A DNA stretch of 64,000 nucleotides from positions 186,001 through 250,000 of the IMG/VR virus record IMGVR_UViG_3300031857_000002. The stretch is one strand, 5' to 3'. The translations under genes were made by a program, and so were the position numbers. Below are positions 1 to 64,000 of this stretch, piece by piece. The notes below the pieces were generated by a model. It was not told the origin of the DNA. It searched no databases and saw only the letters and a program-made list of their open reading frames with translations. Each line of letters begins with the position of its first letter. Position 1 is the first letter of the stretch.

Positions 1-3000
1 TTGGTAGTTGCCATCAAAGTTGTTTTCTCTTGCCCACAAAGAGGCCAATTCATTGGCTTTTGCTCTAGTGTTCTCTGCAGGGCGGAAACGATATAATTCA
101 CGATTTAATCCGTCAACTATTTTCCACTGTCCAGTTGGGCTTGTGGCAGCACGGCCTTGAGCCATTGGAATGTCTATGTCAACAAGTTCAAGGCCATCGG
201 CAGTGCGCACACTATAAAAATCATCAGGATGATTGCGACGATACTGTTCAAGTCTGGCCAAAGCAGCTTCGTCATTGGGTGCTAGGAAGGCTACCGCTGT
301 ATGTTGGCTACTTGGATCAAATATTTGATATTCTCTACCAGAGCTGGTGGCACGGCCTGCTGGTTCTTGCCTGCGCACAGGCCTAATGCTAAACATACGT
401 GCGGCTTGAGTGGGTTGTAATCCGTGCGGCCCATGTTGGAAATAATCTTCAAGATGAGCAATTGCTTCTGCTTCATTGGTAACTCTGTCAGGTGCATTTT
501 CTACTGAGTTACCAGTTTGTCTGTTGTAAATTTCATATTTGGTAGTTTGTTCAGTAGGTACGTCGCCAACACGTTCTGCTGACCAACCATTGGTGCTGAA
601 AAATTCTTCCTCAGTGCGCCCACCTACGTTTAGATTCCATTTTTGTCTGGCTTTTTGCATTGCTTCGAATTCATCGGTAGCAACAACTTCTACACCCAGT
701 CTTTGATAGGGAGAACTATTACTACCATAAACTTTCCAAATGGAGGGTTTAGATTTTTCATAATAAGGACTCAATGGTTTGGCACGTAGACTGCCACGGA
801 ACTGTATAGCCTGCGGTGTGTTGGGTTCATCTGGCGCCCAATAGCTTTCGTTAAATGCTTTGTCAATGGCTTCTTCTTTGGTTGTGGCCACAACTTCCAC
901 ACGACCATTACCCCAGGACACATTCCACCAGTAGCGTTGTCCACCAGTGTCGCCCTTCTTAAGTTTGTTAGCTAGATTCTTCTGCTGGAGTTCTTGAGCA
1001 GCTACTTTTCTAAAATCTTTAATGGCCTGTTGTGTTTCTTTGCTGAGTTTGCCGCCAGCCTCTTTCCCATCGCCCTGCAACGACGTCATGTACTTGGCAA
1101 ACTCTTCGATCATATCACCGTACTCGTCTTTGATGCCATCAGGGTTCAACAACTTATACAGTTTCTTCAAGTATTCTTCACGATACATTTCAGGATTTAT
1201 GGCCGCACTCATGGCCACTGTAAAGCGCAACAAGGTGTTTTCAATCTTGTCAAAGTTTTCATCCAGCCAATCGCCACCAGGTGAACGGAATTCAATGTGT
1301 CCGTCTTTGACGTTGATACTAGTGTACTTTGTGGTCACACCTGAGTGGATGGCCTTGCTGGCTGCTGTATCCAAGTGTGTTTTCATTTTTTCTAATGCTT
1401 GTTCTACTGCTTCAGGACGACTGCGAATGTTATCACGAATCATGCCCATGGCACTTTTGGCGTAGAAAGCACCAAGTCGACCAAAGCTGTCAGACACATA
1501 CTCGTCACCCATTAAGATAGCCAACTTAACAAAGTCCAAGTTTTCTCTGCTGTAGTCAGGCACTGAAACATTGATGTGCAATCCTGTTGAATCATTGGTG
1601 TAACACCCATATGATTTGGCCCATCGCTTGACCTTGTTTAGATCATTAAGAATCACATCAATGGGCAGGGGCGGGCTCACAAACTCCAGGCCTCTGTCTC
1701 CGTAGTCGTCGCCTTCTAAACTGCCATCAGGTTCAACCACATAGTGATGCGAACTTGTACTGGGTCTATCCACACTTCCTGCGTGATAATTGGTGCTGGC
1801 TTGAACATCTGTTCCTATAGCATCTTGGAAATCGTTAGCCACATCTTCTATGCTTCTATCACCACCACCCTGTGAATACCAGTGAGGCCAATTAATATCA
1901 TAATTGCTTTCAACGTCCTGCATGGTATTGATATTATTATCTTCCAGCCATTCTGATTCTAAATCTGCATTTTGATTAAAATCTTCTTGAGCGGATTCAC
2001 GTGCCGCATCATACCAGTAGTTGCCGTAGCTTGCTTCTATGACTTTTTCTGTAGCATCGCGATATGTTTGTTGATCAACGGTGTCTGGATAATTGTCTGC
2101 GTCAAGTTCAATGCCCAATATTTCTGCAATTTCTTCTGTGCTGGCGTTTTCTTTAAGGTAGTTGTAGACAAATTCTGATTCGTCGCTGTCCCAACTGCTG
2201 TCAAACTGTTCGCTTAGCCATTCGTAGTAATCATTTTGCATCCGTTCACGCAGTCTAGTGACATCGCCACGGCTGTTGTAATCGCCATCGTAGAAGAAGT
2301 CATAAGCCTCCTGTATGCTACTAACACCTTCATCGTAACTGTAATCTGCTTCCATTTGACCGTCGTCGTCGTCGCCGCCTTCAACATTGGGCACAATCAT
2401 TTCAAATTCCATACCAGCAATGGCGCCTGTCTTGGCAGCTTCGGCTCGTAGGTTCTTGCCGGTCATTTTGATTTCAAACAGTGCAACGCCTTCGTCAAAC
2501 TGCGCAAATTCTTCGTGCAGTTGGTTGGCAAATTCTTTCATCAACAGAGCAGGACGACCTTGTGCATCTGTTTGCAGACCCATCTTGTTGGCTTCTTTGC
2601 CTGTTTGCCCGGGATGCACATCCACTGTGAGTGCTGTGCTAAAACGTTTGTCCTTGGCCTGTGCCCGAGTGGGAATGTATCCTGAGCTTTCCTCTAGCGA
2701 TACATCTTTAAACATTTCGGGATGTTCATCAGACCAATGGCGCATGATTCTACCAGCCATGGCATTAGCTTCGTCTTCCCACCAACTGCCAGTTTCGCCT
2801 GCATTATCTGGCAATCGATCTTTTTCATTCTGTTTGCAATGGGTAAGCTCATGCGCCATTGTTCTTAGGATGTCTAACACATGACGTCCACTTGTGGCAA
2901 GATGCAACACGTTGTTATCTGGATTAAATTGGCCAAAACTACCTGTGGACTCGCTCCAGTCTGTGTTGTGATGCAACACCATTTCGGGAGCATTTTCAAT

Positions 3001-3951
3001 TTCTAAAAAGTCTATGCAATTATCAAAAAATCTTGCTAGAACACTATCAATATCAGCTTCATTCAAGAACATCTGTGTTGTTGGACTCACACCGTAAGGA
3101 GATATTGTAGCATCTTCTCTCATGCTCTCGCCGCCACCCCCGTCACCTCCACCTTCGCCGGCTTCTCCACCAAACGAGAATCCTGGTGTGTAGTATCCAC
3201 CAAACCCGTATCTCACACGAGATTTTTTCTTTTTCTTGCGTTCTTGCAAACTCAACTGTTGATCTTTGGCAGCAGTGCGAGCAGTGTATAACTTTTCAAT
3301 CAGACCCTGTGTGCGTAACATTTTGTAGGCTAGATTTTCAGGACCTAGTTCACCGTTCTTGTCCAAACCTGCTTGACGCATCTGTTTGATACGTGCGGCT
3401 GTTCGAGTAAGGCGATTGATATCATTGCTGTCAATGGCAGAGTCAATACGATGCTTCATCAGTTCGTACTTGCTTTTTACAGCACCGTCATTCACTGTGC
3501 TTTCTCTCTTGCGAGGAATAGCAGTCCAGTCGTTGTTTACTACTGAATAGATGCCTTGTGAGTGATGTGTTTGATTGGCGGGCTGAACATACAACTCCAC
3601 AGGATAGCCGCCAATTGATAAGTTGTGCTCATCATTATATTGGTACTTTTTGGCATTGAACAACTCACGATAAACTTCGTCGGTTTCATTTCGTGGAACG
3701 TCTACCACAAGGTGTAGGTCAATGTCCGAGTGTGGAGTATATGTATAACCAGCGTTGCTTCCGCTGAGTGTGATGTCTTTGACTTCCAGGTCAGACAGTC
3801 CTAGACTTTGTTTGAAATCTTTGGCAATGGCCAACAGTTTTCTGCGCACTTCTGGGCGCATGCGAGAACCTTGCCAAATGCGTGGGTTAAGTTCGTCATT
3901 AAACTTAACAGCATCGGCAAGGTTATAGGAATCTAGTTCGTTGATGTTCAT
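1..3951 (-). CDS. Giant multidomain protein (>=1317 aa, 3'-partial): Pol-beta-type nucleotidyltransferase + HExxH metallopeptidase-like + Amidoligase_2-like + C-terminal repeats
   Basis: I translated it by hand: ATG at 3951 and no in-frame stop down to base 1. It is missing from the track because it runs off the edge. Motifs: GSNAGY (3745-3762), SDIDLH (3712-3729), HELTH (2839-2853), EFE (2401-2409), GLEFVSPPL, GLHINVSV (1561-1584), IEFRSPGG (1273-1296). Confidence 0.85.
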   Translation of the reverse strand, partial: MNINELDSYNLADAVKFNDELNPRIWQGSRMRPEVRRKLLAIAKDFKQSLGLSDLEVKDITLSGSNAGYTYTPHSDIDLHLVVDVPRNETDEVYRELFNAKKYQYNDEHNLSIGGYPVELYVQPANQTHHSQGIYSVVNNDWTAIPRKRESTVNDGAVKSKYELMKHRIDSAIDSNDINRLTRTAARIKQMRQAGLDKNGELGPENLAYKMLRTQGLIEKLYTARTAAKDQQLSLQERKKKKKSRVRYGFGGYYTPGFSFGGEAGEGGGDGGGGESMREDATISPYGVSPTTQMFLNEADIDSVLARFFDNCIDFLEIENAPEMVLHHNTDWSESTGSFGQFNPDNNVLHLATSGRHVLDILRTMAHELTHCKQNEKDRLPDNAGETGSWWEDEANAMAGRIMRHWSDEHPEMFKDVSLEESSGYIPTRAQAKDKRFSTALTVDVHPGQTGKEANKMGLQTDAQGRPALLMKEFANQLHEEFAQFDEGVALFEIKMTGKNLRAEAAKTGAIAGMEFEMIVPNVEGGDDDDGQMEADYSYDEGVSSIQEAYDFFYDGDYNSRGDVTRLRERMQNDYYEWLSEQFDSSWDSDESEFVYNYLKENASTEEIAEILGIELDADNYPDTVDQQTYRDATEKVIEASYGNYWYDAARESAQEDFNQNADLESEWLEDNNINTMQDVESNYDINWPHWYSQGGGDRSIEDVANDFQDAIGTDVQASTNYHAGSVDRPSTSSHHYVVEPDGSLEGDDYGDRGLEFVSPPLPIDVILNDLNKVKRWAKSYGCYTNDSTGLHINVSVPDYSRENLDFVKLAILMGDEYVSDSFGRLGAFYAKSAMGMIRDNIRSRPEAVEQALEKMKTHLDTAASKAIHSGVTTKYTSINVKDGHIEFRSPGGDWLDENFDKIENTLLRFTVAMSAAINPEMYREEYLKKLYKLLNPDGIKDEYGDMIEEFAKYMTSLQGDGKEAGGKLSKETQQAIKDFRKVAAQELQQKNLANKLKKGDTGGQRYWWNVSWGNGRVEVVATTKEEAIDKAFNESYWAPDEPNTPQAIQFRGSLRAKPLSPYYEKSKPSIWKVYGSNSSPYQRLGVEVVATDEFEAMQKARQKWNLNVGGRTEEEFFSTNGWSAERVGDVPTEQTTKYEIYNRQTGNSVENAPDRVTNEAEAIAHLEDYFQHGPHGLQPTQAARMFSIRPVRRQEPAGRATSSGREYQIFDPSSQHTAVAFLAPNDEAALARLEQYRRNHPDDFYSVRTADGLELVDIDIPMAQGRAATSPTGQWKIVDGLNRELYRFRPAENTRAKANELASLWARENNFDGNYQ

Positions 3952-3968
3952 ACGAACTATATTTACCG

Positions 3969-4850
3969 TCAGTCTGCGTTAGCTACTTTCTTGCTAGACG
4001 CCAACACAGTGGCTTCTACAGGCGGTGCAGGTTCAGCAGCCAGTTGATGTGGTGTTGCTGGCACAGGGTTTACAGGCACAGGCATGGACTTGGGCAAGCC
4101 GCCTGCCAAGTGCATTTCATGCAGATCTTGATAGAGTTTTTCGTGTGTGCCAAAGTCAAACACATAGGTACCTGTGTGCTTGAGCAACACACGTTTGTCC
4201 ACAAAAATCTGTCCACCTAGATCACGCCAGTTTTCACAGAATGTCCAGTCTTCTGAATAGTAGCGGCCTTCACGCACAGCAGTATCAAAGTAGGTTTTCA
4301 TGTGTACGTTGAGTGCAGGATCAAGTCCAATGTCATTGGTAAATGGCTTCACAGCAGGGTGTGCAGTGAGTTTGTCAAACACATGACGCTTCATGAGCAA
4401 GAAACCTGTGCCTGTTTTGGTAACTTCTACTAGACCACTTGGATCGTTTTCTTCTGCACCAGGAATGCCGTTCACACACCACTTGACCGGCAGGCTTTTC
4501 ATTGGATACAAACCACCAATAACGTCTTTGTCAGCATTGAGCAAGGCCAACAGGTGCCATGGCTCCCAGCCAATGTCTGCGTCAATAAACATCAGGTGTG
4601 TGCTACCTTCTGTGCAAAGGAACTTGGCAGTAAGGGTATTACGTGCTCGGCTGATCAGTGATTCATTGGTCATTGTTTCCACAGTCCAATCAATGCCCAA
4701 TTGGCGGCATGTATTGGCCCATTTAATAAAGCTCATGAATGTGGACTCAGTGAGTTGTCCGCCATAACAGGGCATGCAGATATGCACTCGTGTAGTCTTT
4801 AGATAATCAAGATTAACTTGAATTTGCTGTTCAGCCATTGGGTTCTCCAT
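3969..4850 (-). CDS. Glycosyltransferase (GT-A fold, GT2-like)
   Basis: ESLISRARN, FIDADIGW (DxD), GTGFLLMKRHVF and SEDWTFC motifs. Confidence 0.7.
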   Translation of the reverse strand: MENPMAEQQIQVNLDYLKTTRVHICMPCYGGQLTESTFMSFIKWANTCRQLGIDWTVETMTNESLISRARNTLTAKFLCTEGSTHLMFIDADIGWEPWHLLALLNADKDVIGGLYPMKSLPVKWCVNGIPGAEENDPSGLVEVTKTGTGFLLMKRHVFDKLTAHPAVKPFTNDIGLDPALNVHMKTYFDTAVREGRYYSEDWTFCENWRDLGGQIFVDKRVLLKHTGTYVFDFGTHEKLYQDLHEMHLAGGLPKSMPVPVNPVPATPHQLAAEPAPPVEATVLASSKKVANAD

Positions 4851-4894
4851 AAAATTGTGTAATATTTACATTGTAGCACAGCACTGGCAAAATT

Positions 4895-6013
4895 TCAAGC
4901 TCTTGTGATAAAATTGTAGAATTCTGGGTGAGTGTGTTGATAACTCTGATTGGTAATAGCATCGTAGTCTTGAATGTACTGTAAGAATGGACCATAAGGA
5001 TCGTCTACCACTGTGATATAACTACTGATATGCGCCAATTCAGGCACACAGGCAATGCGAGTTAACACAGCATCACGCACATCTGCAGTCATTGCAGTGG
5101 CCGAGCAATGTGCCCGTAATCCTGGGAACCAAGTGAACGCATTGTAATTTTTCTTTAACCAAGGAAATGTTCTATTCAGAAAGGCATCTAATTCAGCAAG
5201 ATAAAAAATGTTCAACATGCTGTAGGTAGTTTGTGCAAAGTAGTCAAAGTCTGGGCATTGTTTGCGGAACCAGTGCATGTTGTCCACAACACGAGCCCAG
5301 TCAGCACCATGGCGTTGATATTCAAATCGTTGGTCCATGTCATCAATGCTGAAGTACATGGTCACATGTTCACACTTGTTTAGAATATCCAAAAACTTTT
5401 TGTTTGGTCGTTGGGTGCCATTGGTCACAACAACAACTTCTAAATCATTGTAGTCTCGATACTTGCCCATGTTGGCAAAGAACTCTAGGTAGTTGGATTC
5501 CATAAACGGCTCGCCGCCCTGCATCTGCACAGTTTTTAGTGAGAGAAACAATTCAGGATCATCAATCACAGGTTGATTTCTAGCTTGGTATCTAGTGGCA
5601 GGATCAAAGTAATTCCATTCTGGCGGTGCAATAGCCTGCCACTTTGAACTACTCCACGGACCGCATATGGCACAGGCAAGGTTGCACAAGTTTCCCAGAT
5701 TCAAATCAATCTTGCCATTGCGAGAGCCACGTGGACGAAGGTTAGCAGTTTGCCTTGAACTTTGCAAGCCCATGCTTTCTGTGTGATAGCAAGTGTTGCA
5801 TCCTGCTACAGGACGTCCTGCCTCAGTCTCATCTCTAAGATGCTGTATCCAAGGCGCAGAGTTATGGCCATGATAGATTTGATCAAACCCTGTATTCAAC
5901 ACAGCAGTTTCTGCGCTTTGATAAAGGCAGCATGGTTTATGTGTTAACTGATCGTTGGTTTGGCTGAGATACATGCGGTCCTTAAGTTCCGCACAACGGG
6001 TATCTTGATTCAT
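4895..6013 (-). CDS. Radical SAM protein with additional N-terminal Cys motif
   Basis: CNLACAIC (CxxxCxxC), GGEPF, N-terminal KPCC...CNTC. Confidence 0.85.
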   Translation of the reverse strand: MNQDTRCAELKDRMYLSQTNDQLTHKPCCLYQSAETAVLNTGFDQIYHGHNSAPWIQHLRDETEAGRPVAGCNTCYHTESMGLQSSRQTANLRPRGSRNGKIDLNLGNLCNLACAICGPWSSSKWQAIAPPEWNYFDPATRYQARNQPVIDDPELFLSLKTVQMQGGEPFMESNYLEFFANMGKYRDYNDLEVVVVTNGTQRPNKKFLDILNKCEHVTMYFSIDDMDQRFEYQRHGADWARVVDNMHWFRKQCPDFDYFAQTTYSMLNIFYLAELDAFLNRTFPWLKKNYNAFTWFPGLRAHCSATAMTADVRDAVLTRIACVPELAHISSYITVVDDPYGPFLQYIQDYDAITNQSYQHTHPEFYNFITRA

Positions 6014-6016
6014 TGT

Positions 6017-7453
6017 TTATTGTTTTTTGGCTTCGTCAATATAGTCGGCATTTTCTTTAAATGCTAACTTGTTGGTTCTCAAACGGTTGATGGCAATTTC
6101 CAGAGCACGATCCAGTTTTAGATTCAGTGCTTGATAGTTGTCAGCGGCCGCGCCACGCACCAGCAAGCGAGTGTCAAAGTCCTGTTGCATTGCTGGCGTT
6201 AACAGTCCTTTGTATTCTAGTTTTTGTGACAGAGCATCCAACTGCTGTTGCTTTTTGATAGCCTGATCCAACTGTGCAATTCTGTTTTTTAGTACAGAAT
6301 GTTTTTCGCCAGGCTGTGCCACAGGCACAGCCGGTGGATTGAATCGTTGCTTGGGTTGTTGTCCTGCTAGTTTTGTACTGTTAGCACGGAAATCCTGTTC
6401 CCATTGGTCAACTTCTTGTTGACGTTGTTGTTCAATGTTTTGCTTGGCTTGCTGTAATGCGTTGAATGCATCAGGCTTGAGTCCTTCATACGTAGCAGCC
6501 CAGCCTTGATTTTCACTAACCTTGTCCGAAGATTCAAATGAGAAATCACTTGGTTTAAACTGTGGATACTTGGCAATAACTTTGGCAATGTACCGGTCCA
6601 GGATTTCATAGGGTATATCTGTAGCAACCAATTTAGGGATCTTGCCTGATCTCACATAGATGCTGACCTTGCCTGGATGCATGATTCTTTGAACAAATGG
6701 CCCTTCTGCTACTGGCTGGTTCTCGCGACGTTGGTAACCAGCAGTCATTCCGCCTACAAAGTTTTGTGCATCCACTTCGTCCAACCCACGTTGTTTTCTT
6801 TGTTTGTGTATGCTCTTGAATTGATTACGTTTGTTCGGGCGTGGAAGGTTATCCAACGCACTCTCATCTACTACACCCATTGCTGTGTCCAACAGTTTGA
6901 CCACAGTGGCAGCTAGTTTAGGATTGGTTTGTGTCTTGGGGTACAAGCTCATTACCAGAGCTGTTTTGCGTTTTTCGTTTAGCCGGGGCCATGCACCGCG
7001 AATCTCTGTTGCTGATGTCATGCCAGGACCAAACTCCACAGTAGGCAAGTAGGTCATGTAAGCACGTTGGCTTAAAGGCTGATCGCTAGCGTCATTGTAT
7101 GGTTGTAGATAACTGGGTGTGCCATCTTTCTTAGTGCCTCCAGGACGAGGCTGTGATCCTGCGTCTTTTTCACTGCGCACAAAGATCAACTGTGTGTTGT
7201 TGGGATCGTACTTGTGTACAATTTCTTCAGCACGAAAAGGTGATTTAACCTGTGTAAATCTACCTTTTGGGACACCTGCTAGTTGTGCAAGTTTTTCTTT
7301 GACCGGGAATGGAAACGGTCGTGTGCTGGTATCATTGGTAGCAGCCACATATACATCAGCACCAGGAAATGCTTCTACGGCAGATTGATAAAGTGCGGCG
7401 TGCCCCGCATGAAAAGGGTGAAATCCCCCGGGCATGATTACTAACTGTTTCAT
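6017..7453 (-). CDS. HxGH (cytidylyltransferase-like) nucleotidyltransferase with long modular C-terminal extension
   Basis: PGGFHPFHAGH at the N-terminus and TSATEIR (KMSKS-like); the extension is punctuated by VDE/LDE/VAE/VSE/IDE. Confidence 0.7.
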   Translation of the reverse strand: MKQLVIMPGGFHPFHAGHAALYQSAVEAFPGADVYVAATNDTSTRPFPFPVKEKLAQLAGVPKGRFTQVKSPFRAEEIVHKYDPNNTQLIFVRSEKDAGSQPRPGGTKKDGTPSYLQPYNDASDQPLSQRAYMTYLPTVEFGPGMTSATEIRGAWPRLNEKRKTALVMSLYPKTQTNPKLAATVVKLLDTAMGVVDESALDNLPRPNKRNQFKSIHKQRKQRGLDEVDAQNFVGGMTAGYQRRENQPVAEGPFVQRIMHPGKVSIYVRSGKIPKLVATDIPYEILDRYIAKVIAKYPQFKPSDFSFESSDKVSENQGWAATYEGLKPDAFNALQQAKQNIEQQRQQEVDQWEQDFRANSTKLAGQQPKQRFNPPAVPVAQPGEKHSVLKNRIAQLDQAIKKQQQLDALSQKLEYKGLLTPAMQQDFDTRLLVRGAAADNYQALNLKLDRALEIAINRLRTNKLAFKENADYIDEAKKQ

Positions 7454-7468
7454 AGCTAGTATTTAGCG

Positions 7469-7906
7469 TTACATGTTTTCCAGCAACCAAAGATATAAAG
7501 GTGTAGTGAATTTCAAGCTAACCGTGCCGTTACAGCCCATGCTTCCAAAAAATTTATCTTCTACACTGGATTGACTGCCGTTAAAATCGTGTGTGTAAAC
7601 TGTTTTGTTAAAAAACAATTGCCCCAGATCAATTTCGTCAAATGTTATGTCACTGATAGTCAATATTACATCACGAACAATATTACCTGTGTCATCAAGT
7701 TCCGTATGTTCTGGAATCTTGTGTTTCATTACAATACGTAATTCATGATTGCCATCGTCGTCATCGAGTGTATGAGAAAAATGCACAATACGATCCACAT
7801 GTTCGACGTTAACCACGCAGATATTGTCAATCCAAACTTCGGTGCCGATGGGTATTTTTTTATCACTGGAGTCAACGAATCCAGAAATTGTAGTGGTATT
7901 TGTCAT
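7469..7906 (-). CDS. Hypothetical protein
   Basis: 145-aa ORF in co-directional operon, abuts upstream gene. Confidence 0.6.
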   Translation of the reverse strand: MTNTTTISGFVDSSDKKIPIGTEVWIDNICVVNVEHVDRIVHFSHTLDDDDGNHELRIVMKHKIPEHTELDDTGNIVRDVILTISDITFDEIDLGQLFFNKTVYTHDFNGSQSSVEDKFFGSMGCNGTVSLKFTTPLYLWLLENM

Positions 7907-8274
7907 TAATAAGATATGTTAACAGAATTTATTGTACCGCCACTGAATGCTTCTACCCGCACACGCATCCAGGTAAAATTGCCGGTAATTGTGAATACTT
8001 GGTAGGATGTAAGTGGTGATGTTGAACCGTCGCCATACGTTTGGGTAGTAAACCAAGTGGCAGTTTGTGCATCTGCATCCAGTGTTGCTTCCAAAATTAT
8101 GTCGCCTTCAAACGCACTTGTACTAACCGCCAAGGTTTGTATGTTGCCCTGTCCGCGATAGTAATTGGCAGCTTTGACTCCATCACTTGCCCAGTCTTGA
8201 CTGCTGCCGTCATAGTTGCCCGAAGGCACACCATAAACAACATTAGTTAGAATAGCCTGTGTAGAGATGGTCAT
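7906..8274 (-). CDS. Hypothetical beta-rich protein, possibly virion-associated
   Basis: 122-aa T/S/G-rich ORF ending in TWMRVRVEAFSGGTINSVNISY. Confidence 0.6.
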   Translation of the reverse strand: MTISTQAILTNVVYGVPSGNYDGSSQDWASDGVKAANYYRGQGNIQTLAVSTSAFEGDIILEATLDADAQTATWFTTQTYGDGSTSPLTSYQVFTITGNFTWMRVRVEAFSGGTINSVNISY

Positions 8275-8444
8275 TGATTAAGTTCAACTTCCACAATAAC
8301 TGAGTCGCCAACAAGTTCTTCAGTTACTGATGTTAGTGCTTGAACCACATCAGGAGTAGCAATGTCGCCAATCCCAATAACTTCAGTTTCTTTGATCAAC
8401 TTGTACAGTTTAATAACAATGATTTCTTCGTGTATTTTTGCCAT
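8271..8444 (-). CDS. Small hypothetical protein (57 aa, not in track)
   Basis: Manual translation MAKIHEEIIVIKLYKL...VIVEVELNQ; TAAATA 7 nt upstream; ATGA overlap with next gene. Confidence 0.65.
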   Translation of the reverse strand: MAKIHEEIIVIKLYKLIKETEVIGIGDIATPDVVQALTSVTEELVGDSVIVEVELNQ

Positions 8445-8454
8445 AGTGTTGTAT

Positions 8455-9117
8455 TTAGTTACGAGCCTGTATAGGCAGGGTCTTTCGAACCAGTTGTGGG
8501 CATGCTAGATTTATAAACAGCGCATCTTTTTCGTTGTCATGATCCACAAAGTAATTTGAAGGGATCCACATTCGTTGGCCGTTTAGTAACATTTTAAATC
8601 CTGGGCTGGGACGAAATTGATCTGCTCGTGTGAAAAAGTATTTCTTTATGAGTTCTCTTTGCGACTCATCTAGATAGCGTTCACGAAAATAGGTTCTAAA
8701 CTTGTGTTGGGGATTGTTTAGCACAACACAATCTGCGGGCAAACACACATCAGCTTGCTTGTGCTCAACTAACTTTGTGCCCGGATGTGCTACAACCGCC
8801 GCAAAATCTTCTGGAGTGTTGGTGTAGAACCACATGGTGTTGTTGCACACCACTTTCTTAAAGGGATTCTTGATGGCCAGCAAGAGATCACATACTTCGT
8901 GCAATCGTTCTTGATCACGATCTGATATAACTGTTCTAGTGCCACTGCTACGCCAATTCTGCAGATAGGTGTTACGCCAATAGATAGTGTTGTCAATACT
9001 TTTGTGGCTTAACTGGCGCATCATATTGCCTTCGGGAATCCACCATATCAAGCAGTGATAATACTGCTTGTAATATGGTTCGCTACGTTGCTCAATGTTT
9101 ACGTCAATATCAAACAT
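8455..9117 (-). CDS. Hypothetical protein
   Basis: Long ORF; start reassigned to MFDIDVN at 9117, which overlaps the clpA stop. Confidence 0.6.
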   Translation of the reverse strand: MFDIDVNIEQRSEPYYKQYYHCLIWWIPEGNMMRQLSHKSIDNTIYWRNTYLQNWRSSGTRTVISDRDQERLHEVCDLLLAIKNPFKKVVCNNTMWFYTNTPEDFAAVVAHPGTKLVEHKQADVCLPADCVVLNNPQHKFRTYFRERYLDESQRELIKKYFFTRADQFRPSPGFKMLLNGQRMWIPSNYFVDHDNEKDALFINLACPQLVRKTLPIQARN

Positions 9118-11371
9118 CTGGGAATCGGATAATACCGTCATCGTCCACCACAGGAATGATCTGTGCCACAGATTCAAAATGTACTGCGTCGTCTTGCATT
9201 GTGACAAACACATCACAGTCACTCAGTCGATCAAACAAGATCTTTTTAGATAGTGGTACCTTGATCAGCTCGTCAATCTTACGTGCCAAGGGTCTAGCAC
9301 CCATCTTGGGATCGTAGCCCTTGTCGGCCAACATGTCTATGACCTCTTCGCTGAGTACAAGTTTGATGTGTTTTTCATCCAAACTGGCCTTGAGCTGATC
9401 TGCAAACTTGATCACAATCTTCTTGATGGCCAATCGGTCCAGCTTGTTGAATCTGCAGATTTGATCAATACGATTACGCAGTTCTGGCTTGAAGAACTCT
9501 TTCATAGCTTTGTCTTCGTTACCAGTTTTTTCCTGACTTCCAAAACCAATAGCATTGCTTTCGTTGTCTCTAGCACCCAAGTTTGAAGTCAGGATAATAA
9601 TGGTGTTCTTAACATCCACACGCTTGCCTGCTGAACTAGTGATGTGCCCTTCGTCCAGCATCTGTAGCAAGATGTTGCTGACATCAGGGTGTGCTTTTTC
9701 AATTTCATCAAACAAGATGATTGAAAAAGGGTTCTTGGTAAGATCACTGATCAGCTTGCCGCCGCCAACGTTGCCATCTTCAAAGCCCACATAGCCTGGG
9801 GGTGCACCAATCAAACTTGATACTGTGTGTTTTTCCTGGTACTCACTCATGTCGTACTTCAACAGTTTCATGTCTAGGTTATCACTCAGCAGTTTGGCCA
9901 GTTCTGTTTTGCCTGTGCCTGTTGGACCCAAGAACAAGAAACTCGCCATAGGGCGAGTTGTTGCACCAATGCCTGCAAAGTTGATGTACACACGTTCCAG
10001 CACAGCATCCACTGCTTGATCCTGTCCGTAGAGCTTTTGCTTGATGTTGCTTTCAAGATCTATAATATTTGCTGAGCGTTCGTTCTGCAGTCGGTCCATT
10101 GGAATGCCTGCTACCTTGCTGACCTGTGCCATGATCATGTCTCGAGTGACAGTTACCAGGCCAGCATCCTTCACACGCTGTCGGGCACAAGCACCATCCA
10201 ACAAGTCAATACTCTTGTCAGGATTCTTCTTGTCATGAATATAACGTCCACTCAGTTCCACAGCCGCGGCCATTGCTTCTGTGTCGATCATCACATTGTG
10301 AAACTTCTCCAGTCGCGGACTCAGGCCAATAAGGATCTGTTCTGTGGTTGACGCATTGGGCTCGTCAATGCTCAAGCGATGGAATCTGCGCATCAACGCA
10401 CGATCTTTTTCAAATGACTCGTAGTATTCTTCCCATGTTGTGCTTGCAATAACTTTGAGGTTGCCCTTGGTGATTGCAGGTTTGAGCATGTTGGCAAAGT
10501 CCAGATTGCTTGACCCCGATGATCCTGCACCCTTCATGGTGTGTGCTTCGTCCACAAACAAGATACAGTTCTTCTTGGCTTCTAGTGCGGCAATAACTTG
10601 CTTGAACTTTTCTTCAAACTCACCGCGATACTTAGATCCTGCCAGTAATGAACCAATCTCCAGTCCCCACACTTCGTGACCTTTCAAGAACTCGGGCACG
10701 TTGTTAGCATGTATTTCTTGTGCAAGTCCGTCAATGATGGCAGTTTTGCCCACGCCTGGATCACCTACCATGAGCACATTGGCCTTGAATCGACGTGCCA
10801 ACACAGTGATCATGTCTTCTAGTTCTGCATTACGACCAATCAAGGGCTCCAGTTGATTCTTTGCGGCCATTGCTGAGATGTTGGTGCAATGCTCTTCCAA
10901 GATGTCTGTGGCCTGTTGTACATTCATTTTCACACTCTCGGGCTGGTGATTGCTTTGATAGAACTCAATAAACTCGGCCTTGCGGATACCATACTTGAGC
11001 AAGAAGTAGTGTGCATGACTGTTGTTTTCGGCCATGATGCTCAAGTACACATCAATCAGGCTCATGCTTCTGCGACCTGTAAACATGACCTGTACATTGG
11101 CACGATTAAATATGCGTTCCAGAGCTTGTGTTTTACGAGGTTGTAAATTTTCTGAAGCACTGATCAAATTGATCTGGCTGTCCAAGTAAGCATTGAGCTC
11201 TGTGTCCAGCAGATCTGCATCTGCACCAAATTTGTCTACCACACGTCTGAACGGCAAGTGGCGTAGCATGCCCAACAACAAGTGTTCTGTGACCACATAT
11301 TCGTGACACTTTTCTCTGGCCAATTTAACGGCTGCTTCGACCACTTGTTCAATTTCGGGATTGTTCTGCAT
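9110..11371 (-). CDS. clpA: ATP-dependent Clp protease ATP-binding subunit, ClpA-type
   Basis: Clp N-domain; Walker A GDPGVGKT and GPTGTGKT; pore loops KYRGEFE and GYVG; IGF loop; no ClpB M-domain. Start MQNNPE follows an AGGA RBS. Confidence 0.93.
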   Translation of the reverse strand: MQNNPEIEQVVEAAVKLAREKCHEYVVTEHLLLGMLRHLPFRRVVDKFGADADLLDTELNAYLDSQINLISASENLQPRKTQALERIFNRANVQVMFTGRRSMSLIDVYLSIMAENNSHAHYFLLKYGIRKAEFIEFYQSNHQPESVKMNVQQATDILEEHCTNISAMAAKNQLEPLIGRNAELEDMITVLARRFKANVLMVGDPGVGKTAIIDGLAQEIHANNVPEFLKGHEVWGLEIGSLLAGSKYRGEFEEKFKQVIAALEAKKNCILFVDEAHTMKGAGSSGSSNLDFANMLKPAITKGNLKVIASTTWEEYYESFEKDRALMRRFHRLSIDEPNASTTEQILIGLSPRLEKFHNVMIDTEAMAAAVELSGRYIHDKKNPDKSIDLLDGACARQRVKDAGLVTVTRDMIMAQVSKVAGIPMDRLQNERSANIIDLESNIKQKLYGQDQAVDAVLERVYINFAGIGATTRPMASFLFLGPTGTGKTELAKLLSDNLDMKLLKYDMSEYQEKHTVSSLIGAPPGYVGFEDGNVGGGKLISDLTKNPFSIILFDEIEKAHPDVSNILLQMLDEGHITSSAGKRVDVKNTIIILTSNLGARDNESNAIGFGSQEKTGNEDKAMKEFFKPELRNRIDQICRFNKLDRLAIKKIVIKFADQLKASLDEKHIKLVLSEEVIDMLADKGYDPKMGARPLARKIDELIKVPLSKKILFDRLSDCDVFVTMQDDAVHFESVAQIIPVVDDDGIIRFPDV

Positions 11372-11401
11372 GGGGTTCCTTTGTAAAACTATTATTGTGT
11401 T

Positions 11402-11430
11402 ATTATACTTGATGTTTTGATCACAAGCAA
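11402..11430 (-). promoter_or_regulatory. sigma70-type promoter upstream of clpA
   Basis: TTGCTT-N17-TATAAT on minus strand. Confidence 0.55.
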
Positions 11431-11444
11431 CCAATACGAAATAT

Positions 11445-12227
11445 TTATTCGCGGTATTTTTCGATTGCTTCTACCAATTCAGGTGCTAGTGTGGCAGGAA
11501 TTCGAGCATTTAATTTCACAAACATGTCACCTTGTGCGCCTCTACGATCTCTGAGTCCTTGACTGCGTAGTCTCAGCACAGCATTGGCTTGACAACGCGG
11601 TGGAACCTTGACTGTGAGACTGTGCCCCAAAATGTTGTTCACTGTGATGTCTGTACCCAAAATCAAATCCCACACTGAGATGCTGTGGTCCACAGTTAGG
11701 TTAAGCCCATCACGATGCCAAGCAGGATCTGGACGTATTCTAAATGTGATCACAAGATCCTGACCTCCTGGTGCAAGTCCGCCGTATTGGATATTGTCCC
11801 CGTCATTGAGCCCTAGAGGCACATCCAGTTCTACTGTGCTTTGTCCCTGTGATGTGGCCACTGCTACTGCTTTCTTTCCACCTTGGGCCACGTCTAGTAG
11901 GGAGATGTACAAGGTCATGCGCACATGATTCCTGCGTGGGTGCTGTTGCCCAAACCCGCCGCCGCCAAACATTTGGCTAAAAATATCATTGAACTGTGGT
12001 CCACCACCAAATCCTCCAAAGCCCCCAAACTGGGGTTGTGGGTTGTCGTACTCGGCACGTTTTTGTTCGTCACCTAGCACAGCATAGGCAGCTTGGATGG
12101 CCTGGAACTTGGCAGTATCACCACCCTTGTCCGGATGATGCTGACTGGCCAGTTTTCTAAAGGCCTGTTTGATTTCAGCGGCTGTGGCAGTTCGTGGGAC
12201 GCCTAGTGCGGCGTAGTGATCGGTCAT
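11445..12227 (-). CDS. dnaJ: DnaJ-class co-chaperone (CbpA-like, no Zn finger)
   Basis: J-domain with HPD (HHPDKGG), G/F-rich linker and DnaJ C-terminal domain. Confidence 0.92.
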
Positions 12228-12229
12228 AA

Positions 12230-12263
12230 AAAAATCCTGTACACATAATTATACAGGATTTTT
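12230..12263 (-). terminator. Hairpin/intrinsic terminator overlapping the dnaJ promoter and RBS
   Basis: Perfect 12-bp inverted repeat AAAAATCCTGTA (12230-12241) / TACAGGATTTTT (12252-12263); the U-tract runs into the dnaJ ATG. Confidence 0.7.
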
Positions 12264-12276
12264 GGGGTGGTGTCAA
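12248..12276 (-). promoter_or_regulatory. Consensus sigma70 promoter for dnaJ
   Basis: TTGACA-N17-TATAAT. Confidence 0.8.
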
Positions 12277-12495
12277 TTACTTCTTCACAGGCACATCTGT
12301 ACCTTCTAGTTTTTTGTGTTGTTTGACTTCTTTGCAGTTCTGCTTGACTTTTTTGGTTTTGGGGTCTATGACTTCTCGGCCTTCTTTGTCTTTGACATCA
12401 ACACAGATTCGTTTGGTTTCTTTTGGTGGCTCTGTGGCCACTACTGGCTGTGCCAGTGTCAAACATAGTCCTGCTACAAATATAATGTTTTTCAT
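12277..12495 (-). CDS. Small exported protein
   Basis: Signal peptide MKNIIFVAGLCLTLAQPVVA, Cys pair, Lys-rich. Confidence 0.65.
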   Translation of the reverse strand: MKNIIFVAGLCLTLAQPVVATEPPKETKRICVDVKDKEGREVIDPKTKKVKQNCKEVKQHKKLEGTDVPVKK

Positions 12496-12497
12496 AG

Positions 12498-13061
12498 TTA
12501 TCTTTCTGGATAGAAGTCAGGCAAAGGCGGCGCCAGTTTGCCCCCAAAGCCTGCGGTTACTTGGCCTGTGGAGCCAAAGTTGTTGCCCATTGGCGGTGTA
12601 GCACCATATCCGGGTTGATATCCGCCAGCGGCTGAAACAGGGGAGGTGCCCCAACTGGGTGCTGGTGTATAACCGGTACCGGGCTGGTTGAGGTTTGGCG
12701 AAGGTTGGCCAAATGTTGTAGTGACGCTTTGTGATACGGGTTGTAGTCCTGTGTTGGCATTGCTTGCTCCATTGAGTTTCTCTTGTGTGCGCCCATACGC
12801 ACTAACACCTAGAACAGCACCCATGGCCACATGGAACAGGCCACCGCCTTGTAGTGTAATAGGTACCCATTGACGGAATGCGTCATTGGCTGCTTGTGTT
12901 TCCCAGAACTGTACCACTGTAAACATGATGGGGAATATAAAGAAGTCGGCTAGACAACAGAACATGTACATGATGGCCATCATGGGGCGCCATTTTCTAG
13001 TCATCCAATCATCGTCGGGCTTTTTCTTTTCTACTTTTGCTTCTTTTGTTTTTGTAATCAT
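12498..13061 (-). CDS. Putative holin-like membrane protein
   Basis: KWRPMMAIMYM...GGLFHVAMGAVLG hydrophobic segments; lies in the lysis operon. Confidence 0.5.
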   Translation of the reverse strand: MITKTKEAKVEKKKPDDDWMTRKWRPMMAIMYMFCCLADFFIFPIMFTVVQFWETQAANDAFRQWVPITLQGGGLFHVAMGAVLGVSAYGRTQEKLNGASNANTGLQPVSQSVTTTFGQPSPNLNQPGTGYTPAPSWGTSPVSAAGGYQPGYGATPPMGNNFGSTGQVTAGFGGKLAPPLPDFYPER

Positions 13062-13079
13062 TACAGGCTCCTTGTTATT

Positions 13080-13631
13080 TTATAGTGGTGCCCAGAGCCA
13101 AATGGCCTGACTCATCAGCACGACAGCAAATCCGCCCACTCCCAAGCTAGTGGTAAACAAGCTGTTTTTAACAGCAAGAATGCTAGCTGTCAATAACACA
13201 ATAGCGATCTGTAACAAACTGCCTGCGTATGTGTACCAGGGTGATCGTTGCTTGGCCACAGCACGTTCTGCTTCCAGTGCTCGGGCCTTGGCCAGCAGTT
13301 CTTTCTTGCCTTCGCCTGTGGCAGGTTCGCTTTCGTAACGTGCAATTTTCTTTTCTAGTGCTTCAATTTTCTTGGTATCTTTTTTGGCCACAGCATCATC
13401 CAAGGCCATTTCTGCTAGTGTGCCTTTGATGCTCTTGGCTTGATAAAAGGCATAGGTATTGTTGGCTTCAATGGTGTTGTTTAGTACTTTGCCAGAGTTG
13501 CCACTGGCCATGTATGTGTTGATGGCCAACAAGGCAGCAAACACAACAATGACCAGGCCAGCCTTGTCTTTGATTTGTGCTTCACGCTCTGACCGTGATA
13601 GGGGTTTTGTTTCTTGTTTTTGTTCTGTCAT
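13080..13631 (-). CDS. DUF4337-like membrane protein
   Basis: N-terminal TM, AFYQAKSIK motif, coiled coil and two C-terminal TMs. Confidence 0.65.
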   Translation of the reverse strand: MTEQKQETKPLSRSEREAQIKDKAGLVIVVFAALLAINTYMASGNSGKVLNNTIEANNTYAFYQAKSIKGTLAEMALDDAVAKKDTKKIEALEKKIARYESEPATGEGKKELLAKARALEAERAVAKQRSPWYTYAGSLLQIAIVLLTASILAVKNSLFTTSLGVGGFAVVLMSQAIWLWAPL

Positions 13632-13650
13632 AATTGACTCCTTTTAATTT

Positions 13651-14397
13651 CTAGAACGGATTTAGTGCTGAACTGACTACACTGCCTGTGTTTACAATTG
13701 TAAGATTATTAGTTGAACTATCTTTTAAGAAATTCTCGTCGTTGGGAGTATTCAACAACAACTGTGTATTTGTAATAGCGGTGAGGTTAGTAGTAGGCGG
13801 AGTAAAGTATGTAGTACCCACAGATGTACCAAAAGCGTAAACTAATGATCCTTTTACAATTCTTATATTAGAGATATTACCATTAAATCTGTTGCTGCCG
13901 CTGTCTGAGCCAATGGTCCAAGGTAATGCACTTGACCCCATTTGTGCAGTTCCTACACCTGCACCTGTGGTGCTGGCCCTGCACACTCCATTAATAAACA
14001 AACTATAGCTAGTACCACTTCTCATAGTACAAATATGTTGCCAAGAATTTTGTGCCAGTGTTCCAGCAACTGACGTAATGCTGTTGAAAGGACTGCCTGT
14101 AGTAGGAGTATCGTTCCAGTTGGCTCGCACACGCCCGTCAGTGTTAGCTTGTCCTACAATCATGTAAGCGTTACCGTTTTGCATTACTAGCATATCGCTG
14201 GTACCACTAGCTAAGTTAGTTGGATACGCCCATAATTCTAGTGTAAAATCATTGGTGCCAAAGTTAAATCCAACGTCAGCAGGTGCTGTTAGATATTTTG
14301 CCGACGCACTACTGAATACTGCACTTCCAACTGGCACGAAGCTTTGTATTGTAATTCCTGCGCCTACTGAGATTCCTGGTCCTACTATGATTGCCAT
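13651..14397 (-). CDS. LamG/concanavalin A-like lectin-domain virion protein
   Basis: FTLELWAY, WQHICTMR, FNGNISNIRIVKG. Confidence 0.75.
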   Translation of the reverse strand: MAIIVGPGISVGAGITIQSFVPVGSAVFSSASAKYLTAPADVGFNFGTNDFTLELWAYPTNLASGTSDMLVMQNGNAYMIVGQANTDGRVRANWNDTPTTGSPFNSITSVAGTLAQNSWQHICTMRSGTSYSLFINGVCRASTTGAGVGTAQMGSSALPWTIGSDSGSNRFNGNISNIRIVKGSLVYAFGTSVGTTYFTPPTTNLTAITNTQLLLNTPNDENFLKDSSTNNLTIVNTGSVVSSALNPF

Positions 14398-14400
14398 ATT

Positions 14401-15120
14401 TTAATATCCAAATCTTGATTTATATTGTGTGTACAAGCCTTGTACATCTGACAAGGTCAATACACCGTTGTAAACTTTGACAAATCCTATGTCACCAGTT
14501 TGCGCTTCTGAACCCGATGATCTGCTGAACAATCTCAAGTTGTTGAAGCCACCGCCACTGGCATTGGTCACAGCAAATGATGTGCCCACTGGCTGTGAGC
14601 TTGTTGCTGTGTACAGTTGTCCCAGACTGGTTGAAGTGTTCCAAGTAGCCCAGCCAAAGTGCCAGGCAAGGTCCGCACCCGATGCTGGCAAGTTAACTGC
14701 GTAGTTGGGAAAGAATGTATCTGGGTTGCCGTTGTAAAGTCCCATGAGCCAGTCTTTTTGTGCTTCAACCTGTGTGTTCAGCAATCTGCCTGAGGCCGCA
14801 GTTGAACGCTTGTAGGCCATAAACACTGTGTAACTTTGCCCTGTGGTCCAGTTAGGCCCACCATAGATGTAGTCTGCACTTGTGGCACCTGAACCAGTCA
14901 TTCTAAAAACGCCACCATTGTCTGAGGCCCAGGCTATCCTACTGGTAGTATTGGCCACTGACAGTGTGTAGGTGCCAGTGGCATCCTTTGTGCCGTTTAC
15001 AGGCACAGCAGAGTAGTTGGCAGCGTCTAAGTCATATACCAACGTTGCTGATGGTGAGAATCCTTGAGTGATAGTTATACCACCACCTACCTGGACTCCT
15101 GCTCCGATTACTATTGGCAT
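14401..15120 (-). CDS. LamG-like lectin-domain virion protein
   Basis: Shares the N-terminal IxxGxGVxVGxGITI pattern with 13651-14397; LDAANY and IGFVKVYNGVLT. Confidence 0.65.
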   Translation of the reverse strand: MPIVIGAGVQVGGGITITQGFSPSATLVYDLDAANYSAVPVNGTKDATGTYTLSVANTTSRIAWASDNGGVFRMTGSGATSADYIYGGPNWTTGQSYTVFMAYKRSTAASGRLLNTQVEAQKDWLMGLYNGNPDTFFPNYAVNLPASGADLAWHFGWATWNTSTSLGQLYTATSSQPVGTSFAVTNASGGGFNNLRLFSRSSGSEAQTGDIGFVKVYNGVLTLSDVQGLYTQYKSRFGY

Positions 15121-15738
15121 TTAAACTCCCATTACATGCAGTGCATGTTCATAATGATGAATACGATCTTCTAGGCCAATGTATCCACCGTTGATGGCTC
15201 GAGTGAGTCCACGAATATCGCCTGCGTCAGCAAAGCGATTTAAATTGTTTTGTTCCCAGAACCAGCAGGCACTTTGTGCGGCGCCTTCAAATGTAGCAAG
15301 ATACTCAGCGGCTTCTTCTTCTGAAATGCCTAGACTGCCTGCAAAGAATGTGTAGTTGTCTTTGCCTGTTAACTGTATCAAGCCACGACCGCAGTAGCGC
15401 CAGCCATCTCCGGACTCTTCTGGACCGTTGCCCATGCGACTGGCATACACTCTGTTGGCAATCTTTTCTGGCTTGTTGGCATACTGTGCAGCCAAGGCAT
15501 CTGTGGGGAAATACTTGGGAAATACCTTTCGCAAACTAGCGGCTTTGTAGTTCAAGTTCTCTTTGATGAACACAAAGTTGCCTGACTCATGTGCGCACTG
15601 TGCAATAAAAGCTGCCACCCGCTGTGGTGTGTTGATTTCGTAGTCATCCAACAATTGTTCTAGTGCATCATACCAGTGATCAATGTGTGGATTTTTAACC
15701 ATTTGTTTTAGTTGTTCTCGTGTGAGTATCGTGCTCAT
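15121..15738 (-). CDS. Glycoside hydrolase family 19 endolysin
   Basis: AAFIAQCAHES, YCGRGLIQLTGKDNY, RAINGGYIGLEDR. Confidence 0.9.
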   Translation of the reverse strand: MSTILTREQLKQMVKNPHIDHWYDALEQLLDDYEINTPQRVAAFIAQCAHESGNFVFIKENLNYKAASLRKVFPKYFPTDALAAQYANKPEKIANRVYASRMGNGPEESGDGWRYCGRGLIQLTGKDNYTFFAGSLGISEEEAAEYLATFEGAAQSACWFWEQNNLNRFADAGDIRGLTRAINGGYIGLEDRIHHYEHALHVMGV

Positions 15739-15770
15739 TTAACGGCTCCTTGTTTGTATTTAATCTTTTG

Positions 15771-16412
15771 TTATCTACCCATTACCCAGGGATCATTGAT
15801 AACTGGGGTACCATCTGCCCTGCGCATGAAATTACCACCATGCATATCCCAACGATATCCACGAGCTTTGCCAATTTTCATCAAGTCATCCAGAGTGGCA
15901 ACCATCTGTACCACTCCTTTGGCACCCAGTGCTTTCTCCAGTAGTGCATAATCCCCTTGTCTAAAATTTTTCAAGTATCTCACAAACGCACTCACGCTGA
16001 TACCCTTGTGTTCAATATAACTCCTAGACATCCAGCCTAGATCATCCAAGGCACGTCTCATTGGGCCTTGAGTTTTTTTTAAAGGTTCAGTACGAATCAT
16101 TAGATAGCGATTGTCATTCCACATAAAACTGTCATGACCATAAAACCTTGGCAACAAAGGATTGTCACTGTGCTTGCTACAATAATCGTACCAGGCAAAA
16201 AACATTTTTTGATCAGCACTGAAGTTTTGACGATTGCCTTGAGTGCCAAATACCTTTAGCACCAGGCCAGTACTAGGCTCCAAGTACGCAGTTTGATCCA
16301 CTCCTTTACCCAGGAATTGATAACCCTTGGCTTCTAGCTCAGATCTGATGCCTTTGTCTGTGGTTGAAAATTCTTCTAGATTTTGCTCGTCAATGAACTC
16401 CTGTGCTCTCAT
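15771..16412 (-). CDS. Protein kinase-like fold protein with capsid-targeting-like N-terminus
   Basis: LGKGVDQTAY (Gly loop), VLKV (catalytic Lys), DMHGGNFM (catalytic loop), INDP (DFG equivalent); starts MRAQEFIDE. Confidence 0.7.
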   Translation of the reverse strand: MRAQEFIDEQNLEEFSTTDKGIRSELEAKGYQFLGKGVDQTAYLEPSTGLVLKVFGTQGNRQNFSADQKMFFAWYDYCSKHSDNPLLPRFYGHDSFMWNDNRYLMIRTEPLKKTQGPMRRALDDLGWMSRSYIEHKGISVSAFVRYLKNFRQGDYALLEKALGAKGVVQMVATLDDLMKIGKARGYRWDMHGGNFMRRADGTPVINDPWVMGR

Positions 16413-17032
16413 TTGGCAACACTTTCAAATATTTGTTTTTGTGCTCGATACCATTCCTGCCAGGCTTTTAGTTTTTCTGCGTTTTCGTGGCAGGCGCCGT
16501 AGTTGTCGACGACTGTTTCAAGGAGTTGACTGGCTTTAATGTCGCTGGGGGTTCCATCAACTGACTCGGCACCTCGGGCCACTTCATTACGACTGGCACT
16601 GTCGTGGAGCACGATGCTAGACTTAGGCAAAGAGCACTGGCTATCAAGCTGTGCGCCAGCAACTTCTCTAATGATTTCTCGGTTTGCATATACAGTTTCC
16701 TTTACAACTTTGATCTTGGTAACAAATTTGGTTTCAATTACGGTGTTGACTTCACGACTTCGAGCTTCGGCAATCTGAACTTTTTCTTCTAGTTCTTTGA
16801 TTTTGGCCAGCCATTTTTCTTCATTGCCGCGCCAGCCAAAAAAGTAAGCACCCACGCACAGCAGTAACACACCCACTAGTTCAGCAGGCATGCGGTACTG
16901 CATCATTATAGGAATCCAACGCACCAGCTTAGAAGCAATGTACAACAGCAAGCCTGCCGCAAATATCGCATAGGTCAACATGACAAAAATGCTGTCAGGC
17001 AACAAGCTAAACATCCACACCAACTGGTCCAT
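16409..17032 (-). CDS. i-spanin (Rz-like)
   Basis: N-terminal TMs, coiled coil, C-terminal LHDSAS...VVDNYGACHENAEKL; embedded lipoprotein gene. Confidence 0.75.
   Translation of the reverse strand: MDQLVWMFSLLPDSIFVMLTYAIFAAGLLLYIASKLVRWIPIMMQYRMPAELVGVLLLCVGAYFFGWRGNEEKWLAKIKELEEKVQIAEARSREVNTVIETKFVTKIKVVKETVYANREIIREVAGAQLDSQCSLPKSSIVLHDSASRNEVARGAESVDGTPSDIKASQLLETVVDNYGACHENAEKLKAWQEWYRAQKQIFESVAK
16468..16689 (-). CDS. o-spanin (Rz1-like lipoprotein) embedded in the +1 frame of the i-spanin
   Basis: Lipobox LASC followed by a Pro-rich segment, STTVPVVMKWPEVPSQLMEPP. Confidence 0.7.
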   Translation of the reverse strand: MQTEKSLEKLLAHSLIASALCLSLASCSTTVPVVMKWPEVPSQLMEPPATLKPVNSLKQSSTTTAPATKTQKN

Positions 17033-17084
17033 ATCAGTCCTTTATATAGATGTATTTATTGGATCTGTAGGTTTGATGTAGCAG

Positions 17085-17666
17085 TTAAAAGTCCATGTTA
17101 CATTGAGCTACAAGCTGCCAGTTTTTTAAATATCTGTACGCATCTGACAATCGATTGTGTTCCAGCTGATCCCGCATGAACACACTGAATTCATCAGGAT
17201 CCAAATCAATGTTGATCAGTTGATCAGCGTACCAGTCAACCCCGGTAGTAAAGTAATATTGCCAATGAAAATGCATTACCTTAATAAACACTGTGTTAAG
17301 TCCAAGATTTTCAATATCTTGCTGATGGTGCTGTACGCCGTCCACATTCCAATAACGTGCTAATGCGTCCACTAGATTGCTTTTTATCTTGATGATTTTG
17401 CGGTTGGGATATGTTTTTCTTATCAAATCTGAATTCACAGCGTGAGTATAAGCAATGGGAATACTGTCGTTGATCTCACCGTGATCACTCAGTGTTGGAT
17501 ACCGATATTGATTGGCCGGATTGTGATGTATCAAATGATCATGGCCAATCAATGGAACATTGTGATAATTGCCCTGAAGATTCAGATCAAAAGATTTGCC
17601 CAGCAAATGATGTATAAATCTAAAGCCGCCTGCTCCAGGAAAGTAACTTACAACAACAGGATCCAT
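17085..17666 (-). CDS. Hypothetical, sulfotransferase-like N-terminal loop (PGAGG-F family)
   Basis: VVVSYFPGAGGFRF start, similar to 24470-25357 and 33026-33655. Confidence 0.45.
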   Translation of the reverse strand: MDPVVVSYFPGAGGFRFIHHLLGKSFDLNLQGNYHNVPLIGHDHLIHHNPANQYRYPTLSDHGEINDSIPIAYTHAVNSDLIRKTYPNRKIIKIKSNLVDALARYWNVDGVQHHQQDIENLGLNTVFIKVMHFHWQYYFTTGVDWYADQLINIDLDPDEFSVFMRDQLEHNRLSDAYRYLKNWQLVAQCNMDF

Positions 17667-18724
17667 TAGTATACAAATAAATTCTGGTCACCCCGCTCGG
17701 GAAATAAATCAACTCTACTGTCATTGCGACGTATGTCCAAGGTTAGACAGTGCAGTCCACCGTCCCAGAATGTTCTTGTTCTAAATGGCATGGGGTGTGC
17801 GGTAATGCCATGCTGTTCTAGCGCACGAAATACACCTTCATTTTCCCCTACCATTAGCACGTTCTTTTCATCAATCACAAGACAGTTTAGTTCAAAGTAG
17901 GTTTCTGTGTAGTCGCCTACCCAGTCTTGTGCGTGTTTTATCACATGATCGTTAAATTTTGCCGAATTTGATACTCCGGGCAGCCACCATTTGCCGTTGT
18001 GCCATGGCCCTGTTCTACTGGATTTTTTTTTGTGGCGTAGAAATTCTGGTTGGTTTATGTTTATTTTTTCCCAGCCAGGGAATGTACGATCGTAATCGTC
18101 AAAGTACTCGCTGGTCAGTAATAATCCAGGCTTGAGCACAGCAAAACATCCATCCACATGTCCGCCATTGTTTAACATATGCAACCGATAATCTTTAAAA
18201 GTTTTTTGTATATATTCAACGTCTACATGCTCGTTGTGCCAATAACTGTCTAGGTAAAAGTCGCGACCCACACGTACAGTATTGGCACCGTTGATATGCC
18301 CGGCTCCAGGAATGTTTGGTCGATCAACTATGCGGCTGCCAAGGTCCTTGACATAGTCAGCAACAGCATCAGCCCAGGCTCTGTGATCCCAGGTTGCTCC
18401 AAACAATGTGTTGCCAAACACCAGGAAATGATCACGTGGTGTAATCATGGGCTTGCATAGTTGCCCTGCACTAGTGGGATGACCTTGCGGCATCAAAAAA
18501 TCTTCAATACGATCGTAACGGGGTCTGCGAACTTGCACACCGTGTTCTTCTAGTTTGCGTTGTATTACTGCAAGATCCTCTTGAGTCTTTTGAGTAATTT
18601 CATAAAAGATATCCTGTACTTCTGACTCTAGATGATCATAAAAATGTGCTGGATAACAGTTGCCCAACCATACTTCTTCAAGTCGGCCCCAGTTGGTGAA
18701 ACTGTTTATCTTTGGCAGCGTCAT
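17666..18724 (-). CDS. Amidinotransferase (glycine/inosamine-phosphate amidinotransferase family)
   Basis: NSFTNWGRLEEVWLG, ITPRD, GHVDG, FWDGGLHCLTLDIRR (catalytic Cys). Confidence 0.88.
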   Translation of the reverse strand: MTLPKINSFTNWGRLEEVWLGNCYPAHFYDHLESEVQDIFYEITQKTQEDLAVIQRKLEEHGVQVRRPRYDRIEDFLMPQGHPTSAGQLCKPMITPRDHFLVFGNTLFGATWDHRAWADAVADYVKDLGSRIVDRPNIPGAGHINGANTVRVGRDFYLDSYWHNEHVDVEYIQKTFKDYRLHMLNNGGHVDGCFAVLKPGLLLTSEYFDDYDRTFPGWEKININQPEFLRHKKKSSRTGPWHNGKWWLPGVSNSAKFNDHVIKHAQDWVGDYTETYFELNCLVIDEKNVLMVGENEGVFRALEQHGITAHPMPFRTRTFWDGGLHCLTLDIRRNDSRVDLFPERGDQNLFVY

Positions 18725-19515
18725 TCTAATCCCAGTTCTTTTCTAATAGCAGTGGCCGAAATTGAATGAGTTGCAGAATCAAATGATTCTTGTTCTATCT
18801 TGTAGCCCACGTCTCGACCGTAGGTGATATTTACTATGTTGGGCACAACTTGTATTTCGTATTGACCTTGATATAACATGTCTAGATCTCTACGTATATA
18901 ATTCCTCACCTGTTCTATAGCAAAGGGATTTGATCCTTGCCAGCCTTGACAATCTCTAATTTGAATTACCACTTGACCTGTTTTTGCAATGGCACGTTCA
19001 AACAACTTGCGATGTCCTGCATGCCATGGTTGCCAACGACCTAGCATTTGCACAGTTTCTTTCTGCCAATCGAATACAGGGCGTCTGCGATTATCTAAGA
19101 TATGTGCGGCCACAAACTCGCCCCACTTCTCACCATGCTGTTCAGTGATGCGGAAATCATATTGCTCAGGCGGAACGAATGCTTTATTAGTATCTTCGTA
19201 GCGGCCCTGATCAATGGTGTCAACCCATATGGTCCAGTCTGCTTTGAAATTGTTGCGCATGTCAACCAAGGGAGCCACAAAGTCACAGATCACATAGTCT
19301 ACATCTGTCATTGCATCTGCCAGTTCGCGCATACGTAAACTCTGACGTATACGGCCTGCTTCACTGAAATCCCAGTCGTTGTATTTTTTACGTACATCGT
19401 CGGCATTTAACCAACCCACACGTTTCTTTTCTGCTTGCAAGTGGTCTACAATGTGTTGTGCCAGGTATGTTTTGCCGGCCCCTGGCAGGCCCATGATTAA
19501 AATACGTTGTGTCAT
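18721..19515 (-). CDS. cysC: Adenylylsulfate kinase (CysC-like) fused to a C-terminal HxGH nucleotidyltransferase domain
   Basis: GLPGAGKT P-loop, LNADDVRK, DFSEAGRIRQ, ICDFVAP; then GRWQPWHAGH. Confidence 0.8.
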   Translation of the reverse strand: MTQRILIMGLPGAGKTYLAQHIVDHLQAEKKRVGWLNADDVRKKYNDWDFSEAGRIRQSLRMRELADAMTDVDYVICDFVAPLVDMRNNFKADWTIWVDTIDQGRYEDTNKAFVPPEQYDFRITEQHGEKWGEFVAAHILDNRRRPVFDWQKETVQMLGRWQPWHAGHRKLFERAIAKTGQVVIQIRDCQGWQGSNPFAIEQVRNYIRRDLDMLYQGQYEIQVVPNIVNITYGRDVGYKIEQESFDSATHSISATAIRKELGLE

Positions 19516-19520
19516 GCTAT

Positions 19521-19533
19521 TATTTACTAAGTA
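19521..19533. promoter_or_regulatory. Back-to-back TAAATA (minus) / TAAGTA (plus) late-type promoter pair
   Basis: Sequence CAT-gctat-TATTTA-c-TAAGTA-atttt-ATG; each motif is 5 nt from a divergent start codon. Confidence 0.55.
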
Positions 19534-19538
19534 ATTTT

Positions 19539-20666
19539 ATGAATGTATTAATTTTAACTCCGGACCGCGTTGGCAGCACTTTATTACAACGTGTGATCAC
19601 TGTGTACATGCAATCGCACACTTACAATCGCCCTGTGATTAACTTACACGAACTCACAAACGGATTAATGAAATACTACAGTCCTGTGTTCAATCAAGAA
19701 GTGCTGGGCAAACCAACTGACCGTCCTTGGGGATATTACCAGTCACTCGACGAAATACTGGAGCATTTAAACAGCACAGATCACTACAAGACCGCACGAT
19801 TGGCACATTATCATATTTTAAATCGTCAAGATCCATTGGCTAATCAGGTGCCTTTTTATCAATACCTAAATGATAACTTTTTTATAATCAGCGCCCAAAG
19901 GAAAAATCTACTAGAACATGCACTAAGTTGGTGTATTCAAGGACATTCAAAAAAGTTAAATGTTTACACACATCAAGAAAAGATTGATACATTTGCTGAC
20001 ATATATCAAAATAGAATCACAGTTGATGTGAATGTAATGATAACGTATCTCAACAAGTATGTGAACTACTTGAACTGGGTTGACAATCATTTTACAGTGA
20101 ATTCATACTTTGAATATGAAACACACATGCCTAAAATTGAAGAATATATACTGGGTTTGGATATATTTGGTGGACAACAAAAAAAATCATGGCATGACAC
20201 GTTTGGCATTGAGTTTCAAGACTGGAATCGATATCATTATCTTGCCAGTGACATGAGCGGCATAAGCAAACAGTTACCAAGTCCAGACAACTTAAAAATC
20301 ACGTTTGATTCTCAAGACCAGTTGGACAGTGTAGATCTAGTACCTGTGTTTAATAAAAATGCAATTCATAATAGTCTAAGCATTGGCGACAAACAGTTTT
20401 TAAAACAACATACTAGCAAATACATCAGCAGTTACAAAGCAATTGATGAGTTGGTTCAGCATAAGATAATGGTCACAGGCATTCCCATTAAACTGCAAAC
20501 CATGATGGAAAAAAGCCGACTGATACGCAATTTTGATCAATGCGCAGAAGCATACAATGACTGGGTCAAGCAACGTGGAATAGGCGATCCTTATACCAAT
20601 ACTGATATCAAGAAAATTGCACTAGATGAAATTAGCACCTGGCATTCGATGCCAAGGCTGGAATAA
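19539..20666 (+). CDS. Sulfotransferase-like protein
   Basis: TPDRVGSTLLQR (5'-PSB-like loop) and RKNLLEHALSW (3'-PB-like); start reassigned to MNVLIL. Confidence 0.55.
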   Translation: MNVLILTPDRVGSTLLQRVITVYMQSHTYNRPVINLHELTNGLMKYYSPVFNQEVLGKPTDRPWGYYQSLDEILEHLNSTDHYKTARLAHYHILNRQDPLANQVPFYQYLNDNFFIISAQRKNLLEHALSWCIQGHSKKLNVYTHQEKIDTFADIYQNRITVDVNVMITYLNKYVNYLNWVDNHFTVNSYFEYETHMPKIEEYILGLDIFGGQQKKSWHDTFGIEFQDWNRYHYLASDMSGISKQLPSPDNLKITFDSQDQLDSVDLVPVFNKNAIHNSLSIGDKQFLKQHTSKYISSYKAIDELVQHKIMVTGIPIKLQTMMEKSRLIRNFDQCAEAYNDWVKQRGIGDPYTNTDIKKIALDEISTWHSMPRLE

Positions 20667-21480
20667 TTTCGCATACTAACGCATTGCTAGTAAGAATATC
20701 ATAATGAAATCCATCACGAGCATAATCCAATTGCTCTGTCTGGATCACATTATCAAAATCTAGATTGTCCCCAGCTGGTGCCCAGGACGGAATAGCTGAA
20801 TGTACAATATTTCCCTGTAGTTGTTGCATGCACAATCGAGTATTAATAATGTCCTCGTCAGTGGTAGAATTAATGTGTTCTAACCTTAGTTCTTCACTAG
20901 ATGGGTCGATGCTTGACCAATCATGCAACTGCTTTATTTCTGTCTTTATCCAGGCCGGCAAATTATCAAAATCCTGAATACTTTTACAATCCGGCCAACT
21001 TACATCTTGTACAGATTTATAAAAATTTAAAAATCTTTCATTTAAAATGATGCTTGTGTCAAACTCTCGACGATGCATATAACTCCATTGGACTACTATA
21101 TTAGCCTGAGGAAACTGCGTTAAAATTGCAACTGCAATCCTGGCAATCCAGTTATTACTTGCTCCATCCATGCTGACATTTATTACACGACGCCTTAGGC
21201 GTTGCTGTAGCATATAAGGCCAGGTATGTTCAAGTGGGCTGCCTAGTCCCACAGTAAAACTATCTCCAACGCACCATATCACATCAGACAAATCATCAGG
21301 CCACTCTGCATCTCTAAATCCGCGACTGTTATAATGATATTCAACCTTGTGCGGGTACGACAAAAAATGTTCACGATTCAAGCACAACTCAAGACTATCC
21401 ATGCCTGACTCTAGCCAATGCTGGTTGACTCTTGACGGCAAATATAATTCAGGTAATAGACTTGGTTTTGTTATCGCCAT
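20632..21480 (-). CDS. SGNH/GDSL-like hydrolase-fold protein
   Basis: YNSRGFR, CVGDSFTVG, NVSMDGASN, C-terminal DGFH. Confidence 0.6.
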   Translation of the reverse strand: MAITKPSLLPELYLPSRVNQHWLESGMDSLELCLNREHFLSYPHKVEYHYNSRGFRDAEWPDDLSDVIWCVGDSFTVGLGSPLEHTWPYMLQQRLRRRVINVSMDGASNNWIARIAVAILTQFPQANIVVQWSYMHRREFDTSIILNERFLNFYKSVQDVSWPDCKSIQDFDNLPAWIKTEIKQLHDWSSIDPSSEELRLEHINSTTDEDIINTRLCMQQLQGNIVHSAIPSWAPAGDNLDFDNVIQTEQLDYARDGFHYDILTSNALVCEIIPALASNARC

Positions 21481-21482
21481 TT

Positions 21483-22127
21483 TTATAATGTGCTTAAAAA
21501 TAGTTTTGTCTTGTCAGTAATAATTCCAGTGATCTGCAGAGTGGCTCGGGGCACATGTCCTGCATTGGCGGTGGCGTGCGGTACGTTGATCCAGTCAAAA
21601 GTGCTGACATCCCCGGCCTGCCACCCTGTCCATGCATAGTTGCCATAACTCCAGAAATGTCCCTGCTGCCAGTCTGTGAGCTGTACAAAATAACGCACAA
21701 CCTGAGAAGGGTCAGTAGGCATCCATTTTTCCAGCTTGTCTAAGTGTAGATTCCATACTTGCCCAGGATGTTGCACATGTATTCTAGCCATGCTTTTTTC
21801 CAGGCCAAATTGATCAGCAATGTGTTGAAACACAGGATCAAGATTGTAGTTCAAGTTAGTGACCACATAGTCACGTCCGTAACCTTGTTGCTCTAGATCG
21901 TAGTCTTCTTGATCGTATTCTTCTGTGGCACGTTTTAATGGGTCCGAGTCGCGACCACGAGTGCGCCAGGTCACAGGTGCAGATGCAGTTATAGCCGCAG
22001 ATAATTCTTCTGCCCATGTAGGTTGAATGTGTCCTAGGTGTTGTACTGTGTCCCATCGTGGATCTATTACGCTATTATCAAAATGATATTGACTTCTTTG
22101 TTGAGTTATTGCCCAAGCTGATTTCAT
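21483..22127 (-). CDS. 2OG-Fe(II) oxygenase-like (cupin) protein
   Basis: PGQVWNLHLD (HxD) and distal PHATANAG His; start MKSAWA at 22127. Confidence 0.65.
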   Translation of the reverse strand: MKSAWAITQQRSQYHFDNSVIDPRWDTVQHLGHIQPTWAEELSAAITASAPVTWRTRGRDSDPLKRATEEYDQEDYDLEQQGYGRDYVVTNLNYNLDPVFQHIADQFGLEKSMARIHVQHPGQVWNLHLDKLEKWMPTDPSQVVRYFVQLTDWQQGHFWSYGNYAWTGWQAGDVSTFDWINVPHATANAGHVPRATLQITGIITDKTKLFLSTL

Positions 22128-22744
22128 ATTACTGTTACCTTTATGTCTGACGCTGTGTAGTCTTGATAGTATTCTGTTGCTGGAACTTGAATACCAACAG
22201 TTCTGGCCAGTTGTCTGTTGGTTTCCACAACTGTGGCAGGCCATTCACGGGCCGCACGACGATTGCCCTCATTTTCTCTGCGTATGCATTCGGCCATTTG
22301 ACGCAGGTCTCGGTAATAGTCCCGGTACAATGGATATGTTATTTTAAACTCCCCACATTTGACCCACCATCCTAGGCAAGCATCATCTGTGCGATCAATC
22401 AGCACAATAGGACAATCAGGCCAGGTTTTTTTGATATAATCGATATGATATCCAAACACATGGCTTTTGATAATACGTACACCTGTGCCACTAAATGGTG
22501 CATCAAACTCTGCTTCGTTCTGTTCTCGAGTGTATTGATCCAGGTGTTCAAAATGATCACCAAATTCCATGGCTGGTCCCCAGTACACTCCCATGTGTAA
22601 CAATTCCATTGTGCCCGAAGCGTCATGACGATATGTTCTGGCTTCTGAGTAATCAGTTGAGTCTACGTCGGCGCTGTAGTAAATGTTTTTTACTACGGAA
22701 CTCCATTTAGAGCCCGGGGCTCCACTTACAAAAATATATTTCAT
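22124..22744 (-). CDS. Sulfotransferase/P-loop-like hypothetical protein
   Basis: IFVSGAPGSKWSSV, IIKSH, IVLIDR pattern; start MKYIFV at 22744. Confidence 0.5.
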   Translation of the reverse strand: MKYIFVSGAPGSKWSSVVKNIYYSADVDSTDYSEARTYRHDASGTMELLHMGVYWGPAMEFGDHFEHLDQYTREQNEAEFDAPFSGTGVRIIKSHVFGYHIDYIKKTWPDCPIVLIDRTDDACLGWWVKCGEFKITYPLYRDYYRDLRQMAECIRRENEGNRRAAREWPATVVETNRQLARTVGIQVPATEYYQDYTASDIKVTVI

Positions 22745-23700
22745 TCTGGTCGGATCCTTCTGGCAATGGGTTGCCACGTTTGTTGTAGTCGGGCCATGCT
22801 AGCACGTACACCTGCTGGCGAGTGTTCTTCAGTGGTGATGTACATCATGTTTTCTCGAAACCTTGCTCCTGCTGCTGTTGAGCGTATGGCAGGTACAAAC
22901 TGTTCAGCATACCATTTCTGTATGTCTTGTGGAGTACCTGGTGGTAGTACCATGTTCCAGCAGCCGTGTATGCTGAGTCCTGGTGCTGCCTTGCTCATTA
23001 ACGGCGCAGATTCTAATCCTGGCAAGGGTCGTGTGTCAGCGATACCAATCAACTTGAGCTTGCCTGCAATCACATGCGGATATCCCACTGCCACAGGAGT
23101 AACGCCAAATTCCACATGCCCGCCCATGACATCTAATAGTGCCTGAGCAGGACCTTTGTACATGGCTGTTTCAACTCGATCACCGCCAGCAACATTTAGC
23201 TTGTCTTTAAGATATTCCACTGCTAATTTATGACCCCCTCCGCCAATGGCTATAGTAATGGGCCTTTCTTTCTTTCTAATGGCTGCCACCAGTTCTTCGG
23301 GCGTGTTGATACGACTGCTGGGGTGTGCCCAGAATGCTAGTGGACTACGTGCAATATTAGCAATGGGTTCTAGATCCATGGGATTATATTTAATTACCTT
23401 AGGATACCATACTTCAGGAGTGACCCAATTTGACTGACACGCAGGCACCGCAATAGTGTGTCCGTCTGCAGGTGTAGTCACAAAGTGATTGATAGCAATG
23501 TTGCCATCAGCACCCGGTCTGTGTTCAGACACAAATTTGGCACCGGTTGACTTTTCTACAATATCTGCTACAATACGAAATGATATTTCATTTCCGGCAC
23601 CTGGTCCATTGGGGAATATAACAGTGACAGGTTTGGTGGGTTGCCAGGCCCAGGCTGATGAGGCAAACAAGGCCACGGCAAGAAATTTTAGTGTACGCAT
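22741..23700 (-). CDS. Bug/TctC tripartite tricarboxylate transporter substrate-binding protein
   Basis: Signal peptide, KPVTVIFPNGPG, EHRPGADGNIA, MYKGPAQALLDVMGGHVE, LPPGTP. Confidence 0.88.
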   Translation of the reverse strand: MRTLKFLAVALFASSAWAWQPTKPVTVIFPNGPGAGNEISFRIVADIVEKSTGAKFVSEHRPGADGNIAINHFVTTPADGHTIAVPACQSNWVTPEVWYPKVIKYNPMDLEPIANIARSPLAFWAHPSSRINTPEELVAAIRKKERPITIAIGGGGHKLAVEYLKDKLNVAGGDRVETAMYKGPAQALLDVMGGHVEFGVTPVAVGYPHVIAGKLKLIGIADTRPLPGLESAPLMSKAAPGLSIHGCWNMVLPPGTPQDIQKWYAEQFVPAIRSTAAGARFRENMMYITTEEHSPAGVRASMARLQQTWQPIARRIRPE

Positions 23701-23751
23701 AAGACTCCTTTAAATACATTATAAATTCTAAGTTATATATCAAAATTTACT

Positions 23752-24480
23752 ATGAACACAAAAATTTTCAACCTTTTACAAAAAAATCTACAACTTGCGT
23801 TTAATTTACCCAAGTACGCCGCAATCACAATTGACGCAGATACCAATGTACACAGCCTGCCCTGGACTCCTGCTCGCTACAGCAAGTTCAAAGACGCTGT
23901 GGAAGCAGAACTCAGTCTGCCTTGTGAGTATCGTGGCACCTTGCGAGAGATTGCGGATGACCTTAGTGAACGCTACACACATAGATTCTTTGCGGAAATA
24001 TGGAAGCCAAGAACAGGCGACTATGAACACACAGGCTGGGAACTAGCTGAAGAAATCAACAAACTGAACCCGGAACGTGTGCTTGATGTGGGCTGTGGCT
24101 ATCATCCTTTTAAAGGGCGCATTCACAATCTTGTAGGAATTGATCCTTACAATAACTGCGCAGATTATGAAGTAGACATCTTAGACTACAAGGTAAAACC
24201 ACAATCGCACGATGTGATCATTGCCCTGGGATCAATTAACTTTAATTCACGAGACGAAATCGAATCACGTTTTGCACACTGTGTTTCATTACTAAAGCCT
24301 GGCGGTAAATTCTTTTTGCGAGCCAATCCTGGCATTACCCACAAGACAGGACCTTATGTGGAGATCTTTTCGTGGACTTTTGAAGTTGTGAATGAATTTG
24401 CAGAAACATACAATTTAAATCTAGACACCTTTAAGAAAGATGCCAATGACCGATTGTATTTTGTGTATACTAAACGCTAG
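23752..24480 (+). CDS. Class I SAM-dependent methyltransferase with extra N-terminal domain
   Basis: VLDVGCG motif I, VGIDP, LKPGGKFF. Confidence 0.8.
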   Translation: MNTKIFNLLQKNLQLAFNLPKYAAITIDADTNVHSLPWTPARYSKFKDAVEAELSLPCEYRGTLREIADDLSERYTHRFFAEIWKPRTGDYEHTGWELAEEINKLNPERVLDVGCGYHPFKGRIHNLVGIDPYNNCADYEVDILDYKVKPQSHDVIIALGSINFNSRDEIESRFAHCVSLLKPGGKFFLRANPGITHKTGPYVEIFSWTFEVVNEFAETYNLNLDTFKKDANDRLYFVYTKR

Positions 24481-25357
24481 GAACCCAAGGTTCAGAATCA
24501 CAGCGTAGCAGTGCTTGTTGTATCACGGGCTGTGCATCCACTGTGCTCAAGGCAATGAATTCATCAATGGGCATTTTGAGATAGCGTTCGGCCATGGACA
24601 CATTGCGGTCATGATACTGTTGCATCATACTCACAAGATGCTGGGACGAGTCATAATCAATACCAAAGTGCTGGCACACACGAGCATGCTCTGATTCGCT
24701 GTCTCCAAACATCAATTCAGACAGATCAATGTTGAATAGTGATTGGTAGTCCAGTGGCAAAAACCAGTGCTGATACTCGTTCTGTATCCTGTTGATTACC
24801 GGGATATTTTCCTTGTGGTCACGCCAGGAGTCAACCTCAAATTGATAAAACCATTCTCGTCCGTTGATGTAGTGTTTAAAATTTTCCACGGTGTCATGGT
24901 CTTGATCAAATTGACTTGACAAGTGCTGTGCCCATCCTGATTCTGGGGCAGATGGCAAGTATCTTTCCACGGTAAATCTAAAAAGACGCATTTTGAGCCA
25001 CATCAGTACAAAAAAGAATTTCTTATGTTCGTCAGCACAGGTTATAAAGGCTTTTTGTGCTGGGTCGGCAAACACAATGCCCGAAAATGATCTATTGTCA
25101 GACTGTAAATTGCGTTGGCAGTAAGGGTGAGTGATCAGAAACAACTTGCGGTCTGTGCCCTTGGGAGAAAATTCAAATGTGTTGTTTAGTATATGAACGT
25201 ATCTGTTGTTCTTTAGTTGTTTCACAGTAGAAGGTATGCAGCCAGGATGTTGACTCAGCCAGTAGGCCATGAACTCTCCGCCAAACCCTCCAGGATAAAT
25301 CAACAAATATGCCGATTCAGGACGCACCAGTTGCGTGGTCAATTTCTGATCTAACAT
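24470..25357 (-). CDS. Hypothetical (PGGFGG-F family)
   Basis: LLIYPGGFGGEFMAYWL near the N-terminus. Confidence 0.5.
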   Translation of the reverse strand: MLDQKLTTQLVRPESAYLLIYPGGFGGEFMAYWLSQHPGCIPSTVKQLKNNRYVHILNNTFEFSPKGTDRKLFLITHPYCQRNLQSDNRSFSGIVFADPAQKAFITCADEHKKFFFVLMWLKMRLFRFTVERYLPSAPESGWAQHLSSQFDQDHDTVENFKHYINGREWFYQFEVDSWRDHKENIPVINRIQNEYQHWFLPLDYQSLFNIDLSELMFGDSESEHARVCQHFGIDYDSSQHLVSMMQQYHDRNVSMAERYLKMPIDEFIALSTVDAQPVIQQALLRCDSEPWVPSV

Positions 25358-25360
25358 GTA

Positions 25361-25708
25361 TCATTTGCCAGCGGCCCGTAAATTAGCGCCGTTGTTGAAG
25401 CTGGGGCTGTAAGGACTGTTGCCCTGTATGTTGCCTTTACGTGCTGACCATTCATAGCCTGCACGATGCCCTGAACAGTCCTTGGTACAGGGCGAGCCCA
25501 GGAAGCTGAGTTCATCCAGCTGTTCTTCCTGTAGCTTGGGACGTATTTCTACTATGGTGGCATTGTGATAGTCAGCCCAGGCACGTGCGGCTGTTTCACT
25601 AGGAAACGTTCTACGCCACTGTTCACGCTGATCTCTGCGGTTGTACGCATACCCCCAGGCTTCTACAGGCGTGCCGGCAATTTCTTCAAACAGCATCAGC
25701 AGTTCCAT
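25361..25708 (-). CDS. Hypothetical, probable internal head protein
   Basis: LQE/LDE sites and CTKDCSGHRAGYEW module. Confidence 0.55.
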   Translation of the reverse strand: MELLMLFEEIAGTPVEAWGYAYNRRDQREQWRRTFPSETAARAWADYHNATIVEIRPKLQEEQLDELSFLGSPCTKDCSGHRAGYEWSARKGNIQGNSPYSPSFNNGANLRAAGK

Positions 25709-27153
25709 TTGCGCAGAGCCAGAGCCTTGCGTGTGGGTTTGCCATTGGGCTTTTTCATTGGACCTTTAACACCGCCCATTCTTGCGCAGAAACTCTTGCG
25801 ACGCTTGGCAGCTTTGGATCCAGGCTTGAGTTTTGAAGGCTTGGTTGTGACTGCTGTTTGTAGTTTAGAACCAGGATTCTCTCTACGATAGCTGGCCACA
25901 CCCTTGGCGTTGAGTCCGCCCTTGGCGCTCTTGCCTTCTTTACGACGCCAGGCTGCTGTTTCGTACAGCATGTGGTCATCCATGGCTTCAAATGTTTCCC
26001 ACACAAGATCAACACTTACGCCTTTCTTTCGAGCCATTTCCTCGGCTAACTGATCCATGGCTTCAAACATCTCATCCACTTCAGGATCTACTTCGTCTGA
26101 TGCTTCCTCTGAGTACATGTAATCCCACACACTAACCAACATTGACTTGGCCACTGCAATCTTTTCTTGACACCATTCAGGCAAGTTATCACCTGAGTTG
26201 ATTAGATCATCCAAGCCGTCAACTGCGCGATCAAGAGTTTCTAGGTTGTTTTCTACCATGCCTGCTTCGTCATCGTACTCGGGATTGTAGTCTTCTGCCA
26301 TGCCTTGTTGACCCGACATATCCATCAGTTGTCGAACATAGAAATTGTAATAACCACGACGGCTGTTGTATTCTCTATCGCCTAGCACAGTCTTTAATGC
26401 AGCCACAGCATCACTTGCTTCTGAACCCTGCATTATTTTTAATGCGTCAGTCACAAGTGAATCAACTCTTTGTGAACTTTCTGTCACACCTTTGTTGTGT
26501 GCTTTCCAGGCTGTGGCATAGGCAATTGATTTTTCTTTATCAGACAACTTGCCATCTTTGGCATAGCCTTTTTTGATATGCTTGACCATGCGTTCTGCTT
26601 TGGCACCTGGAGGTGCGGCTTCGTCTACACCGGCCTTTTTCTTTTTGGCAATGGCAATAGCAGCCTGTTGTGCAGGATTTGCGGCTTCCGCTACACTTTG
26701 CTTGGATTTAATAATATTTCTAATGTCTGTAGCATTTACCCAACGTTTGACTTCACTGCGTGGGTAATATGTCTTTGATCCATTGTTAGACGTAACACCT
26801 TCTAACTTTTTGGGGAAATTACCTATATGCAACACAAGTGTTCGTAATTCATTTGAAGTAATACCTAGTTTTTCTGCAATCTCTTGAAAGCTCCAGGTAG
26901 GCTCTCTCCAGTCTGGGTGTTTCATATTTCCTGGAATATGGATTCCTCTGAGCTCGGGGGTAGAATTAGTACTAGATGTAGATGGGGAATATGTACTATC
27001 AAAACCTTCTTCTACTGACTCAGCAGGCACACAGTTGTTCACACGCACACCACCCTTGACCTTGGTTTTAGGGTTGCCAATCTTTTTGCCTGTCCAACAT
27101 TTGGGATCCAAGCGGACTTTTTCTTCAGAAACAATAAAGTCATTAAATTTCAT
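25696..27153 (-). CDS. Modular probable internal head polyprotein (HTH-like module; C-terminal DUF6321-like module)
   Basis: Starts MKFNDFIVSE; modules bounded by VEE/VAE/VDE/VTE/MAE/LYE; SFQEIAEKLGITSNEL HTH; basic C-terminus RRKSFCARM...ALRKWNC. Confidence 0.65.
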   Translation of the reverse strand: MKFNDFIVSEEKVRLDPKCWTGKKIGNPKTKVKGGVRVNNCVPAESVEEGFDSTYSPSTSSTNSTPELRGIHIPGNMKHPDWREPTWSFQEIAEKLGITSNELRTLVLHIGNFPKKLEGVTSNNGSKTYYPRSEVKRWVNATDIRNIIKSKQSVAEAANPAQQAAIAIAKKKKAGVDEAAPPGAKAERMVKHIKKGYAKDGKLSDKEKSIAYATAWKAHNKGVTESSQRVDSLVTDALKIMQGSEASDAVAALKTVLGDREYNSRRGYYNFYVRQLMDMSGQQGMAEDYNPEYDDEAGMVENNLETLDRAVDGLDDLINSGDNLPEWCQEKIAVAKSMLVSVWDYMYSEEASDEVDPEVDEMFEAMDQLAEEMARKKGVSVDLVWETFEAMDDHMLYETAAWRRKEGKSAKGGLNAKGVASYRRENPGSKLQTAVTTKPSKLKPGSKAAKRRKSFCARMGGVKGPMKKPNGKPTRKALALRKWNC

Positions 27154-27671
27154 TATCTTGCCTTTTTGGGTTGTTGTGCAGGTTGCACAGCATGCGGTAC
27201 ATTTTTGTACACACGTCGAGCAGGATCGTACACAGTCCGTAACGGACCGGCTCCTGCTAGTTTTTTCATACGTGACAAGGCAGCATCAAATGCATCAGCA
27301 TCCATGTTGCCTACTTTTTCCTTGGACTCGTCAAACCAGTCGTCAGATTCATCGTCAGTCATGTCATCTGCTGGGTCTGAATCCGTCATGTCATCGGCAT
27401 CGCGATCATTGTAGTAGTCCCAGTCACTGTCGTAGTTTTGTGGATCGGGTGCAATGGGTGGTCGAGCGTCTTCTGGCATCATGCCGTGAGTTTTAACATG
27501 TGTATCTAGGTCATCACGCTGTTTAGACAGTTGTTGAATCAGTTGTTTGTTGCCAGTTTGTATTGCTTGTCTAAGTTTTTCTTGAATAGCATCTGCTTGA
27601 TCATGATAGTCATTCATTCGCATTGGCCCAGGAACTTTGACATCTTCGTCTATAATGTGATTGATTTTCAT
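27153..27671 (-). CDS. Probable internal head protein
   Basis: Starts MKINHIIDE; acidic middle; LSRMKKLAG motif. Confidence 0.6.
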   Translation of the reverse strand: MKINHIIDEDVKVPGPMRMNDYHDQADAIQEKLRQAIQTGNKQLIQQLSKQRDDLDTHVKTHGMMPEDARPPIAPDPQNYDSDWDYYNDRDADDMTDSDPADDMTDDESDDWFDESKEKVGNMDADAFDAALSRMKKLAGAGPLRTVYDPARRVYKNVPHAVQPAQQPKKAR

Positions 27672-29008
27672 TGTGGTAGTCCTGCTAGTTCACGCATGCG
27701 GCGTAGTTGTTGTGATTCATATGTACCAGTTCTAATTGCATCACCTTTTTGTTGAGCAGTGGCCTGACGCAGTTGATCTCTAGTGCGTCGAGCTTGGTCC
27801 AAGTCACTTACATTGGCAGGTAACGGAGGTTCTTCTTCAGCATCCACTGCACTCAGCTTGGTTGGTATGGGACTATCTGTCTTGGGCGGTGCAGGCTCAC
27901 CAAACAAGTCTGCCTGACTTTGATCCACATCAGGTTCAACAGGTTCCCCAAACTTGGCAGGCAATTCCGTGTCCTGTTGTGACACAGGCGGATTTGTAAG
28001 TGGTTGTGCCACAGGCGGATTTGTGAGTTGCTGTGTCATTTGACTCATGGCAGCACTTGTGCTAGGTTTGTCAAGTATGTCTATCGTGGGCATGGGTGCT
28101 GGTGCAGGTTTGACCATGGGTACGGTGGCGCCTAATGGTTTAAATGTACTGGAACCTGACTTGAGCTTTGCTGGCTCAGGGGCAGGTTTGCGCTGTTCAG
28201 CATCTGCGGCACGTTGTTGAGTCTTTTCTGCACGACCAGTTGATCCAACAGTTCCACTGCCATAACTTCTGGTATCTGTATCTGTGTCAGATTTTTTACT
28301 GCTGTCTGAGTCTTTCTTACGCTCAGGCTCTGCGCCTGTTTGACGATGCATGGCATCAAGCTCTCGACTGAGCTTGTCTAGTTCATCACTTAGGGCGTCG
28401 TTTTCGTCATCCAAGCTGCCTATCTTTTTGCTCTGCTGACGGTTAACATCACGCATTTGCACATCAATGTCGTCTTGGCGTTGATTGATTTTTGCTTGTG
28501 CTTGTAGTTCTTGCCCTGTGTTTTTTTGCACATCCATGTCGTACATGAGCAAGGCCTCCATGTCGCTCTGTGCCTGTGGGTACTTGGCATAGGCCTGACG
28601 TAGTGCTGTGCTCAATGCGGCACTGCGCACCGATCCACGGTCTAGATCAGAGTTTTTTTTAGAATCGCGTTCTAACAAGTTGGGCTGTTGTGCTGTGCCT
28701 GTTCTGCGACCTAGTTTTTGTAGCAATGAGTTAAACTTGTCCCCACGACTCATGACATCGTACACAAATGCATAACGATCCTGGTCTGCAGGCAAGGTAT
28801 CATAGTAGTTGGCCACTGCTTCAATATCAGCATCATCTAGTTCAATCACTTGATTGTTGCCAAAGTCCAACTGTAGGTTTCTGCTGAGTCTTGGGCGTTT
28901 GTTTACATAGGCTCTGTGTAGCAGGGCAAAGTTGCCTGTGCCCATGGCTCTACTGCCTGGTGGCCCAAACCCAAATTCCATCAGAGTGACAACGTCTGTT
29001 ATTTTCAT
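27668..29008 (-). CDS. Probable internal head/core protein, coiled-coil and low-complexity
   Basis: Starts MKITDVVTLME; ends LRRMRELAGLPQ; TAAATA 7 nt upstream. Confidence 0.6.
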   Translation of the reverse strand: MKITDVVTLMEFGFGPPGSRAMGTGNFALLHRAYVNKRPRLSRNLQLDFGNNQVIELDDADIEAVANYYDTLPADQDRYAFVYDVMSRGDKFNSLLQKLGRRTGTAQQPNLLERDSKKNSDLDRGSVRSAALSTALRQAYAKYPQAQSDMEALLMYDMDVQKNTGQELQAQAKINQRQDDIDVQMRDVNRQQSKKIGSLDDENDALSDELDKLSRELDAMHRQTGAEPERKKDSDSSKKSDTDTDTRSYGSGTVGSTGRAEKTQQRAADAEQRKPAPEPAKLKSGSSTFKPLGATVPMVKPAPAPMPTIDILDKPSTSAAMSQMTQQLTNPPVAQPLTNPPVSQQDTELPAKFGEPVEPDVDQSQADLFGEPAPPKTDSPIPTKLSAVDAEEEPPLPANVSDLDQARRTRDQLRQATAQQKGDAIRTGTYESQQLRRMRELAGLPQ

Positions 29009-29018
29009 GATATGTTAT

Positions 29019-29456
29019 TTATTTGCTTTTAATTCCAGCCAGTTGACTTAGTCTTGCAAGCTCTTGATCAGTTAAGGGTTTGTCTAGCTTGGGAACTTTT
29101 GGCTTGACATTGGTGGGATAGTATGCTGACTTTGCACGATTTTTTGTGCCTAGAATCTGCTGTGCTGGCACTCGAACGCCTTCGTCTAGATTCAATTCAC
29201 TGTGCGGGAAAGCAATATAACTGTTGCCATTTTCGTCACCTGTGCGTATTACAAACACACCTGCATCGTCGTCACCAGACTCGTCTTGACCTATTTCCCA
29301 GCCCATTGCGGCCAGGGTTTGTTGTGCTCGGGCCATTTGTTGTTCTGTGCCATTCCACCATTGTGCAGCCAACTGCCGTAGAATGTGTTCTTCGTCAGGC
29401 TCACGATCGTCGCCACCAGGTGGGGCAAATTCTTTTAAAATTTGGTCAATATTCAT
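29019..29456 (-). CDS. Probable internal head protein
   Basis: Starts MNIDQILKE; ends ELARLSQLAGIKSK. Confidence 0.6.
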   Translation of the reverse strand: MNIDQILKEFAPPGGDDREPDEEHILRQLAAQWWNGTEQQMARAQQTLAAMGWEIGQDESGDDDAGVFVIRTGDENGNSYIAFPHSELNLDEGVRVPAQQILGTKNRAKSAYYPTNVKPKVPKLDKPLTDQELARLSQLAGIKSK

Positions 29457-29995
29457 TATCGTATCCCCGCTGCCGACTGCAGAGCCAAAGTTTCGGGTGT
29501 GGGCTTGTGAACTTTCTTAGGCTCAATGCCTGCGGCTGTGCGTACTGAATTTAGATCATCTTCGTGAGTGGCACGATAATCAGCTGGGGTTAACGGCACA
29601 GTTTCGGTCATGGCTTCCACTGACCAAGGCTGTGTCTTGCCGTCATAACGCATGGTCCAGTCTTTGGCATCAAACTCTGTGAGTGTGCCTAGGTCTTCAA
29701 TCAGTGTGCCTACCTGCTTGGCCACATTGGGTCTGCGACGCAGTTCTGCGTACACTAGATATCGACTGGGTTTGATTTCGCCCGGGCTACGGTCCGCGTC
29801 CAGCACAAAATCATAGCCCTTTTCAAACCATGAAACTAGATCTTTTGCTGCCTGTAGATCACGCACAAAAAAGCTCACTACCACAATGTCATCATCGTCG
29901 CCCATTTTTGATGCAAATTCATCAATATGAACGGTGCTTTTCATTATGCCTTCTAGGTCTTTGTACTGTAGGCCTTCTAACAAGTGTCTAAACAT
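29456..29995 (-). CDS. Hypothetical phage protein
   Basis: Starts MFRHLLE; ends with two AAGI motifs. Confidence 0.6.
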   Translation of the reverse strand: MFRHLLEGLQYKDLEGIMKSTVHIDEFASKMGDDDDIVVVSFFVRDLQAAKDLVSWFEKGYDFVLDADRSPGEIKPSRYLVYAELRRRPNVAKQVGTLIEDLGTLTEFDAKDWTMRYDGKTQPWSVEAMTETVPLTPADYRATHEDDLNSVRTAAGIEPKKVHKPTPETLALQSAAGIR

Positions 29996-30594
29996 TATAC
30001 TACTCCTGGTGCTGGTGCTTGTGGCTGGCCGGGCACAGCAGCCAAGTCTTGTTGTGCGTTTTCTGCCTTGGCATCGCTTTGCGTTTCTTGTTTGTCAAGA
30101 TCCTGCTCATAGGCATTGTCCAATTCTTCTAGATCAATGTCTTGATCTTCCATTTCGATTGATCCTGTTTTGATGTCGCTCATTAGGCTTTTGGGCATAA
30201 CAATCTCCACCAGCCACACAGGCTTTTTCACAATCTTGGCCTTGTGTGTGCCAGGAATATAATCCGACGGATCTGTAATCTTTATTGGGATTTTCATTTC
30301 TACTCTGCGATAATTAACTTCGCAATCAAATGGCAATAATCTTTTTCCGCCTCTGGGATCAGGCATGAGTTTTTCGGGCCACATAAATGTACAGCCCACA
30401 CGATATTTTGTTATTTCTGGACCGGCAACCAATTCACCAATCTCCCAGTTTTTAAATGCGTAGATGTCTACTTCGTCCAGCACACGCTCAAAGTCCAACA
30501 GCGTGGTGATTGAACCATCGCTCATGTAGATATCGCGGATGTTGTCGGCTACTTGCCAGTAGTCTGAGTGGTCTTTAAAGAGTTCTTTGTCCAT
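29995..30594 (-). CDS. Hypothetical phage protein
   Basis: 199-aa ORF with acidic tail; TAAATA 7 nt upstream. Confidence 0.65.
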   Translation of the reverse strand: MDKELFKDHSDYWQVADNIRDIYMSDGSITTLLDFERVLDEVDIYAFKNWEIGELVAGPEITKYRVGCTFMWPEKLMPDPRGGKRLLPFDCEVNYRRVEMKIPIKITDPSDYIPGTHKAKIVKKPVWLVEIVMPKSLMSDIKTGSIEMEDQDIDLEELDNAYEQDLDKQETQSDAKAENAQQDLAAVPGQPQAPAPGVV

Positions 30595-30758
30595 GGTTGT
30601 ATATTTAGCACAACGGGACTCAAGGTGTATTTTGCTTTCACGTTCAACAAAGCCTAATACTTATACCAATAATCCACGGAAATCTGTCCACATATCTTGA
30701 AATTTCTACACCCGTAAATAACAGGTCCGAGAGGACTAACCCCATAGGAGAATTACAC

Positions 30759-31499
30759 TTGAGTAGAAATCGCGCTGCGAAAGCACAAAACAAACGTATG
30801 ATACAATCTGTAGAAAACACCATCAGCTTTACCCAACAAGCACCTAGAGTGGCTAATCGCCGCATAGACCTGATCCCTCGCACACGAAATCAGGAGAAGT
30901 TGGTGTTGGCTCTACAAGATGAAAGTCAGCACATTGTGGTCACAGTAGGACCTGCAGGTACTGGTAAGACTTATCTTGCTATGCAGGCCGCTGTCAAAGC
31001 CTTGAAAGAGGGGCAATGCGATAGGATAGTAATGACACGTCCGGCCGTGGGCGTAGAAGGAGAACAACACGGATTTTTACCAGGTAACTTAGTGGCCAAA
31101 ATGGAGCCATGGACTCGTCCCTTGTTGGATGTCATGCGAGAATATTATCGCCCTCAGGACATCGTAACCATGATAGAAGATCAGGTAGTGGAGATTGCGC
31201 CTCTGGCATTCATGCGCGGCCGCACCTTTAAAAACAGTTGGATTATAGCCGATGAAATGCAAAACGCAACTCCGGCCCAGGCCAAGATGTTAATGACCCG
31301 CATAGGAACGAACAGTAAGATAGTGATCACAGGAGACGTTGAACAAGCAGACCGTTCAAACGGCGACAACGGCCTGTTGGATCTATGTGAACGATTGGCA
31401 GCTACTTCAGTAGCAGGGATTGCTGTTTGTGCTCTAGAAGCACGTGATGTACAGCGTCATAAGATAATTGGATCAGTGTTGAAATTGTACGCAGATTAG
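30759..31499 (+). CDS. phoH: PhoH-like ATPase
   Basis: GPAGTGKT, MRGRT, IIADEMQN, ITGDVEQAD. Confidence 0.92.
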   Translation: MSRNRAAKAQNKRMIQSVENTISFTQQAPRVANRRIDLIPRTRNQEKLVLALQDESQHIVVTVGPAGTGKTYLAMQAAVKALKEGQCDRIVMTRPAVGVEGEQHGFLPGNLVAKMEPWTRPLLDVMREYYRPQDIVTMIEDQVVEIAPLAFMRGRTFKNSWIIADEMQNATPAQAKMLMTRIGTNSKIVITGDVEQADRSNGDNGLLDLCERLAATSVAGIAVCALEARDVQRHKIIGSVLKLYAD

Positions 31500-32110
31500 G
31501 AGGTGATTATCGCGTAAATTTCCCGCCAATTTTTTACAACCGGAATTTGCTTGTTGGCATGCGACATATTATGCCCATGCTCCATAAGGATGCTACGTAG
31601 ACCCAATGCGTGACCAACTTCAGCATTTTCCGGCTTGTCTTCTACCCACCAGCAACCTGAGTCACGATACTCAGCCAGTGCTTCATGCTTGTCTGCTCCG
31701 GTGTCCAAACAAACAACCCGCTCAAACGCAGTAGGACCAAACAACTTGTTCAGGTTCATTTCGCGCAGTTTGCCTGCTGATGGGTCTAGACTCAGACTAG
31801 TGACGCAGTGGAACACATAGCCGTGTTCTTCGTGCAGGCGTTTGACCCAGTACATGGCATCACGCAAGGGAGGTAAGAACCCAATTGCAGCCGACTCATT
31901 AAAGATCTTGATCAGTTTGCGACCTTGAGGGTGGTCTATGTTGTAGCGACGTCCAATGTCGTATTCAAACTCGCTACCGGCTTGTTTTACAAATCCGTGT
32001 GTTTCCATCCAGATACTAAATGCATACTCCCAGTTAAGCAGTACGCCATCAGCATCAACTAGGATCACTTGCTGACTCAACAGCGGGTTTGGGTTCTTCA
32101 GGTTTGACAA
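31496..32110 (-). CDS. HAD-superfamily 5'(3')-deoxyribonucleotidase-like protein
   Basis: DADGVL (DxDGV) and VEDKPENA. Confidence 0.75.
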   Translation of the reverse strand: MSNLKNPNPLLSQQVILVDADGVLLNWEYAFSIWMETHGFVKQAGSEFEYDIGRRYNIDHPQGRKLIKIFNESAAIGFLPPLRDAMYWVKRLHEEHGYVFHCVTSLSLDPSAGKLREMNLNKLFGPTAFERVVCLDTGADKHEALAEYRDSGCWWVEDKPENAEVGHALGLRSILMEHGHNMSHANKQIPVVKNWREIYAIITS

Positions 32111-32363
32111 TTTCGTATCCGTTTTCGTTGAACAAGCGTTCTATGGTACTTGCGTAGTGTTGATGATAATAACCGACTACTCGATCCCAGTCACGGGGAA
32201 CAACAGTACCATTCATTGTGCATTTTACTACAGAAAGCTTCTTGAAGTCAAGTATAACGTTACAGGTTTGGAGGTCTGAATTTTTAATTTTCTTGGCCAC
32301 AGCCATTACTTCATCAATCTTGCCGCCCGGACGTGTAACATAGGTAAGTATAAGGTATCTCAT
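32055..32363 (-). CDS. Hypothetical protein
   Basis: Start reassigned to MRYLILTY; TAAATA 5 nt upstream. Confidence 0.6.
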   Translation of the reverse strand: MRYLILTYVTRPGGKIDEVMAVAKKIKNSDLQTCNVILDFKKLSVVKCTMNGTVVPRDWDRVVGYYHQHYASTIERLFNENGYEIVKPEEPKPAVESASDPS

Positions 32364-32377
32364 AGGAATATTTACAC

Positions 32378-33046
32378 ATGTCGTTGCCTCTGCCATTTTT
32401 TTCTCAATATGAATGCCGAAATGAAACACTAGAAGTTTTTGCATCGGACCGTCGAGGAATAGTAGAATACAAGATAAACAATCTTGGATATCGCAACAAT
32501 ATTGATTATTTAGAATCTGACACTGAAGTAGGAGCATATTTTGGATCAAGTATTACAACTGCAATTGGTGTGCCCTTGAATCATGGATTTCCTCACATTA
32601 GTGCAACCAATTTGAATTCAAAGTGTTATCAATTTGGGCAAGGTTGTATGATGGTAGACAATCAAGAAAGTCTGCGGCTTCTGAAAGAAGTGTTGTCTAG
32701 TAGCTTGAATCCTCGATATTTTGTAATACAATTTATAAATCTTGGTCGCAGATACAATTACGAAAACGGTAGAGCAACCATGGAAGACAATGCTGACGAC
32801 AATATTAAATTATTTCATCAAACATTTAAAGAAATTGAAGAACTATTGAAAAATCAACCCTGGTGTTTTATAGGCACAGACAATGCAGGAGTTGATGTTG
32901 GCGACTATATAACAAAACACGCACACTGCGTGAAGTGGAATCTAAAATTTGTTGATCTTGCTGGGGTCGGAGAACACCCAGGATTCAAATGGCATCAAAT
33001 GATTGCCGCTGGTATTGTAAATAATTTACAAAAACAATTGTCTTAA
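32378..33046 (+). CDS. SGNH-like hypothetical
   Basis: YKINNLGYR...YFGSSITTAIGV; C-terminal GEHPG. Confidence 0.5.
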   Translation: MSLPLPFFSQYECRNETLEVFASDRRGIVEYKINNLGYRNNIDYLESDTEVGAYFGSSITTAIGVPLNHGFPHISATNLNSKCYQFGQGCMMVDNQESLRLLKEVLSSSLNPRYFVIQFINLGRRYNYENGRATMEDNADDNIKLFHQTFKEIEELLKNQPWCFIGTDNAGVDVGDYITKHAHCVKWNLKFVDLAGVGEHPGFKWHQMIAAGIVNNLQKQLS

Positions 33047-33655
33047 TCGATCATTCTTGCTGATCCATAGGTCGTAACCTGCTGCCAGTTTCTCATAATC
33101 TTTAACTTTACACTGACACACAGTTTCAACTATGTTGTAAAAAATTGATCGGTCAAACAGATCTTGTAGGTATAGTGGTTCTAGCAGAGTATTATTCCTC
33201 CAAGACCTTATATTTTTTGTCCAGTTTATTTCACAAGCATCAACTATGTTACTTGCATTTAACTTAGATTGTATAGGTTCTGTGTACGATGATTTCATAA
33301 AGTCTGCCATTCGCACCCGATCATTGGCAAATCTTTTAAACAAAAAAATATCCACGATGTCACGTGACATCGCATCTGGATAATCTATATAATATAGTTT
33401 ATGTGCAATCTTTGGGTAATAATCTAAATAATAATGCGTATTTTCAACCGGCAAGGTGTTAGATGAATCAACTGAGGCATTGCTGTTAAAGTAGTCTGCC
33501 TTGGTAATATGTTTAAATGTACTTGATAACTCTACCACTCCGTTGTTGCGTATTGTATAAGCAGACGACCCTGATAGTTGGTCCGAGCAAATGCCTGCTA
33601 AAAAATCGCCGGCACTTCCGCCATTGAAACAAATTATTGCTTGAATAGTTTGCAT
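33026..33655 (-). CDS. Hypothetical (GGSAG-F family)
   Basis: IICFNGGSAGDFLAGI near the N-terminus. Confidence 0.5.
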   Translation of the reverse strand: MQTIQAIICFNGGSAGDFLAGICSDQLSGSSAYTIRNNGVVELSSTFKHITKADYFNSNASVDSSNTLPVENTHYYLDYYPKIAHKLYYIDYPDAMSRDIVDIFLFKRFANDRVRMADFMKSSYTEPIQSKLNASNIVDACEINWTKNIRSWRNNTLLEPLYLQDLFDRSIFYNIVETVCQCKVKDYEKLAAGYDLWISKNDRLRQLFL

Positions 33656-34185
33656 AACAACTTGTATGTAATTAGATGTGTACTAATACCCATGTGTGTG
33701 TTGCTAACGTCGGTATCAACATTAGGAACACCCGAAAAACAATTTTTATAAGACATTTTGTCTCCGCAAAATGCCTGTATAAATCCCAACTTGCTTAGTT
33801 GTCTGCTATAAAGATCTAGAGATTCGGTATTTCTGTTAACCCAGTATACAAATTTTTTTGTTGCCTTGTTAAAAGCAGAAGAGTGCAGATAATTGTCAAC
33901 GATTAAAAACACATCATCGTTATTGTAAATCCCAGCTAACCCATAATTGTGGGACAAAGGAAACATGGACGGAAATATATAATTGTGTGCTACTCCAATG
34001 CCAAATACTGAACTACACCCAAAAAACGCATGATCGGGCACAAAGTCAAAATCCACCAACGAGCGAAACCCTTGTTGGTTAAATTGATAATCAATTATTC
34101 CAGTCTGATCCAAACCAAATTGATTAACAGTTTGGCCTTGACAGCGAATCATTCCCGGAACATGGTTGGTTACCCAAGTTGACAT
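33634..34185 (-). CDS. SGNH-like hypothetical
   Basis: YQFNQQGFRS...FFGCSSVFGIGV; C-terminal DVSNTH. Confidence 0.5.
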   Translation of the reverse strand: MSTWVTNHVPGMIRCQGQTVNQFGLDQTGIIDYQFNQQGFRSLVDFDFVPDHAFFGCSSVFGIGVAHNYIFPSMFPLSHNYGLAGIYNNDDVFLIVDNYLHSSAFNKATKKFVYWVNRNTESLDLYSRQLSKLGFIQAFCGDKMSYKNCFSGVPNVDTDVSNTHMGISTHLITYKLLCKLFKQ

Positions 34186-35093
34186 AGTTCAATCAAGGTA
34201 GCACTCAAGTTGATTTCTGTATCTGCTACAGAGTTGTTGTTTACTAGCCCATTGCGAATAATCACAATAGCTTGGTCTTGGCGTTCAGGAGTGTCTCCCC
34301 ACAATTCCAAATTGTCATACATCCAGCGAAACACATCTTCTGCTTCTTCAGGATTGGAGTTCTGACACAGCACCGTTCGGGCTTCACGTACCTTGCCACG
34401 CTTGAACAAATCCACACATTCCAGTCGCCAGTCTCTAGCACTCTTGTCTGCGGCACTGGGTTGTTTGAGCTCACCTGTCTGACTGTTCAACTGCACAAGA
34501 TTCAAACACTTGCGAAGGTCAGGGTATGTGGCCTTGATGTAACTGTCTAGAACATCTGCAGAAAATGTAACTTTTTCATTGTCAAGTACATGGACCACCC
34601 TACCAAAAAAATCTATATGATCTGTCTTTACAATGTGGAATCCTTGGCATCTGCTGTGGATTGGGGCAATGATTTTGTGTGGGTAGTTACAAGTAAGAAT
34701 AAAGCGCACAGTCTGCGAATAGTCTTCCATCAAGTTACGCAAGGCAGGCTGCACTGAATCTTTGTTCATGTAGTCTGCTTCATCAATCAGCACGACCTTG
34801 AACTTGCCAAACGGCATGGTCTGACAAAAGCCAATCAGCTTGTCTACCCATTCAATCTTGCGAGCTTCTTTAGAACCATTGGCCCACATAACGTCATATT
34901 CATCCACGCCTAGCTCGTTGATCAACAGCTTGGCCAATGTGGTCTTGCCTGTGCCTGCTGAGCCACTCAACATCAAATGCGGAATTGATCCGTCTTTGAT
35001 CCACTGTTGTACTTGCTCACGCTGTGATTGGTCTACAAACACATAACCGTCCACTGTGTTGGGACGGTACTTCTCTACCCATAACTCTTTCAT
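34170..35093 (-). CDS. Clamp loader AAA+ subunit (RFC small / T4 gp44-like)
   Basis: WVEKYRP, GSAGTGKT, LIDEAD, SRC motif, DLRKCLN. Confidence 0.93.
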   Translation of the reverse strand: MKELWVEKYRPNTVDGYVFVDQSQREQVQQWIKDGSIPHLMLSGSAGTGKTTLAKLLINELGVDEYDVMWANGSKEARKIEWVDKLIGFCQTMPFGKFKVVLIDEADYMNKDSVQPALRNLMEDYSQTVRFILTCNYPHKIIAPIHSRCQGFHIVKTDHIDFFGRVVHVLDNEKVTFSADVLDSYIKATYPDLRKCLNLVQLNSQTGELKQPSAADKSARDWRLECVDLFKRGKVREARTVLCQNSNPEEAEDVFRWMYDNLELWGDTPERQDQAIVIIRNGLVNNNSVADTEINLSATLIELCQLG

Positions 35094-35281
35094 GTTCTTC
35101 CTTGTGGAATGTTTTTGCCTAGGTGTCGTTCAAAAGAGCTCTCAATGTTTTGCATGTCCTCCGGAAGTGGTGGCGGAACATAACGAGGCTTGGGCTCTTT
35201 CTTGCCAAAGATCTCACTATGTCTAGCTGCCAATTCTTCTTGACTAACAATTGATGGACGTGGTCTTGAACCTTTACTCAT
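35090..35281 (-). CDS. Small hypothetical protein
   Basis: 63-aa ORF with ATGA overlap onto the clamp loader gene. Confidence 0.55.
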   Translation of the reverse strand: MSKGSRPRPSIVSQEELAARHSEIFGKKEPKPRYVPPPLPEDMQNIESSFERHLGKNIPQGRT

Positions 35282-35282
35282 T

Positions 35283-35534
35283 TTACACTAACTCCTCAAC
35301 AATTCCAAGTATTTCGGCAAGAATCAAAAATGTTCCTGCCATCCATAAATTTCCTAGCACTAAATTGCCGCCGGCAACGATGCGTAATGCGCTTTTGGCC
35401 AGGCTCACATAAAAGTGACCCCGACTGGTATCTTTTGGTTGTATTTCTATCATAGGTGGGTGGTGCGGGCAACGGCCCTGTTTATAGTCACAGTCAGGAG
35501 TGTATTCCTTCCTGCAGATGTTACACTTTGTCAT
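35283..35534 (-). CDS. Small hypothetical protein (CxxC + TM)
   Basis: MTKCNICR...RCPHH followed by a hydrophobic C-terminus. Confidence 0.5.
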   Translation of the reverse strand: MTKCNICRKEYTPDCDYKQGRCPHHPPMIEIQPKDTSRGHFYVSLAKSALRIVAGGNLVLGNLWMAGTFLILAEILGIVEELV

Positions 35535-35769
35535 TGAGCGTTCTCCAGACTTGTGCTTTGTCACGCTCTAGTTGCTGTTCCTCTAGCCACTGATCTTCAG
35601 GAGCATAAGTTGGGCAATTCTTTAACATGCGTTCTAGTGCAAATTGTACACGATACAAGTCTTGTTTGCAAGCCCAAGTGGTGTAACCGTCCATCCTGGG
35701 ATCTGTTGTGGCAAAGTAAATTTTTTGTAATTCGCTGATGATTTCACCAGCATTCCAATTGCGTATCAA
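35521..35769 (-). CDS. Hypothetical protein
   Basis: 82-aa ORF in operon with overlapping start/stop codons. Confidence 0.55.
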   Translation of the reverse strand: MIRNWNAGEIISELQKIYFATTDPRMDGYTTWACKQDLYRVQFALERMLKNCPTYAPEDQWLEEQQLERDKAQVWRTLNDKV

Positions 35770-36170
35770 TTGTGTTGCATCCAGTCGGGTTTGGCCTCCA
35801 CATGGATAGCATCCGAGAATGTGGTATCCTGCGGTTCGTCATCTGATTCCATCATGATGTCTTTGGGATCAACTCTGCGTAGAGTTTGTTTTCCACTTTC
35901 ATCTTCGATATCAATACCACGAGTCCAGCGTCCGTGTTCAACACAGATCCATGTGCCCACTTTGATATCTTTCTGATCAGGCCCCACAGCATACACCCGC
36001 CCCCACCGAGGACGAATGCCTGAACTTTTGCCGTTGTCGGTGGGCAGGATAAGACCCCCACGACTGATACGTTCTTTAAAATTCATATCGCTCACAATCA
36101 CAGCGTCCCGTAAGGGCTTTAGTTGTTCGCGATCAATGCGGTGGGGTTCAAATGCTGCTTTTGCCGTCAT
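35766..36170 (-). CDS. groES: GroES-like co-chaperonin
   Basis: LKPLRDAVIV, RGGLILP, GRVYAVGP, IKVG. Confidence 0.8.
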   Translation of the reverse strand: MTAKAAFEPHRIDREQLKPLRDAVIVSDMNFKERISRGGLILPTDNGKSSGIRPRWGRVYAVGPDQKDIKVGTWICVEHGRWTRGIDIEDESGKQTLRRVDPKDIMMESDDEPQDTTFSDAIHVEAKPDWMQHN

Positions 36171-36173
36171 AGA

Positions 36174-36377
36174 TTACTTTCTGGGTGCGGTTTGTTTGTT
36201 GTATTGTTTGTTGACTTGATCGTTTTTGCTACTGATCACACGATTCATATCGTCAACCATGTCGCCACGTGCATTGACTTTCATGTTGCCTACTGCACGA
36301 ACTTTTTCGTGTTGTAACATAAGTTTGCCCATGTCAACTGGTTTGCCCAGTGCGGTTTTGTAAATTTTTCCTGCCAT
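36174..36377 (-). CDS. Small hypothetical protein
   Basis: 67-aa ORF with AGGAG RBS and TAAATA 18 nt upstream. Confidence 0.65.
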   Translation of the reverse strand: MAGKIYKTALGKPVDMGKLMLQHEKVRAVGNMKVNARGDMVDDMNRVISSKNDQVNKQYNKQTAPRK

Positions 36378-36398
36378 GATATTCTCCTAAACTAATAT

Positions 36399-36911
36399 TT
36401 AACGTAAAAATTCTTCCACGTCTAAATCATAGAACATTGAGTCAATTCTATGTATACCCAGTTTATACAGCACATAACTGCTGACACTTGATCCTCGACC
36501 CACACCCCATATCACATGATTCTCACGCATGACATCCACTAGATATGTCAGGAATCGCAACAGATCAAACAAGCCACGTTCTTGATACAGCATGAGTTCA
36601 TGCCCACAGCGTTGTAGTTCTGCGTCTGTGGTACACAGCGTCAACACATGTTCTGCAATGTCCAATTGTTTGTACTGGTCGGGCATGTGCCATTGCTGTT
36701 GCTGTATGGCATCAAATGATTCCTGATTTAATGGTTCCGTCCAATAGGTAAACGCTGGTACATATTCCAACCAAAAGGCTGCCGCTTCTAGATCCACAGA
36801 GCCATCAACAATCATGGTTTCGCTGATGCTTTCAAGATCGCGATCACACATGATCATACTGATCAAGTCGTTTTCGTCTAGTACAATTTGTCCTACTGTG
36901 TCAGTTTTCAT
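36399..36911 (-). CDS. Stand-alone fragment of DNA polymerase III alpha (DnaE), non-catalytic
   Basis: WGVGRGSSVSSYVLYKLGIHRID...EEFLR matches the DnaE GRGSAAGSLVAY.LGIT.D region; it stops before the PDID catalytic motif. Confidence 0.7.
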   Translation of the reverse strand: MKTDTVGQIVLDENDLISMIMCDRDLESISETMIVDGSVDLEAAAFWLEYVPAFTYWTEPLNQESFDAIQQQQWHMPDQYKQLDIAEHVLTLCTTDAELQRCGHELMLYQERGLFDLLRFLTYLVDVMRENHVIWGVGRGSSVSSYVLYKLGIHRIDSMFYDLDVEEFLR

Positions 36912-37498
36912 TTTTTAGGAAAGTTTCCAAATACCACTGTGTTGCCTGTTTCGGTTGCTTCGCCAGGCCAGGCCAGGCCATATTCTGTCCAGGCGTCGGG
37001 TACAACTTTGACTATGTTGGCGTCAACATTGTTGACGTCCACAGTATTGTGCTTTACGCCCGAATCATGCCACCATCCATCTTGTGCAAAAGGTCCTGCT
37101 GAATCTTCGTCATCATGTTGATACCACACTGAGTCTCCGAGACTAGAACTGATATCCAAACTGCGAACAATCATACGACCTTCCATGATAGAATTTAGCT
37201 TGTAGTATAGCATCATACCTATGATCTGGTCAACAGGTTCTTCGGGCAAGGTGGTAACATTTATGCCCATTAGGTGCATGAGTTCAGCACGTTCTCTTTG
37301 TGCAACATTTATAAACACTGAATGTTCTAGCTCACCAAACACAAATGCCTTTATTCGATCCATAGCAATGTTGGTATCTGTGGGGTCGGCTGTGCCAGTG
37401 ACCAAATTCAAACTCACGGAATAGTGATTCATTTGCATTTGCTCTTCAAAATAAATGCCGCCTAAAAACTCTAGGTCGTATTGTAGTCTAACGTTCAT
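36908..37498 (-). CDS. Hypothetical protein
   Basis: 196-aa ORF overlapping both neighbours by 4 nt. Confidence 0.6.
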   Translation of the reverse strand: MNVRLQYDLEFLGGIYFEEQMQMNHYSVSLNLVTGTADPTDTNIAMDRIKAFVFGELEHSVFINVAQRERAELMHLMGINVTTLPEEPVDQIIGMMLYYKLNSIMEGRMIVRSLDISSSLGDSVWYQHDDEDSAGPFAQDGWWHDSGVKHNTVDVNNVDANIVKVVPDAWTEYGLAWPGEATETGNTVVFGNFPKK

Positions 37499-37725
37499 TG
37501 GATGTCAATCTTATCTTCAAAGGTGGATCCGCTGCCTTTGCGGGCGTCAGTGAGTTTTTGTTGGTATTTGCTTTGAAAACTTTCCAGAGCCATGCGTATC
37601 TGATTGCACATGTGTCCGTTGCCAGAGCGGATGGCCATGTTTAGTTTTCGGTTGAGTTCGTTGATTTTCTCACTGAGTTGGTCCTCAGTGAGATGATCGA
37701 TGTTGCCTATTAGTGGGTGCTCCAT
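37495..37725 (-). CDS. Small hypothetical protein
   Basis: 76-aa ORF directly after a sigma70 promoter. Confidence 0.6.
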   Translation of the reverse strand: MEHPLIGNIDHLTEDQLSEKINELNRKLNMAIRSGNGHMCNQIRMALESFQSKYQQKLTDARKGSGSTFEDKIDIQ

Positions 37726-37731
37726 ACTGTA

Positions 37732-37760
37732 ATTATAATACAGTTAATCAGCAAAGTCAA
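37732..37760 (-). promoter_or_regulatory. sigma70 promoter (ATG 6 nt after -10)
   Basis: TTGACT-N17-TATAAT. Confidence 0.7.
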
Positions 37761-37769
37761 ACGGTTTGG

Positions 37770-39290
37770 TTAATTCCAATTTCCAACTGAAGTTACTGCG
37801 CTGGTGCCAACCGGTGTAAATTTGATATAACTGTTGGTCAACACAGTTGAAACGCCGCCAGGTGCCGCGGCGTTGTATTGAATAAGTGGAGCAACATTAC
37901 CAGCAGAATTGGTTCGTATAGTTCCTCTTAGTGCCACAGAAATATACTCATTGGCAGTAGTTGTGCCTGTGGGAGTAATCTGTGTGGCAGTAACTGATGA
38001 AGATGCTGATCTTGAAAGTGTAGTTGCTCCAGCATTGGGAGCACCTGAGGATGTGGTAACATCAGCCACATAGGCAATATTGGTCACAGGATTTTCAGGA
38101 GTAAACAATATGCTCACGCTGTGTGCTGTTGATGGCGATGCTGTGTTGTTGATCAAGTATAAGCCTTCAAAAAAGTATGTGGTACTGGCGCTGAGTCTTA
38201 TCTGGCCATTGGCTACCACATTGTCAAACACTGGTTGTGCAGATGTGCTTTGTGTGAGTGTGTTAGTAGAGCCAGTGACTATGAACTGTGTTGCCGGAAC
38301 AACACCGCGTTGGTTGGCCAAAGGAGTAAAATACAACGATGTTGTGTCAAACTCGACTGTACCAGCTGTGGCAGTGGTCAGTAAATCACCTGCTACAAAT
38401 TGTAATCCTGGTAACGAACTTGTGCCAATGGTGGGACGTATTCTGGAATTGACATATTGACTGTTAACGCTGTCGTTGCTGATTACGTTGCCCACAGCAC
38501 TCAATACAGTGGCACTGAGTACCGCGCCAGATGCGCTTACAGTTCCAGTGGTTCGTAGATTGCCGCCTGACACATTTCCTGTGGCAATCACTTGTTGTCC
38601 AGCAACCACATTGCCTGTGGCTTGAACATAGCCAGTTCCGCCAAATCCTGCAATTAAATTACCTGTGGCAGTTACGTCGTCAACTTCTAGATCGGCTGCA
38701 GTGAAGTTTGTGAGCGCACGATTCAAGTCAAATATGGTGATTGTGGTGCCACCATCATAGGTGCCAAACGCAAACTCAAATGTTCCTGTGGCACCAAACG
38801 TGATTGTGCCTGCATTGTAGCCTTGCAAGCCACTGGTTCCCAGGGTAACACTTGCTGGCAGTGTAACTGTGTGTGCAATATTGGTGATGTTAAGTTGCAG
38901 TTTGATATAACCGTATGTGGTAGATGTAGGAAAGTTGGTAAAACTCAGTGTAATACTAGCAGTGGTGCTGAGACTCTGATAATGCCCGTTGGCGTAGTTA
39001 ACAGAAACTGCTCCGCCGACACTGCCAATGGTGACCTTGGACGCACTGAAATCTCTAATTAATGCGGCATACAACAAGGTATCATTCATGTTGTTGTTGG
39101 GCGTACCATCAACCCCGGGCAAGGCGCCTTTTAAAATCACCTGGTCTTGTAGGTCTGTAATCTCTTGCTCGGCATATTGAAAGTTAACTTTAGTGTTGGT
39201 GAAGTTGTCACGAAAACCTTGTGAGTTATTGTCTTGTCCGGCAACTGGATAGCCGCCATCGATATTGTTAGGGTTAATTAAACTGGTCAT
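37770..39290 (-). CDS. Tail fibre/baseplate-associated structural protein
   Basis: N-terminal YPVAGQDNNSQGFRDNF shared with 39306-40211; TGN repeats; T/S/G-rich. Confidence 0.7.
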   Translation of the reverse strand: MTSLINPNNIDGGYPVAGQDNNSQGFRDNFTNTKVNFQYAEQEITDLQDQVILKGALPGVDGTPNNNMNDTLLYAALIRDFSASKVTIGSVGGAVSVNYANGHYQSLSTTASITLSFTNFPTSTTYGYIKLQLNITNIAHTVTLPASVTLGTSGLQGYNAGTITFGATGTFEFAFGTYDGGTTITIFDLNRALTNFTAADLEVDDVTATGNLIAGFGGTGYVQATGNVVAGQQVIATGNVSGGNLRTTGTVSASGAVLSATVLSAVGNVISNDSVNSQYVNSRIRPTIGTSSLPGLQFVAGDLLTTATAGTVEFDTTSLYFTPLANQRGVVPATQFIVTGSTNTLTQSTSAQPVFDNVVANGQIRLSASTTYFFEGLYLINNTASPSTAHSVSILFTPENPVTNIAYVADVTTSSGAPNAGATTLSRSASSSVTATQITPTGTTTANEYISVALRGTIRTNSAGNVAPLIQYNAAAPGGVSTVLTNSYIKFTPVGTSAVTSVGNWN

Positions 39291-39305
39291 TTGTTGTCCT
39301 TGTGA

Positions 39306-40211
39306 TTATGCAAACACGCAACCGTTGTTGCCAATGCAGAACCATTTTGAGTTGATGTATTTCAATGTGCAGGCATCACCAATGGTATCAAACGTAATAG
39401 AACCTGTGCCAGAGGATTTCCAACCTGCATTTGTGACTGTGATAACCATATCGCCCCCGTCTGCTAACATAGCCAAAACTTTCACTTGTCCGTTGACTCC
39501 TGCTGGTAATGTAGCAGTTTCTGCGGTACTTGTGCTGAAGTAGCTGTCGCTTACTCCCAGATTAACTACTGCAACATTGGCTACATCTTCAGACGATGCA
39601 TTAAACGGCTGAGTGTTTGTGCTCAATGGAGTAACTGTAAAAGTACCGCCTTGATCTGATGTTATTAATTGATAGGTATGAACGCCTGCAATATTGCTAT
39701 TGGTTCTTGGAAAGCTAAATGTGTTTCCAGACAATCCTATTATGCCTGTGTTGGTATTACCTGCGTTGACATTTGCAATACTTACTGAATATGGTGTTGC
39801 AGTTGTGTTGGCAGCAGTGGCGTTGATACTTAGTGTAAGTACCGCAGTATTATTAGCAATTGGTAGTCCTACCAAATTAATAGCAGTGTTGGCTGTAGGA
39901 TTTAATGTTTGATATGTTGCCACTGTGTAATTAACGTTTGCAGTATTAGCAACATTACCTAGTGGAATATGTGAATATGATTGGTTTTGTAACTTGGCTT
40001 CATAGAGCACAGCACCATTAAGGTCGTTAAACACGTTTCCGCCTGCCTGCACAGTATTTGTTTGCAGGGCAGTGATTTCGTCTTTGGCATATTGTAAATT
40101 TTGCTGGATAGATGCAAAGTTTTGGCGGAAGCCAATGGTGTTGTTGTCCTGTCCTGCTACAGGATACTCGGCATCATAGTTGTTTGATTCTGGATTGATC
40201 TGGCTTGTCAT
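39306..40211 (-). CDS. Structural protein, paralog of 37770-39290 N-domain
   Basis: YPVAGQDNNTIGFRQNF N-terminus; N/T-rich beta composition. Confidence 0.7.
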   Translation of the reverse strand: MTSQINPESNNYDAEYPVAGQDNNTIGFRQNFASIQQNLQYAKDEITALQTNTVQAGGNVFNDLNGAVLYEAKLQNQSYSHIPLGNVANTANVNYTVATYQTLNPTANTAINLVGLPIANNTAVLTLSINATAANTTATPYSVSIANVNAGNTNTGIIGLSGNTFSFPRTNSNIAGVHTYQLITSDQGGTFTVTPLSTNTQPFNASSEDVANVAVVNLGVSDSYFSTSTAETATLPAGVNGQVKVLAMLADGGDMVITVTNAGWKSSGTGSITFDTIGDACTLKYINSKWFCIGNNGCVFA

Positions 40212-40222
40212 TTTTGTCCTTG

Positions 40223-43200
40223 TTACACCAAAATGTTGGTCTTGGGAAATACCAGATATTTATCGTTAGAATCGCCCGGGTTGTACATATCAACTGGTTC
40301 AATGAACTCAACACTGCCGCCATCAAACAAAGTTTCAATAGAATTAGCTGTACCGTTGCCTGTACCTGCACCTGTGGCTGTGAAAATTACACCAACCACA
40401 TTTGCACTGGCTCCAATTGCTACCCAGTTTGTTGTCCCCACTGTAACAATTTGATATCTAGTTCCGATAGTATAAGGAGGAGTGGCTCCAGTTGTGATTA
40501 ATGGCAACCAGCTTATTCTAGTTAATCCTTCGCCAGCAATTGTTGGTCGATATAACTGCGCACTTCTATATTGAGTGCCGCGACTTATTTGCACATATTC
40601 ATTGCTGGCAGTTTGATCAACCAAGGTCAGCGCAACAAGCTCTGTTACAGGGTCCACATTGATTTGATATATTGCCATGCGTTCATTATAGGTGGTTGCA
40701 GTCATGGAACCTGAAGATACAGTAGTTAGATCTATGGTGGTACCGTACATGAGACACGATCCTGAACCTGTGGTCAACGTTTGTGTTACCCCACTAGGAG
40801 CAAGTGATACTGTGATCTGAGCTGTGGTACCCGATATTATGGACACGGTCAAGATGTAGTAAGTGGTGCCTTCAACCAAGCTGCCAAATGTGGTTTGATA
40901 GAACTGTACCGCATCTCCTACATTAAATCCAGTGATGTTAGTCACCGTGATCAAGTTAGTGCTGGCTTCTGTAGCAGTCATCGGTGTGGCCTTGGCCACA
41001 GTGAATGTGGTATTATTTGGCGCAGTAAGAGCCACATACAATCCTGCGGTTATACCGCCAAACACTGATCCGCTGAATGTTACTGGCAATCCAGGGTATA
41101 TCTTGGGCGATCCTGATGTATTTGTATAGGTTATTGTGTTGGTAACGCCATCAGATGCAGTACACGTTAATATGTCGCCACCAGATATTGTGAAACTTTC
41201 GTCAAATGCTGCGCCATCTGCAGAATAAGGACTTTCTCCGTAGAGCACTTCATAGTCCTGAAAGGCAGCATCAGCAGTAGGATAGTTGCTGCCTGGCGGG
41301 CCGTTGAATTCTTCTTGCTTGACAAATATCAGAGTATTGCCATCAATATTCAAAATTTGCCCATCTAGTCCGCCCAGCTCGCTAATGTAAGTTAGAGTTT
41401 TTTGGTTCACATCACTGTAGGCCAAGTTGGTGGCAATACTAACGTTGCCAATGAATGTATTAACTCCAGTGTCAAATCGATCAAATGTGGTGAGATTAGG
41501 TTGCGGTGTCCAGTCCTGTGTGGTTGTGTCCCAGTTTATAGTTAAACTACGATCTAGGATGTAACGATCAACCTTGAAGTCAACTTTGTTCAGTTGCTCG
41601 CCAAACTGATTGTTGAGATAGTAGGCAACTTGTGCACCACGCCCAGGGTTCACATATGAAATTACCCAAGCAGGGGTGAATCCCAACACACGACCATTGG
41701 CTTGTTTGGACGTCATCCACAAGGGTAATCCAGTTGATATCTGACCCACTGTGTCAATAACTTGATCACGCATGTTGTCCAAGCTGTTGGGATACACTTG
41801 AGTTACTACTGTGCTGCCGTCAGCAGGATCAATGATTTCATAAGGTAAATTTACAATTTTGCTCACACTCTCGCCTGCGTTGTTAACCAGGTTGTCAACA
41901 ATACGGCTGTATACCACTTCGTAAATGATGTTGTCGTTGGCATCACGAGCCACGGCAGTTTCTACCTGCCCTAACACTAGATTTTTCCAGTAGTGATTGA
42001 GATACAAACTTTCTACATAAACATCCAGGGCATCAGGGGCTAATCCAAATGCATGCTGATATACCACCTGTGTGCTCTTGCCAAAATTGGGATCTGTGGG
42101 ACGGAAAATGTATTCAGGTACAAAGATGTTGTCGTTGCTGAGCAAGCTGTCAATCAGCTCGCGGTCGTTCTGTGGCGGCATGGCCTGCACATATAAATTC
42201 TGATACGGTGCATTGTACTCGCGGACCACACGCACAGTAAATGTCTTGAACACGCTGACCACGTCTCGTGTGCCAGTGGCTTCCATTACAACCTCAAATA
42301 CAGCATCTGTGGTTGGGGAAGGGCCGGAGACCTTAACCAGTGTAGGAGCATTGGCTGATCCAGTATCACCAGTATATCCTGCACCTCGGTTGGCCACAGC
42401 AACGTTTGTAATTGCACCGCCAACAATAGTTATTGCACCCACCGTGGCCTGTACTGCACTGGCGCCAATGGGAACCGGTAAGAATTGTAACACTGGCGGA
42501 TTGCCGCTGTCATATCCACTTCCGCCATTGATAATGTTTATTTCGCTAACATTGTACAAGATTTGGCGTGTATCTGGGGCAAAGGCGTTGGCAGTAAAGG
42601 TAAACTCGCTGTCCCAAGTGGTGGTGTTATCATCAATAGTAGTAGCACCAAGGTCAATAGCAAAAGTGTTAAAAGTCACACGTCCTGCAATGTCACCTGA
42701 TAGCAATAATTCAAGTCCTTGCGGCAAACTGTTGTACTCACCAGATGCCAGTTGATACTGTAGTTCTCTGCCGCCTCGATTCACAGCTTCAACTCTTAGC
42801 AAACTGGTTTCACCATTGATCAAGGTGCCAAGGTCGGCGTCCGTAAGCCAGGTAATTTCTGTGTCCACAGCACCCACAATGGTCATGGTAAACGGATACG
42901 GTTCGCTGGCCACTATAATTGTACCAGTCATTGATCCTGCACTGGTGGTCAACTCTACCGCAGCGGTTGTGGTAGGATTGGCTGCCACTGTAAATTGTGT
43001 GCCGTTGATTACCGCCAGAACATAATACAAAGTATTGGCATCAGTACTGAGTCCACCTAGCCCTGTGCCAGAAAATTTGATTGGTTGACCAACTCCTAGT
43101 TCAGATGTGCTAGCACAGGTAATTATGTTTGTGGTTGTGGTAGTTGCTGTGCATGTCACAGGAGTACCAATGCCTATGGTCTGGTACACACTGATGTTGA

Positions 43201-44167
43201 AGCTGTACTCTACTTCTGTGGTGCCTTGATCTGGAATATTGCCATAGAACCAGCCTGTGGTTGCATCTAACACCAATCCAGGAGGTAATCCATTACCTTC
43301 ATTTACAGAGATAGCATAGGATATATTTGTAGTGTCATAATCGTTGCCCAGAAATTCATAGGCAAAATAATTGCTACTGCGAATTCTACCAAGATCGCTG
43401 GGACTAGCATTGGTCAAGAATGGTGCGCGGTTGTTGGTTTCGTCTGCTGTTACTTGAGTGTTGTCTGTTGTGATCTGTGTGGTGTCTGCAGTCATTTCAT
43501 TTCGTGCATACACAAACATAGTAAATGTTCTTAGGTCGTTGCTCTTGCCATCTGTAACTTCCAAGGTAAACTGATAAGTTCTGCTTTGGTATTGAGTCAC
43601 AAAGTCGTATGGCTCGGCACTGACGGCTGTTTCGTCATACCCAGGAGTTTGATCAATGGGATTGGCTGGCTCAATATAACCTGTTATAAGACCAGTAGCA
43701 CTGAGTGTAAGCCCGCCAGGTAATGCGCCTGCGGCCAGCGATACTACTGTTACATCAGTTGGGTCCGCATCACTGTATTGTATTTGTATGTTGACTTCGC
43801 CGCCATCGTAAAATGTTCCAATACTGCCAGCTGGAGTAATAAACTGTGGTACATCATTGCCAGTTACTGTGAGCTCAAATGTTCTGTCAGCAATGCGTCC
43901 TGTGGCTGTGGCACGAATAACAAACTTGCTGATCACGTCCTGATTTACAGAAACTGGAACACCTTGAATGCTGGCTGCTGCCTGCGGCACTCCAACAATT
44001 TGTCCTGTTGTGGTACATTGTATACCAGCAGGCAAAGTACCAGCAATCACAGCATAAGTCACAGGGCCTAGATCAGGATCCGTAGCCACAAGATTTTGCT
44101 GATAAAACACGCCTTCGGGTATGACCCCTAGACTCCCAGCCGCAGTTTGCCAAATAGGTTGTGCCAT
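40223..44167 (-). CDS. Large baseplate/tail protein with Ig-like (He_PIG-type) repeats
   Basis: Repeated G.LP.GL.L...G.I.G motifs and repeated CTA...N.IT...F.G modules; 1314 aa. Confidence 0.7.
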   Translation of the reverse strand: MAQPIWQTAAGSLGVIPEGVFYQQNLVATDPDLGPVTYAVIAGTLPAGIQCTTTGQIVGVPQAAASIQGVPVSVNQDVISKFVIRATATGRIADRTFELTVTGNDVPQFITPAGSIGTFYDGGEVNIQIQYSDADPTDVTVVSLAAGALPGGLTLSATGLITGYIEPANPIDQTPGYDETAVSAEPYDFVTQYQSRTYQFTLEVTDGKSNDLRTFTMFVYARNEMTADTTQITTDNTQVTADETNNRAPFLTNASPSDLGRIRSSNYFAYEFLGNDYDTTNISYAISVNEGNGLPPGLVLDATTGWFYGNIPDQGTTEVEYSFNISVYQTIGIGTPVTCTATTTTTNIITCASTSELGVGQPIKFSGTGLGGLSTDANTLYYVLAVINGTQFTVAANPTTTAAVELTTSAGSMTGTIIVASEPYPFTMTIVGAVDTEITWLTDADLGTLINGETSLLRVEAVNRGGRELQYQLASGEYNSLPQGLELLLSGDIAGRVTFNTFAIDLGATTIDDNTTTWDSEFTFTANAFAPDTRQILYNVSEINIINGGSGYDSGNPPVLQFLPVPIGASAVQATVGAITIVGGAITNVAVANRGAGYTGDTGSANAPTLVKVSGPSPTTDAVFEVVMEATGTRDVVSVFKTFTVRVVREYNAPYQNLYVQAMPPQNDRELIDSLLSNDNIFVPEYIFRPTDPNFGKSTQVVYQHAFGLAPDALDVYVESLYLNHYWKNLVLGQVETAVARDANDNIIYEVVYSRIVDNLVNNAGESVSKIVNLPYEIIDPADGSTVVTQVYPNSLDNMRDQVIDTVGQISTGLPLWMTSKQANGRVLGFTPAWVISYVNPGRGAQVAYYLNNQFGEQLNKVDFKVDRYILDRSLTINWDTTTQDWTPQPNLTTFDRFDTGVNTFIGNVSIATNLAYSDVNQKTLTYISELGGLDGQILNIDGNTLIFVKQEEFNGPPGSNYPTADAAFQDYEVLYGESPYSADGAAFDESFTISGGDILTCTASDGVTNTITYTNTSGSPKIYPGLPVTFSGSVFGGITAGLYVALTAPNNTTFTVAKATPMTATEASTNLITVTNITGFNVGDAVQFYQTTFGSLVEGTTYYILTVSIISGTTAQITVSLAPSGVTQTLTTGSGSCLMYGTTIDLTTVSSGSMTATTYNERMAIYQINVDPVTELVALTLVDQTASNEYVQISRGTQYRSAQLYRPTIAGEGLTRISWLPLITTGATPPYTIGTRYQIVTVGTTNWVAIGASANVVGVIFTATGAGTGNGTANSIETLFDGGSVEFIEPVDMYNPGDSNDKYLVFPKTNILV

Positions 44168-44177
44168 GGTTTAAAAA

Positions 44178-46790
44178 TTAATTGAGAGCTAACCAGCTAG
44201 TACCTGTGCTAACATATACTCTGCTGTTGAATTGACTGAATACCAGTGCTCCTTGTATTGCTGACCCTGGAGTAGCTGGATTTGTTGGAATACCAGCCAC
44301 CACAGGAATACTCAATATGTTGACACCAGTAATGTTTGCCCCTGTGATATTACCCGTGACATTCAATGCACTAATCACGTTGCCACTTAAACTCAGCCCA
44401 ACAGCGTTAACGTTACCACTGGTGATATTACCTCCAGCACTAATCAAACCTGTGGTAGTAACATTGCCAGCTATGACATTGCCAACCGCTGTGATATTAC
44501 CTCCAGCAGTCACAGTCAGAGATGCATTGAGTGCAGATATAATGTTGCCTGTTAAACTCAATATTCCTGTGTTAACATTGCCTGCAACAACATTGCCTGT
44601 GGCACTCACAATGCCTGGGGTATTGATATTGCCACCAGTTACGTTGCTTGTGACGTTGAGCAAGGACAACACATTTCCGCTTAGACTCAATCCAGCAGTG
44701 TTAACGTTGCCACTTGTGACATTCCCTGTAACACTTACTGTAGTACCTGTGTGTGTTGTGGCATTGACATTGGCACCTCCTAAGATATTACCACCTGTAA
44801 TGTTGCCAGTAGCCGTGATCAATCCTGCAGTAATATAATTTGCACCTGTGATGTTGCCTGCGGCGCTGATGGTGCTTGGAGTAGTAATGCTTCCGCCAGC
44901 AATAGCACCAGTGACATTTAGGTTGCCTATCACATTACCAATCAAGCTCAAACTAGTGGTAATAATGTTGCCACCTGTGATGTTGCCCCCAGCTGACACT
45001 ATGCCGGTGGTCCGTATGTTGCCACCTGCTACATTGGCAGCTGACGTAATATTGCCTGTGGCACTGATGTTTACGTTTGCAGTGAGATATTCTGATTCAA
45101 TGTTGCCTAGAACAATGTTGCCTAGTAAGGTAGTAGTAACAACTTCACCTACAACACTTACTTGTGTAGCAGCCATTAGTTTTCCAACATTGGCAATATA
45201 CCCAATAAATGAAGATTTTTCAAAAGAGTCAAAATACCATAATTGCTCTCCACGGGATTTGCCGTCGTTGGTAGTGAGTGGAGTGTTGTTGGGGCCACGA
45301 CCAAGACCAATAATTGGATCTTCAACTTCTAGTGTGTCTACGTTGACATAACTCAAGTTGCCATTAACAGTTAAGTTACCGCCAATCACAGCATCGCCAG
45401 TTGCGTTGATTGACCCAATGCTGATGTTGCCACCAGCAATGTTGCCAGCCGCTGTGATGTTACCTGCTGATGATATTGCACCAGTAGAACTAATAATACC
45501 ACCAGTGATCAAGTTACCGCCTGTGATGTTGGCAGTTACTGAAACTGTGGTACCTGTATGTGTTGTGGCATTGACATTGGCACCGCCTAGTACATTACCC
45601 CCAGAAATATTACCAGTAACGTTGACATTACCAGCAGTGTTAACATTGCCACCAACAACGTTGCCTGTGGCGCTGACTAGTCCAGCCGTGTTAATGTTTC
45701 CGCCATCAACGTTGCCTGTAGCTGATACTGCGGTACCTTGCACCAGGGACAATGATATAACATTGCCGCCTGTGATGTTGCCACTAGCACTGACCACTGC
45801 TCCAGATATGGCGCTAACAACAGCAATATTGCCACCACCAATGTTGCCTGTTCCTACACTTAAACTAGCACCAGTAACTGCACCAGCAGCACTGATAGTA
45901 CCGCCTACATTGGCATAGCCCACTGTGATCAAGTTACCGCCAGTTACGTTACCCAGGGCACTGACAATGCCGCCTGTGGTCATGTTACTGGCTTCTACAT
46001 TGCCATTTCCTCCAGAAGCATTGGCCACCACAAGATAGTTTAGTGTGCCAACTGTGGTCAATGAACTGTTTAATACGGTGGCAGCAAGAGTAGCACCGGT
46101 CAATGCGTTAGCAGAAGTTGTTGCAGTTACTCCAGTTAGTGCGCTGCCGTTGCCATTGAAGAATAGTGCAGAGACGTTGCCTGATGATGTGATTGAGCCA
46201 AATGCACTAACGGCTCCAGCTGTGGTTAAATTACCACCAACTACGTTGCCTGTTGCAGTTACTAACCCAACTGTGCCTAGATTCTGTGCAGTAATATTAC
46301 CCGAAGCTGATAATATCCCTGGCGTAATTAAATTGCCGCCAGTGATGTTTCCTGACGCAGATAAGTTGGCCAACACACCAACTTTTGTTAAACTGCTCAA
46401 AGTCACATTGGCGCTGAGTGTATTTCCTATTAAGTCTGCGGCATTTGTAGTTCCTGGCACGTTGGTTAACAATGCACCATTTCCAATAAACAACCCGCCC
46501 GAAACAATATTACCCACAGCACTGATCACGTTGGCCACTGTGGTCCCTACTATTGTAACTCCTGTACCTGTTACAGTTACAACGTTGGCCACGTTAGCAC
46601 TGCTCATGCGGATCGGGCCACTAAGTGCAATTTGAATGTTGCTGGTGCCGTTAGCAATACCCGAAACCCCAGCTTGGTTTTCAAGTAATCCAAAATTGCT
46701 GTTGATAATTTGGAAAGCTGTTCGTAAGGGATCACCGGTGCCGTCGTTAGCAGTGTTTCCTACGTTGATTTGCTCAAGTGTAATTGCCAT
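44178..46790 (-). CDS. Tail fibre/spike with GN(I/V)TGGN beta-helix repeats
   Basis: N-terminal INVGNTANDGTGDPLRTAF (T4 gp9/gp10-like anchor); dozens of GNxxG repeats. Confidence 0.78.
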   Translation of the reverse strand: MAITLEQINVGNTANDGTGDPLRTAFQIINSNFGLLENQAGVSGIANGTSNIQIALSGPIRMSSANVANVVTVTGTGVTIVGTTVANVISAVGNIVSGGLFIGNGALLTNVPGTTNAADLIGNTLSANVTLSSLTKVGVLANLSASGNITGGNLITPGILSASGNITAQNLGTVGLVTATGNVVGGNLTTAGAVSAFGSITSSGNVSALFFNGNGSALTGVTATTSANALTGATLAATVLNSSLTTVGTLNYLVVANASGGNGNVEASNMTTGGIVSALGNVTGGNLITVGYANVGGTISAAGAVTGASLSVGTGNIGGGNIAVVSAISGAVVSASGNITGGNVISLSLVQGTAVSATGNVDGGNINTAGLVSATGNVVGGNVNTAGNVNVTGNISGGNVLGGANVNATTHTGTTVSVTANITGGNLITGGIISSTGAISSAGNITAAGNIAGGNISIGSINATGDAVIGGNLTVNGNLSYVNVDTLEVEDPIIGLGRGPNNTPLTTNDGKSRGEQLWYFDSFEKSSFIGYIANVGKLMAATQVSVVGEVVTTTLLGNIVLGNIESEYLTANVNISATGNITSAANVAGGNIRTTGIVSAGGNITGGNIITTSLSLIGNVIGNLNVTGAIAGGSITTPSTISAAGNITGANYITAGLITATGNITGGNILGGANVNATTHTGTTVSVTGNVTSGNVNTAGLSLSGNVLSLLNVTSNVTGGNINTPGIVSATGNVVAGNVNTGILSLTGNIISALNASLTVTAGGNITAVGNVIAGNVTTTGLISAGGNITSGNVNAVGLSLSGNVISALNVTGNITGANITGVNILSIPVVAGIPTNPATPGSAIQGALVFSQFNSRVYVSTGTSWLALN

Positions 46791-46808
46791 AATCTAATCC
46801 TGTTGGAG

Positions 46809-46859
46809 TATTTACCAAAAACTTTGTACCTGGCTACACAGTTTGGTTTGTGCTAAATA
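46809..46859. promoter_or_regulatory. Divergent TAAATA late-type promoters for two fibre genes
   Basis: TATTTA 46809-46814 (18 nt from the 46790 start, AGGA RBS) and TAAATA 46854-46859 (19 nt from the 46879 start, GGAG RBS). Confidence 0.6.
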
Positions 46860-46878
46860 TGAACAGTTGGAGTGATCA

Positions 46879-49557
46879 ATGTCATATATTATCAATAATA
46901 GTCGTGGAAACATCGTAGCAGTAATACCTGATGGTTCAGTAAACACCAGTACAAGTTTGACCCTGATTGGGCAAGGTGTAACCAATTACGGTACTGACCA
47001 AAATGAAAACTTGGTATATTTACTGGAAAACTTTGCTAGTCCTACTGCACCTAGCACACCTATTTTAGGGCAATTATGGTACAATTCTAGTTCAGATTCC
47101 CTGTACTCATATAGCAGTGCAAATGTCTGGGTGGTGTTGGCCAATGACACTTATGTGCAAGCTCAAAAGGTTAGTCCGGTATTTACTGGTATACCCACAG
47201 CACCCACAGCCACATCAGGCACAGCCAACACACAGATTGCTACCACAGCCTTTGTAACCAACAGCCCTGCGCTAAGTGGCGTGCCTACAGCACCCACAGC
47301 AGCCAATGGCACTAGCACCACGCAGATTGCTACCACTGCTTTTGTAAGAAATGCCACTCTTGGACTAGGCACAATGAGCCAACAAAATGCCAGTGCAGTC
47401 ACAATCACTGGTGGCACCATTACCGGGCTGAGTTCTGCACTACCTGTAGCAAGCGGAGGCACTGGAGGCAATACTGCTGCCACAGCAAGAACAAATCTTG
47501 GATTAGGCGACATTGCTACACAAAACGCCAATGCAGTAGCATTCACTAGCGGGACTATTAGTGGACTGACTTCATTGGCAGTTGCTAATACCACATCTGG
47601 GCCTGTGGTTAGTACCAGCGGGGTGTTGTCTGCTATAGCGGCGCTGCCAGTAAATCAAGGTGGAACTGGTGCAACCGATGCTGCCACAGCAAGAACTAAT
47701 CTAGGACTAGGGTCAGGTGCCACTGCTAATGTAGGTACTATTGCCACTCAAGACGCCAATGCAGTCACAATCACTGGTGGAACCATAACTGGACTCTCGT
47801 CAGCGTTGCCTGTAGCATCGGGCGGTACTGGGGGCAACACTGCCGCTACCGCAAGATCGGCACTGTCAGCAGCCGCTTCAGGCAACAACTCTGATATCAC
47901 ACAGATTTCAGGATTGACCACCGCACTGAGCCCAGTGTTTGGTGGCACAGGACAAACAACATTCACAGCAGGCGCAGTACTATTGGGTGCTGGCAATGGA
48001 CCGATTGCCACAGTAGCACCAGGCACATCAGGCAACATTCTTCGCAGTAATGGATCAGCTTGGGTAAGTGAAAACGTACCCGACGGCGGAGGCACAGTGA
48101 CCAGCGTGGCACTTGCAGGAGGTACAGGCATCAGTGTTAGTGGTAGTCCTATTCTAAGTTCAGGCACTATCACTGTGACCAACACAGGTATTACATCTAT
48201 TACAGGCCCCACAGATGGTCCACAAACTGGCGCTATTACATTTACCGGTTCAGGCGTGACCAAAAATGGAAACGTTTATACATTCAGTAGCATAGGTGCT
48301 ACTGGACCACAAGGGCCTGCCGGTCCTGCCGGTACTAACGGCACAAATGGTACCAATGGTACCAATGGTATCAACGGAGCAACAGGTCCTGCTGGCCCAC
48401 AAGGCCCACAAGGTATTCAAGGCACCCCCGGGGCTGGCGGCGATGTATATCTAGCTAACAATCAGGTGTTTACTGGTACTAATGGATTCAGTGCAACCGT
48501 TACGCTATCTAATGTTGTCCGAGTAAACAACGACAACACAGGTGGTGCTGCCAATTCAGGTTTTATAAATTTTGGCAACCCTGGAGGTTGGACCGTGGGC
48601 AAGAGCGTGTATTCAGGTGTTACTGCTTTGGCCTTGCGAGCAGGTACTTCGGGCGCATTATATATTTCTGGCACTCAAACAGATTTGATCACTAACCGAT
48701 TTATTTGTTCGGGATTAGGAGGATTCAGCTCGTCTACAGAATCTGCCTTGTACGGATCATGTTCTTCATTAGGTGCCGCTGGTGCCATTGGTTTATACAC
48801 TCTGGCCACGCCGGGACTGGGCATTGGTGTACGTGGCGAAGGAACTTCATCAGGGTTTGGAGGAGATCTATTACAAGCTGTCACTGCAAGAAGTTCAAGC
48901 ACAGCATTTGACTTTATTGAAGGTTGGGCAGCTGATGCGTCCGTTTGGAAAGTTACAGGACAAGGAAAATTTATTACTGCCTACTCTGGCGCTGACTATG
49001 CTGAATACTTTGAGAGCGCCACAGGTGTTGCGTTAGAAGTAGGTGCCACTGTGGTTTTAGATAACGGGCTAGTTCGTGTTGCTACTGATACTGATGCTGT
49101 AGGAGATATCATTGGTGTAGTTCGTCCCAAAGAAGAAGGCAGAACCACTGCCATGATTGGCAATGAATCTGAACTGCATTGGAATCAACGCTGGATCACT
49201 GATGACTTTGGTAGATTTATCAAAGATACACACGAAATCATTGAATGGCAAACAGTAGATGACACAGGGCAAACTAAGTATCACTCTTATGAAAGTCATG
49301 CTATACCTGCTGATATAGTGATACCCAATCATGCGGTACGTCAATCGCACGACACAGACGGTAATGCCTATCATCACTATCGTGAAAATCCTTCATACGA
49401 TGCTGATGCGACGTATGTACCACGCAGTCAGCGTGATGAGTGGGTGATTGTTGGTATGGTAGGACAGGTTCCTGTACTAAAGGGCCAACCTGTAAATCCT
49501 TCCTGGCGCAAGATGAAAGCGATCAGTTCCGCAGTTGAACTGTGGTTTATACGCTAA
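46879..49557 (+). CDS. Long tail fibre with collagen-like segment and C-terminal Peptidase_G2-like chaperone domain
   Basis: PTAPTA...TQIATTAFV repeats, [14 protein letters not shown] repeats, GxY collagen, ADYAEYFES and [12 protein letters not shown]. Confidence 0.8.
48295..48436 (+). repeat. Collagen-like Gly-X-Y and GTN tandem repeats
   Basis: [46 protein letters not shown]. Confidence 0.85.
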
Positions 49558-49867
49558 AACTTGAACCACATCCGCAAGTGGTTTGAGCTTGCGGATTATT
49601 GATTACAAAACTAGATCCCATATCTGAATCGTTATATTTGATCTCTGCGTTTTGTAAGTATTGCATGCTCATGGCATCCACTAACACTGTGACATCTTCA
49701 TAAACAAAATCAAAGTCGTCTTCGTTCTTTGTTTCTTCCAATGTAAATCCATATTGCATACCTGAGCAACCTCCACCTTGCACAAACACACGGAGTTTGG
49801 CATTGGGGTTGTTCTCTTCTGCTAAGATGTCTCTTAACTTGGTAACTGCGCTTGTGTCTAATTTCAT
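49547..49867 (-). CDS. erpA: A-type Fe-S cluster carrier (ErpA/IscA family)
   Basis: [17 protein letters not shown] and CGCGSSF. Confidence 0.9.
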
Positions 49868-50415
49868 TATAGTCTTTCGTTGCAAACGTCCCAGTCAATG
49901 ATCTTCCAGATATTGTCTAGGTAACGTTCTTTGTCTGCTTGGTAATCCAAGGCCCAGGCGTGTTCCCACCAGTCCACTAACACACAGATGTCTGTGCGAA
50001 CAGCATGGTTAGCAATGGTTTTAATGTCACCACCAGTGCTCAAATAAACCCAACCAGATCCTTGAATCTTCATTGCGGCTTGTTTGAATTCTTCTTTGAA
50101 ATCTTCCCAGGTTTCAAAGTGTTCTTCTATCAGCGCAAGTACTGCACCTCGGGGCCGGTTGGCGCCTTTGGGAGGCCTAAGCTGAGGGAAAAACTTGTTG
50201 TGTAAAAAACTGCCAGCACGATTAAAATCCGCATTGCCTTCTCCTGCATTGTAGCGTTTGGCATAGCCTTTGGCCAAATGCTCAAAATGATAGTCTATAG
50301 TTTCCTTGCTCATTATGGGTTCAAGGTCTTTGATACCATAAGGTAAAGGCGTGGTTTCCAGTTTTGCCGGACGGGTGCTTGCTTCTACAAGATTGATGTG
50401 GTCGCGTAGTTCCAT
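49867..50415 (-). CDS. sod: Fe/Mn superoxide dismutase with capsid-targeting-like N-terminal extension
   Basis: LPY...LEP.MS.ETIDYH, LHNKFF, GSGWVYL, DWWEHA (four metal ligands); starts [11 protein letters not shown]. Confidence 0.88.
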
Positions 50416-50422
50416 GTTGTAT

Positions 50423-50641
50423 TTATTTGCGACGAGTGATACGTCCCTTGGAGAGATCGTAAGGACTAAACTCTAGTTCAACCCTGTCTCCTAGCAACAC
50501 CTTGATGTTGTTCTTGCGCATACGTCCAGATAAGTGTGCTACAACCAAGTTTGGTAAATTGTCTAATTTAATGCGGAACATGGCAGCGGGTAAAACTTCT
50601 TCTACTCGACCTTCCATGTTGATAATATCTTCTTTTGCCAT
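50423..50641 (-). CDS. infA: Translation initiation factor IF-1
   Basis: MAKED...[12 protein letters not shown]...[32 protein letters not shown]. Confidence 0.93.
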
Positions 50642-50651
50642 AAGCAATTAC

Positions 50652-51113
50652 TTATTCGAACGTCAATTCCGCAGTGATCTTCTTTAATCGATCCATTCGG
50701 AAACTGCGCCAGGCTTGAGCTTCTAGATCAAACACCTTGATCACAGCAGGATCTGATTCCTTCCGGGGTTTTTTGGATTCGGTTACCAGCCCGTCCACAC
50801 GTCCCACAATGGAAGCACTGTATGACATAACCGCCATTGGGGGGTTTTCAGGAATCAAGTCCCAGTTTAAGGTACACTTCATGTCACGTTCGGTGCCGTC
50901 TGCTTTGGTAAAGCGTATGGTGATTTCTTGTTTGTTCAACAAGCTCTTGACCCAGTCACGCATGATGGTCTTGTTGACATCATCTGCTTCTTGGTACATT
51001 GTGCCTGGAGCTCCTTTGAGAAGTCGTACAACTTCTTGTTTTTCCCACATATCGGTACTCATAATTCCATCCATAATAATTTCTCTATTGGTTAACAAAC
51101 GTTTCTTAATCAC
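50652..51113 (-). CDS. WYL/SH3-like beta-barrel phage protein
   Basis: FTKADGTERDMKCTL...VFDLEAQAWRSFR; start position uncertain. Confidence 0.65.
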   Translation of the reverse strand: MIKKRLLTNREIIMDGIMSTDMWEKQEVVRLLKGAPGTMYQEADDVNKTIMRDWVKSLLNKQEITIRFTKADGTERDMKCTLNWDLIPENPPMAVMSYSASIVGRVDGLVTESKKPRKESDPAVIKVFDLEAQAWRSFRMDRLKKITAELTFE

Positions 51114-51388
51114 GGCCAGACTGACTTAAACACCAGCATGTCTTGCTCATCCCCAAAGCAAACTTTGTATTTTTTAGATTTGGTAAGTTTCTCATTGATC
51201 AGGGTTTGAGTATCTTCGTCATGTCCTCCCCAGATCATGGTCCAACGTCCTTCGCGATTGTTGAATGGTTCCCAGGGATGGCCAAACTGTTGTTCACACC
51301 ATTTGTGAACCTGCAGTCGTTTGGGCATGTCAATAAAGGTTTCATGCACCAGGCCATTAAATGATGCTGAATGAACAAGATGTTTCAT
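51110..51388 (-). CDS. Hypothetical protein
   Basis: 92-aa ORF with overlapping codons in operon. Confidence 0.55.
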   Translation of the reverse strand: MKHLVHSASFNGLVHETFIDMPKRLQVHKWCEQQFGHPWEPFNNREGRWTMIWGGHDEDTQTLINEKLTKSKKYKVCFGDEQDMLVFKSVWP

Positions 51389-51783
51389 TATCCTCTCCTC
51401 ATTGTGGCAATGTCATGTGCCTCTTCATCCGAGAACACAGGCACAGCGTTGGATTTATGCATGGTACCAATGCCCAAGATCTTGGTGCCTGTGTACCGCG
51501 GAATATCTTTTGTGCGTACGGCACCTGCGTGTCCTGTGTCGCGACTGGGGATGTGAGCAGTCTCGCGGCCCACAGGTGTGGTCAAGTTGTAGGTCAGCGG
51601 TTCGGCACTCATGGCCCGACGACGGCGACGTTCATCTTGTTCAATGCCTTGAGTTTTCAACAGCTCTTTCCAACTGGTGTCCAGATCGCGGGCACGTTGT
51701 GCTTCTGCGGCATTACGAAATTTGACCTTGCCACGCTTTTTGCCGTTGAGGCTCAAGCTAGGGTGATGTAGGTGCATGCTCAT
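51388..51783 (-). CDS. Hypothetical phage protein
   Basis: C-terminal GIGTMHKSNAVPVF; GGAG RBS. Confidence 0.65.
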   Translation of the reverse strand: MSMHLHHPSLSLNGKKRGKVKFRNAAEAQRARDLDTSWKELLKTQGIEQDERRRRRAMSAEPLTYNLTTPVGRETAHIPSRDTGHAGAVRTKDIPRYTGTKILGIGTMHKSNAVPVFSDEEAHDIATMRRG

Positions 51784-51807
51784 TCAGTATCTCCAAAGTA
51801 TGTGTGT

Positions 51808-51836
51808 ATTATAACATGCCCAAATTTATTTGTCAA
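51808..51836 (-). promoter_or_regulatory. Consensus sigma70 promoter
   Basis: TTGACA-N17-TATAAT. Confidence 0.8.
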
Positions 51837-51981
51837 CTACTGGCCGTTCTGGACGATTGATACAGTATTCACAAGTGGGATCATCACACTTGGATTCGGT
51901 CCACTCGTTGGTTGTTTGGTTGTAGTAGGCATCATGCTCTTCAGAGTACTTGAGGTCAACAGGGTCTTGATACGTAATCAT
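51826..51981 (-). CDS. Small Cys-containing hypothetical protein
   Basis: MITYQDP...CDDPTCEYC; ATGA overlap with upstream gene. Confidence 0.5.
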   Translation of the reverse strand: MITYQDPVDLKYSEEHDAYYNQTTNEWTESKCDDPTCEYCINRPERPVVDK

Positions 51982-52208
51982 TTTCGTAATAACTCCATGG
52001 TATATTCGGTGTCTCTCATGTAGGCCACAGGTTTTAGCCACCCTGCGGTGATCGCAGTGACCAAAATACTCTTGTATTCAGCAGGACAGTTGTTGCTAAT
52101 TTCAAATGCCGCACGTGACACCAGTTGAATGCCATCGGGAGAAAACGTGAAATCTGGATCTCCGGGACGCAGAGTTTTAACAGATCGACTTGTAGTAATC
52201 TTAAACAT
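51978..52208 (-). CDS. Small hypothetical protein
   Basis: MFKITTS start 6 nt after TATAAT. Confidence 0.55.
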   Translation of the reverse strand: MFKITTSRSVKTLRPGDPDFTFSPDGIQLVSRAAFEISNNCPAEYKSILVTAITAGWLKPVAYMRDTEYTMELLRK

Positions 52209-52214
52209 GCTAGT

Positions 52215-52243
52215 ATTATAGCATAACAAGATTTAGTGGTCAA
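52215..52243 (-). promoter_or_regulatory. sigma70 promoter
   Basis: TTGACC-N17-TATAAT. Confidence 0.75.
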
Positions 52244-52246
52244 CTG

Positions 52247-52543
52247 TTACTTGAACAAGATCAAGGCCATTAGCACAGCCTGCACAATAAAGCCCATGCC
52301 AATGGTCACAATGTTTAGGATGTCTTTGAGCACCACAGCACGGAAGAACATGAGCACCAGGCCTGCCCAGGCAAACAGCACAATGTCCAAATTTGGTGTG
52401 CGATCACTCAGTCCGGTCATCAAGGCCAGCAAGGTGGGAACAGTTGCGGCATGAATCACAATGGCTGCCAACCAACCCAGGGTTTCTGCAGAGATTTTGG
52501 TAAGGGTAGTTGAAAGAAAGTTGCGTACTGCTTCGATGTTCAT
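52247..52543 (-). CDS. Small 3-TM membrane protein
   Basis: Three hydrophobic segments; ATGA-coupled to the SleB gene. Confidence 0.6.
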   Translation of the reverse strand: MNIEAVRNFLSTTLTKISAETLGWLAAIVIHAATVPTLLALMTGLSDRTPNLDIVLFAWAGLVLMFFRAVVLKDILNIVTIGMGFIVQAVLMALILFK

Positions 52544-53118
52544 TTGCGTTCTCCGTAAAAAATGTGACGTCCAATTTTTTCAATTTTGGGATGATTCCAT
52601 CCTGGGTTTACATAGTCTGCATGATAGTAAAGTGCTTTCTGCAAACTGGGCAATCTAAAGCCTTCCAGCAGGACCTTCTTGGCCACTTCTTCTGATTCAC
52701 GCCACATGGGTTTGTGTACTGGTTTGACTTTGTGATTGTTTTCGCAGTACCATGAGAATTGGCATACTACTTTTTCGTAGAACACATTTTTCTGATGCAC
52801 CACACCGCAAACTGAATTGGCAAACTTGCCCGATTGCATGCGATTCATTGTGACCTGGGCCACTGCTACTTTGCCTTCAAACGGCTCACTTGCGGCTTCC
52901 CAGTAGATGTTGCGTGTTAGACATTCCAGCTGACGTGTTTGTTCTGCGGCAGTGACATATCCCTCAGGCATGCCCAAGCGAACATTGCGTAGACTATCAA
53001 GGCGAGCATCACAAACTGCTACCACTGCTATTGCCACTGCCACAAATCCCACAGTCTTGAGAACACGCGAGATCCAAGGTACGAAGTCAATATTTTTTAA
53101 AGTTAGGTTTGTTTCCAT
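52540..53118 (-). CDS. SleB-like cell wall hydrolase (Hydrolase_2)
   Basis: CLTRNIYWEA.SEP..GKVAVAQVTMNR, CQFSWYC, ALYYHADYV.P.W, IGRHIFY; N-terminal TM. Confidence 0.9.
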   Translation of the reverse strand: METNLTLKNIDFVPWISRVLKTVGFVAVAIAVVAVCDARLDSLRNVRLGMPEGYVTAAEQTRQLECLTRNIYWEAASEPFEGKVAVAQVTMNRMQSGKFANSVCGVVHQKNVFYEKVVCQFSWYCENNHKVKPVHKPMWRESEEVAKKVLLEGFRLPSLQKALYYHADYVNPGWNHPKIEKIGRHIFYGERK

Positions 53119-53213
53119 AGGCTTTTACTTACTCAGATGGGTTGATATTCCGGAAAGACCGGGCCAAAATGAAGCATTATTACCATTAAGTAGGTAGTTA
53201 TCCTACTCAATGT

Positions 53214-53242
53214 ATTATACAACAGATGCAGTTATTTGTCAA
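53214..53242 (-). promoter_or_regulatory. Consensus sigma70 promoter
   Basis: TTGACA-N17-TATAAT. Confidence 0.7.
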
Positions 53243-54047
53243 CTCTGCACACAGGAATTGGTTCCATTTTGTGCAAGTTACGGGTACGAATAGCACGATA
53301 AGTTTTGAGTTGTGCTCGTTCTTCTTTGCTCATTTGGATTGGCAATGTATTGTACACACACTCTCGATCCAGTCGATCATTGGTCATGGCACGTTCCAAA
53401 TCTGGATAGCTCATGCCCAGTTGATCTTCATCTGTGCGGTCATCTGTCCATAAGCCATCGGTTGGTGCAGCGTCAATGATCTCTTGCGGCAAGCCAAATT
53501 CTCTGCCCATATCCCAGACCTCGGTTTTCAAGCAGTCGCCAACGGGGCTGATGTCCACGCCACCATCCCCGTATTTGGTAAAGAAACCCACACCAAAGTC
53601 TTCTACCTTGTTTCCTGTACCTACCACAATACCACCATGACTTTGTGCAATTTGGTACAAGGTCATCATGCGTAAACGAGCACGTGAGTTGGCAAATGCC
53701 AGTTGCTCTTGGGCATCGGGTTCTTGCTCTGTGGAGCAGAATGGTCCAACTTTCTTTTCAAACGCTGTGAAAACTGGAGTCAAATCCATGCTCATATGGG
53801 TAACATTATCCTTATATCGTTCCAACAACCACCCTGCCTGCATACTACTGCGATTGTCCAGTTTTTTGTTCTGGCGGATTGGCATTTGAACCACAATGGT
53901 TTTCAGTCCAGTTTCGGCACACAAGGCACTCACAACCGAGCTGTCAATCCCGCCTGATATGCCCACCACAAGAGTTGAGATCTTGTGTTTGGTGGCATAT
54001 GATCGAATCCATTTGGTGATGTGTTTGATTCTTTGTTTAGATGTCAT
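53232..54047 (-). CDS. nadE: NH3-dependent NAD+ synthetase
   Basis: GISGGIDSSVV, NSRARLRM, GTGNKVE, GFFTKYGDGG, APTDGLW, TDEDQLGMSY; no glutaminase domain. Confidence 0.92.
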   Translation of the reverse strand: MTSKQRIKHITKWIRSYATKHKISTLVVGISGGIDSSVVSALCAETGLKTIVVQMPIRQNKKLDNRSSMQAGWLLERYKDNVTHMSMDLTPVFTAFEKKVGPFCSTEQEPDAQEQLAFANSRARLRMMTLYQIAQSHGGIVVGTGNKVEDFGVGFFTKYGDGGVDISPVGDCLKTEVWDMGREFGLPQEIIDAAPTDGLWTDDRTDEDQLGMSYPDLERAMTNDRLDRECVYNTLPIQMSKEERAQLKTYRAIRTRNLHKMEPIPVCRVDK

Positions 54048-54568
54048 AAGTTTATGTTTGGTTTGGGCATGGACTTGAGTTTGTTCCACATTTCTGCTTT
54101 TTCTTTGCACTTGGCTTCTAGCTTGCGATAGCGATTGCCTAATCGGCGCAAGTCGTCCCATTCTTTTTCAAGTTCAGGATTTGGTACCAGCATGTTGAGT
54201 CGTTCTTCTAGTGCTTCAAGAGTTTTCATCAAGCTCTTGCCATTGATGTCAATGTCAGCGTTGGTACCTTGTAAACTGAGTTTACCAGATTGATTTAGAT
54301 CCATAGCACTTGTGCCATTGAAACCTGATGTGCCTGTGGTCCACATGGTGTTGGCGTATGTCCCACTAGAACCACCAGCACCGCCACCACCAATTGTTAT
54401 TGTTGGTGCACTTATTGTCGGTGCACTTGATATAGTAAACACTGGACTGGCCATTGTGATACTACTACTAAGATCTATTGTACTGAGATCTACTGTTTGA
54501 AAATCGTAGTCTTGTGAGGAAATTGTGTCTTCTAGGTTTGAGAAGGAGATATCTTTCGAATCAGCCAT
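54044..54568 (-). CDS. Hypothetical protein (S/T/G-rich, C-terminal coiled coil)
   Basis: 174-aa ORF with ATGA overlap onto nadE. Confidence 0.6.
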   Translation of the reverse strand: MADSKDISFSNLEDTISSQDYDFQTVDLSTIDLSSSITMASPVFTISSAPTISAPTITIGGGGAGGSSGTYANTMWTTGTSGFNGTSAMDLNQSGKLSLQGTNADIDINGKSLMKTLEALEERLNMLVPNPELEKEWDDLRRLGNRYRKLEAKCKEKAEMWNKLKSMPKPNINL

Positions 54569-54705
54569 GAGCCGTCCTTGTTGTCTTGCCAGTCAAGTGT
54601 GTCGCCTTCTTGCCAGCCAAGCTCGGCGCACAACTCGATACCCAGATCCAGCATTAACTCGCCGGTGTCTGGGTCTTCAACTACGTTCACAATCTTTGTG
54701 GTCAT
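54532..54705 (-). CDS. Small AbrB/MazE-like protein (57 aa, not in track)
   Basis: Manual translation: MTTKIVNVVEDPDTGELMLDLGIELCAELGWQEGDTLDWQDNKDGSWLIRK... Confidence 0.55.
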   Translation of the reverse strand: MTTKIVNVVEDPDTGELMLDLGIELCAELGWQEGDTLDWQDNKDGSWLIRKISPSQT

Positions 54706-54832
54706 TGGTTTTTAAATGCTGGTACCAGGCAGCAAGTCTTGCAACCTTTTCTTTAAGCAGTTGCTCTCTCTGTTCTGGTGTAAGCACAATGGGCCAGTCA
54801 GTTTGATGTAGTTGACTATCTTTTACAATCAT
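54677..54832 (-). CDS. Small hypothetical protein (51 aa, not in track)
   Basis: Manual translation MIVKDSQL...; ATGA overlap with upstream gene. Confidence 0.4.
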   Translation of the reverse strand: MIVKDSQLHQTDWPIVLTPEQREQLLKEKVARLAAWYQHLKTNDHKDCERS

Positions 54833-55020
54833 TTTGCGGCTGTGGCCAATGCTTCTTTTTCTGCTGTGATTTCCTTGCGGCGTTCCTTGATGCCCTTGCT
54901 CATTTCTTGCAATGCCTTACGAGCACGAGCTGCCGCTGCCTTCACACCCTTGGCTGTGAATTTTTCATTTTCCGCGATATATGATTCGTATGCGGCCACG
55001 ATTTGTTCATGTTGTGTCAT
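54829..55020 (-). CDS. Histone H1-like (Hc1-type) basic protein
   Basis: ENEKFTAKGVKAAAARARKALQEMSKGIKERRKEI; AAAGGA RBS. Confidence 0.65.
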   Translation of the reverse strand: MTQHEQIVAAYESYIAENEKFTAKGVKAAAARARKALQEMSKGIKERRKEITAEKEALATAAK

Positions 55021-55048
55021 GTTGTTTCCTTTGTTAATAACAATAGTA

Positions 55049-55077
55049 ATTATACACGCCTGTAGAGGCGATGTCAA
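55049..55077 (-). promoter_or_regulatory. Consensus sigma70 promoter
   Basis: TTGACA-N17-TATAAT. Confidence 0.8.
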
Positions 55078-55107
55078 TAAAAAGCCTGGATTTTAGCACT
55101 CCAGGTT
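55078..55107 (-). terminator. Rho-independent terminator
   Basis: Minus strand: CCTGGA-gtgctaaaa-TCCAGG followed by CTTTTT. Confidence 0.55.
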
Positions 55108-55354
55108 AGTCTAAATATATGTGTCTACGATTCCAAGTGTCCCAGATTGTGATGCTGTCCACATCATGTTTCCAGGTAACTCTAAACTGCTCAAATCCAC
55201 GTTGATCGTGCAACATCATTCGGTTACCAGTTATGTTGGCATGCTCAACACGATTGCTTTTGACCCAGGCCTTGAGCAGGGTTTCAGCTTGATTGTTGTT
55301 TCGTATGGTAACAATGTACAGTGGTTCTACTGCACGATATGAGGTTATGGACAT
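55106..55354 (-). CDS. Hypothetical protein
   Basis: 82-aa ORF, TAATG-coupled to upstream gene. Confidence 0.55.
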   Translation of the reverse strand: MSITSYRAVEPLYIVTIRNNNQAETLLKAWVKSNRVEHANITGNRMMLHDQRGFEQFRVTWKHDVDSITIWDTWNRRHIYLD

Positions 55355-55602
55355 TAATGGAAAGTGGTGCCCGATGGGATATTAATTGGCACTGGTCTAT
55401 TTAATTTGGTAATCAACTCACCAAATTTTTCATCCAACACCACACTCTCATCATCGTGTTTTGCGGCACTGTCCTCATCCACCCCCAACAACCTCATCAT
55501 GGCACCCATGTGCGCTTCTTTGATACCGTGTTCATATAACACAATCATGATGTCAATCATGATCTCTTTGATGCGTTTTTGTAGTTGGTCTTCATCTGAC
55601 AT
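55354..55602 (-). CDS. Hypothetical protein
   Basis: MSDEDQ...; ends PSGTTFH. Confidence 0.55.
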   Translation of the reverse strand: MSDEDQLQKRIKEIMIDIMIVLYEHGIKEAHMGAMMRLLGVDEDSAAKHDDESVVLDEKFGELITKLNRPVPINIPSGTTFH

Positions 55603-55621
55603 ATTATTAGTTATCTCGGTC

Positions 55622-55652
55622 AAAAGAAAAGCGGCCCAAAAGAGCCGCTTTG
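55622..55652 (-). terminator. Rho-independent terminator
   Basis: Minus strand: AAAGCGGC-tcttttgg-GCCGCTTT followed by TCTTTT. Confidence 0.75.
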
Positions 55653-55671
55653 TTGGGAGGTTGGTTTTTTA

Positions 55672-56031
55672 TTACAGAGGTGCATCCTCTGCGGCTGCCA
55701 ACAAGTCCTCAGCAGTTACCTTGGACTTGGAAACTTTGGCACCCTTGGCAGAGACCTTGACTTCGCTTTTCTTAGCGACCTTGGTCTTCTCTGCCAGTTT
55801 GTTTGCTACAGCATAACTGGCGTCACCAGTGTAGCCTTGCGTGTCTTGCAAGAACTGCAGGGCTTGCAGTTTGGTCATGGGCGAGGGAAGCTCTACCAAA
55901 TTAATGGCTGTGCATCCTGCCTTGTTGAGGATCTTAATGCGAGCGACGAGGTCGTTTGCAAAGCGAGCTTTAGTGGTACCGTCTGCGTTAGTTGCGGTGC
56001 CTGCTACTGTAAAGAGTTTAGATTCTGACAT
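55672..56031 (-). CDS. Hypothetical protein with Lys/Ala-rich tail
   Basis: 119 aa; has its own promoter and terminator. Confidence 0.7.
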   Translation of the reverse strand: MSESKLFTVAGTATNADGTTKARFANDLVARIKILNKAGCTAINLVELPSPMTKLQALQFLQDTQGYTGDASYAVANKLAEKTKVAKKSEVKVSAKGAKVSKSKVTAEDLLAAAEDAPL

Positions 56032-56102
56032 TGTGTTGCCTTTCGGTGTTGCCTGTTAAGTTAAAGTTAAAATACATGTTGCTTGTCACACAACATATCA
56101 AT

Positions 56103-56131
56103 ATTATAGCAAAAGAACAGTTTATGGTCAA
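56103..56131 (-). promoter_or_regulatory. sigma70 promoter
   Basis: TTGACC-N17-TATAAT. Confidence 0.75.
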
Positions 56132-56167
56132 GTCTTTTTGCAATAATTTTGATTGGGTTTGCCCGTT

Positions 56168-56296
56168 TCACTGGGCCAATTCTTTGCTGTGGTTTTGGAT
56201 GGTTTGGACGCCCTTGTCAAACATTCGAGCAATGCCCGAGAATCCAACCGAACTGACCACCAGACCCAAAACGAATCCGATTACTATGTTGCGCAT
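56168..56296 (-). CDS. Small membrane peptide (42 aa, not in track)
   Basis: MRNIVIGFVLGLVVSSVGFSGIARMFDKG...; TAATG overlap with upstream gene. Confidence 0.55.
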   Translation of the reverse strand: MRNIVIGFVLGLVVSSVGFSGIARMFDKGVQTIQNHSKELAQ

Positions 56297-56445
56297 TATT
56301 TCTTCTCCCGGAGATTGATGTTGGACTTGGGTTCGACCCATTTGCCCACGTCTTGCAAATCTTGCCCGGCACCTTTGAGGGTACCAGCCACGGTGCCACA
56401 GGCACTTAGTGTTATAGCAGTTAAAATAACCATTAATGTTTTCAT
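56296..56445 (-). CDS. Entericidin-like small lipoprotein (49 aa, not in track)
   Basis: MKTLMVILTAITLSAC-GTVAGTLKGAGQDLQDVG; lipobox LSAC; AAGGA RBS. Confidence 0.65.
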   Translation of the reverse strand: MKTLMVILTAITLSACGTVAGTLKGAGQDLQDVGKWVEPKSNINLREKK

Positions 56446-56454
56446 GCTGTTTCC

Positions 56455-57225
56455 TTAAACAATTTTAACACGGTTAAGTTGAGTCTTACCATCGCGGTGT
56501 GCCTTGACGGTGCCTCGGATTGTGATCCATGATCCTGTTGTCAATTTAGATCTGTAGCTGAAGAACACAGCTTGGTTGTCTGATGTGATTGCAGTGACCC
56601 AAAAGATACCATAAGATTGACTGTAATTGGCACTGACAACTTCTACGTCCAAATCAATCTTGGCATCTGGTGCACCCACATAGCCGCCTGCGGTCTGGCG
56701 TACACGGCTGTCAACTTCTTGACGATCCAAGCTACGTTGATGGCTTGCAGGTAAACTAGCAACCACTGCCAGTTCGTATTTGTGCGTGACTGTGTCGAAT
56801 TCTTCTGACACAGCAACGGTCTTGCTGATGGCAGTATCAAACTCTGTGAGCCGGCCTTTGAGACCACGCAAGGTAATGTCTTGTTCTAAGAACTTTCGGC
56901 ACGCCTGACCCAGTGCAATATCTTCCACTGTGAGTACAGCAGGGTTGGCAAGGATGTCTGTCATGATGTCGCGATTGCGTTGTTTCACAACCACCGTGGT
57001 GTTGGTGTCCTCATCAAAACGATGCTGAGTTTCTTTTACGTAGGAGCCATTGATGCGTTGAGCCGCACATGCCGCACCCCAGACATTGTCCACAGAGTGC
57101 TTGACACCTGCGGGCTTGGCCCGGGGCTTCCACGTTTGGCGTGGAGTCTCATAGTCGTCATCCATTTGGCCCATGCGTTTGATTTCCTGGGCTGTCATGT
57201 TGCTTACGTCTACAAATCCTGGCAT
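56455..57225 (-). CDS. Hypothetical protein with C-terminal OB-fold-like domain
   Basis: C-terminal IRGTVKAHRDGKTQLNRVK. Confidence 0.6.
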   Translation of the reverse strand: MPGFVDVSNMTAQEIKRMGQMDDDYETPRQTWKPRAKPAGVKHSVDNVWGAACAAQRINGSYVKETQHRFDEDTNTTVVVKQRNRDIMTDILANPAVLTVEDIALGQACRKFLEQDITLRGLKGRLTEFDTAISKTVAVSEEFDTVTHKYELAVVASLPASHQRSLDRQEVDSRVRQTAGGYVGAPDAKIDLDVEVVSANYSQSYGIFWVTAITSDNQAVFFSYRSKLTTGSWITIRGTVKAHRDGKTQLNRVKIV

Positions 57226-57256
57226 GTTGGTCTCCTAATTAATTTACAATACAAGT

Positions 57257-57285
57257 ATTATAGCAAATCGGCAATTAAAGGTCAA
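57257..57285 (-). promoter_or_regulatory. sigma70 early promoter cassette 1
   Basis: TTGACC-N17-TATAATACTTGTAT; AGGAG RBS. Confidence 0.85.
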
Positions 57286-57772
57286 CCGTTTCCCATGTCT
57301 TTGCAACAGGTGCCAGGGCAGTTGCCAAGGGCACAAGAGCATCTCCTTCGCCGGGGCAACCTGTGTACCATACGCCATCCTTCATGATGTAGTAGTACTC
57401 TGCGCCACAGTTCTCAACCTGTACCATGAAGTCTGCAAAGGTCATAGCTGACTTAAACTCTGTACCTTGCTCACCACGGTCACGACCGTAGAATGTGGTC
57501 CAACCTTCTTTTTCTGCTTGCTCGTGCGTTGCCATGAGCTTGGCAAAATCTGGCGACTCATTGCTGATCTCAAACTTTGAGAAAGGATGTGCGTCACCAA
57601 TCTTTACACCCAGTGAACTGATGTCGCCTAGTGCCACAAGATGGTTGGCTCGAGCCGAGTCATAGTGCTCTTGCAAGATGCGACCATTGTGGTCCAGATA
57701 GCCATCCCAGTGGCAGTAAACTGATTTGCAGACATCACCGTGCATGACACCAATTCTTGAACGTGTACCCAT
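57275..57772 (-). CDS. Phage hypothetical protein
   Basis: MGTRSRIG...SVYCHWDGY...AEYYY. Confidence 0.7.
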   Translation of the reverse strand: MGTRSRIGVMHGDVCKSVYCHWDGYLDHNGRILQEHYDSARANHLVALGDISSLGVKIGDAHPFSKFEISNESPDFAKLMATHEQAEKEGWTTFYGRDRGEQGTEFKSAMTFADFMVQVENCGAEYYYIMKDGVWYTGCPGEGDALVPLATALAPVAKTWETVDL

Positions 57773-57780
57773 TTTGAGCT

Positions 57781-57831
57781 CCTTTTTAATTACTATACAA
57801 GTATTATAACAGTTTGGGATTTATTGGTCAA
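57781..57831 (-). promoter_or_regulatory. sigma70 early promoter cassette 2 (28-nt repeat copy)
   Basis: TTGACC-N17-TATAATACTTGTATAGTAATTAAAAAGG. Confidence 0.88.
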
Positions 57832-58181
57832 TCTAAACGTGAACCTGCGTAAACGCGATCCAGGCCCAGTTTATCTTTCAGGACCTGAGCGTAGGCTTCT
57901 GCACCTGCTTCCAAGATGCTGATGCTTTGTGTAGGGAAACCACTGGGGTTCCAGATGCATAACGAGCCGGTGTAGTCTTTGCGGAAGCCTTGAGCTTGCA
58001 GGGCTTTGCCGATCTTGCTGTTGGAGCGAACACCCCAGACATTGACCCAGGCAAATCCGCAGGCATCGCGATCACCATGCTTTTCAAAAAAGTCCCTGGC
58101 TGCCGCACGGGCTTCTAGGCCAGCTTCTTGACAAGCCAATTGAACTGCTTCTGGGGTCACTACTGTTGCGATTGCTTTCAT
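57828..58181 (-). CDS. Hypothetical protein
   Basis: Start reassigned to MKAIATV; ACGFAWV...QS..ILEAGAEAYA. Confidence 0.65.
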   Translation of the reverse strand: MKAIATVVTPEAVQLACQEAGLEARAAARDFFEKHGDRDACGFAWVNVWGVRSNSKIGKALQAQGFRKDYTGSLCIWNPSGFPTQSISILEAGAEAYAQVLKDKLGLDRVYAGSRLD

Positions 58182-58189
58182 TTCGGAAT

Positions 58190-58240
58190 CCTTTTTAATT
58201 ACTATACAAGTATTATAACAAATTGGGAATTTCTGGTCAA
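58190..58240 (-). promoter_or_regulatory. sigma70 early promoter cassette 3 (28-nt repeat copy)
   Basis: TTGACC-N17-TATAATACTTGTATAGTAATTAAAAAGG. Confidence 0.88.
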
Positions 58241-58524
58241 CCGTTTTCGCGGTCCATGATGTACTCAAAAAGCACAAATTTTGCACGATTTAACAGTTGA
58301 CGCTGGGCTTCAATGGTTACAAAACCGGGCTGTTCGTAGGCCATCATCTCTTGTGCATCACTCATCATGCTGGCCACAATCATTGCAGGACCCGAGGTTC
58401 TGAATGTGATTGAAGATTCAACGCTGTCACGAAGATCTGCTTCGGTGCAACCGTACATGTTGATCTGACGTTGACGTTGCATGTCGTTGCCGACTGCGGT
58501 GCGGATTGATGCTGTTGCTGTCAT
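58237..58524 (-). CDS. Hypothetical protein
   Basis: MTATASIR...; follows cassette 4. Confidence 0.65.
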   Translation of the reverse strand: MTATASIRTAVGNDMQRQRQINMYGCTEADLRDSVESSITFRTSGPAMIVASMMSDAQEMMAYEQPGFVTIEAQRQLLNRAKFVLFEYIMDRENG

Positions 58525-58532
58525 TTCCAAGT

Positions 58533-58583
58533 CCTTTTTAATTACTATACAAGTATTATAGCAAATTGGGAATATTGGGTCAA
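58533..58583 (-). promoter_or_regulatory. sigma70 early promoter cassette 4 (28-nt repeat copy)
   Basis: TTGACC-N17-TATAATACTTGTATAGTAATTAAAAAGG. Confidence 0.88.
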
Positions 58584-58626
58584 CCGTTTTGTTCTGCTTA
58601 AAAAACAGGCAAATTTAGTGTTGTTT

Positions 58627-58860
58627 TTATACAACAAGGTATTTGTACGCAAGACCCGCAAGTCCTGTGGCCAGCATAACCCCATTGGTCACAATCAAGC
58701 TGGCTTCACGCCAACGGATGCTGACAACAAGCCAAATTAACCCGCCAACGGCCAGGGTTATTGGTCCTTCGGGATAGTAGCCCAGAGAGTTGATTGCAGT
58801 TCCTGCAATAAGGATCACTGTGGCGATCCACTTCAGATACCAGTTTAGATCTTTTTTCAT
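58627..58860 (-). CDS. Small 3-TM membrane protein
   Basis: LKWIATVILIAG...GGLIWLVVSIRWRE.SLIVTN. Confidence 0.65.
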   Translation of the reverse strand: MKKDLNWYLKWIATVILIAGTAINSLGYYPEGPITLAVGGLIWLVVSIRWREASLIVTNGVMLATGLAGLAYKYLVV

Positions 58861-58866
58861 ACCCTA

Positions 58867-58895
58867 ATTATAGCAGTTTAGGAATATTCGGTCAA
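58867..58895 (-). promoter_or_regulatory. sigma70 promoter (ATG 6 nt after -10)
   Basis: TTGACC-N17-TATAAT. Confidence 0.75.
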
Positions 58896-60854
58896 CCGGC
58901 ACCAGTTGCCTTGTTTTTCCCAGTTGAGTTTGAATCCGTAATGAAACCCATCCATGGTGGGGTTGCCATTGGGTCCGTTGCCTTTAAGGTCATAGTCAAA
59001 AACTGCATGCCAGTCACCTTGAGCATCAATTTTAAACTGGTGTCTAGCTCGGTATTCTGTGTACTGATCGTTGGGACACTTGTCAGGACCAAACTCGGCC
59101 ATGTCCAAGTCAGGATCAAACCGCAGATCAATTTCAAATGCACCCACGGCCAAGTGCAACACTCTCAACAAAGGCCATATCTCGTTGATCAAACTGTCAG
59201 CTACAGGATTGATAGATGTTTTGATAATATCATAATCAAAATTGTCATCGTAAGGGATCATGTCTTGAATGCTGTCAGGCTGGTAGGTCAGTGTGTAGTG
59301 ATTTTCTACCCCAGCTCTTTCTTGGGCATAGTAAATATGCTCAGACACACTACCATTGTATCCAGGCATATGTCGGCGAAGATGATTCAGCAGGATGTTT
59401 ACTGTTTTGTATCTTACCAGGCGATGTATGATTGTGTTGGTGTAGTCTTCTGTGACCCAGTGTGCGGCATAGTGCCCATGACTCATACCAAACTTTTCAC
59501 GCTCGTTGTGCAAGGGCGTATCAAGGTTTACGTTGCATACTGTAAAACTCCAGCCGTTGAGACTGGTTTTTCTTGTGCGCCACAGCAGAGTCATTGTGTG
59601 TGCCATGTCTACTGGCTGTTCACCAGGAAACCCCACAAACCAGTTGGAATGTGCCTGTATGCCCACCTTGGTCATGTCAAACAAGTTTTGCTCTATGTGT
59701 TCAATTTTGACATTTTTCTTCATGAGATCCAGCACTTTTTGTGAACCAGATTCAATGCCCAAATTTAACACATTGCACCCACCATCTTTGAGGTCTTGTA
59801 AATATTCAATGTCCATGCGTCCGTCACATCGGGCATAGCCTAGCCAGGCTATTTTGATATCACGCTCTACTAGACCCCGGGAAAATGCACGTAGTTCTTT
59901 GAGATTGCCATTGACCAAGCTGTCAATAAACCACACCGCTTCTATGCCATAGGTACGATACTGATATTCAATCTCGTCCACAATGTTGCCTGCAAGACGT
60001 CCACGATAACGCCAGAATGTGGTTTCACTGCAGAACTGGCACTTGGCCACACACCCGCGACTGATCTCAGAACTAACGCCTGTGCCCATGCTGTACAGGC
60101 TCAAGTCAAAGTCCGAATAGTCAGGCCAGGGCATACTGTCAAGATCTACTCGCACAGCCTTGTCATGGTACAACACACGTTCAGGAATCTCAATACCTGC
60201 TTCGTGCTTTTCCAGAATGTCTAAGAAGATCAACTCACCTTCACCTACCACAAGATGATTGTATAGTTCGGGCTCTTTGACTTTTTCCTGGATGGCTTGC
60301 GGGCCACCGCCAATGATTTTTACCGCGGGCAGGAGTTGTTTAATTTCACGTATGATCCAGTTGGTGCAGTCATTGTTGGTGTAGTATAGAGTAAAGCCTA
60401 TGATATCTGGGGCAAATGCCACAATCTTGTCCACCCATTCGCGTAGGCAAGGCTCAATGATGTGATGCACCTGCTCGTGATAACACATGCTCCACTTCCA
60501 ATCAAGATATCCATCCCACAAGGTTTTGTCTGTGGCTTGGTAGGCAGCAATGTTGATATCGAACGCTCGAGTAGCAAATCCACTGCCTTTGGCAAGAGCT
60601 GTTAATCTAGCCACATTATACGGAGCAATGTATGCACCCCACTCAGGTGCAATCACCATGGCCACTCGTGTGCGACGTGTGACTTCAGGTTGATTCAGCA
60701 CCACTGCTGTGACGTTCTTTTGTGAGACAGGCCTGCTCAACTCTTTCATGACTTCAAGCATCACAAGATGCTTGTCGTCGGTTACAGATATTTCTTGTTC
60801 TGCAGGAGCAGGAGTATTGCTACTTTGTATAGCAATAATTTTTGGTATGGTCAT
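58878..60854 (-). CDS. B12-binding-domain radical SAM protein
   Basis: N-terminal cobalamin-binding-like domain (DIIGFTLY, IIGGGPQA); SRGCVAKCQFC; GIESGSQKVLDLMKK. Confidence 0.88.
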   Translation of the reverse strand: MTIPKIIAIQSSNTPAPAEQEISVTDDKHLVMLEVMKELSRPVSQKNVTAVVLNQPEVTRRTRVAMVIAPEWGAYIAPYNVARLTALAKGSGFATRAFDINIAAYQATDKTLWDGYLDWKWSMCYHEQVHHIIEPCLREWVDKIVAFAPDIIGFTLYYTNNDCTNWIIREIKQLLPAVKIIGGGPQAIQEKVKEPELYNHLVVGEGELIFLDILEKHEAGIEIPERVLYHDKAVRVDLDSMPWPDYSDFDLSLYSMGTGVSSEISRGCVAKCQFCSETTFWRYRGRLAGNIVDEIEYQYRTYGIEAVWFIDSLVNGNLKELRAFSRGLVERDIKIAWLGYARCDGRMDIEYLQDLKDGGCNVLNLGIESGSQKVLDLMKKNVKIEHIEQNLFDMTKVGIQAHSNWFVGFPGEQPVDMAHTMTLLWRTRKTSLNGWSFTVCNVNLDTPLHNEREKFGMSHGHYAAHWVTEDYTNTIIHRLVRYKTVNILLNHLRRHMPGYNGSVSEHIYYAQERAGVENHYTLTYQPDSIQDMIPYDDNFDYDIIKTSINPVADSLINEIWPLLRVLHLAVGAFEIDLRFDPDLDMAEFGPDKCPNDQYTEYRARHQFKIDAQGDWHAVFDYDLKGNGPNGNPTMDGFHYGFKLNWEKQGNWCRLTEYS

Positions 60855-60862
60855 ACCAATAC

Positions 60863-61087
60863 TTATTCACGGAACTTTTTATTCCCGAATTCTTTGTTCA
60901 CATAGTACTGAATCAGTCTGCGCTGGATCATGGTCACCAAGTCACCATTGTCATCTTCTATGAGAAATCTCACAGGGCAGTTGCCCCATTTGGCACTGGC
61001 GTTGAATTCAGCAAACCAAGTGCGGTGGTCCTTGTTGGCAGGATCAAACACCACGAAGGGGCGACTGTGTAATGCTAAACGGCTCAT
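60863..61087 (-). CDS. Small hypothetical protein
   Basis: 74-aa ORF, ATGA-coupled to upstream gene. Confidence 0.6.
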   Translation of the reverse strand: MSRLALHSRPFVVFDPANKDHRTWFAEFNASAKWGNCPVRFLIEDDNGDLVTMIQRRLIQYYVNKEFGNKKFRE

Positions 61088-61659
61088 TTATTAACTCCAA
61101 AAAATTCATAATGTTTACCCAAGGTCCACGTGTGTGGATCTGCGATTGCTTGCCCATTAAACGTTTCATACTGGGCACTAAACACTCCGGTGTAGCGATC
61201 AAAAAAGTTCCAATAACTCGGAGTCTTGTTATTGAACCCACTCTTGCTCAATTGAGCATCGTGTTCTTTGCTGATCAAACAGGTTGGGGGATTCATGGCC
61301 TGTTTGATACTGATGCGGTCTTGTATTAGTAAATCTCGTATGCGACTCTGCGGAATCATGTGCTCAAATATACAATTGGCAAGATCCACGCCAACTTCGC
61401 GATAGTGAGATCCTATGCTGCCTTCAATGGTATAACCATGTCCTCTACGTAGATACAAGTCAATGCCGTCACGAATTAGTCGAGCACGTTGATCCAGCAC
61501 AGTTAAATTCTTGTACATTTCTACCAGTCTCGACACTTCGCCACGAACAAACTCTTCGGTAATGCGATAAGCATCCTGGTTGCGTTCCACCATGACCTGT
61601 CGATAATTGATTTCTTCAAAGCCTTCGACTGACTCTTTAAGTTGGTCAATCTTGTTCAT
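61084..61659 (-). CDS. Hypothetical with HNH/DUF1524-like EHxxP motif
   Basis: CIFEHMIP followed by PTCLISKEHDAQL; ATGA-coupled to the ParB-like gene. Confidence 0.45.
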   Translation of the reverse strand: MNKIDQLKESVEGFEEINYRQVMVERNQDAYRITEEFVRGEVSRLVEMYKNLTVLDQRARLIRDGIDLYLRRGHGYTIEGSIGSHYREVGVDLANCIFEHMIPQSRIRDLLIQDRISIKQAMNPPTCLISKEHDAQLSKSGFNNKTPSYWNFFDRYTGVFSAQYETFNGQAIADPHTWTLGKHYEFFGVNK

Positions 61660-62762
61660 GGTGCGACCTTAGGTGCCTTGTATAACTTAGAATGGTTGGG
61701 AATTAGTGTACCATCAACCCACAGCCCTTTGTCAAGCTCAAAGTCAGCACCGTCGCTGGGAATAGACAGTGCGCCGCCGTTGAGTTTGTACACTTCTCGC
61801 ATGAACTTGAACATACCTTCGGGCACGTTCCAGGTGTTGCTACGACTGATCCATTTGGCATGCCGACTTGCTGATGTTTCCACGTGCTCACTGTTGGCAA
61901 AACTCTGTGACACACCCTTACAAACCTGTAGCATCCAGTCCCGGGGCATTTTCTTGCCCAAGCTGTTGACCACAGTATTCATGTGATACAGGCCAATGTA
62001 AATGCCGTTTTGAATTTTAGATTGCTTGGGCCAAGTTTTGATAATGGCTTCAAGAATCTGTCCGGCTACTTTACCAGTTTTATCTGCGCCCATGGGCTTG
62101 TAAGCATAGTCAAAGTGACTCATGTAAAAGTCTTGACGCTCGGCAGTAGGAATCATTTCTGGTTTTTCTACCAGGTCAATCTTGAGACGATTAAACTGTT
62201 CTTGTAGGTTGTAGGCCGGAATAGTTTCCTCGTCCTGTACACCCAAGGTGTACAAACGAATGTTGTTGCGGTGGAAATCTGGCTTGCCAATTTTCTTGAC
62301 CACACTGTTGCTGGTGCGGAATGCGTAGCTGGGAAATTTAGGATCATCGTCCACAACCACAGTGACATAGATCTCGTCAAAGCCCAGGATGGCCAGGGTC
62401 ACACAACGATGTTGGGCATCGTACACAAACAGTCGTTTGAACTTGTAAATGTGTTTGACAGTATCTACCAGTTCTACCAAATCTGGGTAGGTGTTACAAG
62501 CCGCTGGCTGGCAGATGCGATTGTCCCACTTGGCCAGTAGTGCCAAAATTGTTTTGATAATGACGTCTCGTTGTACTTCGTAGTCAATCCAGATAATTGA
62601 TACGGGTACCCGGATTCCGCCTAATGGGAATCCATATCCTGAGTTAAAAACACGGCTTCGCAGTTGTGCGAGTTGTTGGTCAGTGACGCCATGTTCGTTC
62701 TTGAGCTTGTCAAGAATTTCTACAGCAACATCTGACAGAGAGCGCGAAATTCGCTTTATCAT
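61656..62762 (-). CDS. ParB/Srx-superfamily (DGQHR/DUF262-like) protein
   Basis: IDYEVQRD and VYDAQHRCVTL motifs. Confidence 0.55.
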   Translation of the reverse strand: MIKRISRSLSDVAVEILDKLKNEHGVTDQQLAQLRSRVFNSGYGFPLGGIRVPVSIIWIDYEVQRDVIIKTILALLAKWDNRICQPAACNTYPDLVELVDTVKHIYKFKRLFVYDAQHRCVTLAILGFDEIYVTVVVDDDPKFPSYAFRTSNSVVKKIGKPDFHRNNIRLYTLGVQDEETIPAYNLQEQFNRLKIDLVEKPEMIPTAERQDFYMSHFDYAYKPMGADKTGKVAGQILEAIIKTWPKQSKIQNGIYIGLYHMNTVVNSLGKKMPRDWMLQVCKGVSQSFANSEHVETSASRHAKWISRSNTWNVPEGMFKFMREVYKLNGGALSIPSDGADFELDKGLWVDGTLIPNHSKLYKAPKVAP

Positions 62763-62812
62763 ATGTGAGTTCCAAGTTGGTTAATAATGTGTAGCGTTAG
62801 GCTACATGATGA

Positions 62813-62841
62813 ATTATACTTGAACTAGGAATTGTTGTCAA
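62813..62841 (-). promoter_or_regulatory. Consensus sigma70 promoter for the ParB-like operon
   Basis: TTGACA-N17-TATAAT; the -35 overlaps the MTase stop codon. Confidence 0.8.
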
Positions 62842-63737
62842 GCAGTTTCGTACTCAAATAATCTCTCAGCAGGAGGTGCGTTATCATAGTGATCCTCAAT
62901 GCGACGACGACTGATATCAACATAGTGCTGGCTCATGTCAATTCCAACAAAGTTACAGCCTTCTTTTAAAGAACCAATGCCAGTGGATCCAGATCCCATA
63001 AACGGATCTAGTACTAGGCCGCCTTTTGGGGCATATACCCTGGCCAAGTATCTCATGAGGTCAATGGGTTTGGGAGTGGGATGGTCATTGTATTCGCCTC
63101 GTTCCTTGCGTGTGGCACGTGGCGCATAAAAGTATTTTTGGTGGTCAGGTTCATCAAAGTGGCCAATAATATTACTAGGGTATCTGCCGTTGGGGTTGGC
63201 ATCTTCAGTTTCTTTCACAGCCTGTTCAGATGCCTTGGCTACGTCACCACCAAATGCTCTACGTTTGCTACCGCCCTTGACCCAACCTGTAGGAGGCTTG
63301 CCGTCCCACGGCACCCGTGTTGTAGTTGTATTAATTTGACCACATCCCCATTTCTCAAAGTTGGCTTTGATAGATCCTTCTAGTGGCTTTTGTGCTACAA
63401 AGATAGGTTCGTGTGCGGGTTTGAGTCGATTGGCTTTGGCCATCTTGGTAGTGACCATCCATACCACCATGTCAAGTGGTCGGAAGCCTGCATCCTCAAC
63501 GTTCACTGCCATACGGTGATAGAATTCTGGAGCACAGAATGACAACACAAACGCACCCGGCTTGAGCACTCGGTAAACTTCCTGCCAAGTTTCAACTGGT
63601 GGCACGTCATGATCCCAACCTACACCAGCAATTTCCATTCCGTAAGGTGGATCCGTGATGCAGGCGTCAATAGAATTTTCTGCCATGGTTTGCATGGCTG
63701 TGATGTTGTTGGAGCAGATTAAGTTGTATGTGTTCAT
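62838..63737 (-). CDS. DNA amino-methyltransferase (N6A/N4C), beta class
   Basis: ITDPPY (motif IV) before HPTPKP and DPFMGSGST (motif I). Confidence 0.92.
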   Translation of the reverse strand: MNTYNLICSNNITAMQTMAENSIDACITDPPYGMEIAGVGWDHDVPPVETWQEVYRVLKPGAFVLSFCAPEFYHRMAVNVEDAGFRPLDMVVWMVTTKMAKANRLKPAHEPIFVAQKPLEGSIKANFEKWGCGQINTTTTRVPWDGKPPTGWVKGGSKRRAFGGDVAKASEQAVKETEDANPNGRYPSNIIGHFDEPDHQKYFYAPRATRKERGEYNDHPTPKPIDLMRYLARVYAPKGGLVLDPFMGSGSTGIGSLKEGCNFVGIDMSQHYVDISRRRIEDHYDNAPPAERLFEYETA

Positions 63738-63744
63738 ATGTTAT

Positions 63745-63996
63745 TTACAGATTTTTAAGAATGTTGATTACATTTTGTTCACGGCGGGTACGATCAAGAC
63801 CGTTGCAGGTCTTTCTGTACCAATCATTGTTGCCTTTGCCCCATCCAACGATACCTCGCAAACTAGGTCGGCTGGCACATTCTTGAACATCTTTGTCATA
63901 CCCATCAACGGTGCGAATTTCTTTCACAAACTCGGCGTACTTTGCTAAAACTTTGTTGTAGTAATTGTAGGTTTTGTCATTCATCAGGTCTGCCAT
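63745..63996 (-). CDS. Hypothetical protein
   Basis: 83-aa ORF at the window edge. Confidence 0.5.
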   Translation of the reverse strand: MADLMNDKTYNYYNKVLAKYAEFVKEIRTVDGYDKDVQECASRPSLRGIVGWGKGNNDWYRKTCNGLDRTRREQNVINILKNL

Positions 63997-64000
63997 TTGA

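What the first reader, a model, noticed from the sequence alone, without database searches (positions are those of the whole stretch)
25696..27153. Bead-string polyprotein of about 8 unrelated modules separated by hydrophobic-x-Glu sites
Seen: IVSE | CWTGKK...NNCVP-AESVEE | an HTH-like module (SFQEIAEKLGITSNEL...YYPRSEVKRW) -SVAE | AANPAQQAAIAIAKKK-GVDE | APPG...AYATAWK-GVTE | helical module-GMAE | acidic module-MFE | ...LYE | basic RRKSFCARM...WNC. Similar junctions occur in 6017-7453 (QPVAEG). Inference: the module junctions are protease sites and possibly recombination joints, so one gene releases several small effectors, including an excisionase/AlpA-like DNA binder delivered at infection.
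Basis: partly seen in the sequence, partly recalled or inferred. Interest (0 to 1): 0.68.

Follow-up and report, generated by a model that had tools for sequence, protein, structure and literature searches.

The report
Phage head cargo polyprotein, shuffled modules
A 320-kb T4-like jumbo phage strings about seven small unrelated protein modules into one gene, separated by short linkers that match its head protease's cutting motif, and related phages swap modules exactly at those linkers, so this looks like a new way of packing and diversifying head-carried phage proteins.

Summary
The ORF is real: minus strand, window 25696-27153, 485 aa. It sits in a 320-kb jumbo phage with a T4-type head (gp23 capsid protein, gp20 portal, gp21-type S77 prohead protease). 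Its first ten residues resemble the T4 capsid targeting sequence.

Among 120 metagenomic homologs, shared blocks are 90-99% identical, yet there are 92 different module orders. Module gain and loss falls at hydrophobic-x-Glu junctions: E10, E49, E156, E178, E225, E287. E398 is a junction only at greater evolutionary distance. A regex-free indel test found 244 of 398 inserted blocks bounded by Glu on both sides, against about 8 expected.

The junctions lie in low-confidence linkers of the AlphaFold model. Neighbouring stand-alone genes with CTS-like starts appear as internal modules in relatives. Some homolog modules begin with a Tat signal 2-4 residues after a junction Glu, which only makes sense if the junction is cut.

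Best reading: a CTS-targeted head-internal polyprotein cut by the prohead protease into small cargo pieces, ending in the very basic DUF6321. Cleavage, packaging and ejection are inferred, not shown. I class it as a new variant of the T4 internal-protein system.

The parts
25696..27153 (-). Whole polyprotein ORF, 485 aa plus stop. Its ATG overlaps the stop of the upstream gene (TAATG), and its end overlaps the next ORF by 13 nt.
27124..27153 (-). aa 1-10, MKFNDFIVSE: a capsid-targeting-sequence-like propeptide ending in VSE. Predicted cut after E10.
   Evidence: Resembles T4 CTS MKTYQEFIAE. A combinatorial junction in homologs. Similar starts occur on 8 ORFs of the genome.
27007..27123 (-). 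aa 11-49: basic two-Cys module (net +4) ending SVEE. Junction at E49.
   Evidence: 62 HSP ends fall exactly at residue 49. Charge.
26686..27006 (-). aa 50-156: Ser/Thr-rich linker plus a MerR/excisionase-like winged-HTH module ending SVAE. A rare optional module, present in about 5 of 120 homologs.
   Evidence: Absent exactly in P0003. HTH_17 E 0.024 and phrog_668 E 3e-4. AF2 pLDDT 71.8. Foldseek top hits are MerR-family, RacA and excisionase DNA-binding domains, E 0.06-0.4.
26620..26685 (-). aa 157-178: 22-aa Ala/Lys-rich helical module ending GVDE.
   Evidence: Junction with 10 different successors and 7 predecessors.
26479..26619 (-). aa 179-225: basic helical module (net +6) ending GVTE. 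Also found in cyanomyovirus P-HM2 PHM2_112.
   Evidence: (phrog_12887)
26293..26478 (-). aa 226-287: neutral helical module ending QGMAE.
   Evidence: 20 different successor modules in homologs. pLDDT 72-80.
25960..26292 (-). aa 288-398: strongly acidic helical module (net -27) ending LYE. It behaves as one unit with the next module among close homologs.
   Evidence: A shorter acidic module precedes DUF6321 in many small proteins.
25699..25959 (-). aa 399-485: DUF6321, very basic (net +24, pI 11.8). This is the constant C-terminal module.
   Evidence: PF19846 75.6 bits against a cut-off of 28.5. Thousands of 90-150-aa proteins are 87-100% identical. Many consist of a CTS directly followed by this domain, and CTS-less ones start at the same residue.
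27153..27671 (-). Neighbour gene C, 172 aa. It has a CTS-like start (MKINHIIDE) and a constant C-terminus. Orthologues are 353 and 281 aa with extra modules. Its core occurs as an internal module of polyprotein homolog P0105.
27668..29008 (-). Neighbour gene B, 446 aa. It has a CTS-like start, a coiled-coil middle and a C-terminal RELAGL-type tail.
29019..29456 (-). Neighbour gene A, 145 aa. It has a CTS-like start (MNIDQILKE). Orthologues are 271 and 641 aa. Its core occurs as an internal module of polyprotein homolog P0035.
29456..30594 (-). Two conserved virion structural protein homologs (179 and 199 aa) at the head of the operon, next to divergent PhoH.
   Evidence: phrog_13138 and phrog_12928. 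The PA5oct homolog gp189 was detected in virions by ESI-MS/MS.
25361..25708 (-). Downstream 115-aa ORF of the same operon. It has hxE sites and a Cys-containing C-terminal module after QLDE. One orthologue carries a short insertion.

Best explanation
The gene encodes a head-internal cargo polyprotein of a T4-type jumbo phage.

Proposed mechanism:
1. The first ten residues act like the T4 capsid targeting sequence and bring the precursor into the scaffolding core of the prohead (inferred).
2. The phage's gp21-type serine protease, which in T4 cuts after Glu in L/I-x-E, cuts the exposed linkers. Their consensus is [Q/N/K][Q/E]-G-[V/M]-A-E | [G/A/D/S] (inferred).
3. This frees about seven small pieces: a basic two-Cys peptide, an optional MerR/excisionase-like winged-HTH module, two basic helical peptides, a neutral helical domain, a very acidic domain, and the very basic DUF6321.
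4. Basic pieces probably stay on the packaged DNA and leave with it at infection. The acidic piece probably masks DUF6321 until cleavage (both inferred).

Shown directly:
- The same linker is the joint at which related phages insert, delete and swap modules.
- The gene and three neighbours form a diversifying cassette locus, the single-ORF counterpart of the variable internal-protein genes of T-even phages.
For: Phage type:
- T4 gp23-family MCP, T4 gp20 portal and Peptidase_S77 protease (81.8 bits; 32% identical to T4 gp21, with the GVSSRG and HP motifs kept).
- The MCP is 65.6% identical to that of jumbo phage PA5oct.

Targeting sequence:
- The T4 CTS is MKTYQEFIAE, and T4 internal proteins are cut once next to it. 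CTS residues 8 and 10 govern processing.
- Known T4 substrates show LTE-65 in gp23, LRE-10 in gp24 and ITE-6 in Alt.
- The window protein starts MKFNDFIVSE. Eight ORFs of the genome have such starts, five of them MRAQEFITE-like on otherwise unrelated proteins.

Module joints:
- 92 architectures among 120 homologs. Breakpoints fall at E10, 49, 156, 178, 225 and 287.
- The regex-free indel test gave 244 of 398 against about 8 expected.

Linkers:
- The junction Glu residues lie in pLDDT<50 segments. The hxE sites that are not joints lie inside helices.
- Codons at the junctions differ while P3 and P1 are kept, so the constraint is on the peptide.

Stand-alone genes and internal modules are interchangeable:
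- The cores of genes 29019-29456 and 27153-27671 occur as internal modules in P0035 and P0105.
- Minimal proteins consisting of a CTS plus DUF6321 cut at the residue equivalent to E398. CTS-less DUF6321 proteins start at that same residue.

Tat signals:
- Four distinct Tat-signal-like modules in homologs each start 2-4 residues after a junction Glu.

Context:
- The operon begins with two virion structural protein homologs; the PA5oct homolog of the 199-aa one (gp189) was MS-detected in virions.
- In a T7-like pelagiphage, DUF6321 lies between the scaffold and capsid genes.
Against: - There is no direct evidence of cleavage, of presence in virions or of ejection. The phage is known only from metagenomes.
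- The CTS resemblance is short (10 aa), and positions 2-5 differ from T4.
- PA5oct, the nearest cultured relative, lacks the polyprotein cluster, so its proteomics cannot be transferred.
- DUF6321 also occurs in podoviruses that have no gp21-type protease. At least that module therefore does not depend on processing.
- The junction logo was built on pieces split at [LIVMP]xE, so P3 and P1 in it are fixed by construction. Only one search is free of that bias.
- Small neutral or acidic pieces might simply leave the head, as T4 propeptides do.
- No module has a demonstrated function.
Confidence: 0.7

Rival explanations
1. The precursor is cleaved in the head, but the pieces are not effectors. They would be structural or physico-chemical filler: core or scaffold-associated peptides and DNA counter-ions. 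Basic pieces, above all DUF6321, would neutralise packaged DNA. Acidic pieces would be expelled, with no role after injection.
For: - Charges are extreme and nearly balanced: -27 for aa 288-398 against +24 for DUF6321.
- Most pieces are short helical peptides without recognisable catalytic domains.
- DUF6321 is 87-100% conserved across very different phages. That fits a generic DNA-packing role better than an arms-race effector.
- T4 scaffold gp22 carries many hxE motifs.
Against: - 92 architectures in 120 homologs and rapid module turnover look like diversifying accessory cargo, not packing material.
- Modules with Tat signals and a TonB_C-like domain, and a winged-HTH module, imply specific targets in the next host.
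Confidence: 0.2
2. The protein is not cleaved. It would be an intact multi-domain beads-on-a-string protein. The conserved linkers would persist only because they are flexible spacers and serve as micro-homology for recombination.
For: - Cleavage is not demonstrated.
- Linker conservation would also favour homologous recombination.
- Pfam already records DUF6321 alongside other DUF domains in multi-domain proteins.
Against: - The conserved positions are exactly P3 hydrophobic and P1 Glu, with P2 free and codons varying. That is a protease signature, not a DNA one.
- The genome has the matching protease.
- Internal Tat signals would not work without a free N-terminus.
- The N-terminal propeptide of stand-alone versions equals the internal linker.
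Confidence: 0.08
3. The pattern is chance or an assembly artefact: metagenome chimeras joined at short repeats.
For: All homologs come from metagenome assemblies. Strain mixtures can produce chimeric contigs.
Against: - The same protein is on 10 contigs.
- Junction repeats are only about 12-15 nt, shorter than assembler k-mers.
- Synteny is kept on 292-kb, 320-kb and 361-kb contigs, with different module sets at the same locus.
- A cultured cyanophage has the same kind of gene.
- Statistics.
Confidence: 0.02

Closest known systems
T4 internal proteins IPI/IPII/IPIII and Alt: CTS-targeted, gp21-processed, ejected with the DNA
   Same: - About 10-aa N-terminal targeting propeptide ending in hydrophobic-x-Glu.
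- T4-type head with an S77 prohead protease.
- Basic cargo.
- A variable accessory locus with only the targeting sequence conserved.
   Different: - T4 cargo proteins are separate genes, each cut once, or at both ends in Alt.
- Here up to a dozen cargo modules are concatenated in one ORF.
- Each is delimited by a consensus site, and the sites also act as shuffling joints.
- P3 is mostly Val or Met rather than Leu or Ile.
Inner-body and ejection proteins of phiKZ, 201phi2-1 and SPN3US giant phages
   Same: Head-packaged proteins of jumbo phages are cut after Glu by a gp21-related prohead protease, sometimes at several sites.
   Different: - Their motif is S/A/G-x-E or A-x-E.
- The multiple cuts there chop long propeptides for removal, leaving one mature protein.
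- No combinatorial strings of independent small modules are described.
Polyvalent proteins of phages and conjugative elements (Iyer et al. 2017, PMC5512222)
   Same: Many unrelated domains sit in one polypeptide. The protein is predicted to be packaged and delivered with the DNA, and release by proteolysis is proposed.
   Different: - Those are large proteins of enzymatic conflict domains, often with an embedded peptidase (MPTase or assemblin-like).
- Here the modules are 20-110 aa with no embedded peptidase and no known conflict domain.
- Processing would be in trans, by the prohead protease at a fixed linker motif.
Pfam DUF6321 (PF19846) and PHROGs 4689, 727, 3477, 10346
   Same: The C-terminal module is a clear member.
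   Different: The family has no assigned function. No paper in the searchable library mentions it.

Membership tests
T4-type CTS-targeted head internal proteins | N-terminal propeptide of about 10 residues resembling the T4 CTS and ending in hydrophobic-x-Glu | tested here: met
   MKFNDFIVSE against T4 MKTYQEFIAE. Eight ORFs with such starts in this genome.
T4-type CTS-targeted head internal proteins | Phage encodes a gp21-type (Peptidase_S77) prohead protease and a T4-type head (gp23, gp20) | tested here: met
   PF03420 81.8 bits, PF07068 325 bits, PF07230 352 bits. 32% identity to T4 gp21.
T4-type CTS-targeted head internal proteins | Protein is incorporated into proheads and cut by the protease | not testable with these tools
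   No isolate and no proteomics. The only evidence is context next to virion protein homologs.
T4-type CTS-targeted head internal proteins | Mature protein is ejected into the host with the DNA | not testable with these tools
   Inference only.
Viral polyprotein (several mature products from one ORF, cut by a viral protease) | Independent modules separated by a recurring protease-type site in exposed linkers | tested here: met
   Module joints at hxE. Linkers have pLDDT<50. Modules exist as stand-alone genes.
Viral polyprotein (several mature products from one ORF, cut by a viral protease) | Demonstrated cleavage products | not testable with these tools
   Indirect only: Tat signals directly after junctions in homologs.
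DUF6321 (PF19846) | Match to the family HMM above the gathering score | tested here: met
   75.6 bits against 28.5, aa 407-483.
MerR/excisionase-type winged HTH (Pfam HTH_17) | Match above the gathering score, or a clear structural match | tested here: inconclusive
   HTH_17 scores 15.4 bits against 27. The AF2 model has pLDDT 71.8. The best Foldseek hits are all MerR, RacA or excisionase domains, but E is 0.06-0.4 and TM 0.4-0.6.
Polyvalent proteins (Iyer et al. 2017) | Multiple conflict-type enzymatic or DNA-binding domains, commonly with an embedded peptidase | tested here: not met
   Pfam and PHROGs find only DUF6321 and a weak HTH. No peptidase domain.
phiKZ/SPN3US-type processed ejection proteins | Cleavage motif S/A/G-x-E or A-x-E | tested here: not met
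   P3 at 244 junctions is V 134, M 46, I 27, L 20, P 17. The regex-free test gives the same P3 class.

The most novel reading that the evidence does not exclude
Prohead-protease sites serve as universal connectors of a combinatorial cargo-cassette system. Any small protein flanked by the QGVAE-type linker can be spliced into a CTS-led polyprotein, packed into the head, released by the protease and delivered to the next host. Some released modules carry Tat signals, one of them with a TonB_C-like domain. After injection they would be re-exported by the host Tat pathway to the periplasm. That route for phage-delivered proteins has not been described.
Probability: 0.3. Interest if true: 0.85.

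Novelty: new variant of a known kind. Interest (0 to 1): 0.72.

Why it matters
- It would extend the T4 internal-protein paradigm (targeting peptide, prohead protease, ejected cargo) to a polyprotein format. One promoter and one targeting peptide would load many different small proteins.
- It would show protease-site linkers doubling as recombination joints, a protein-level analogue of exon shuffling.
- It gives a first functional context to DUF6321 and to several other small phage DUF modules. These are very abundant in marine and freshwater viromes, with thousands of near-identical copies in cyanophages, pelagiphages and jumbo phages.
- It suggests a bioinformatic rule for finding virion-delivered phage proteins: a CTS-like start plus QGVAE-type linkers.
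- The linker and CTS could also be useful for packaging foreign proteins in phage heads, as is already done with the T4 CTS.

Tried and rejected
- Megablast of 20 kb of the window against cultured phages: no match.
- Search for stand-alone relatives of the HTH module (aa 50-156): only one 76-aa partial hit. The module is rare and its alignment stayed shallow.
- Sequence search of PDB chains with the whole protein: nothing meaningful, best E 0.79.
- Literature search for DUF6321: no paper.
- Searches for prohead-protease polyproteins: nothing of this kind.
- Cyanophage proteomics paper: T4-GC119 is mentioned only as a hypothetical protein in a mobile cassette, and its supplements held no entry.
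- T4 late promoter TATAAATA: zero matches in the window, 1.7 expected. This gives no promoter-based timing evidence.
- First attempt at indel mapping from gapped BLAST HSPs: uninformative because BLAST splits long indels. It was replaced by global alignments.
- MFE-364 as a junction: rejected among close homologs.
- phiKZ-type motif: rejected.
- Complex prediction and the large representative search were not used. The family scans and word searches left nothing open that those tools would decide.
Full report
**What is at the coordinates.** Window 25696-27153 holds one uninterrupted ORF of 485 codons on the minus strand. Its ATG overlaps the stop of the upstream gene (TAATG), and its last 13 nt overlap the start of the next ORF. 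It is therefore part of a tightly packed minus-strand operon. The same protein sequence is on record from 10 contigs.

**The genome.** The window is bases 186001-250000 of a 320,175-bp virus record, G+C 44%.
- The genome has a T4-type head module. This comprises a gp23-family major capsid protein (325 bits), a gp20 portal (352 bits), an acidic and a coiled-coil scaffold protein, and a Peptidase_S77 prohead protease (81.8 bits).
- The protease is 32% identical to T4 gp21 and keeps the HP and GVSSRG motifs.
- The capsid protein is 65.6% identical to that of Pseudomonas jumbo phage PA5oct and a 349-kb Vibrio phage. The phage therefore belongs with the PA5oct/RaK2-like jumbo myoviruses.

**Checking the observation.**
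- Hydrophobic-x-Glu motifs are moderately enriched: 15 against 8.3 +/- 2.5 in shuffles. The narrower [GS][LIVM]xE is strongly enriched: 6 against 1.1, P = 0.0008.
- The word search returned thousands of relatives. The best 120 share blocks at 90-99% identity but cover only 41-74% of the query, and they range from 268 to 844 aa.
- Mapping ungapped matches onto the query gives breakpoints clustered at residue 49 (62 HSP ends), 146-160, 170-182, 211-231 and 269-298, with a minor cluster at about 347-356.
- 74% of 379 breakpoints lie within 5 residues of the six Glu at 10, 49, 156, 178, 225 and 287, which cover 13.6% of the sequence. Random sets of six Glu match this in 3 of 20000 trials.
- P0003 (378 aa, also on a 361-kb contig) is the window protein minus exactly residues 50-156.
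- P0056 (690 aa) carries several extra modules, each ending QGVAE.
- When pieces are clustered, the boundaries at E10, E49, E156, E178, E225 and E287 have up to 20 different successors or predecessors. The hxE sites at 94, 301, 326, 361, 364, 371, 386 and 398 have essentially one. There are 92 distinct architectures among the 120 proteins.
- That analysis split sequences at the motif, so I added a motif-free test. Global alignments of all 7140 pairs gave 398 distinct clean indel blocks. Of these, 244 can be placed to follow a Glu and end in a Glu, and 243 of them have L/I/V/M/P at P3 on both sides. About 8 are expected. Most of the remainder are displaced by 1-3 residues at the same junctions.

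**E398 and E364.**
- E398 (LYE) is not a joint among close relatives, but it is a joint at greater distance.
- Thousands of 90-150-aa proteins carry the last 87 residues at 87-100% identity. Many consist of a 9-10-residue start such as MRAHEFVTE or MKITEILTE followed directly by the residues that follow E398 in the window protein.
- Versions without such a start begin (MAKT...) at that same position. The P-HM2 homolog has SVSE at that point.
- MFE-364 has no support.
Its HxGH motif is at residues 12-18, it has no targeting-like start, and only its N-terminal domain has phage relatives. The parallel is rejected.

**Anatomy of the protein**.
- aa 1-10: propeptide.
- aa 11-49: basic two-Cys peptide, net +4.
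- aa 50-156: Ser/Thr-rich linker plus winged HTH.
- aa 157-178: Ala/Lys-rich helix.
- aa 179-225: basic helical hairpin, net +6.
- aa 226-287: neutral helical domain.
- aa 288-398: acidic helical domain, net -27.
- aa 399-485: DUF6321, net +24, pI 11.8.

The AlphaFold model has pTM 0.21, so there is no fixed arrangement between beads. Its low-confidence segments (1-82, 112-126, 153-167, 169-189, 219-229, 282-299) contain every junction Glu. The hxE sites that are not joints lie inside helices.

The HTH module modelled alone reaches pLDDT 71.8, with a strand-helix-helix-strand-helix layout. Its best Foldseek hits are uniformly MerR-family, RacA, BldC and excisionase DNA-binding domains. They are weak, however: E 0.06-0.4 and TM 0.4-0.6. 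Sequence profiles agree weakly: HTH_17 E 0.024 and phrog_668 E 3e-4. The module is optional and rare.

**Why the junctions are most likely protease sites.**
1. T4 internal proteins carry the capsid targeting sequence MKTYQEFIAE and are cut once next to it (PMC8442874). Positions 4 and 7 matter for targeting, and positions 8 and 10 for processing (PMC9026906). T4, phiKZ, 201phi2-1 and SPN3US prohead proteases all cut after Glu (PMC5694885). T4's own substrates read from its genome show LTE-65 in gp23, LRE-10 in gp24 and ITE-6 in Alt. That gp21 prefers Leu or Ile at P3 is textbook knowledge (Black, Showe and Steven 1994), which I did not re-read here.
2. The window protein starts MKFNDFIVSE. Its neighbours start MKINHIIDE, MKITDVVTLME and MNIDQILKE. 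Five otherwise unrelated ORFs elsewhere in the genome start MRAQEFITE or a near variant. One of these is GNAT-like (Pfam E 0.009) and ends in a further basic module after an STMAE site.
3. The capsid protein has ILE-34 and LKE-42 flanking the position that aligns with the T4 gp23 maturation site.
4. The junction pattern fixes P3 (V, M, I, L, P) and P1 (Glu), while P2 and the codons vary. This is what a protease imposes, not what DNA micro-homology would.
5. Stand-alone genes and internal modules are interchangeable. The core of gene 29019-29456 sits inside P0035, preceded by SALKE where the stand-alone gene has its MNIDQILKE start. The core of gene 27153-27671 sits inside P0105.
6. Four distinct modules in homologs begin 2-4 residues after a junction Glu with a textbook twin-arginine signal: an S/T-R-R-x-F-L motif, an uncharged stretch and an AxA-like end. 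These are in P0026/P0112, P0054, P0106 and the orthologue of gene C on L005. Pfam TAT_signal hits them at exactly those positions, below its cut-off (15-20.6 bits against 22.7). One of these modules also has a TonB_C-like stretch, E 0.001. A Tat signal in the middle of a protein makes sense only if the junction is cut. The window genome itself has no such module.

**The locus.**
- Two related contigs of 361 kb and 292 kb keep the same gene order. That order is PhoH, a 199-aa gene, a 179/162-aa gene, gene A, gene B, gene C, the polyprotein, a 115-120-aa gene, and then genes with TctC domains.
- Gene A is 145, 271 or 641 aa. Gene C is 172, 353 or 281 aa. The polyprotein is 485, 378 or 466 aa.
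- In each of the three, the start and the C-terminal part are constant and the inner modules differ, bounded by hxE.
- The two genes at the head of the operon match PHROGs annotated as virion structural proteins. The PA5oct homolog of the 199-aa protein, gp189, was detected in virions by ESI-MS/MS and also lies next to PhoH. PA5oct has no polyprotein cluster.
- In the cyanomyovirus P-HM2, a 297-aa homolog with two of the same modules and QVDE, QVSE and SVSE junctions lies between the terminase subunit genes.
- In the T7-like pelagiphage Eistla, an 81-aa DUF6321 gene lies between the scaffold and capsid genes.
- DUF6321 clusters are virus-only and co-occur with other small DUF modules.

**Mechanism, with shown and inferred steps marked.**
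- Shown: modular structure, junction motif, shuffling at junctions, flexible linkers, the phage's T4-type protease and head, the CTS-like starts, and the equivalence of stand-alone and internal modules.
- Inferred: targeting to the prohead core by the first ten residues.
- Inferred: cutting after each junction Glu by the S77 protease during head maturation.
- Inferred: retention of the basic pieces on DNA, and their exit with it.
- Inferred: the acidic domain acts as a charge mask for DUF6321 until cleavage.
- Inferred: specific post-injection roles for optional modules, namely DNA binding by the HTH module and periplasmic action by the Tat modules of relatives.
- I put 0.7 on the cleaved head-cargo polyprotein. 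Within that, I consider it roughly even whether the pieces act as effectors or mainly as packing peptides.

**Comparison with known systems.**
- It works like the T4 internal-protein/Alt system and like the processed ejection proteins of phiKZ-type phages. It shares the multi-cargo logic of the polyvalent proteins of Iyer et al..
- It differs from all three. T4 cargo proteins are separate genes cut once or twice. The phiKZ-type motif has S/A/G at P3, and its multiple cuts remove propeptides. Polyvalent proteins are large enzymatic multidomain proteins, often with their own peptidase.
- The hypervariability of T-even internal-protein genes, with only the CTS conserved, is known. Here the variability is packed inside ORFs, at protease-site linkers.
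- I found no description of such phage polyproteins, or of DUF6321, in the searchable library. That library is incomplete.

**Verdict.** Two side claims are rejected.

**Limits.**
- Only metagenomic sequence is available, with no reads, RNA or proteomics.
- The HTH alignment is shallow.
- The junction logo is partly circular.
- No alternative genetic code was needed.

Noticed in passing
window 15771-16412 (-); also G000:C1:320-703, 703-1068, 183749-184360, 311030-311389: Five otherwise unrelated ORFs start with MRAQEFITE-like peptides, very close to the T4 capsid targeting sequence. One (C1:183749-184360) is GNAT-like and ends in a basic Cys-containing module after an STMAE site. They are probably further head-packaged cargo proteins.
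   Followed up: partly
window 27153-27671, 27668-29008, 29019-29456 (C-terminal tails); G000:C1:42002-43096: A [RK]x(1-4)LAG[LIAV] motif occurs only 7 times in the whole proteome. Four of these are in the C-terminal tails of the gp22-like scaffold protein (ends ...KRLAGL) and of three genes of this cluster. It may be a second, C-terminal head-incorporation signal. T4 gp22 does not end this way.
   Followed up: partly
homologs P0026, P0054, P0106, P0112; L005:4940-6001: Internal modules begin with twin-arginine (Tat) signal-like sequences 2-4 residues after a junction Glu. The P0054 module also has a TonB_C-like stretch. None occurs in the window genome.
   Followed up: partly
window 25960-26292 and 25699-25959 (-): The acidic module (net -27) and the adjacent DUF6321 (net +24) are nearly charge-balanced. 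A shorter acidic module also precedes DUF6321 in many small proteins. This suggests an intramolecular mask released by cleavage.
   Followed up: no
window 22741-23700 (-): A 319-aa ORF with a signal-peptide-like start. Its syntenic counterparts on L005 and L006 carry Pfam TctC (Bug-family tricarboxylate-binding protein) and are duplicated on L005. It may be an auxiliary metabolic gene and a hint towards a proteobacterial host.
   Followed up: no
window 4895-6013, 6017-7453, 9110-11434 (-): A radical SAM protein, a cytidylyltransferase-like protein with a long unassigned C-terminal half, and a ClpA/ClpB-like ATPase (phrog_4871, E 4e-233). PA5oct has the Clp-like gene directly after its two virion protein genes, so about 18 kb including the polyprotein cluster is extra here.
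   Followed up: no
window 25361-25708 (-): The 115-aa ORF overlapping the polyprotein's end has several hxE sites and a conserved Cys-containing C-terminal module after QLDE. The L005 orthologue has a short insertion just before that site. It is probably part of the same cargo cluster.
   Followed up: no
whole window: There is no T4 late-promoter consensus TATAAATA anywhere in 64 kb (1.7 expected). Late transcription signals of this phage differ from those of T4.
   Followed up: no

What the first reader, a model, noticed from the sequence alone, without database searches (positions are those of the whole stretch)
61084..63737. DNA methyltransferase next to a ParB-like + EHxxP pair: possible split GmrSD/SspE-like module
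Seen: a beta-class MTase, then a perfect sigma70 promoter, then a gene with YEVQR and DAQHR, coupled by ATGA to a gene with FEHMIP, then a small ORF. Knowledge: type IV GmrSD and SspE join a DUF262 ParB-like NTPase ([P/Y]xQR, DGQQR) to a DUF1524 HNH domain (EHxxP). Inference: an early-expressed two-gene modification-sensing nuclease aimed at host DNA or competing phages, with the MTase possibly protecting self. This arrangement in a lytic phage would be notable.
Basis: partly seen in the sequence, partly recalled or inferred. Interest (0 to 1): 0.62.

Follow-up and report, generated by a model that had tools for sequence, protein, structure and literature searches.

The report
Phage ParB-like plus HNH-like gene pair
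A freshwater jumbo phage carries a strictly conserved, promoter-driven pair of genes, a nucleotide-binding ParB-like protein and a small probable nuclease, that resembles a split GmrS/GmrD restriction enzyme but forms its own uncharacterised phage-only family, and the neighbouring DNA methylase is not part of it.

Summary
There is a beta-class N6/N4 DNA methyltransferase. A 12/12 sigma-70 consensus promoter overlaps its stop codon. Three genes of 368, 191 and 74 aa follow, joined by ATGA overlaps.

Gene A (368 aa) folds with high confidence as a ParB/Srx protein. It keeps the three DGQHR-domain signatures: QR, DAQHR and FxxxN. Gene B (191 aa) has an invariant [E/D]HxxP histidine and the beta-alpha-alpha-beta-alpha layout predicted for GmrD. 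An HNH fold for B is suggested, not proven.

Neither protein matches GmrSD_N, GmrSD_C, DndB or any HNH model. Some relatives of A reach Pfam DUF6551.

A and B are adjacent in 84 of 84 informative loci from uncultured phages. They are essentially absent from bacterial genomes and from GenBank phages. A near-consensus sigma-70 promoter precedes A in most loci. The methyltransferase adjoins the pair in only one of those loci, and that contig is identical to the window itself.

My best reading is a phage-specific, early-expressed, nucleotide-gated two-subunit DNA endonuclease that works like split GmrS/GmrD without being a member of that family. Its target is unknown. Modification sensing and self-protection by the methyltransferase are unsupported.

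The parts
62838..63737 (-). Orphan beta-class N6/N4 DNA methyltransferase (299 aa). It is a neighbour, not a conserved part of the module.
   Evidence: PF01555 at E 8.6e-34. phrog_67 at E 4e-62. PADLOC MTase_II at E 2.8e-37. It is the only N6_N4 MTase in the genome. It adjoins A-B only in L007, which is identical to the window. L025 and L026 have a weak MTase-like ORF (E 1e-6) about 1.1 kb downstream of B.
62813..62841 (-). Perfect sigma-70 consensus promoter, TTGACA-N17-TATAAT. It overlaps the MTase stop codon and drives genes A, B and C, and probably the radical SAM gene.
   Evidence: There are 12 perfect sites in the genome, all on the - strand, against 0.26 expected. A site with at most 1 mismatch lies within 150 nt upstream of gene A in 43 of 84 loci. 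The control inside the gene gave 0 of 84.
61656..62762 (-). Gene A, 368 aa. Residues about 48-156 form a ParB/Srx nucleotide-binding fold of the DGQHR type. Residues about 157-270 form a helical domain that overlays the ParB/KorB/Noc DNA-binding domain. A conserved C-terminal helical region follows.
   Evidence: AF2 pLDDT 91.4. M. xanthus ParB, Z 9.1, rmsd 2.2 A over 91 residues. KorB, Z 8.4 over 186 residues. Noc, Srx, SerK and SbnI also match, and unrelated rows are at Z 4.5 or below. ESM Atlas look-alikes are labelled 'ParB/Sulfiredoxin', DUF6551 and ParB_N. DUF6551 is hit by 7 of 26 relatives.
62568..62582 (-). YEVQR, the QR pair of the DGQHR domain (Q64 and R65 invariant).
   Evidence: The motif is defined in PMC4619093.
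62406..62420 (-). DAQHR, the DGQHR / Srx FGGCHR-equivalent phosphate-binding loop (Q117 invariant; D115 and H118 at least 90%).
62307..62321 (-). FRTSN, the FxxxN motif (F148 and N152 invariant). This is the block that hhalign aligns to the GmrSD N-domain.
61084..61659 (-). Gene B, 191 aa. It has an N-terminal helical hairpin followed by a putative His-Me (HNH-like) nuclease core.
   Evidence: AF2 pLDDT 93.0. Secondary structure: beta 96-100, alpha 104-112, alpha 118-121, beta 126-130, alpha 131-139. T5 SciA HNH endonuclease, Z 5.1, rmsd 3.3 A, 94 of 121 residues. hhalign places it on the GmrSD C-domain EHxxPQ block at P 0.009, and 0 of 100 column shuffles reach that score.
61348..61368 (-). 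FEHMIPQ, which fits the (I/L/V)(E/D)H(I/L/V)xPQ GmrD motif. H100 is invariant and is the putative general base.
61258..61260 (-). D134, on the helix after beta 126-130. The position is D, N, E or H in nearly all family members, so it is a candidate metal ligand.
   Evidence: by my reading of the alignment (inference).
60863..61087 (-). Gene C, 74 aa, no known family. It overlaps B by ATGA and is an occasional third gene.
   Evidence: A homologue lies downstream of B in 7 of 86 loci.
58878..60854 (-). B12-binding radical SAM protein, 658 aa. It is next in the same transcription direction and is not conserved with the pair.
   Evidence: PF04055 at E 7e-16 and PF02310 at E 7e-8. PhpK-type and RiPP C-methyltransferase models score below their cut-offs. 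Homologues lie within 5 kb of A-B in only 3 other loci.

Best explanation
Genes A and B form a phage-specific two-gene module. A strong host-type (sigma-70 consensus) promoter transcribes it, which suggests expression early in infection. Protein A is a ParB/Srx-fold protein of the DGQHR type. It most likely binds a nucleoside triphosphate (ATP or CTP) in the pocket built from the QR, DAQHR and FxxxN motifs, and binds DNA through the helical domain that follows. Protein B is a small His-Me-finger (HNH-like) nuclease with H100 as the general base and an acidic or amide residue at position 134 as the metal ligand. Together they most likely act as a nucleotide-gated DNA endonuclease or nickase. 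This is how the split GmrS/GmrD type IV enzyme works, but the pair belongs to its own phage-only family. The neighbouring DNA methyltransferase and the radical SAM gene are incidental neighbours in this phage.

Shown: the genes, motifs, promoter, fold of A, linkage, and distribution.
Inferred: nucleotide binding by A, nuclease activity of B, that the two proteins work together, early timing, and the target.
For: Linkage and distribution
- B lies directly downstream of A on the same strand in 84 of 86 loci. In the other two the contig ends before B could fit. This holds down to 26-29% identity.
- Only A and B recur across loci. Every other gene cluster occurs in at most 35 loci.
- In phages whose protein A is 83-93% identical, the flanking genes map elsewhere in this genome, in L008 and L009 about 90 kb away.

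Gene A
- ParB/Srx fold with clear separation from unrelated structures.
- The QR, DGQHR and FxxxN motifs are invariant or nearly so, as defined in PMC4619093.
- Seven of 26 relatives hit DUF6551. Phage ParB-fold/DUF6551 proteins bound CTP or ATP experimentally (bioRxiv 10.1101/2025.10.10.680097).

Gene B
- Invariant [E/D]H..P.
- Secondary-structure order as predicted for GmrD.
- T5 SciA HNH endonuclease was the second-best of 48,161 chains, at Z 5.1 with 94 aligned residues.

Reciprocal profile comparison against 19 bacterial GmrSD proteins
- B matches the C-domain at the EHxxPQ block, P 0.009. The N-domain control gives P 0.21.
- A matches the N-domain at the FxxxN block, P 0.013. The C-domain control gives P 0.067.
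- No column-shuffled profile out of 100 reaches either score.

Promoter
- A consensus site with at most 1 mismatch lies upstream of A in 43 of 84 loci, against 0 of 84 in the control.
Against: - No Pfam, NCBIfam, PADLOC or PHROG model for GmrSD_N, GmrSD_C, DndB, HNH or any nuclease hits A or B.
- The HNH assignment for B rests on a short motif, a marginal profile score (hhalign probability 2-5%) and one structural match at Z 5.1. At that level unrelated helical proteins also score.
- N123, the candidate structural Asn, is not conserved in the wider family.
- Structurally A is closest to the non-nucleolytic clamps ParB, Noc and KorB. BrxU, the one GmrSD structure that appeared, matched only at Z 3.0, and in the helical region.
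- Very distant B-like proteins occur without an A-like neighbour.
- No RNA data are available.
Confidence: 0.45

Rival explanations
1. The pair is a modification-dependent (type IV, GmrSD/SspE-like) nuclease that senses modified DNA of the host or of rival phages, and the adjacent methyltransferase protects the phage's own DNA.
For: - The domain pairing and motifs resemble GmrS/GmrD.
- The original GmrS and GmrD are two separate proteins (PMC4619093).
- The conserved strong promoter fits an early attack function.
Against: - The MTase adjoins the pair only in the locus identical to the window, and in none of the other 83 loci that carry both genes.
- No GmrSD_N or GmrSD_C HMM hit, even at E 10.
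- The loop is DGQHR, not the near-universal DGQQR of GmrS.
- The family is almost absent from bacterial genomes, where type IV enzymes live: 5 MAG contigs in about 185,000 species.
- Nothing tested here bears on modification sensing.
Confidence: 0.12
2. A is a nucleotide-switch DNA-binding protein in the manner of ParB, Noc, KorB or DndB, working as a clamp, repressor or organiser of host or phage DNA. B is its non-nucleolytic partner or adaptor, as KorA is for KorB.
For: - The best structural matches of A are CTP-dependent clamps, and they cover both the N-domain and the following helical domain. KorB aligns over 186 residues and Noc over 186 residues.
- Per the preprint, DndB has been described as an ATP-dependent repressor, and a DndB-like protein bound ATP and GTP.
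- The nuclease assignment of B is weak.
Against: - A lacks the GERRxRA box of clamp-type ParB proteins and has DGQHR instead.
- The invariant His in an [E/D]HxxP context, with an acidic or amide residue on the next helix, is hard to explain for a pure adaptor.
- The profile match of B falls exactly on the GmrD catalytic block.
Confidence: 0.2
3. A is a small-molecule or DNA-base kinase or transferase like the ParB/Srx enzymes SerK, SbnI and sulfiredoxin. The pair then belongs to a DNA-modification or metabolic pathway, possibly together with the downstream B12-radical SAM enzyme.
For: - SerK (Z 6.3), SbnI (Z 5.5, 20-22% identity) and Srx (Z 6-7) are among the structural matches.
- A has many invariant polar residues outside the nucleotide pocket: H164, S215, H216, Y219, R322 and E323.
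- A radical SAM gene follows in this phage.
Against: - The radical SAM gene lies near the pair in only 4 of 86 loci.
- No TGT/DpdA gene is present in the genome.
- ParB, Noc and KorB score higher and over longer stretches than the kinases.
Confidence: 0.08
4. The pair is itself a selfish, mobile nuclease cassette (homing-type) that moves between related phages.
For: Flanking genes differ between phages whose protein A is 83-93% identical, while A-B stays intact.
Against: - Both proteins are conserved over deep divergence, with invariant residues in each, and the promoter is conserved too.
- Separate small HNH-like and GIY-YIG-like ORFs are inserted between A and B in many loci. Those ORFs, not A-B, look like the mobile elements.
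Confidence: 0.07

Closest known systems
GmrS/GmrD (GmrSD) type IV restriction enzymes, Pfam PF03235 and PF07510, including BrxU and SspE-type DUF262-DUF1524 proteins
   Same: - A ParB/Srx protein with QR, a DGQxR loop and FxxxN is paired with a protein carrying (E/D)HxxPQ and a beta-alpha-alpha-beta-alpha core.
- The gene order is the same, with the ParB-like gene first.
- A two-protein form exists in the original GmrS/GmrD.
- Weak but reciprocal and specific profile matches fall on the signature blocks.
   Different: - No HMM membership.
- DGQHR instead of DGQQR.
- DGQHR and FxxxN lie about 30 residues apart. In GmrSD proteins a long insert separates them.
- The NLxLLxxxN motif is not kept.
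- The family is found in phages, not in bacterial defence islands.
- By structure A is nearer ParB, Noc and KorB than BrxU.
Pfam DUF6551 (PF20188) phage ParB-fold proteins
   Same: - Seven of 26 relatives of A hit this model, best E 4.7e-6.
- ESM Atlas structural neighbours carry it.
- Phage members bind CTP or ATP.
   Different: - The window's own protein does not hit the model at E 1.
- The best relative scores just under the gathering cut-off, 25.8 against 26.8 bits.
- No partner gene is described for DUF6551 in the paper read.
DndB / DGQHR-domain proteins (PF14072, TIGR03187)
   Same: All three defining motifs (QR, DGQHR, FxxxN) are present. The spacing is compact, unlike the long insert seen in GmrSD proteins.
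   Different: No HMM hit in Pfam or NCBIfam. No dnd, dpd or TGT genes are present.
ParB, Noc and KorB CTP-dependent DNA clamps
   Same: These are the best structural matches, over the N-domain and the following helical domain (Z 8.4-9.3).
   Different: The GERRxRA box is replaced by DAQHR. There is no canonical ParB family hit, and the partner is an HNH-like protein.
Phage T5 SciA HNH endonuclease (PDB 9qgx)
   Same: It is the only nuclease among the top structural matches of B: Z 5.1, rmsd 3.3 A, 94 of 121 residues aligned to B residues 61-163.
   Different: The Z is marginal, identity is 8%, and there is no sequence-level relation. I could not verify whether the catalytic histidines superpose.

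Membership tests
GmrSD N-domain (PF03235, DUF262) | Match to the family HMM | tested here: not met
   No hit for gene A at E 1. One of 26 relatives hits at E 0.17. An HMM built from 19 bacterial GmrSD N-domains finds nothing in the genome at E 10.
GmrSD N-domain (PF03235, DUF262) | (I/V)(I/V)DGQQR loop, conserved in nearly 100% of members (PMC4619093) | tested here: not met
   Gene A has VYDAQHR. Relatives have DGQHR or DGQHT. This is the DGQHR variant, not DGQQR.
GmrSD N-domain (PF03235, DUF262) | QR pair and FxxxN motif | tested here: met
   Q64, R65, F148 and N152 are invariant. hhalign aligns the FxxxN block to the GmrSD N-domain at P 0.013, and 0 of 100 shuffles reach the score.
GmrSD N-domain (PF03235, DUF262) | ParB/Srx fold | tested here: met
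   Z 9.1-9.3 to ParB, with rmsd 2.2-2.9 A over 90-97 residues in three of those entries.
GmrSD N-domain (PF03235, DUF262) | NTPase activity coupled to cleavage | not testable with these tools
   This needs biochemistry. Only related DUF6551 proteins are reported to bind CTP or ATP.
GmrSD C-domain (PF07510, DUF1524) | Match to the family HMM | tested here: not met
   No hit at E 1. There is no PF07510 match anywhere in the genome at E 10, while the control genomes do match. None of 49 family members hits it.
GmrSD C-domain (PF07510, DUF1524) | (I/L/V)(E/D)H(I/L/V)xPQ motif | tested here: met
   Gene B has FEHMIPQ, with F and M as conservative replacements. H100 is invariant and P103 nearly invariant in 49 sequences. 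hhalign aligns this block at P 0.009, and 0 of 100 shuffles reach the score.
GmrSD C-domain (PF07510, DUF1524) | L(G/A)NLxLLxxxN motif (structural Asn and metal-binding Asn) | tested here: inconclusive
   AMNPPTCLISKEHD is present in the window's subgroup. N123 is not conserved in the wider family. Position 134 is D, N, E or H in nearly all members, at a spacing of 11 rather than 8.
GmrSD C-domain (PF07510, DUF1524) | His-Me finger (beta-beta-alpha-metal) fold | tested here: inconclusive
   The secondary-structure order fits GmrD. T5 SciA HNH matches at Z 5.1. Foldseek finds no significant match and lists only weak Cas9-HNH rows. The second look gives only helical matches.
DGQHR domain / DndB superfamily (PF14072, TIGR03187) | QR, DGQHR and FxxxN motifs | tested here: met
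   All three are present, with invariant or nearly invariant core residues. The definition comes from PMC4619093.
DGQHR domain / DndB superfamily (PF14072, TIGR03187) | Match to the family HMMs | tested here: not met
   No Pfam or NCBIfam hit at E 1.
DUF6551 (PF20188) | Match to the family HMM above the gathering score | tested here: inconclusive
   The window protein has no hit. Seven of 26 relatives hit, best E 4.7e-6. P0117 scores 25.8 bits against a cut-off of 26.8.
Canonical ParB CTPase clamp | GERRxRA (box II) nucleotide motif and a match to ParB family models | tested here: not met
   The equivalent loop is DAQHR. There is no ParB_N hit for the window protein. Two relatives hit phrog_1033, 'ParB-like partition protein', at E 2.6e-5.
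Restriction-modification or self-protection pairing with the MTase | Conserved linkage of the nuclease genes with the methyltransferase | tested here: not met
   The MTase adjoins the pair only in L007, which is identical to the window. Two loci have a weak MTase-like ORF (E 1e-6) about 1.1 kb downstream. The other 81 loci with both genes have none within 5 kb. Close relatives have different flanks.

The most novel reading that the evidence does not exclude
The pair is a new class of phage weapon. A ParB-like nucleotide-switch protein loads onto or spreads along DNA and delivers or licenses an HNH-type nickase. It is made in the first minutes of infection from a consensus host promoter, and it disables the host chromosome or a co-infecting rival. 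This would be the first nuclease-coupled use of the ParB clamp principle by viruses.
Probability: 0.15. Interest if true: 0.8.

Novelty: new variant of a known kind. Interest (0 to 1): 0.5.

Why it matters
The ParB/Srx nucleotide-binding fold is now recognised as a versatile switch well beyond chromosome segregation. Phage versions such as DUF6551 bind CTP or ATP, but their function is unknown.

This work defines a widespread phage-only operon in which such a protein is always paired with a probable His-Me nuclease and is usually preceded by a strong host-type promoter.
- At least 207 IMG/VR loci encode a relative of A.
- Look-alike clusters in the ESM Atlas hold up to about 1,400 members.
- Contigs carrying the pair run from under 5 kb to about 357 kb.

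That gives the orphan DUF6551-like proteins a concrete, testable partner and mechanism. If the pair proves to be a nucleotide-gated nuclease, it would be a phage counterpart of the GmrSD, BrxU and SspE defence enzymes. It could explain host-DNA attack or inter-phage exclusion in abundant freshwater and marine phages that have no cultured representative.

The work also corrects the idea that the MTase belongs to the system.

Tried and rejected
Searches that found nothing
- The complex prediction of A with B gave no verdict (score 0.24, mark 0.32). It counts neither for nor against binding.
- Foldseek against PDB and BFVD found nothing significant for B. It listed only weak Cas9-HNH rows and two uncharacterised phage proteins.
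- The second-look VIA alignment of B returned only helical-hairpin matches.
- PDB sequence and profile searches with A1 and A2 found nothing meaningful.
- PADLOC, NCBIfam and PHROGs gave no family for A or B.
- Megablast of the region, and tblastn of A, B and two distant relatives, against 50,697 GenBank phage records gave no match.
- PF07510 and TGT were not found in the genome.
- Literature searches for T5 SciA found no usable paper. The jumbo-phage review does not mention ParB, DndB or GmrSD.
- No RNA run holds the region.

Technical failures
- The first permutation script timed out on hhalign errors. It was rerun correctly.

Ideas rejected
- MTase as a partner: rejected on linkage.
- Radical SAM gene as a partner: it lies near the pair in only 4 of 86 loci.
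- DpdB-like role: no TGT and no HMM hit.

Only genetic code 11 was used.


Full report
**Context.** The window is bases 186001-250000 of a single 320,175-bp virus contig that CheckV rates about 92% complete, so it is a jumbo phage. Near-identical sequence occurs in lake and freshwater metagenomes from several studies. Almost all genes lie on the - strand. They include tail-fibre-like proteins, an ATP-dependent protease and radical SAM enzymes.

- The 299-aa product of 62838-63737 is an N6/N4 DNA methyltransferase. It matches PF01555 at E 8.6e-34, phrog_67 at E 4e-62 and PADLOC MTase_II at E 2.8e-37. DPPY precedes the FxGxG motif, which is the beta-class order.
- Its TGA stop lies inside the -35 hexamer of a 12/12 promoter, TTGACA (62841-62836), N17, TATAAT (62818-62813).
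- Gene A is 61656-62762 (368 aa), gene B is 61084-61659 (191 aa) and gene C is 60863-61087 (74 aa). They are joined by ATGA overlaps.
- A B12-binding radical SAM gene (58878-60854) starts 9 nt after C.

**The promoter is real and belongs to the module.** The genome holds 12 perfect consensus promoters, all on the coding strand, against 0.26 expected. With one mismatch allowed there are 53 on that strand and 4 on the other. Across 84 related loci, a site with at most 1 mismatch lies within 150 nt upstream of gene A in 43 loci (16 of them perfect), and a site with at most 2 mismatches in 75. An equal-sized control stretch inside gene A gave 0 and 3. That this means early transcription by host RNA polymerase is an inference.

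**Gene A.**
- No Pfam, PHROG, PADLOC or NCBIfam model hits it.
- It has 120 unnamed metagenomic homologues.
- An AlphaFold2 model built on 26 of them has mean pLDDT 91.4.
- Foldseek and VIA-align place it in the ParB/Srx superfamily. M. xanthus and C. crescentus ParB give Z 9.1 with rmsd 2.2-2.9 A over 90-97 residues (model residues 47-156). KorB gives Z 8.4 over 186 residues (model 48-270), and Noc gives Z 7.5-9.2. PadC, pNOB8 ParB-N, sulfiredoxins, SerK and SbnI follow. The best unrelated row is at Z 4.5.
- ESM Atlas structural neighbours are viral clusters labelled 'ParB/Sulfiredoxin', DUF6551 or ParB_N.
- Seven of the 26 relatives hit Pfam DUF6551, best E 4.7e-6. Two hit phrog_1033, 'ParB-like partition protein'.
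- The alignment shows Q64, R65, Q117, F148 and N152 invariant, and D115 and H118 in at least 90% of sequences. These are the QR pair, the DGQHR loop and the FxxxN motif that define the DGQHR/DndB domain and recur in GmrS (PMC4619093).
- Further invariant polar residues (H164, S215, H216, Y219, R322, E323) lie in the helical C-terminal half, which has no clear structural match.
- A 2025 preprint reports that phage ParB-fold proteins with DUF6551 bind CTP or ATP (10.1101/2025.10.10.680097).

**Gene B.**
- No library model hits it. None of 49 family members hits a nuclease model, apart from one HNH_4 match at E 0.016.
- The family is compact. A profile search of 1.84 billion representative proteins found 141 at E 0.001 or better.
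- H100 is invariant. R71, Y86, P103, P125, R155, Y156 and H183 are nearly so. Residue 99 is E or D. N123 is conserved only in the window's subgroup. Position 134 is D, N, E or H in nearly all members.
- The model has pLDDT 93.0. It shows a helical hairpin (28-79), then beta 96-100 ending in E99-H100, alpha 104-112, alpha 118-121, beta 126-130 and alpha 131-139. [quoted passage not shown]
- FEHMIPQ fits GmrD's first motif, (I/L/V)(E/D)H(I/L/V)xPQ.
- Fold searches are weak. Foldseek finds nothing significant, with several Cas9 HNH rows at E 3-5. In the unbiased VIA search, the T5 SciA HNH endonuclease is second of 48,161 chains (Z 5.1, rmsd 3.3 A, 94 of 121 residues, model 61-163). It is the only top match that does not rest on the helical hairpin.

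**Direct test against GmrSD.**
- I took 19 full-length DUF262-DUF1524 proteins from 81 genomes sampled from the phylum of one MAG that carries the pair and compared profiles with hhalign.
- The B profile aligned to the GmrSD C-domain exactly at EHxxPQ...NLTLL...N. The score was 22.3 and P 0.009. Against the N-domain, P was 0.21.
- The A profile aligned to the N-domain exactly at FxxxN...G..L...DLxKN. The score was 24.9 and P 0.013. Against the C-domain, P was 0.067.
- None of 100 column-shuffled versions of either profile reached the observed score. The maxima were 16.7 and 21.1.
- The resemblance is therefore specific and reciprocal, but it is confined to short signature blocks, and hhalign probabilities are only 2-5%.
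- HMMs built from these GmrSD domains find nothing in the phage genome. PF07510 finds nothing at E 10.

**Linkage.**
- In 86 loci (80 from IMG/VR and 6 from other assemblies), B follows A on the same strand in 84. In the other two the contig ends before B could fit. This holds for the most distant A relatives, at 26-27% identity. Their partner is 29% identical to B.
- Clustering all neighbouring ORFs shows that only A (85 loci) and B (84 loci) recur. The next clusters reach 35 loci at most. They include a 5'-3' exonuclease, a MoxR-type AAA protein with a DUF2201 protein, a GGACT protein and a cell-wall hydrolase. I read these as the synteny of one lineage.
- The MTase adjoins the pair only in L007, which is identical to the window. 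In loci whose protein A is 83-93% identical, the flanks map to other parts of this genome; in L008 and L009 the upstream genes match a region about 90 kb away.
- In 43 of the 84 loci an extra ORF sits between A and B. Some of these are HNH_3-like or GIY-YIG/T5orf172-like, and the rest are unknown. I read them as free-standing homing-type insertions at a conserved junction.

**Distribution.**
- IMG/VR holds at least 207 loci that encode a relative of A, on contigs from under 5 kb to about 357 kb.
- Among about 185,000 prokaryotic species genomes only 5 loci appear, all on MAG contigs.
- GenBank phages give no tblastn hit.
- Both genes are single-copy here.
- Very distant B-like proteins can stand without an A-like neighbour. 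One appears fused to a primase-associated domain.

**Interpretation.**
- The unit is promoter plus A plus B.
- A is a DGQHR-type ParB/Srx nucleotide-binding, and probably DNA-binding, protein. B is most likely a His-Me nuclease.
- Together they would work like split GmrS/GmrD, as a nucleotide-gated endonuclease. They fail the membership tests for DUF262, DUF1524, DndB and canonical ParB, and they form a phage-only family at the edge of DUF6551.
- Early, strong, host-type transcription favours a host-takeover or competition role, but the target is unknown.
- The ideas of modification sensing and of MTase self-protection are not supported. The second is contradicted by comparative genomics.
- The main rival is a ParB/KorB/DndB-like DNA-binding switch with a non-catalytic partner.
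- The complex prediction gave no verdict and is not used as evidence.

Noticed in passing
whole genome G000; window 12276, 51836, 53242, 55077, 62841 (perfect sites) and 57831, 58240, 58583, 58895: The phage carries 12 perfect sigma-70 consensus promoters, all on the - strand, and 53 against 4 with at most 1 mismatch. They are densely clustered at window 51.8-62.8 kb. Four copies of TTGACC-N17(TG)-TATAAT precede a run of small genes just downstream of the radical SAM gene. This looks like an early-gene region read by host polymerase.
   Followed up: partly
window 58878-60854 (-): A 658-aa B12-binding radical SAM protein sits in the same transcription direction, 9 nt after gene C. Its best NCBIfam hits are PhpK-type P-methyltransferase and RiPP C-methyltransferase models, all far below cut-off. 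Homologues lie within 5 kb of the A-B pair in three other loci (L021, L027, L085).
   Followed up: partly
loci L028-L086, between genes A and B: In 43 of 84 loci an extra ORF of about 130-195 aa is inserted between A and B. It comes from several unrelated families, some weakly HNH_3-like or GIY-YIG/T5orf172-like. The junction appears to be a hotspot for homing-type endonuclease genes.
   Followed up: partly
window 60863-61087 (-): Gene C (74 aa, no family) overlaps B by ATGA. Homologues occur downstream of B in only 7 of 86 loci, so it is an occasional third gene of unknown role.
   Followed up: partly
G000:C1:256920-257168 (-), outside the window: A weak DUF6551 match (E 0.005, 13 bits, one TAA inside) lies about 8 kb from the pair. 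It may be a second, degraded ParB-like gene.
   Followed up: no
protein P0354 (279 aa, metagenomic): A very distant B-like domain (E 7e-4) appears fused to a Pox_D5 / phage DNA primase-like region (Pfam E 9e-4; phrog_864 E 2.7e-6). This hints at a link with replication proteins.
   Followed up: no
window 9110-11434 (-) and 4895-6013 (-): A 774-aa ATP-dependent protease (phrog_4871, E 4e-233) and a second radical SAM protein (372 aa) are encoded in the window.
   Followed up: no
loci L008-L015 compared with G000: Phages whose protein A is 83-93% identical carry the pair among different neighbours; in L008 and L009 the upstream flank matches a region about 90 kb away in this genome. The region is strongly mosaic.
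   Followed up: partly
loci L087-L091: The only 'bacterial genome' hits for gene A are MAG contigs binned as Polynucleobacter, Chitinophagales, Haliscomenobacter and Rickettsiales. They may be mis-binned phage contigs and could hint at hosts.
   Followed up: no
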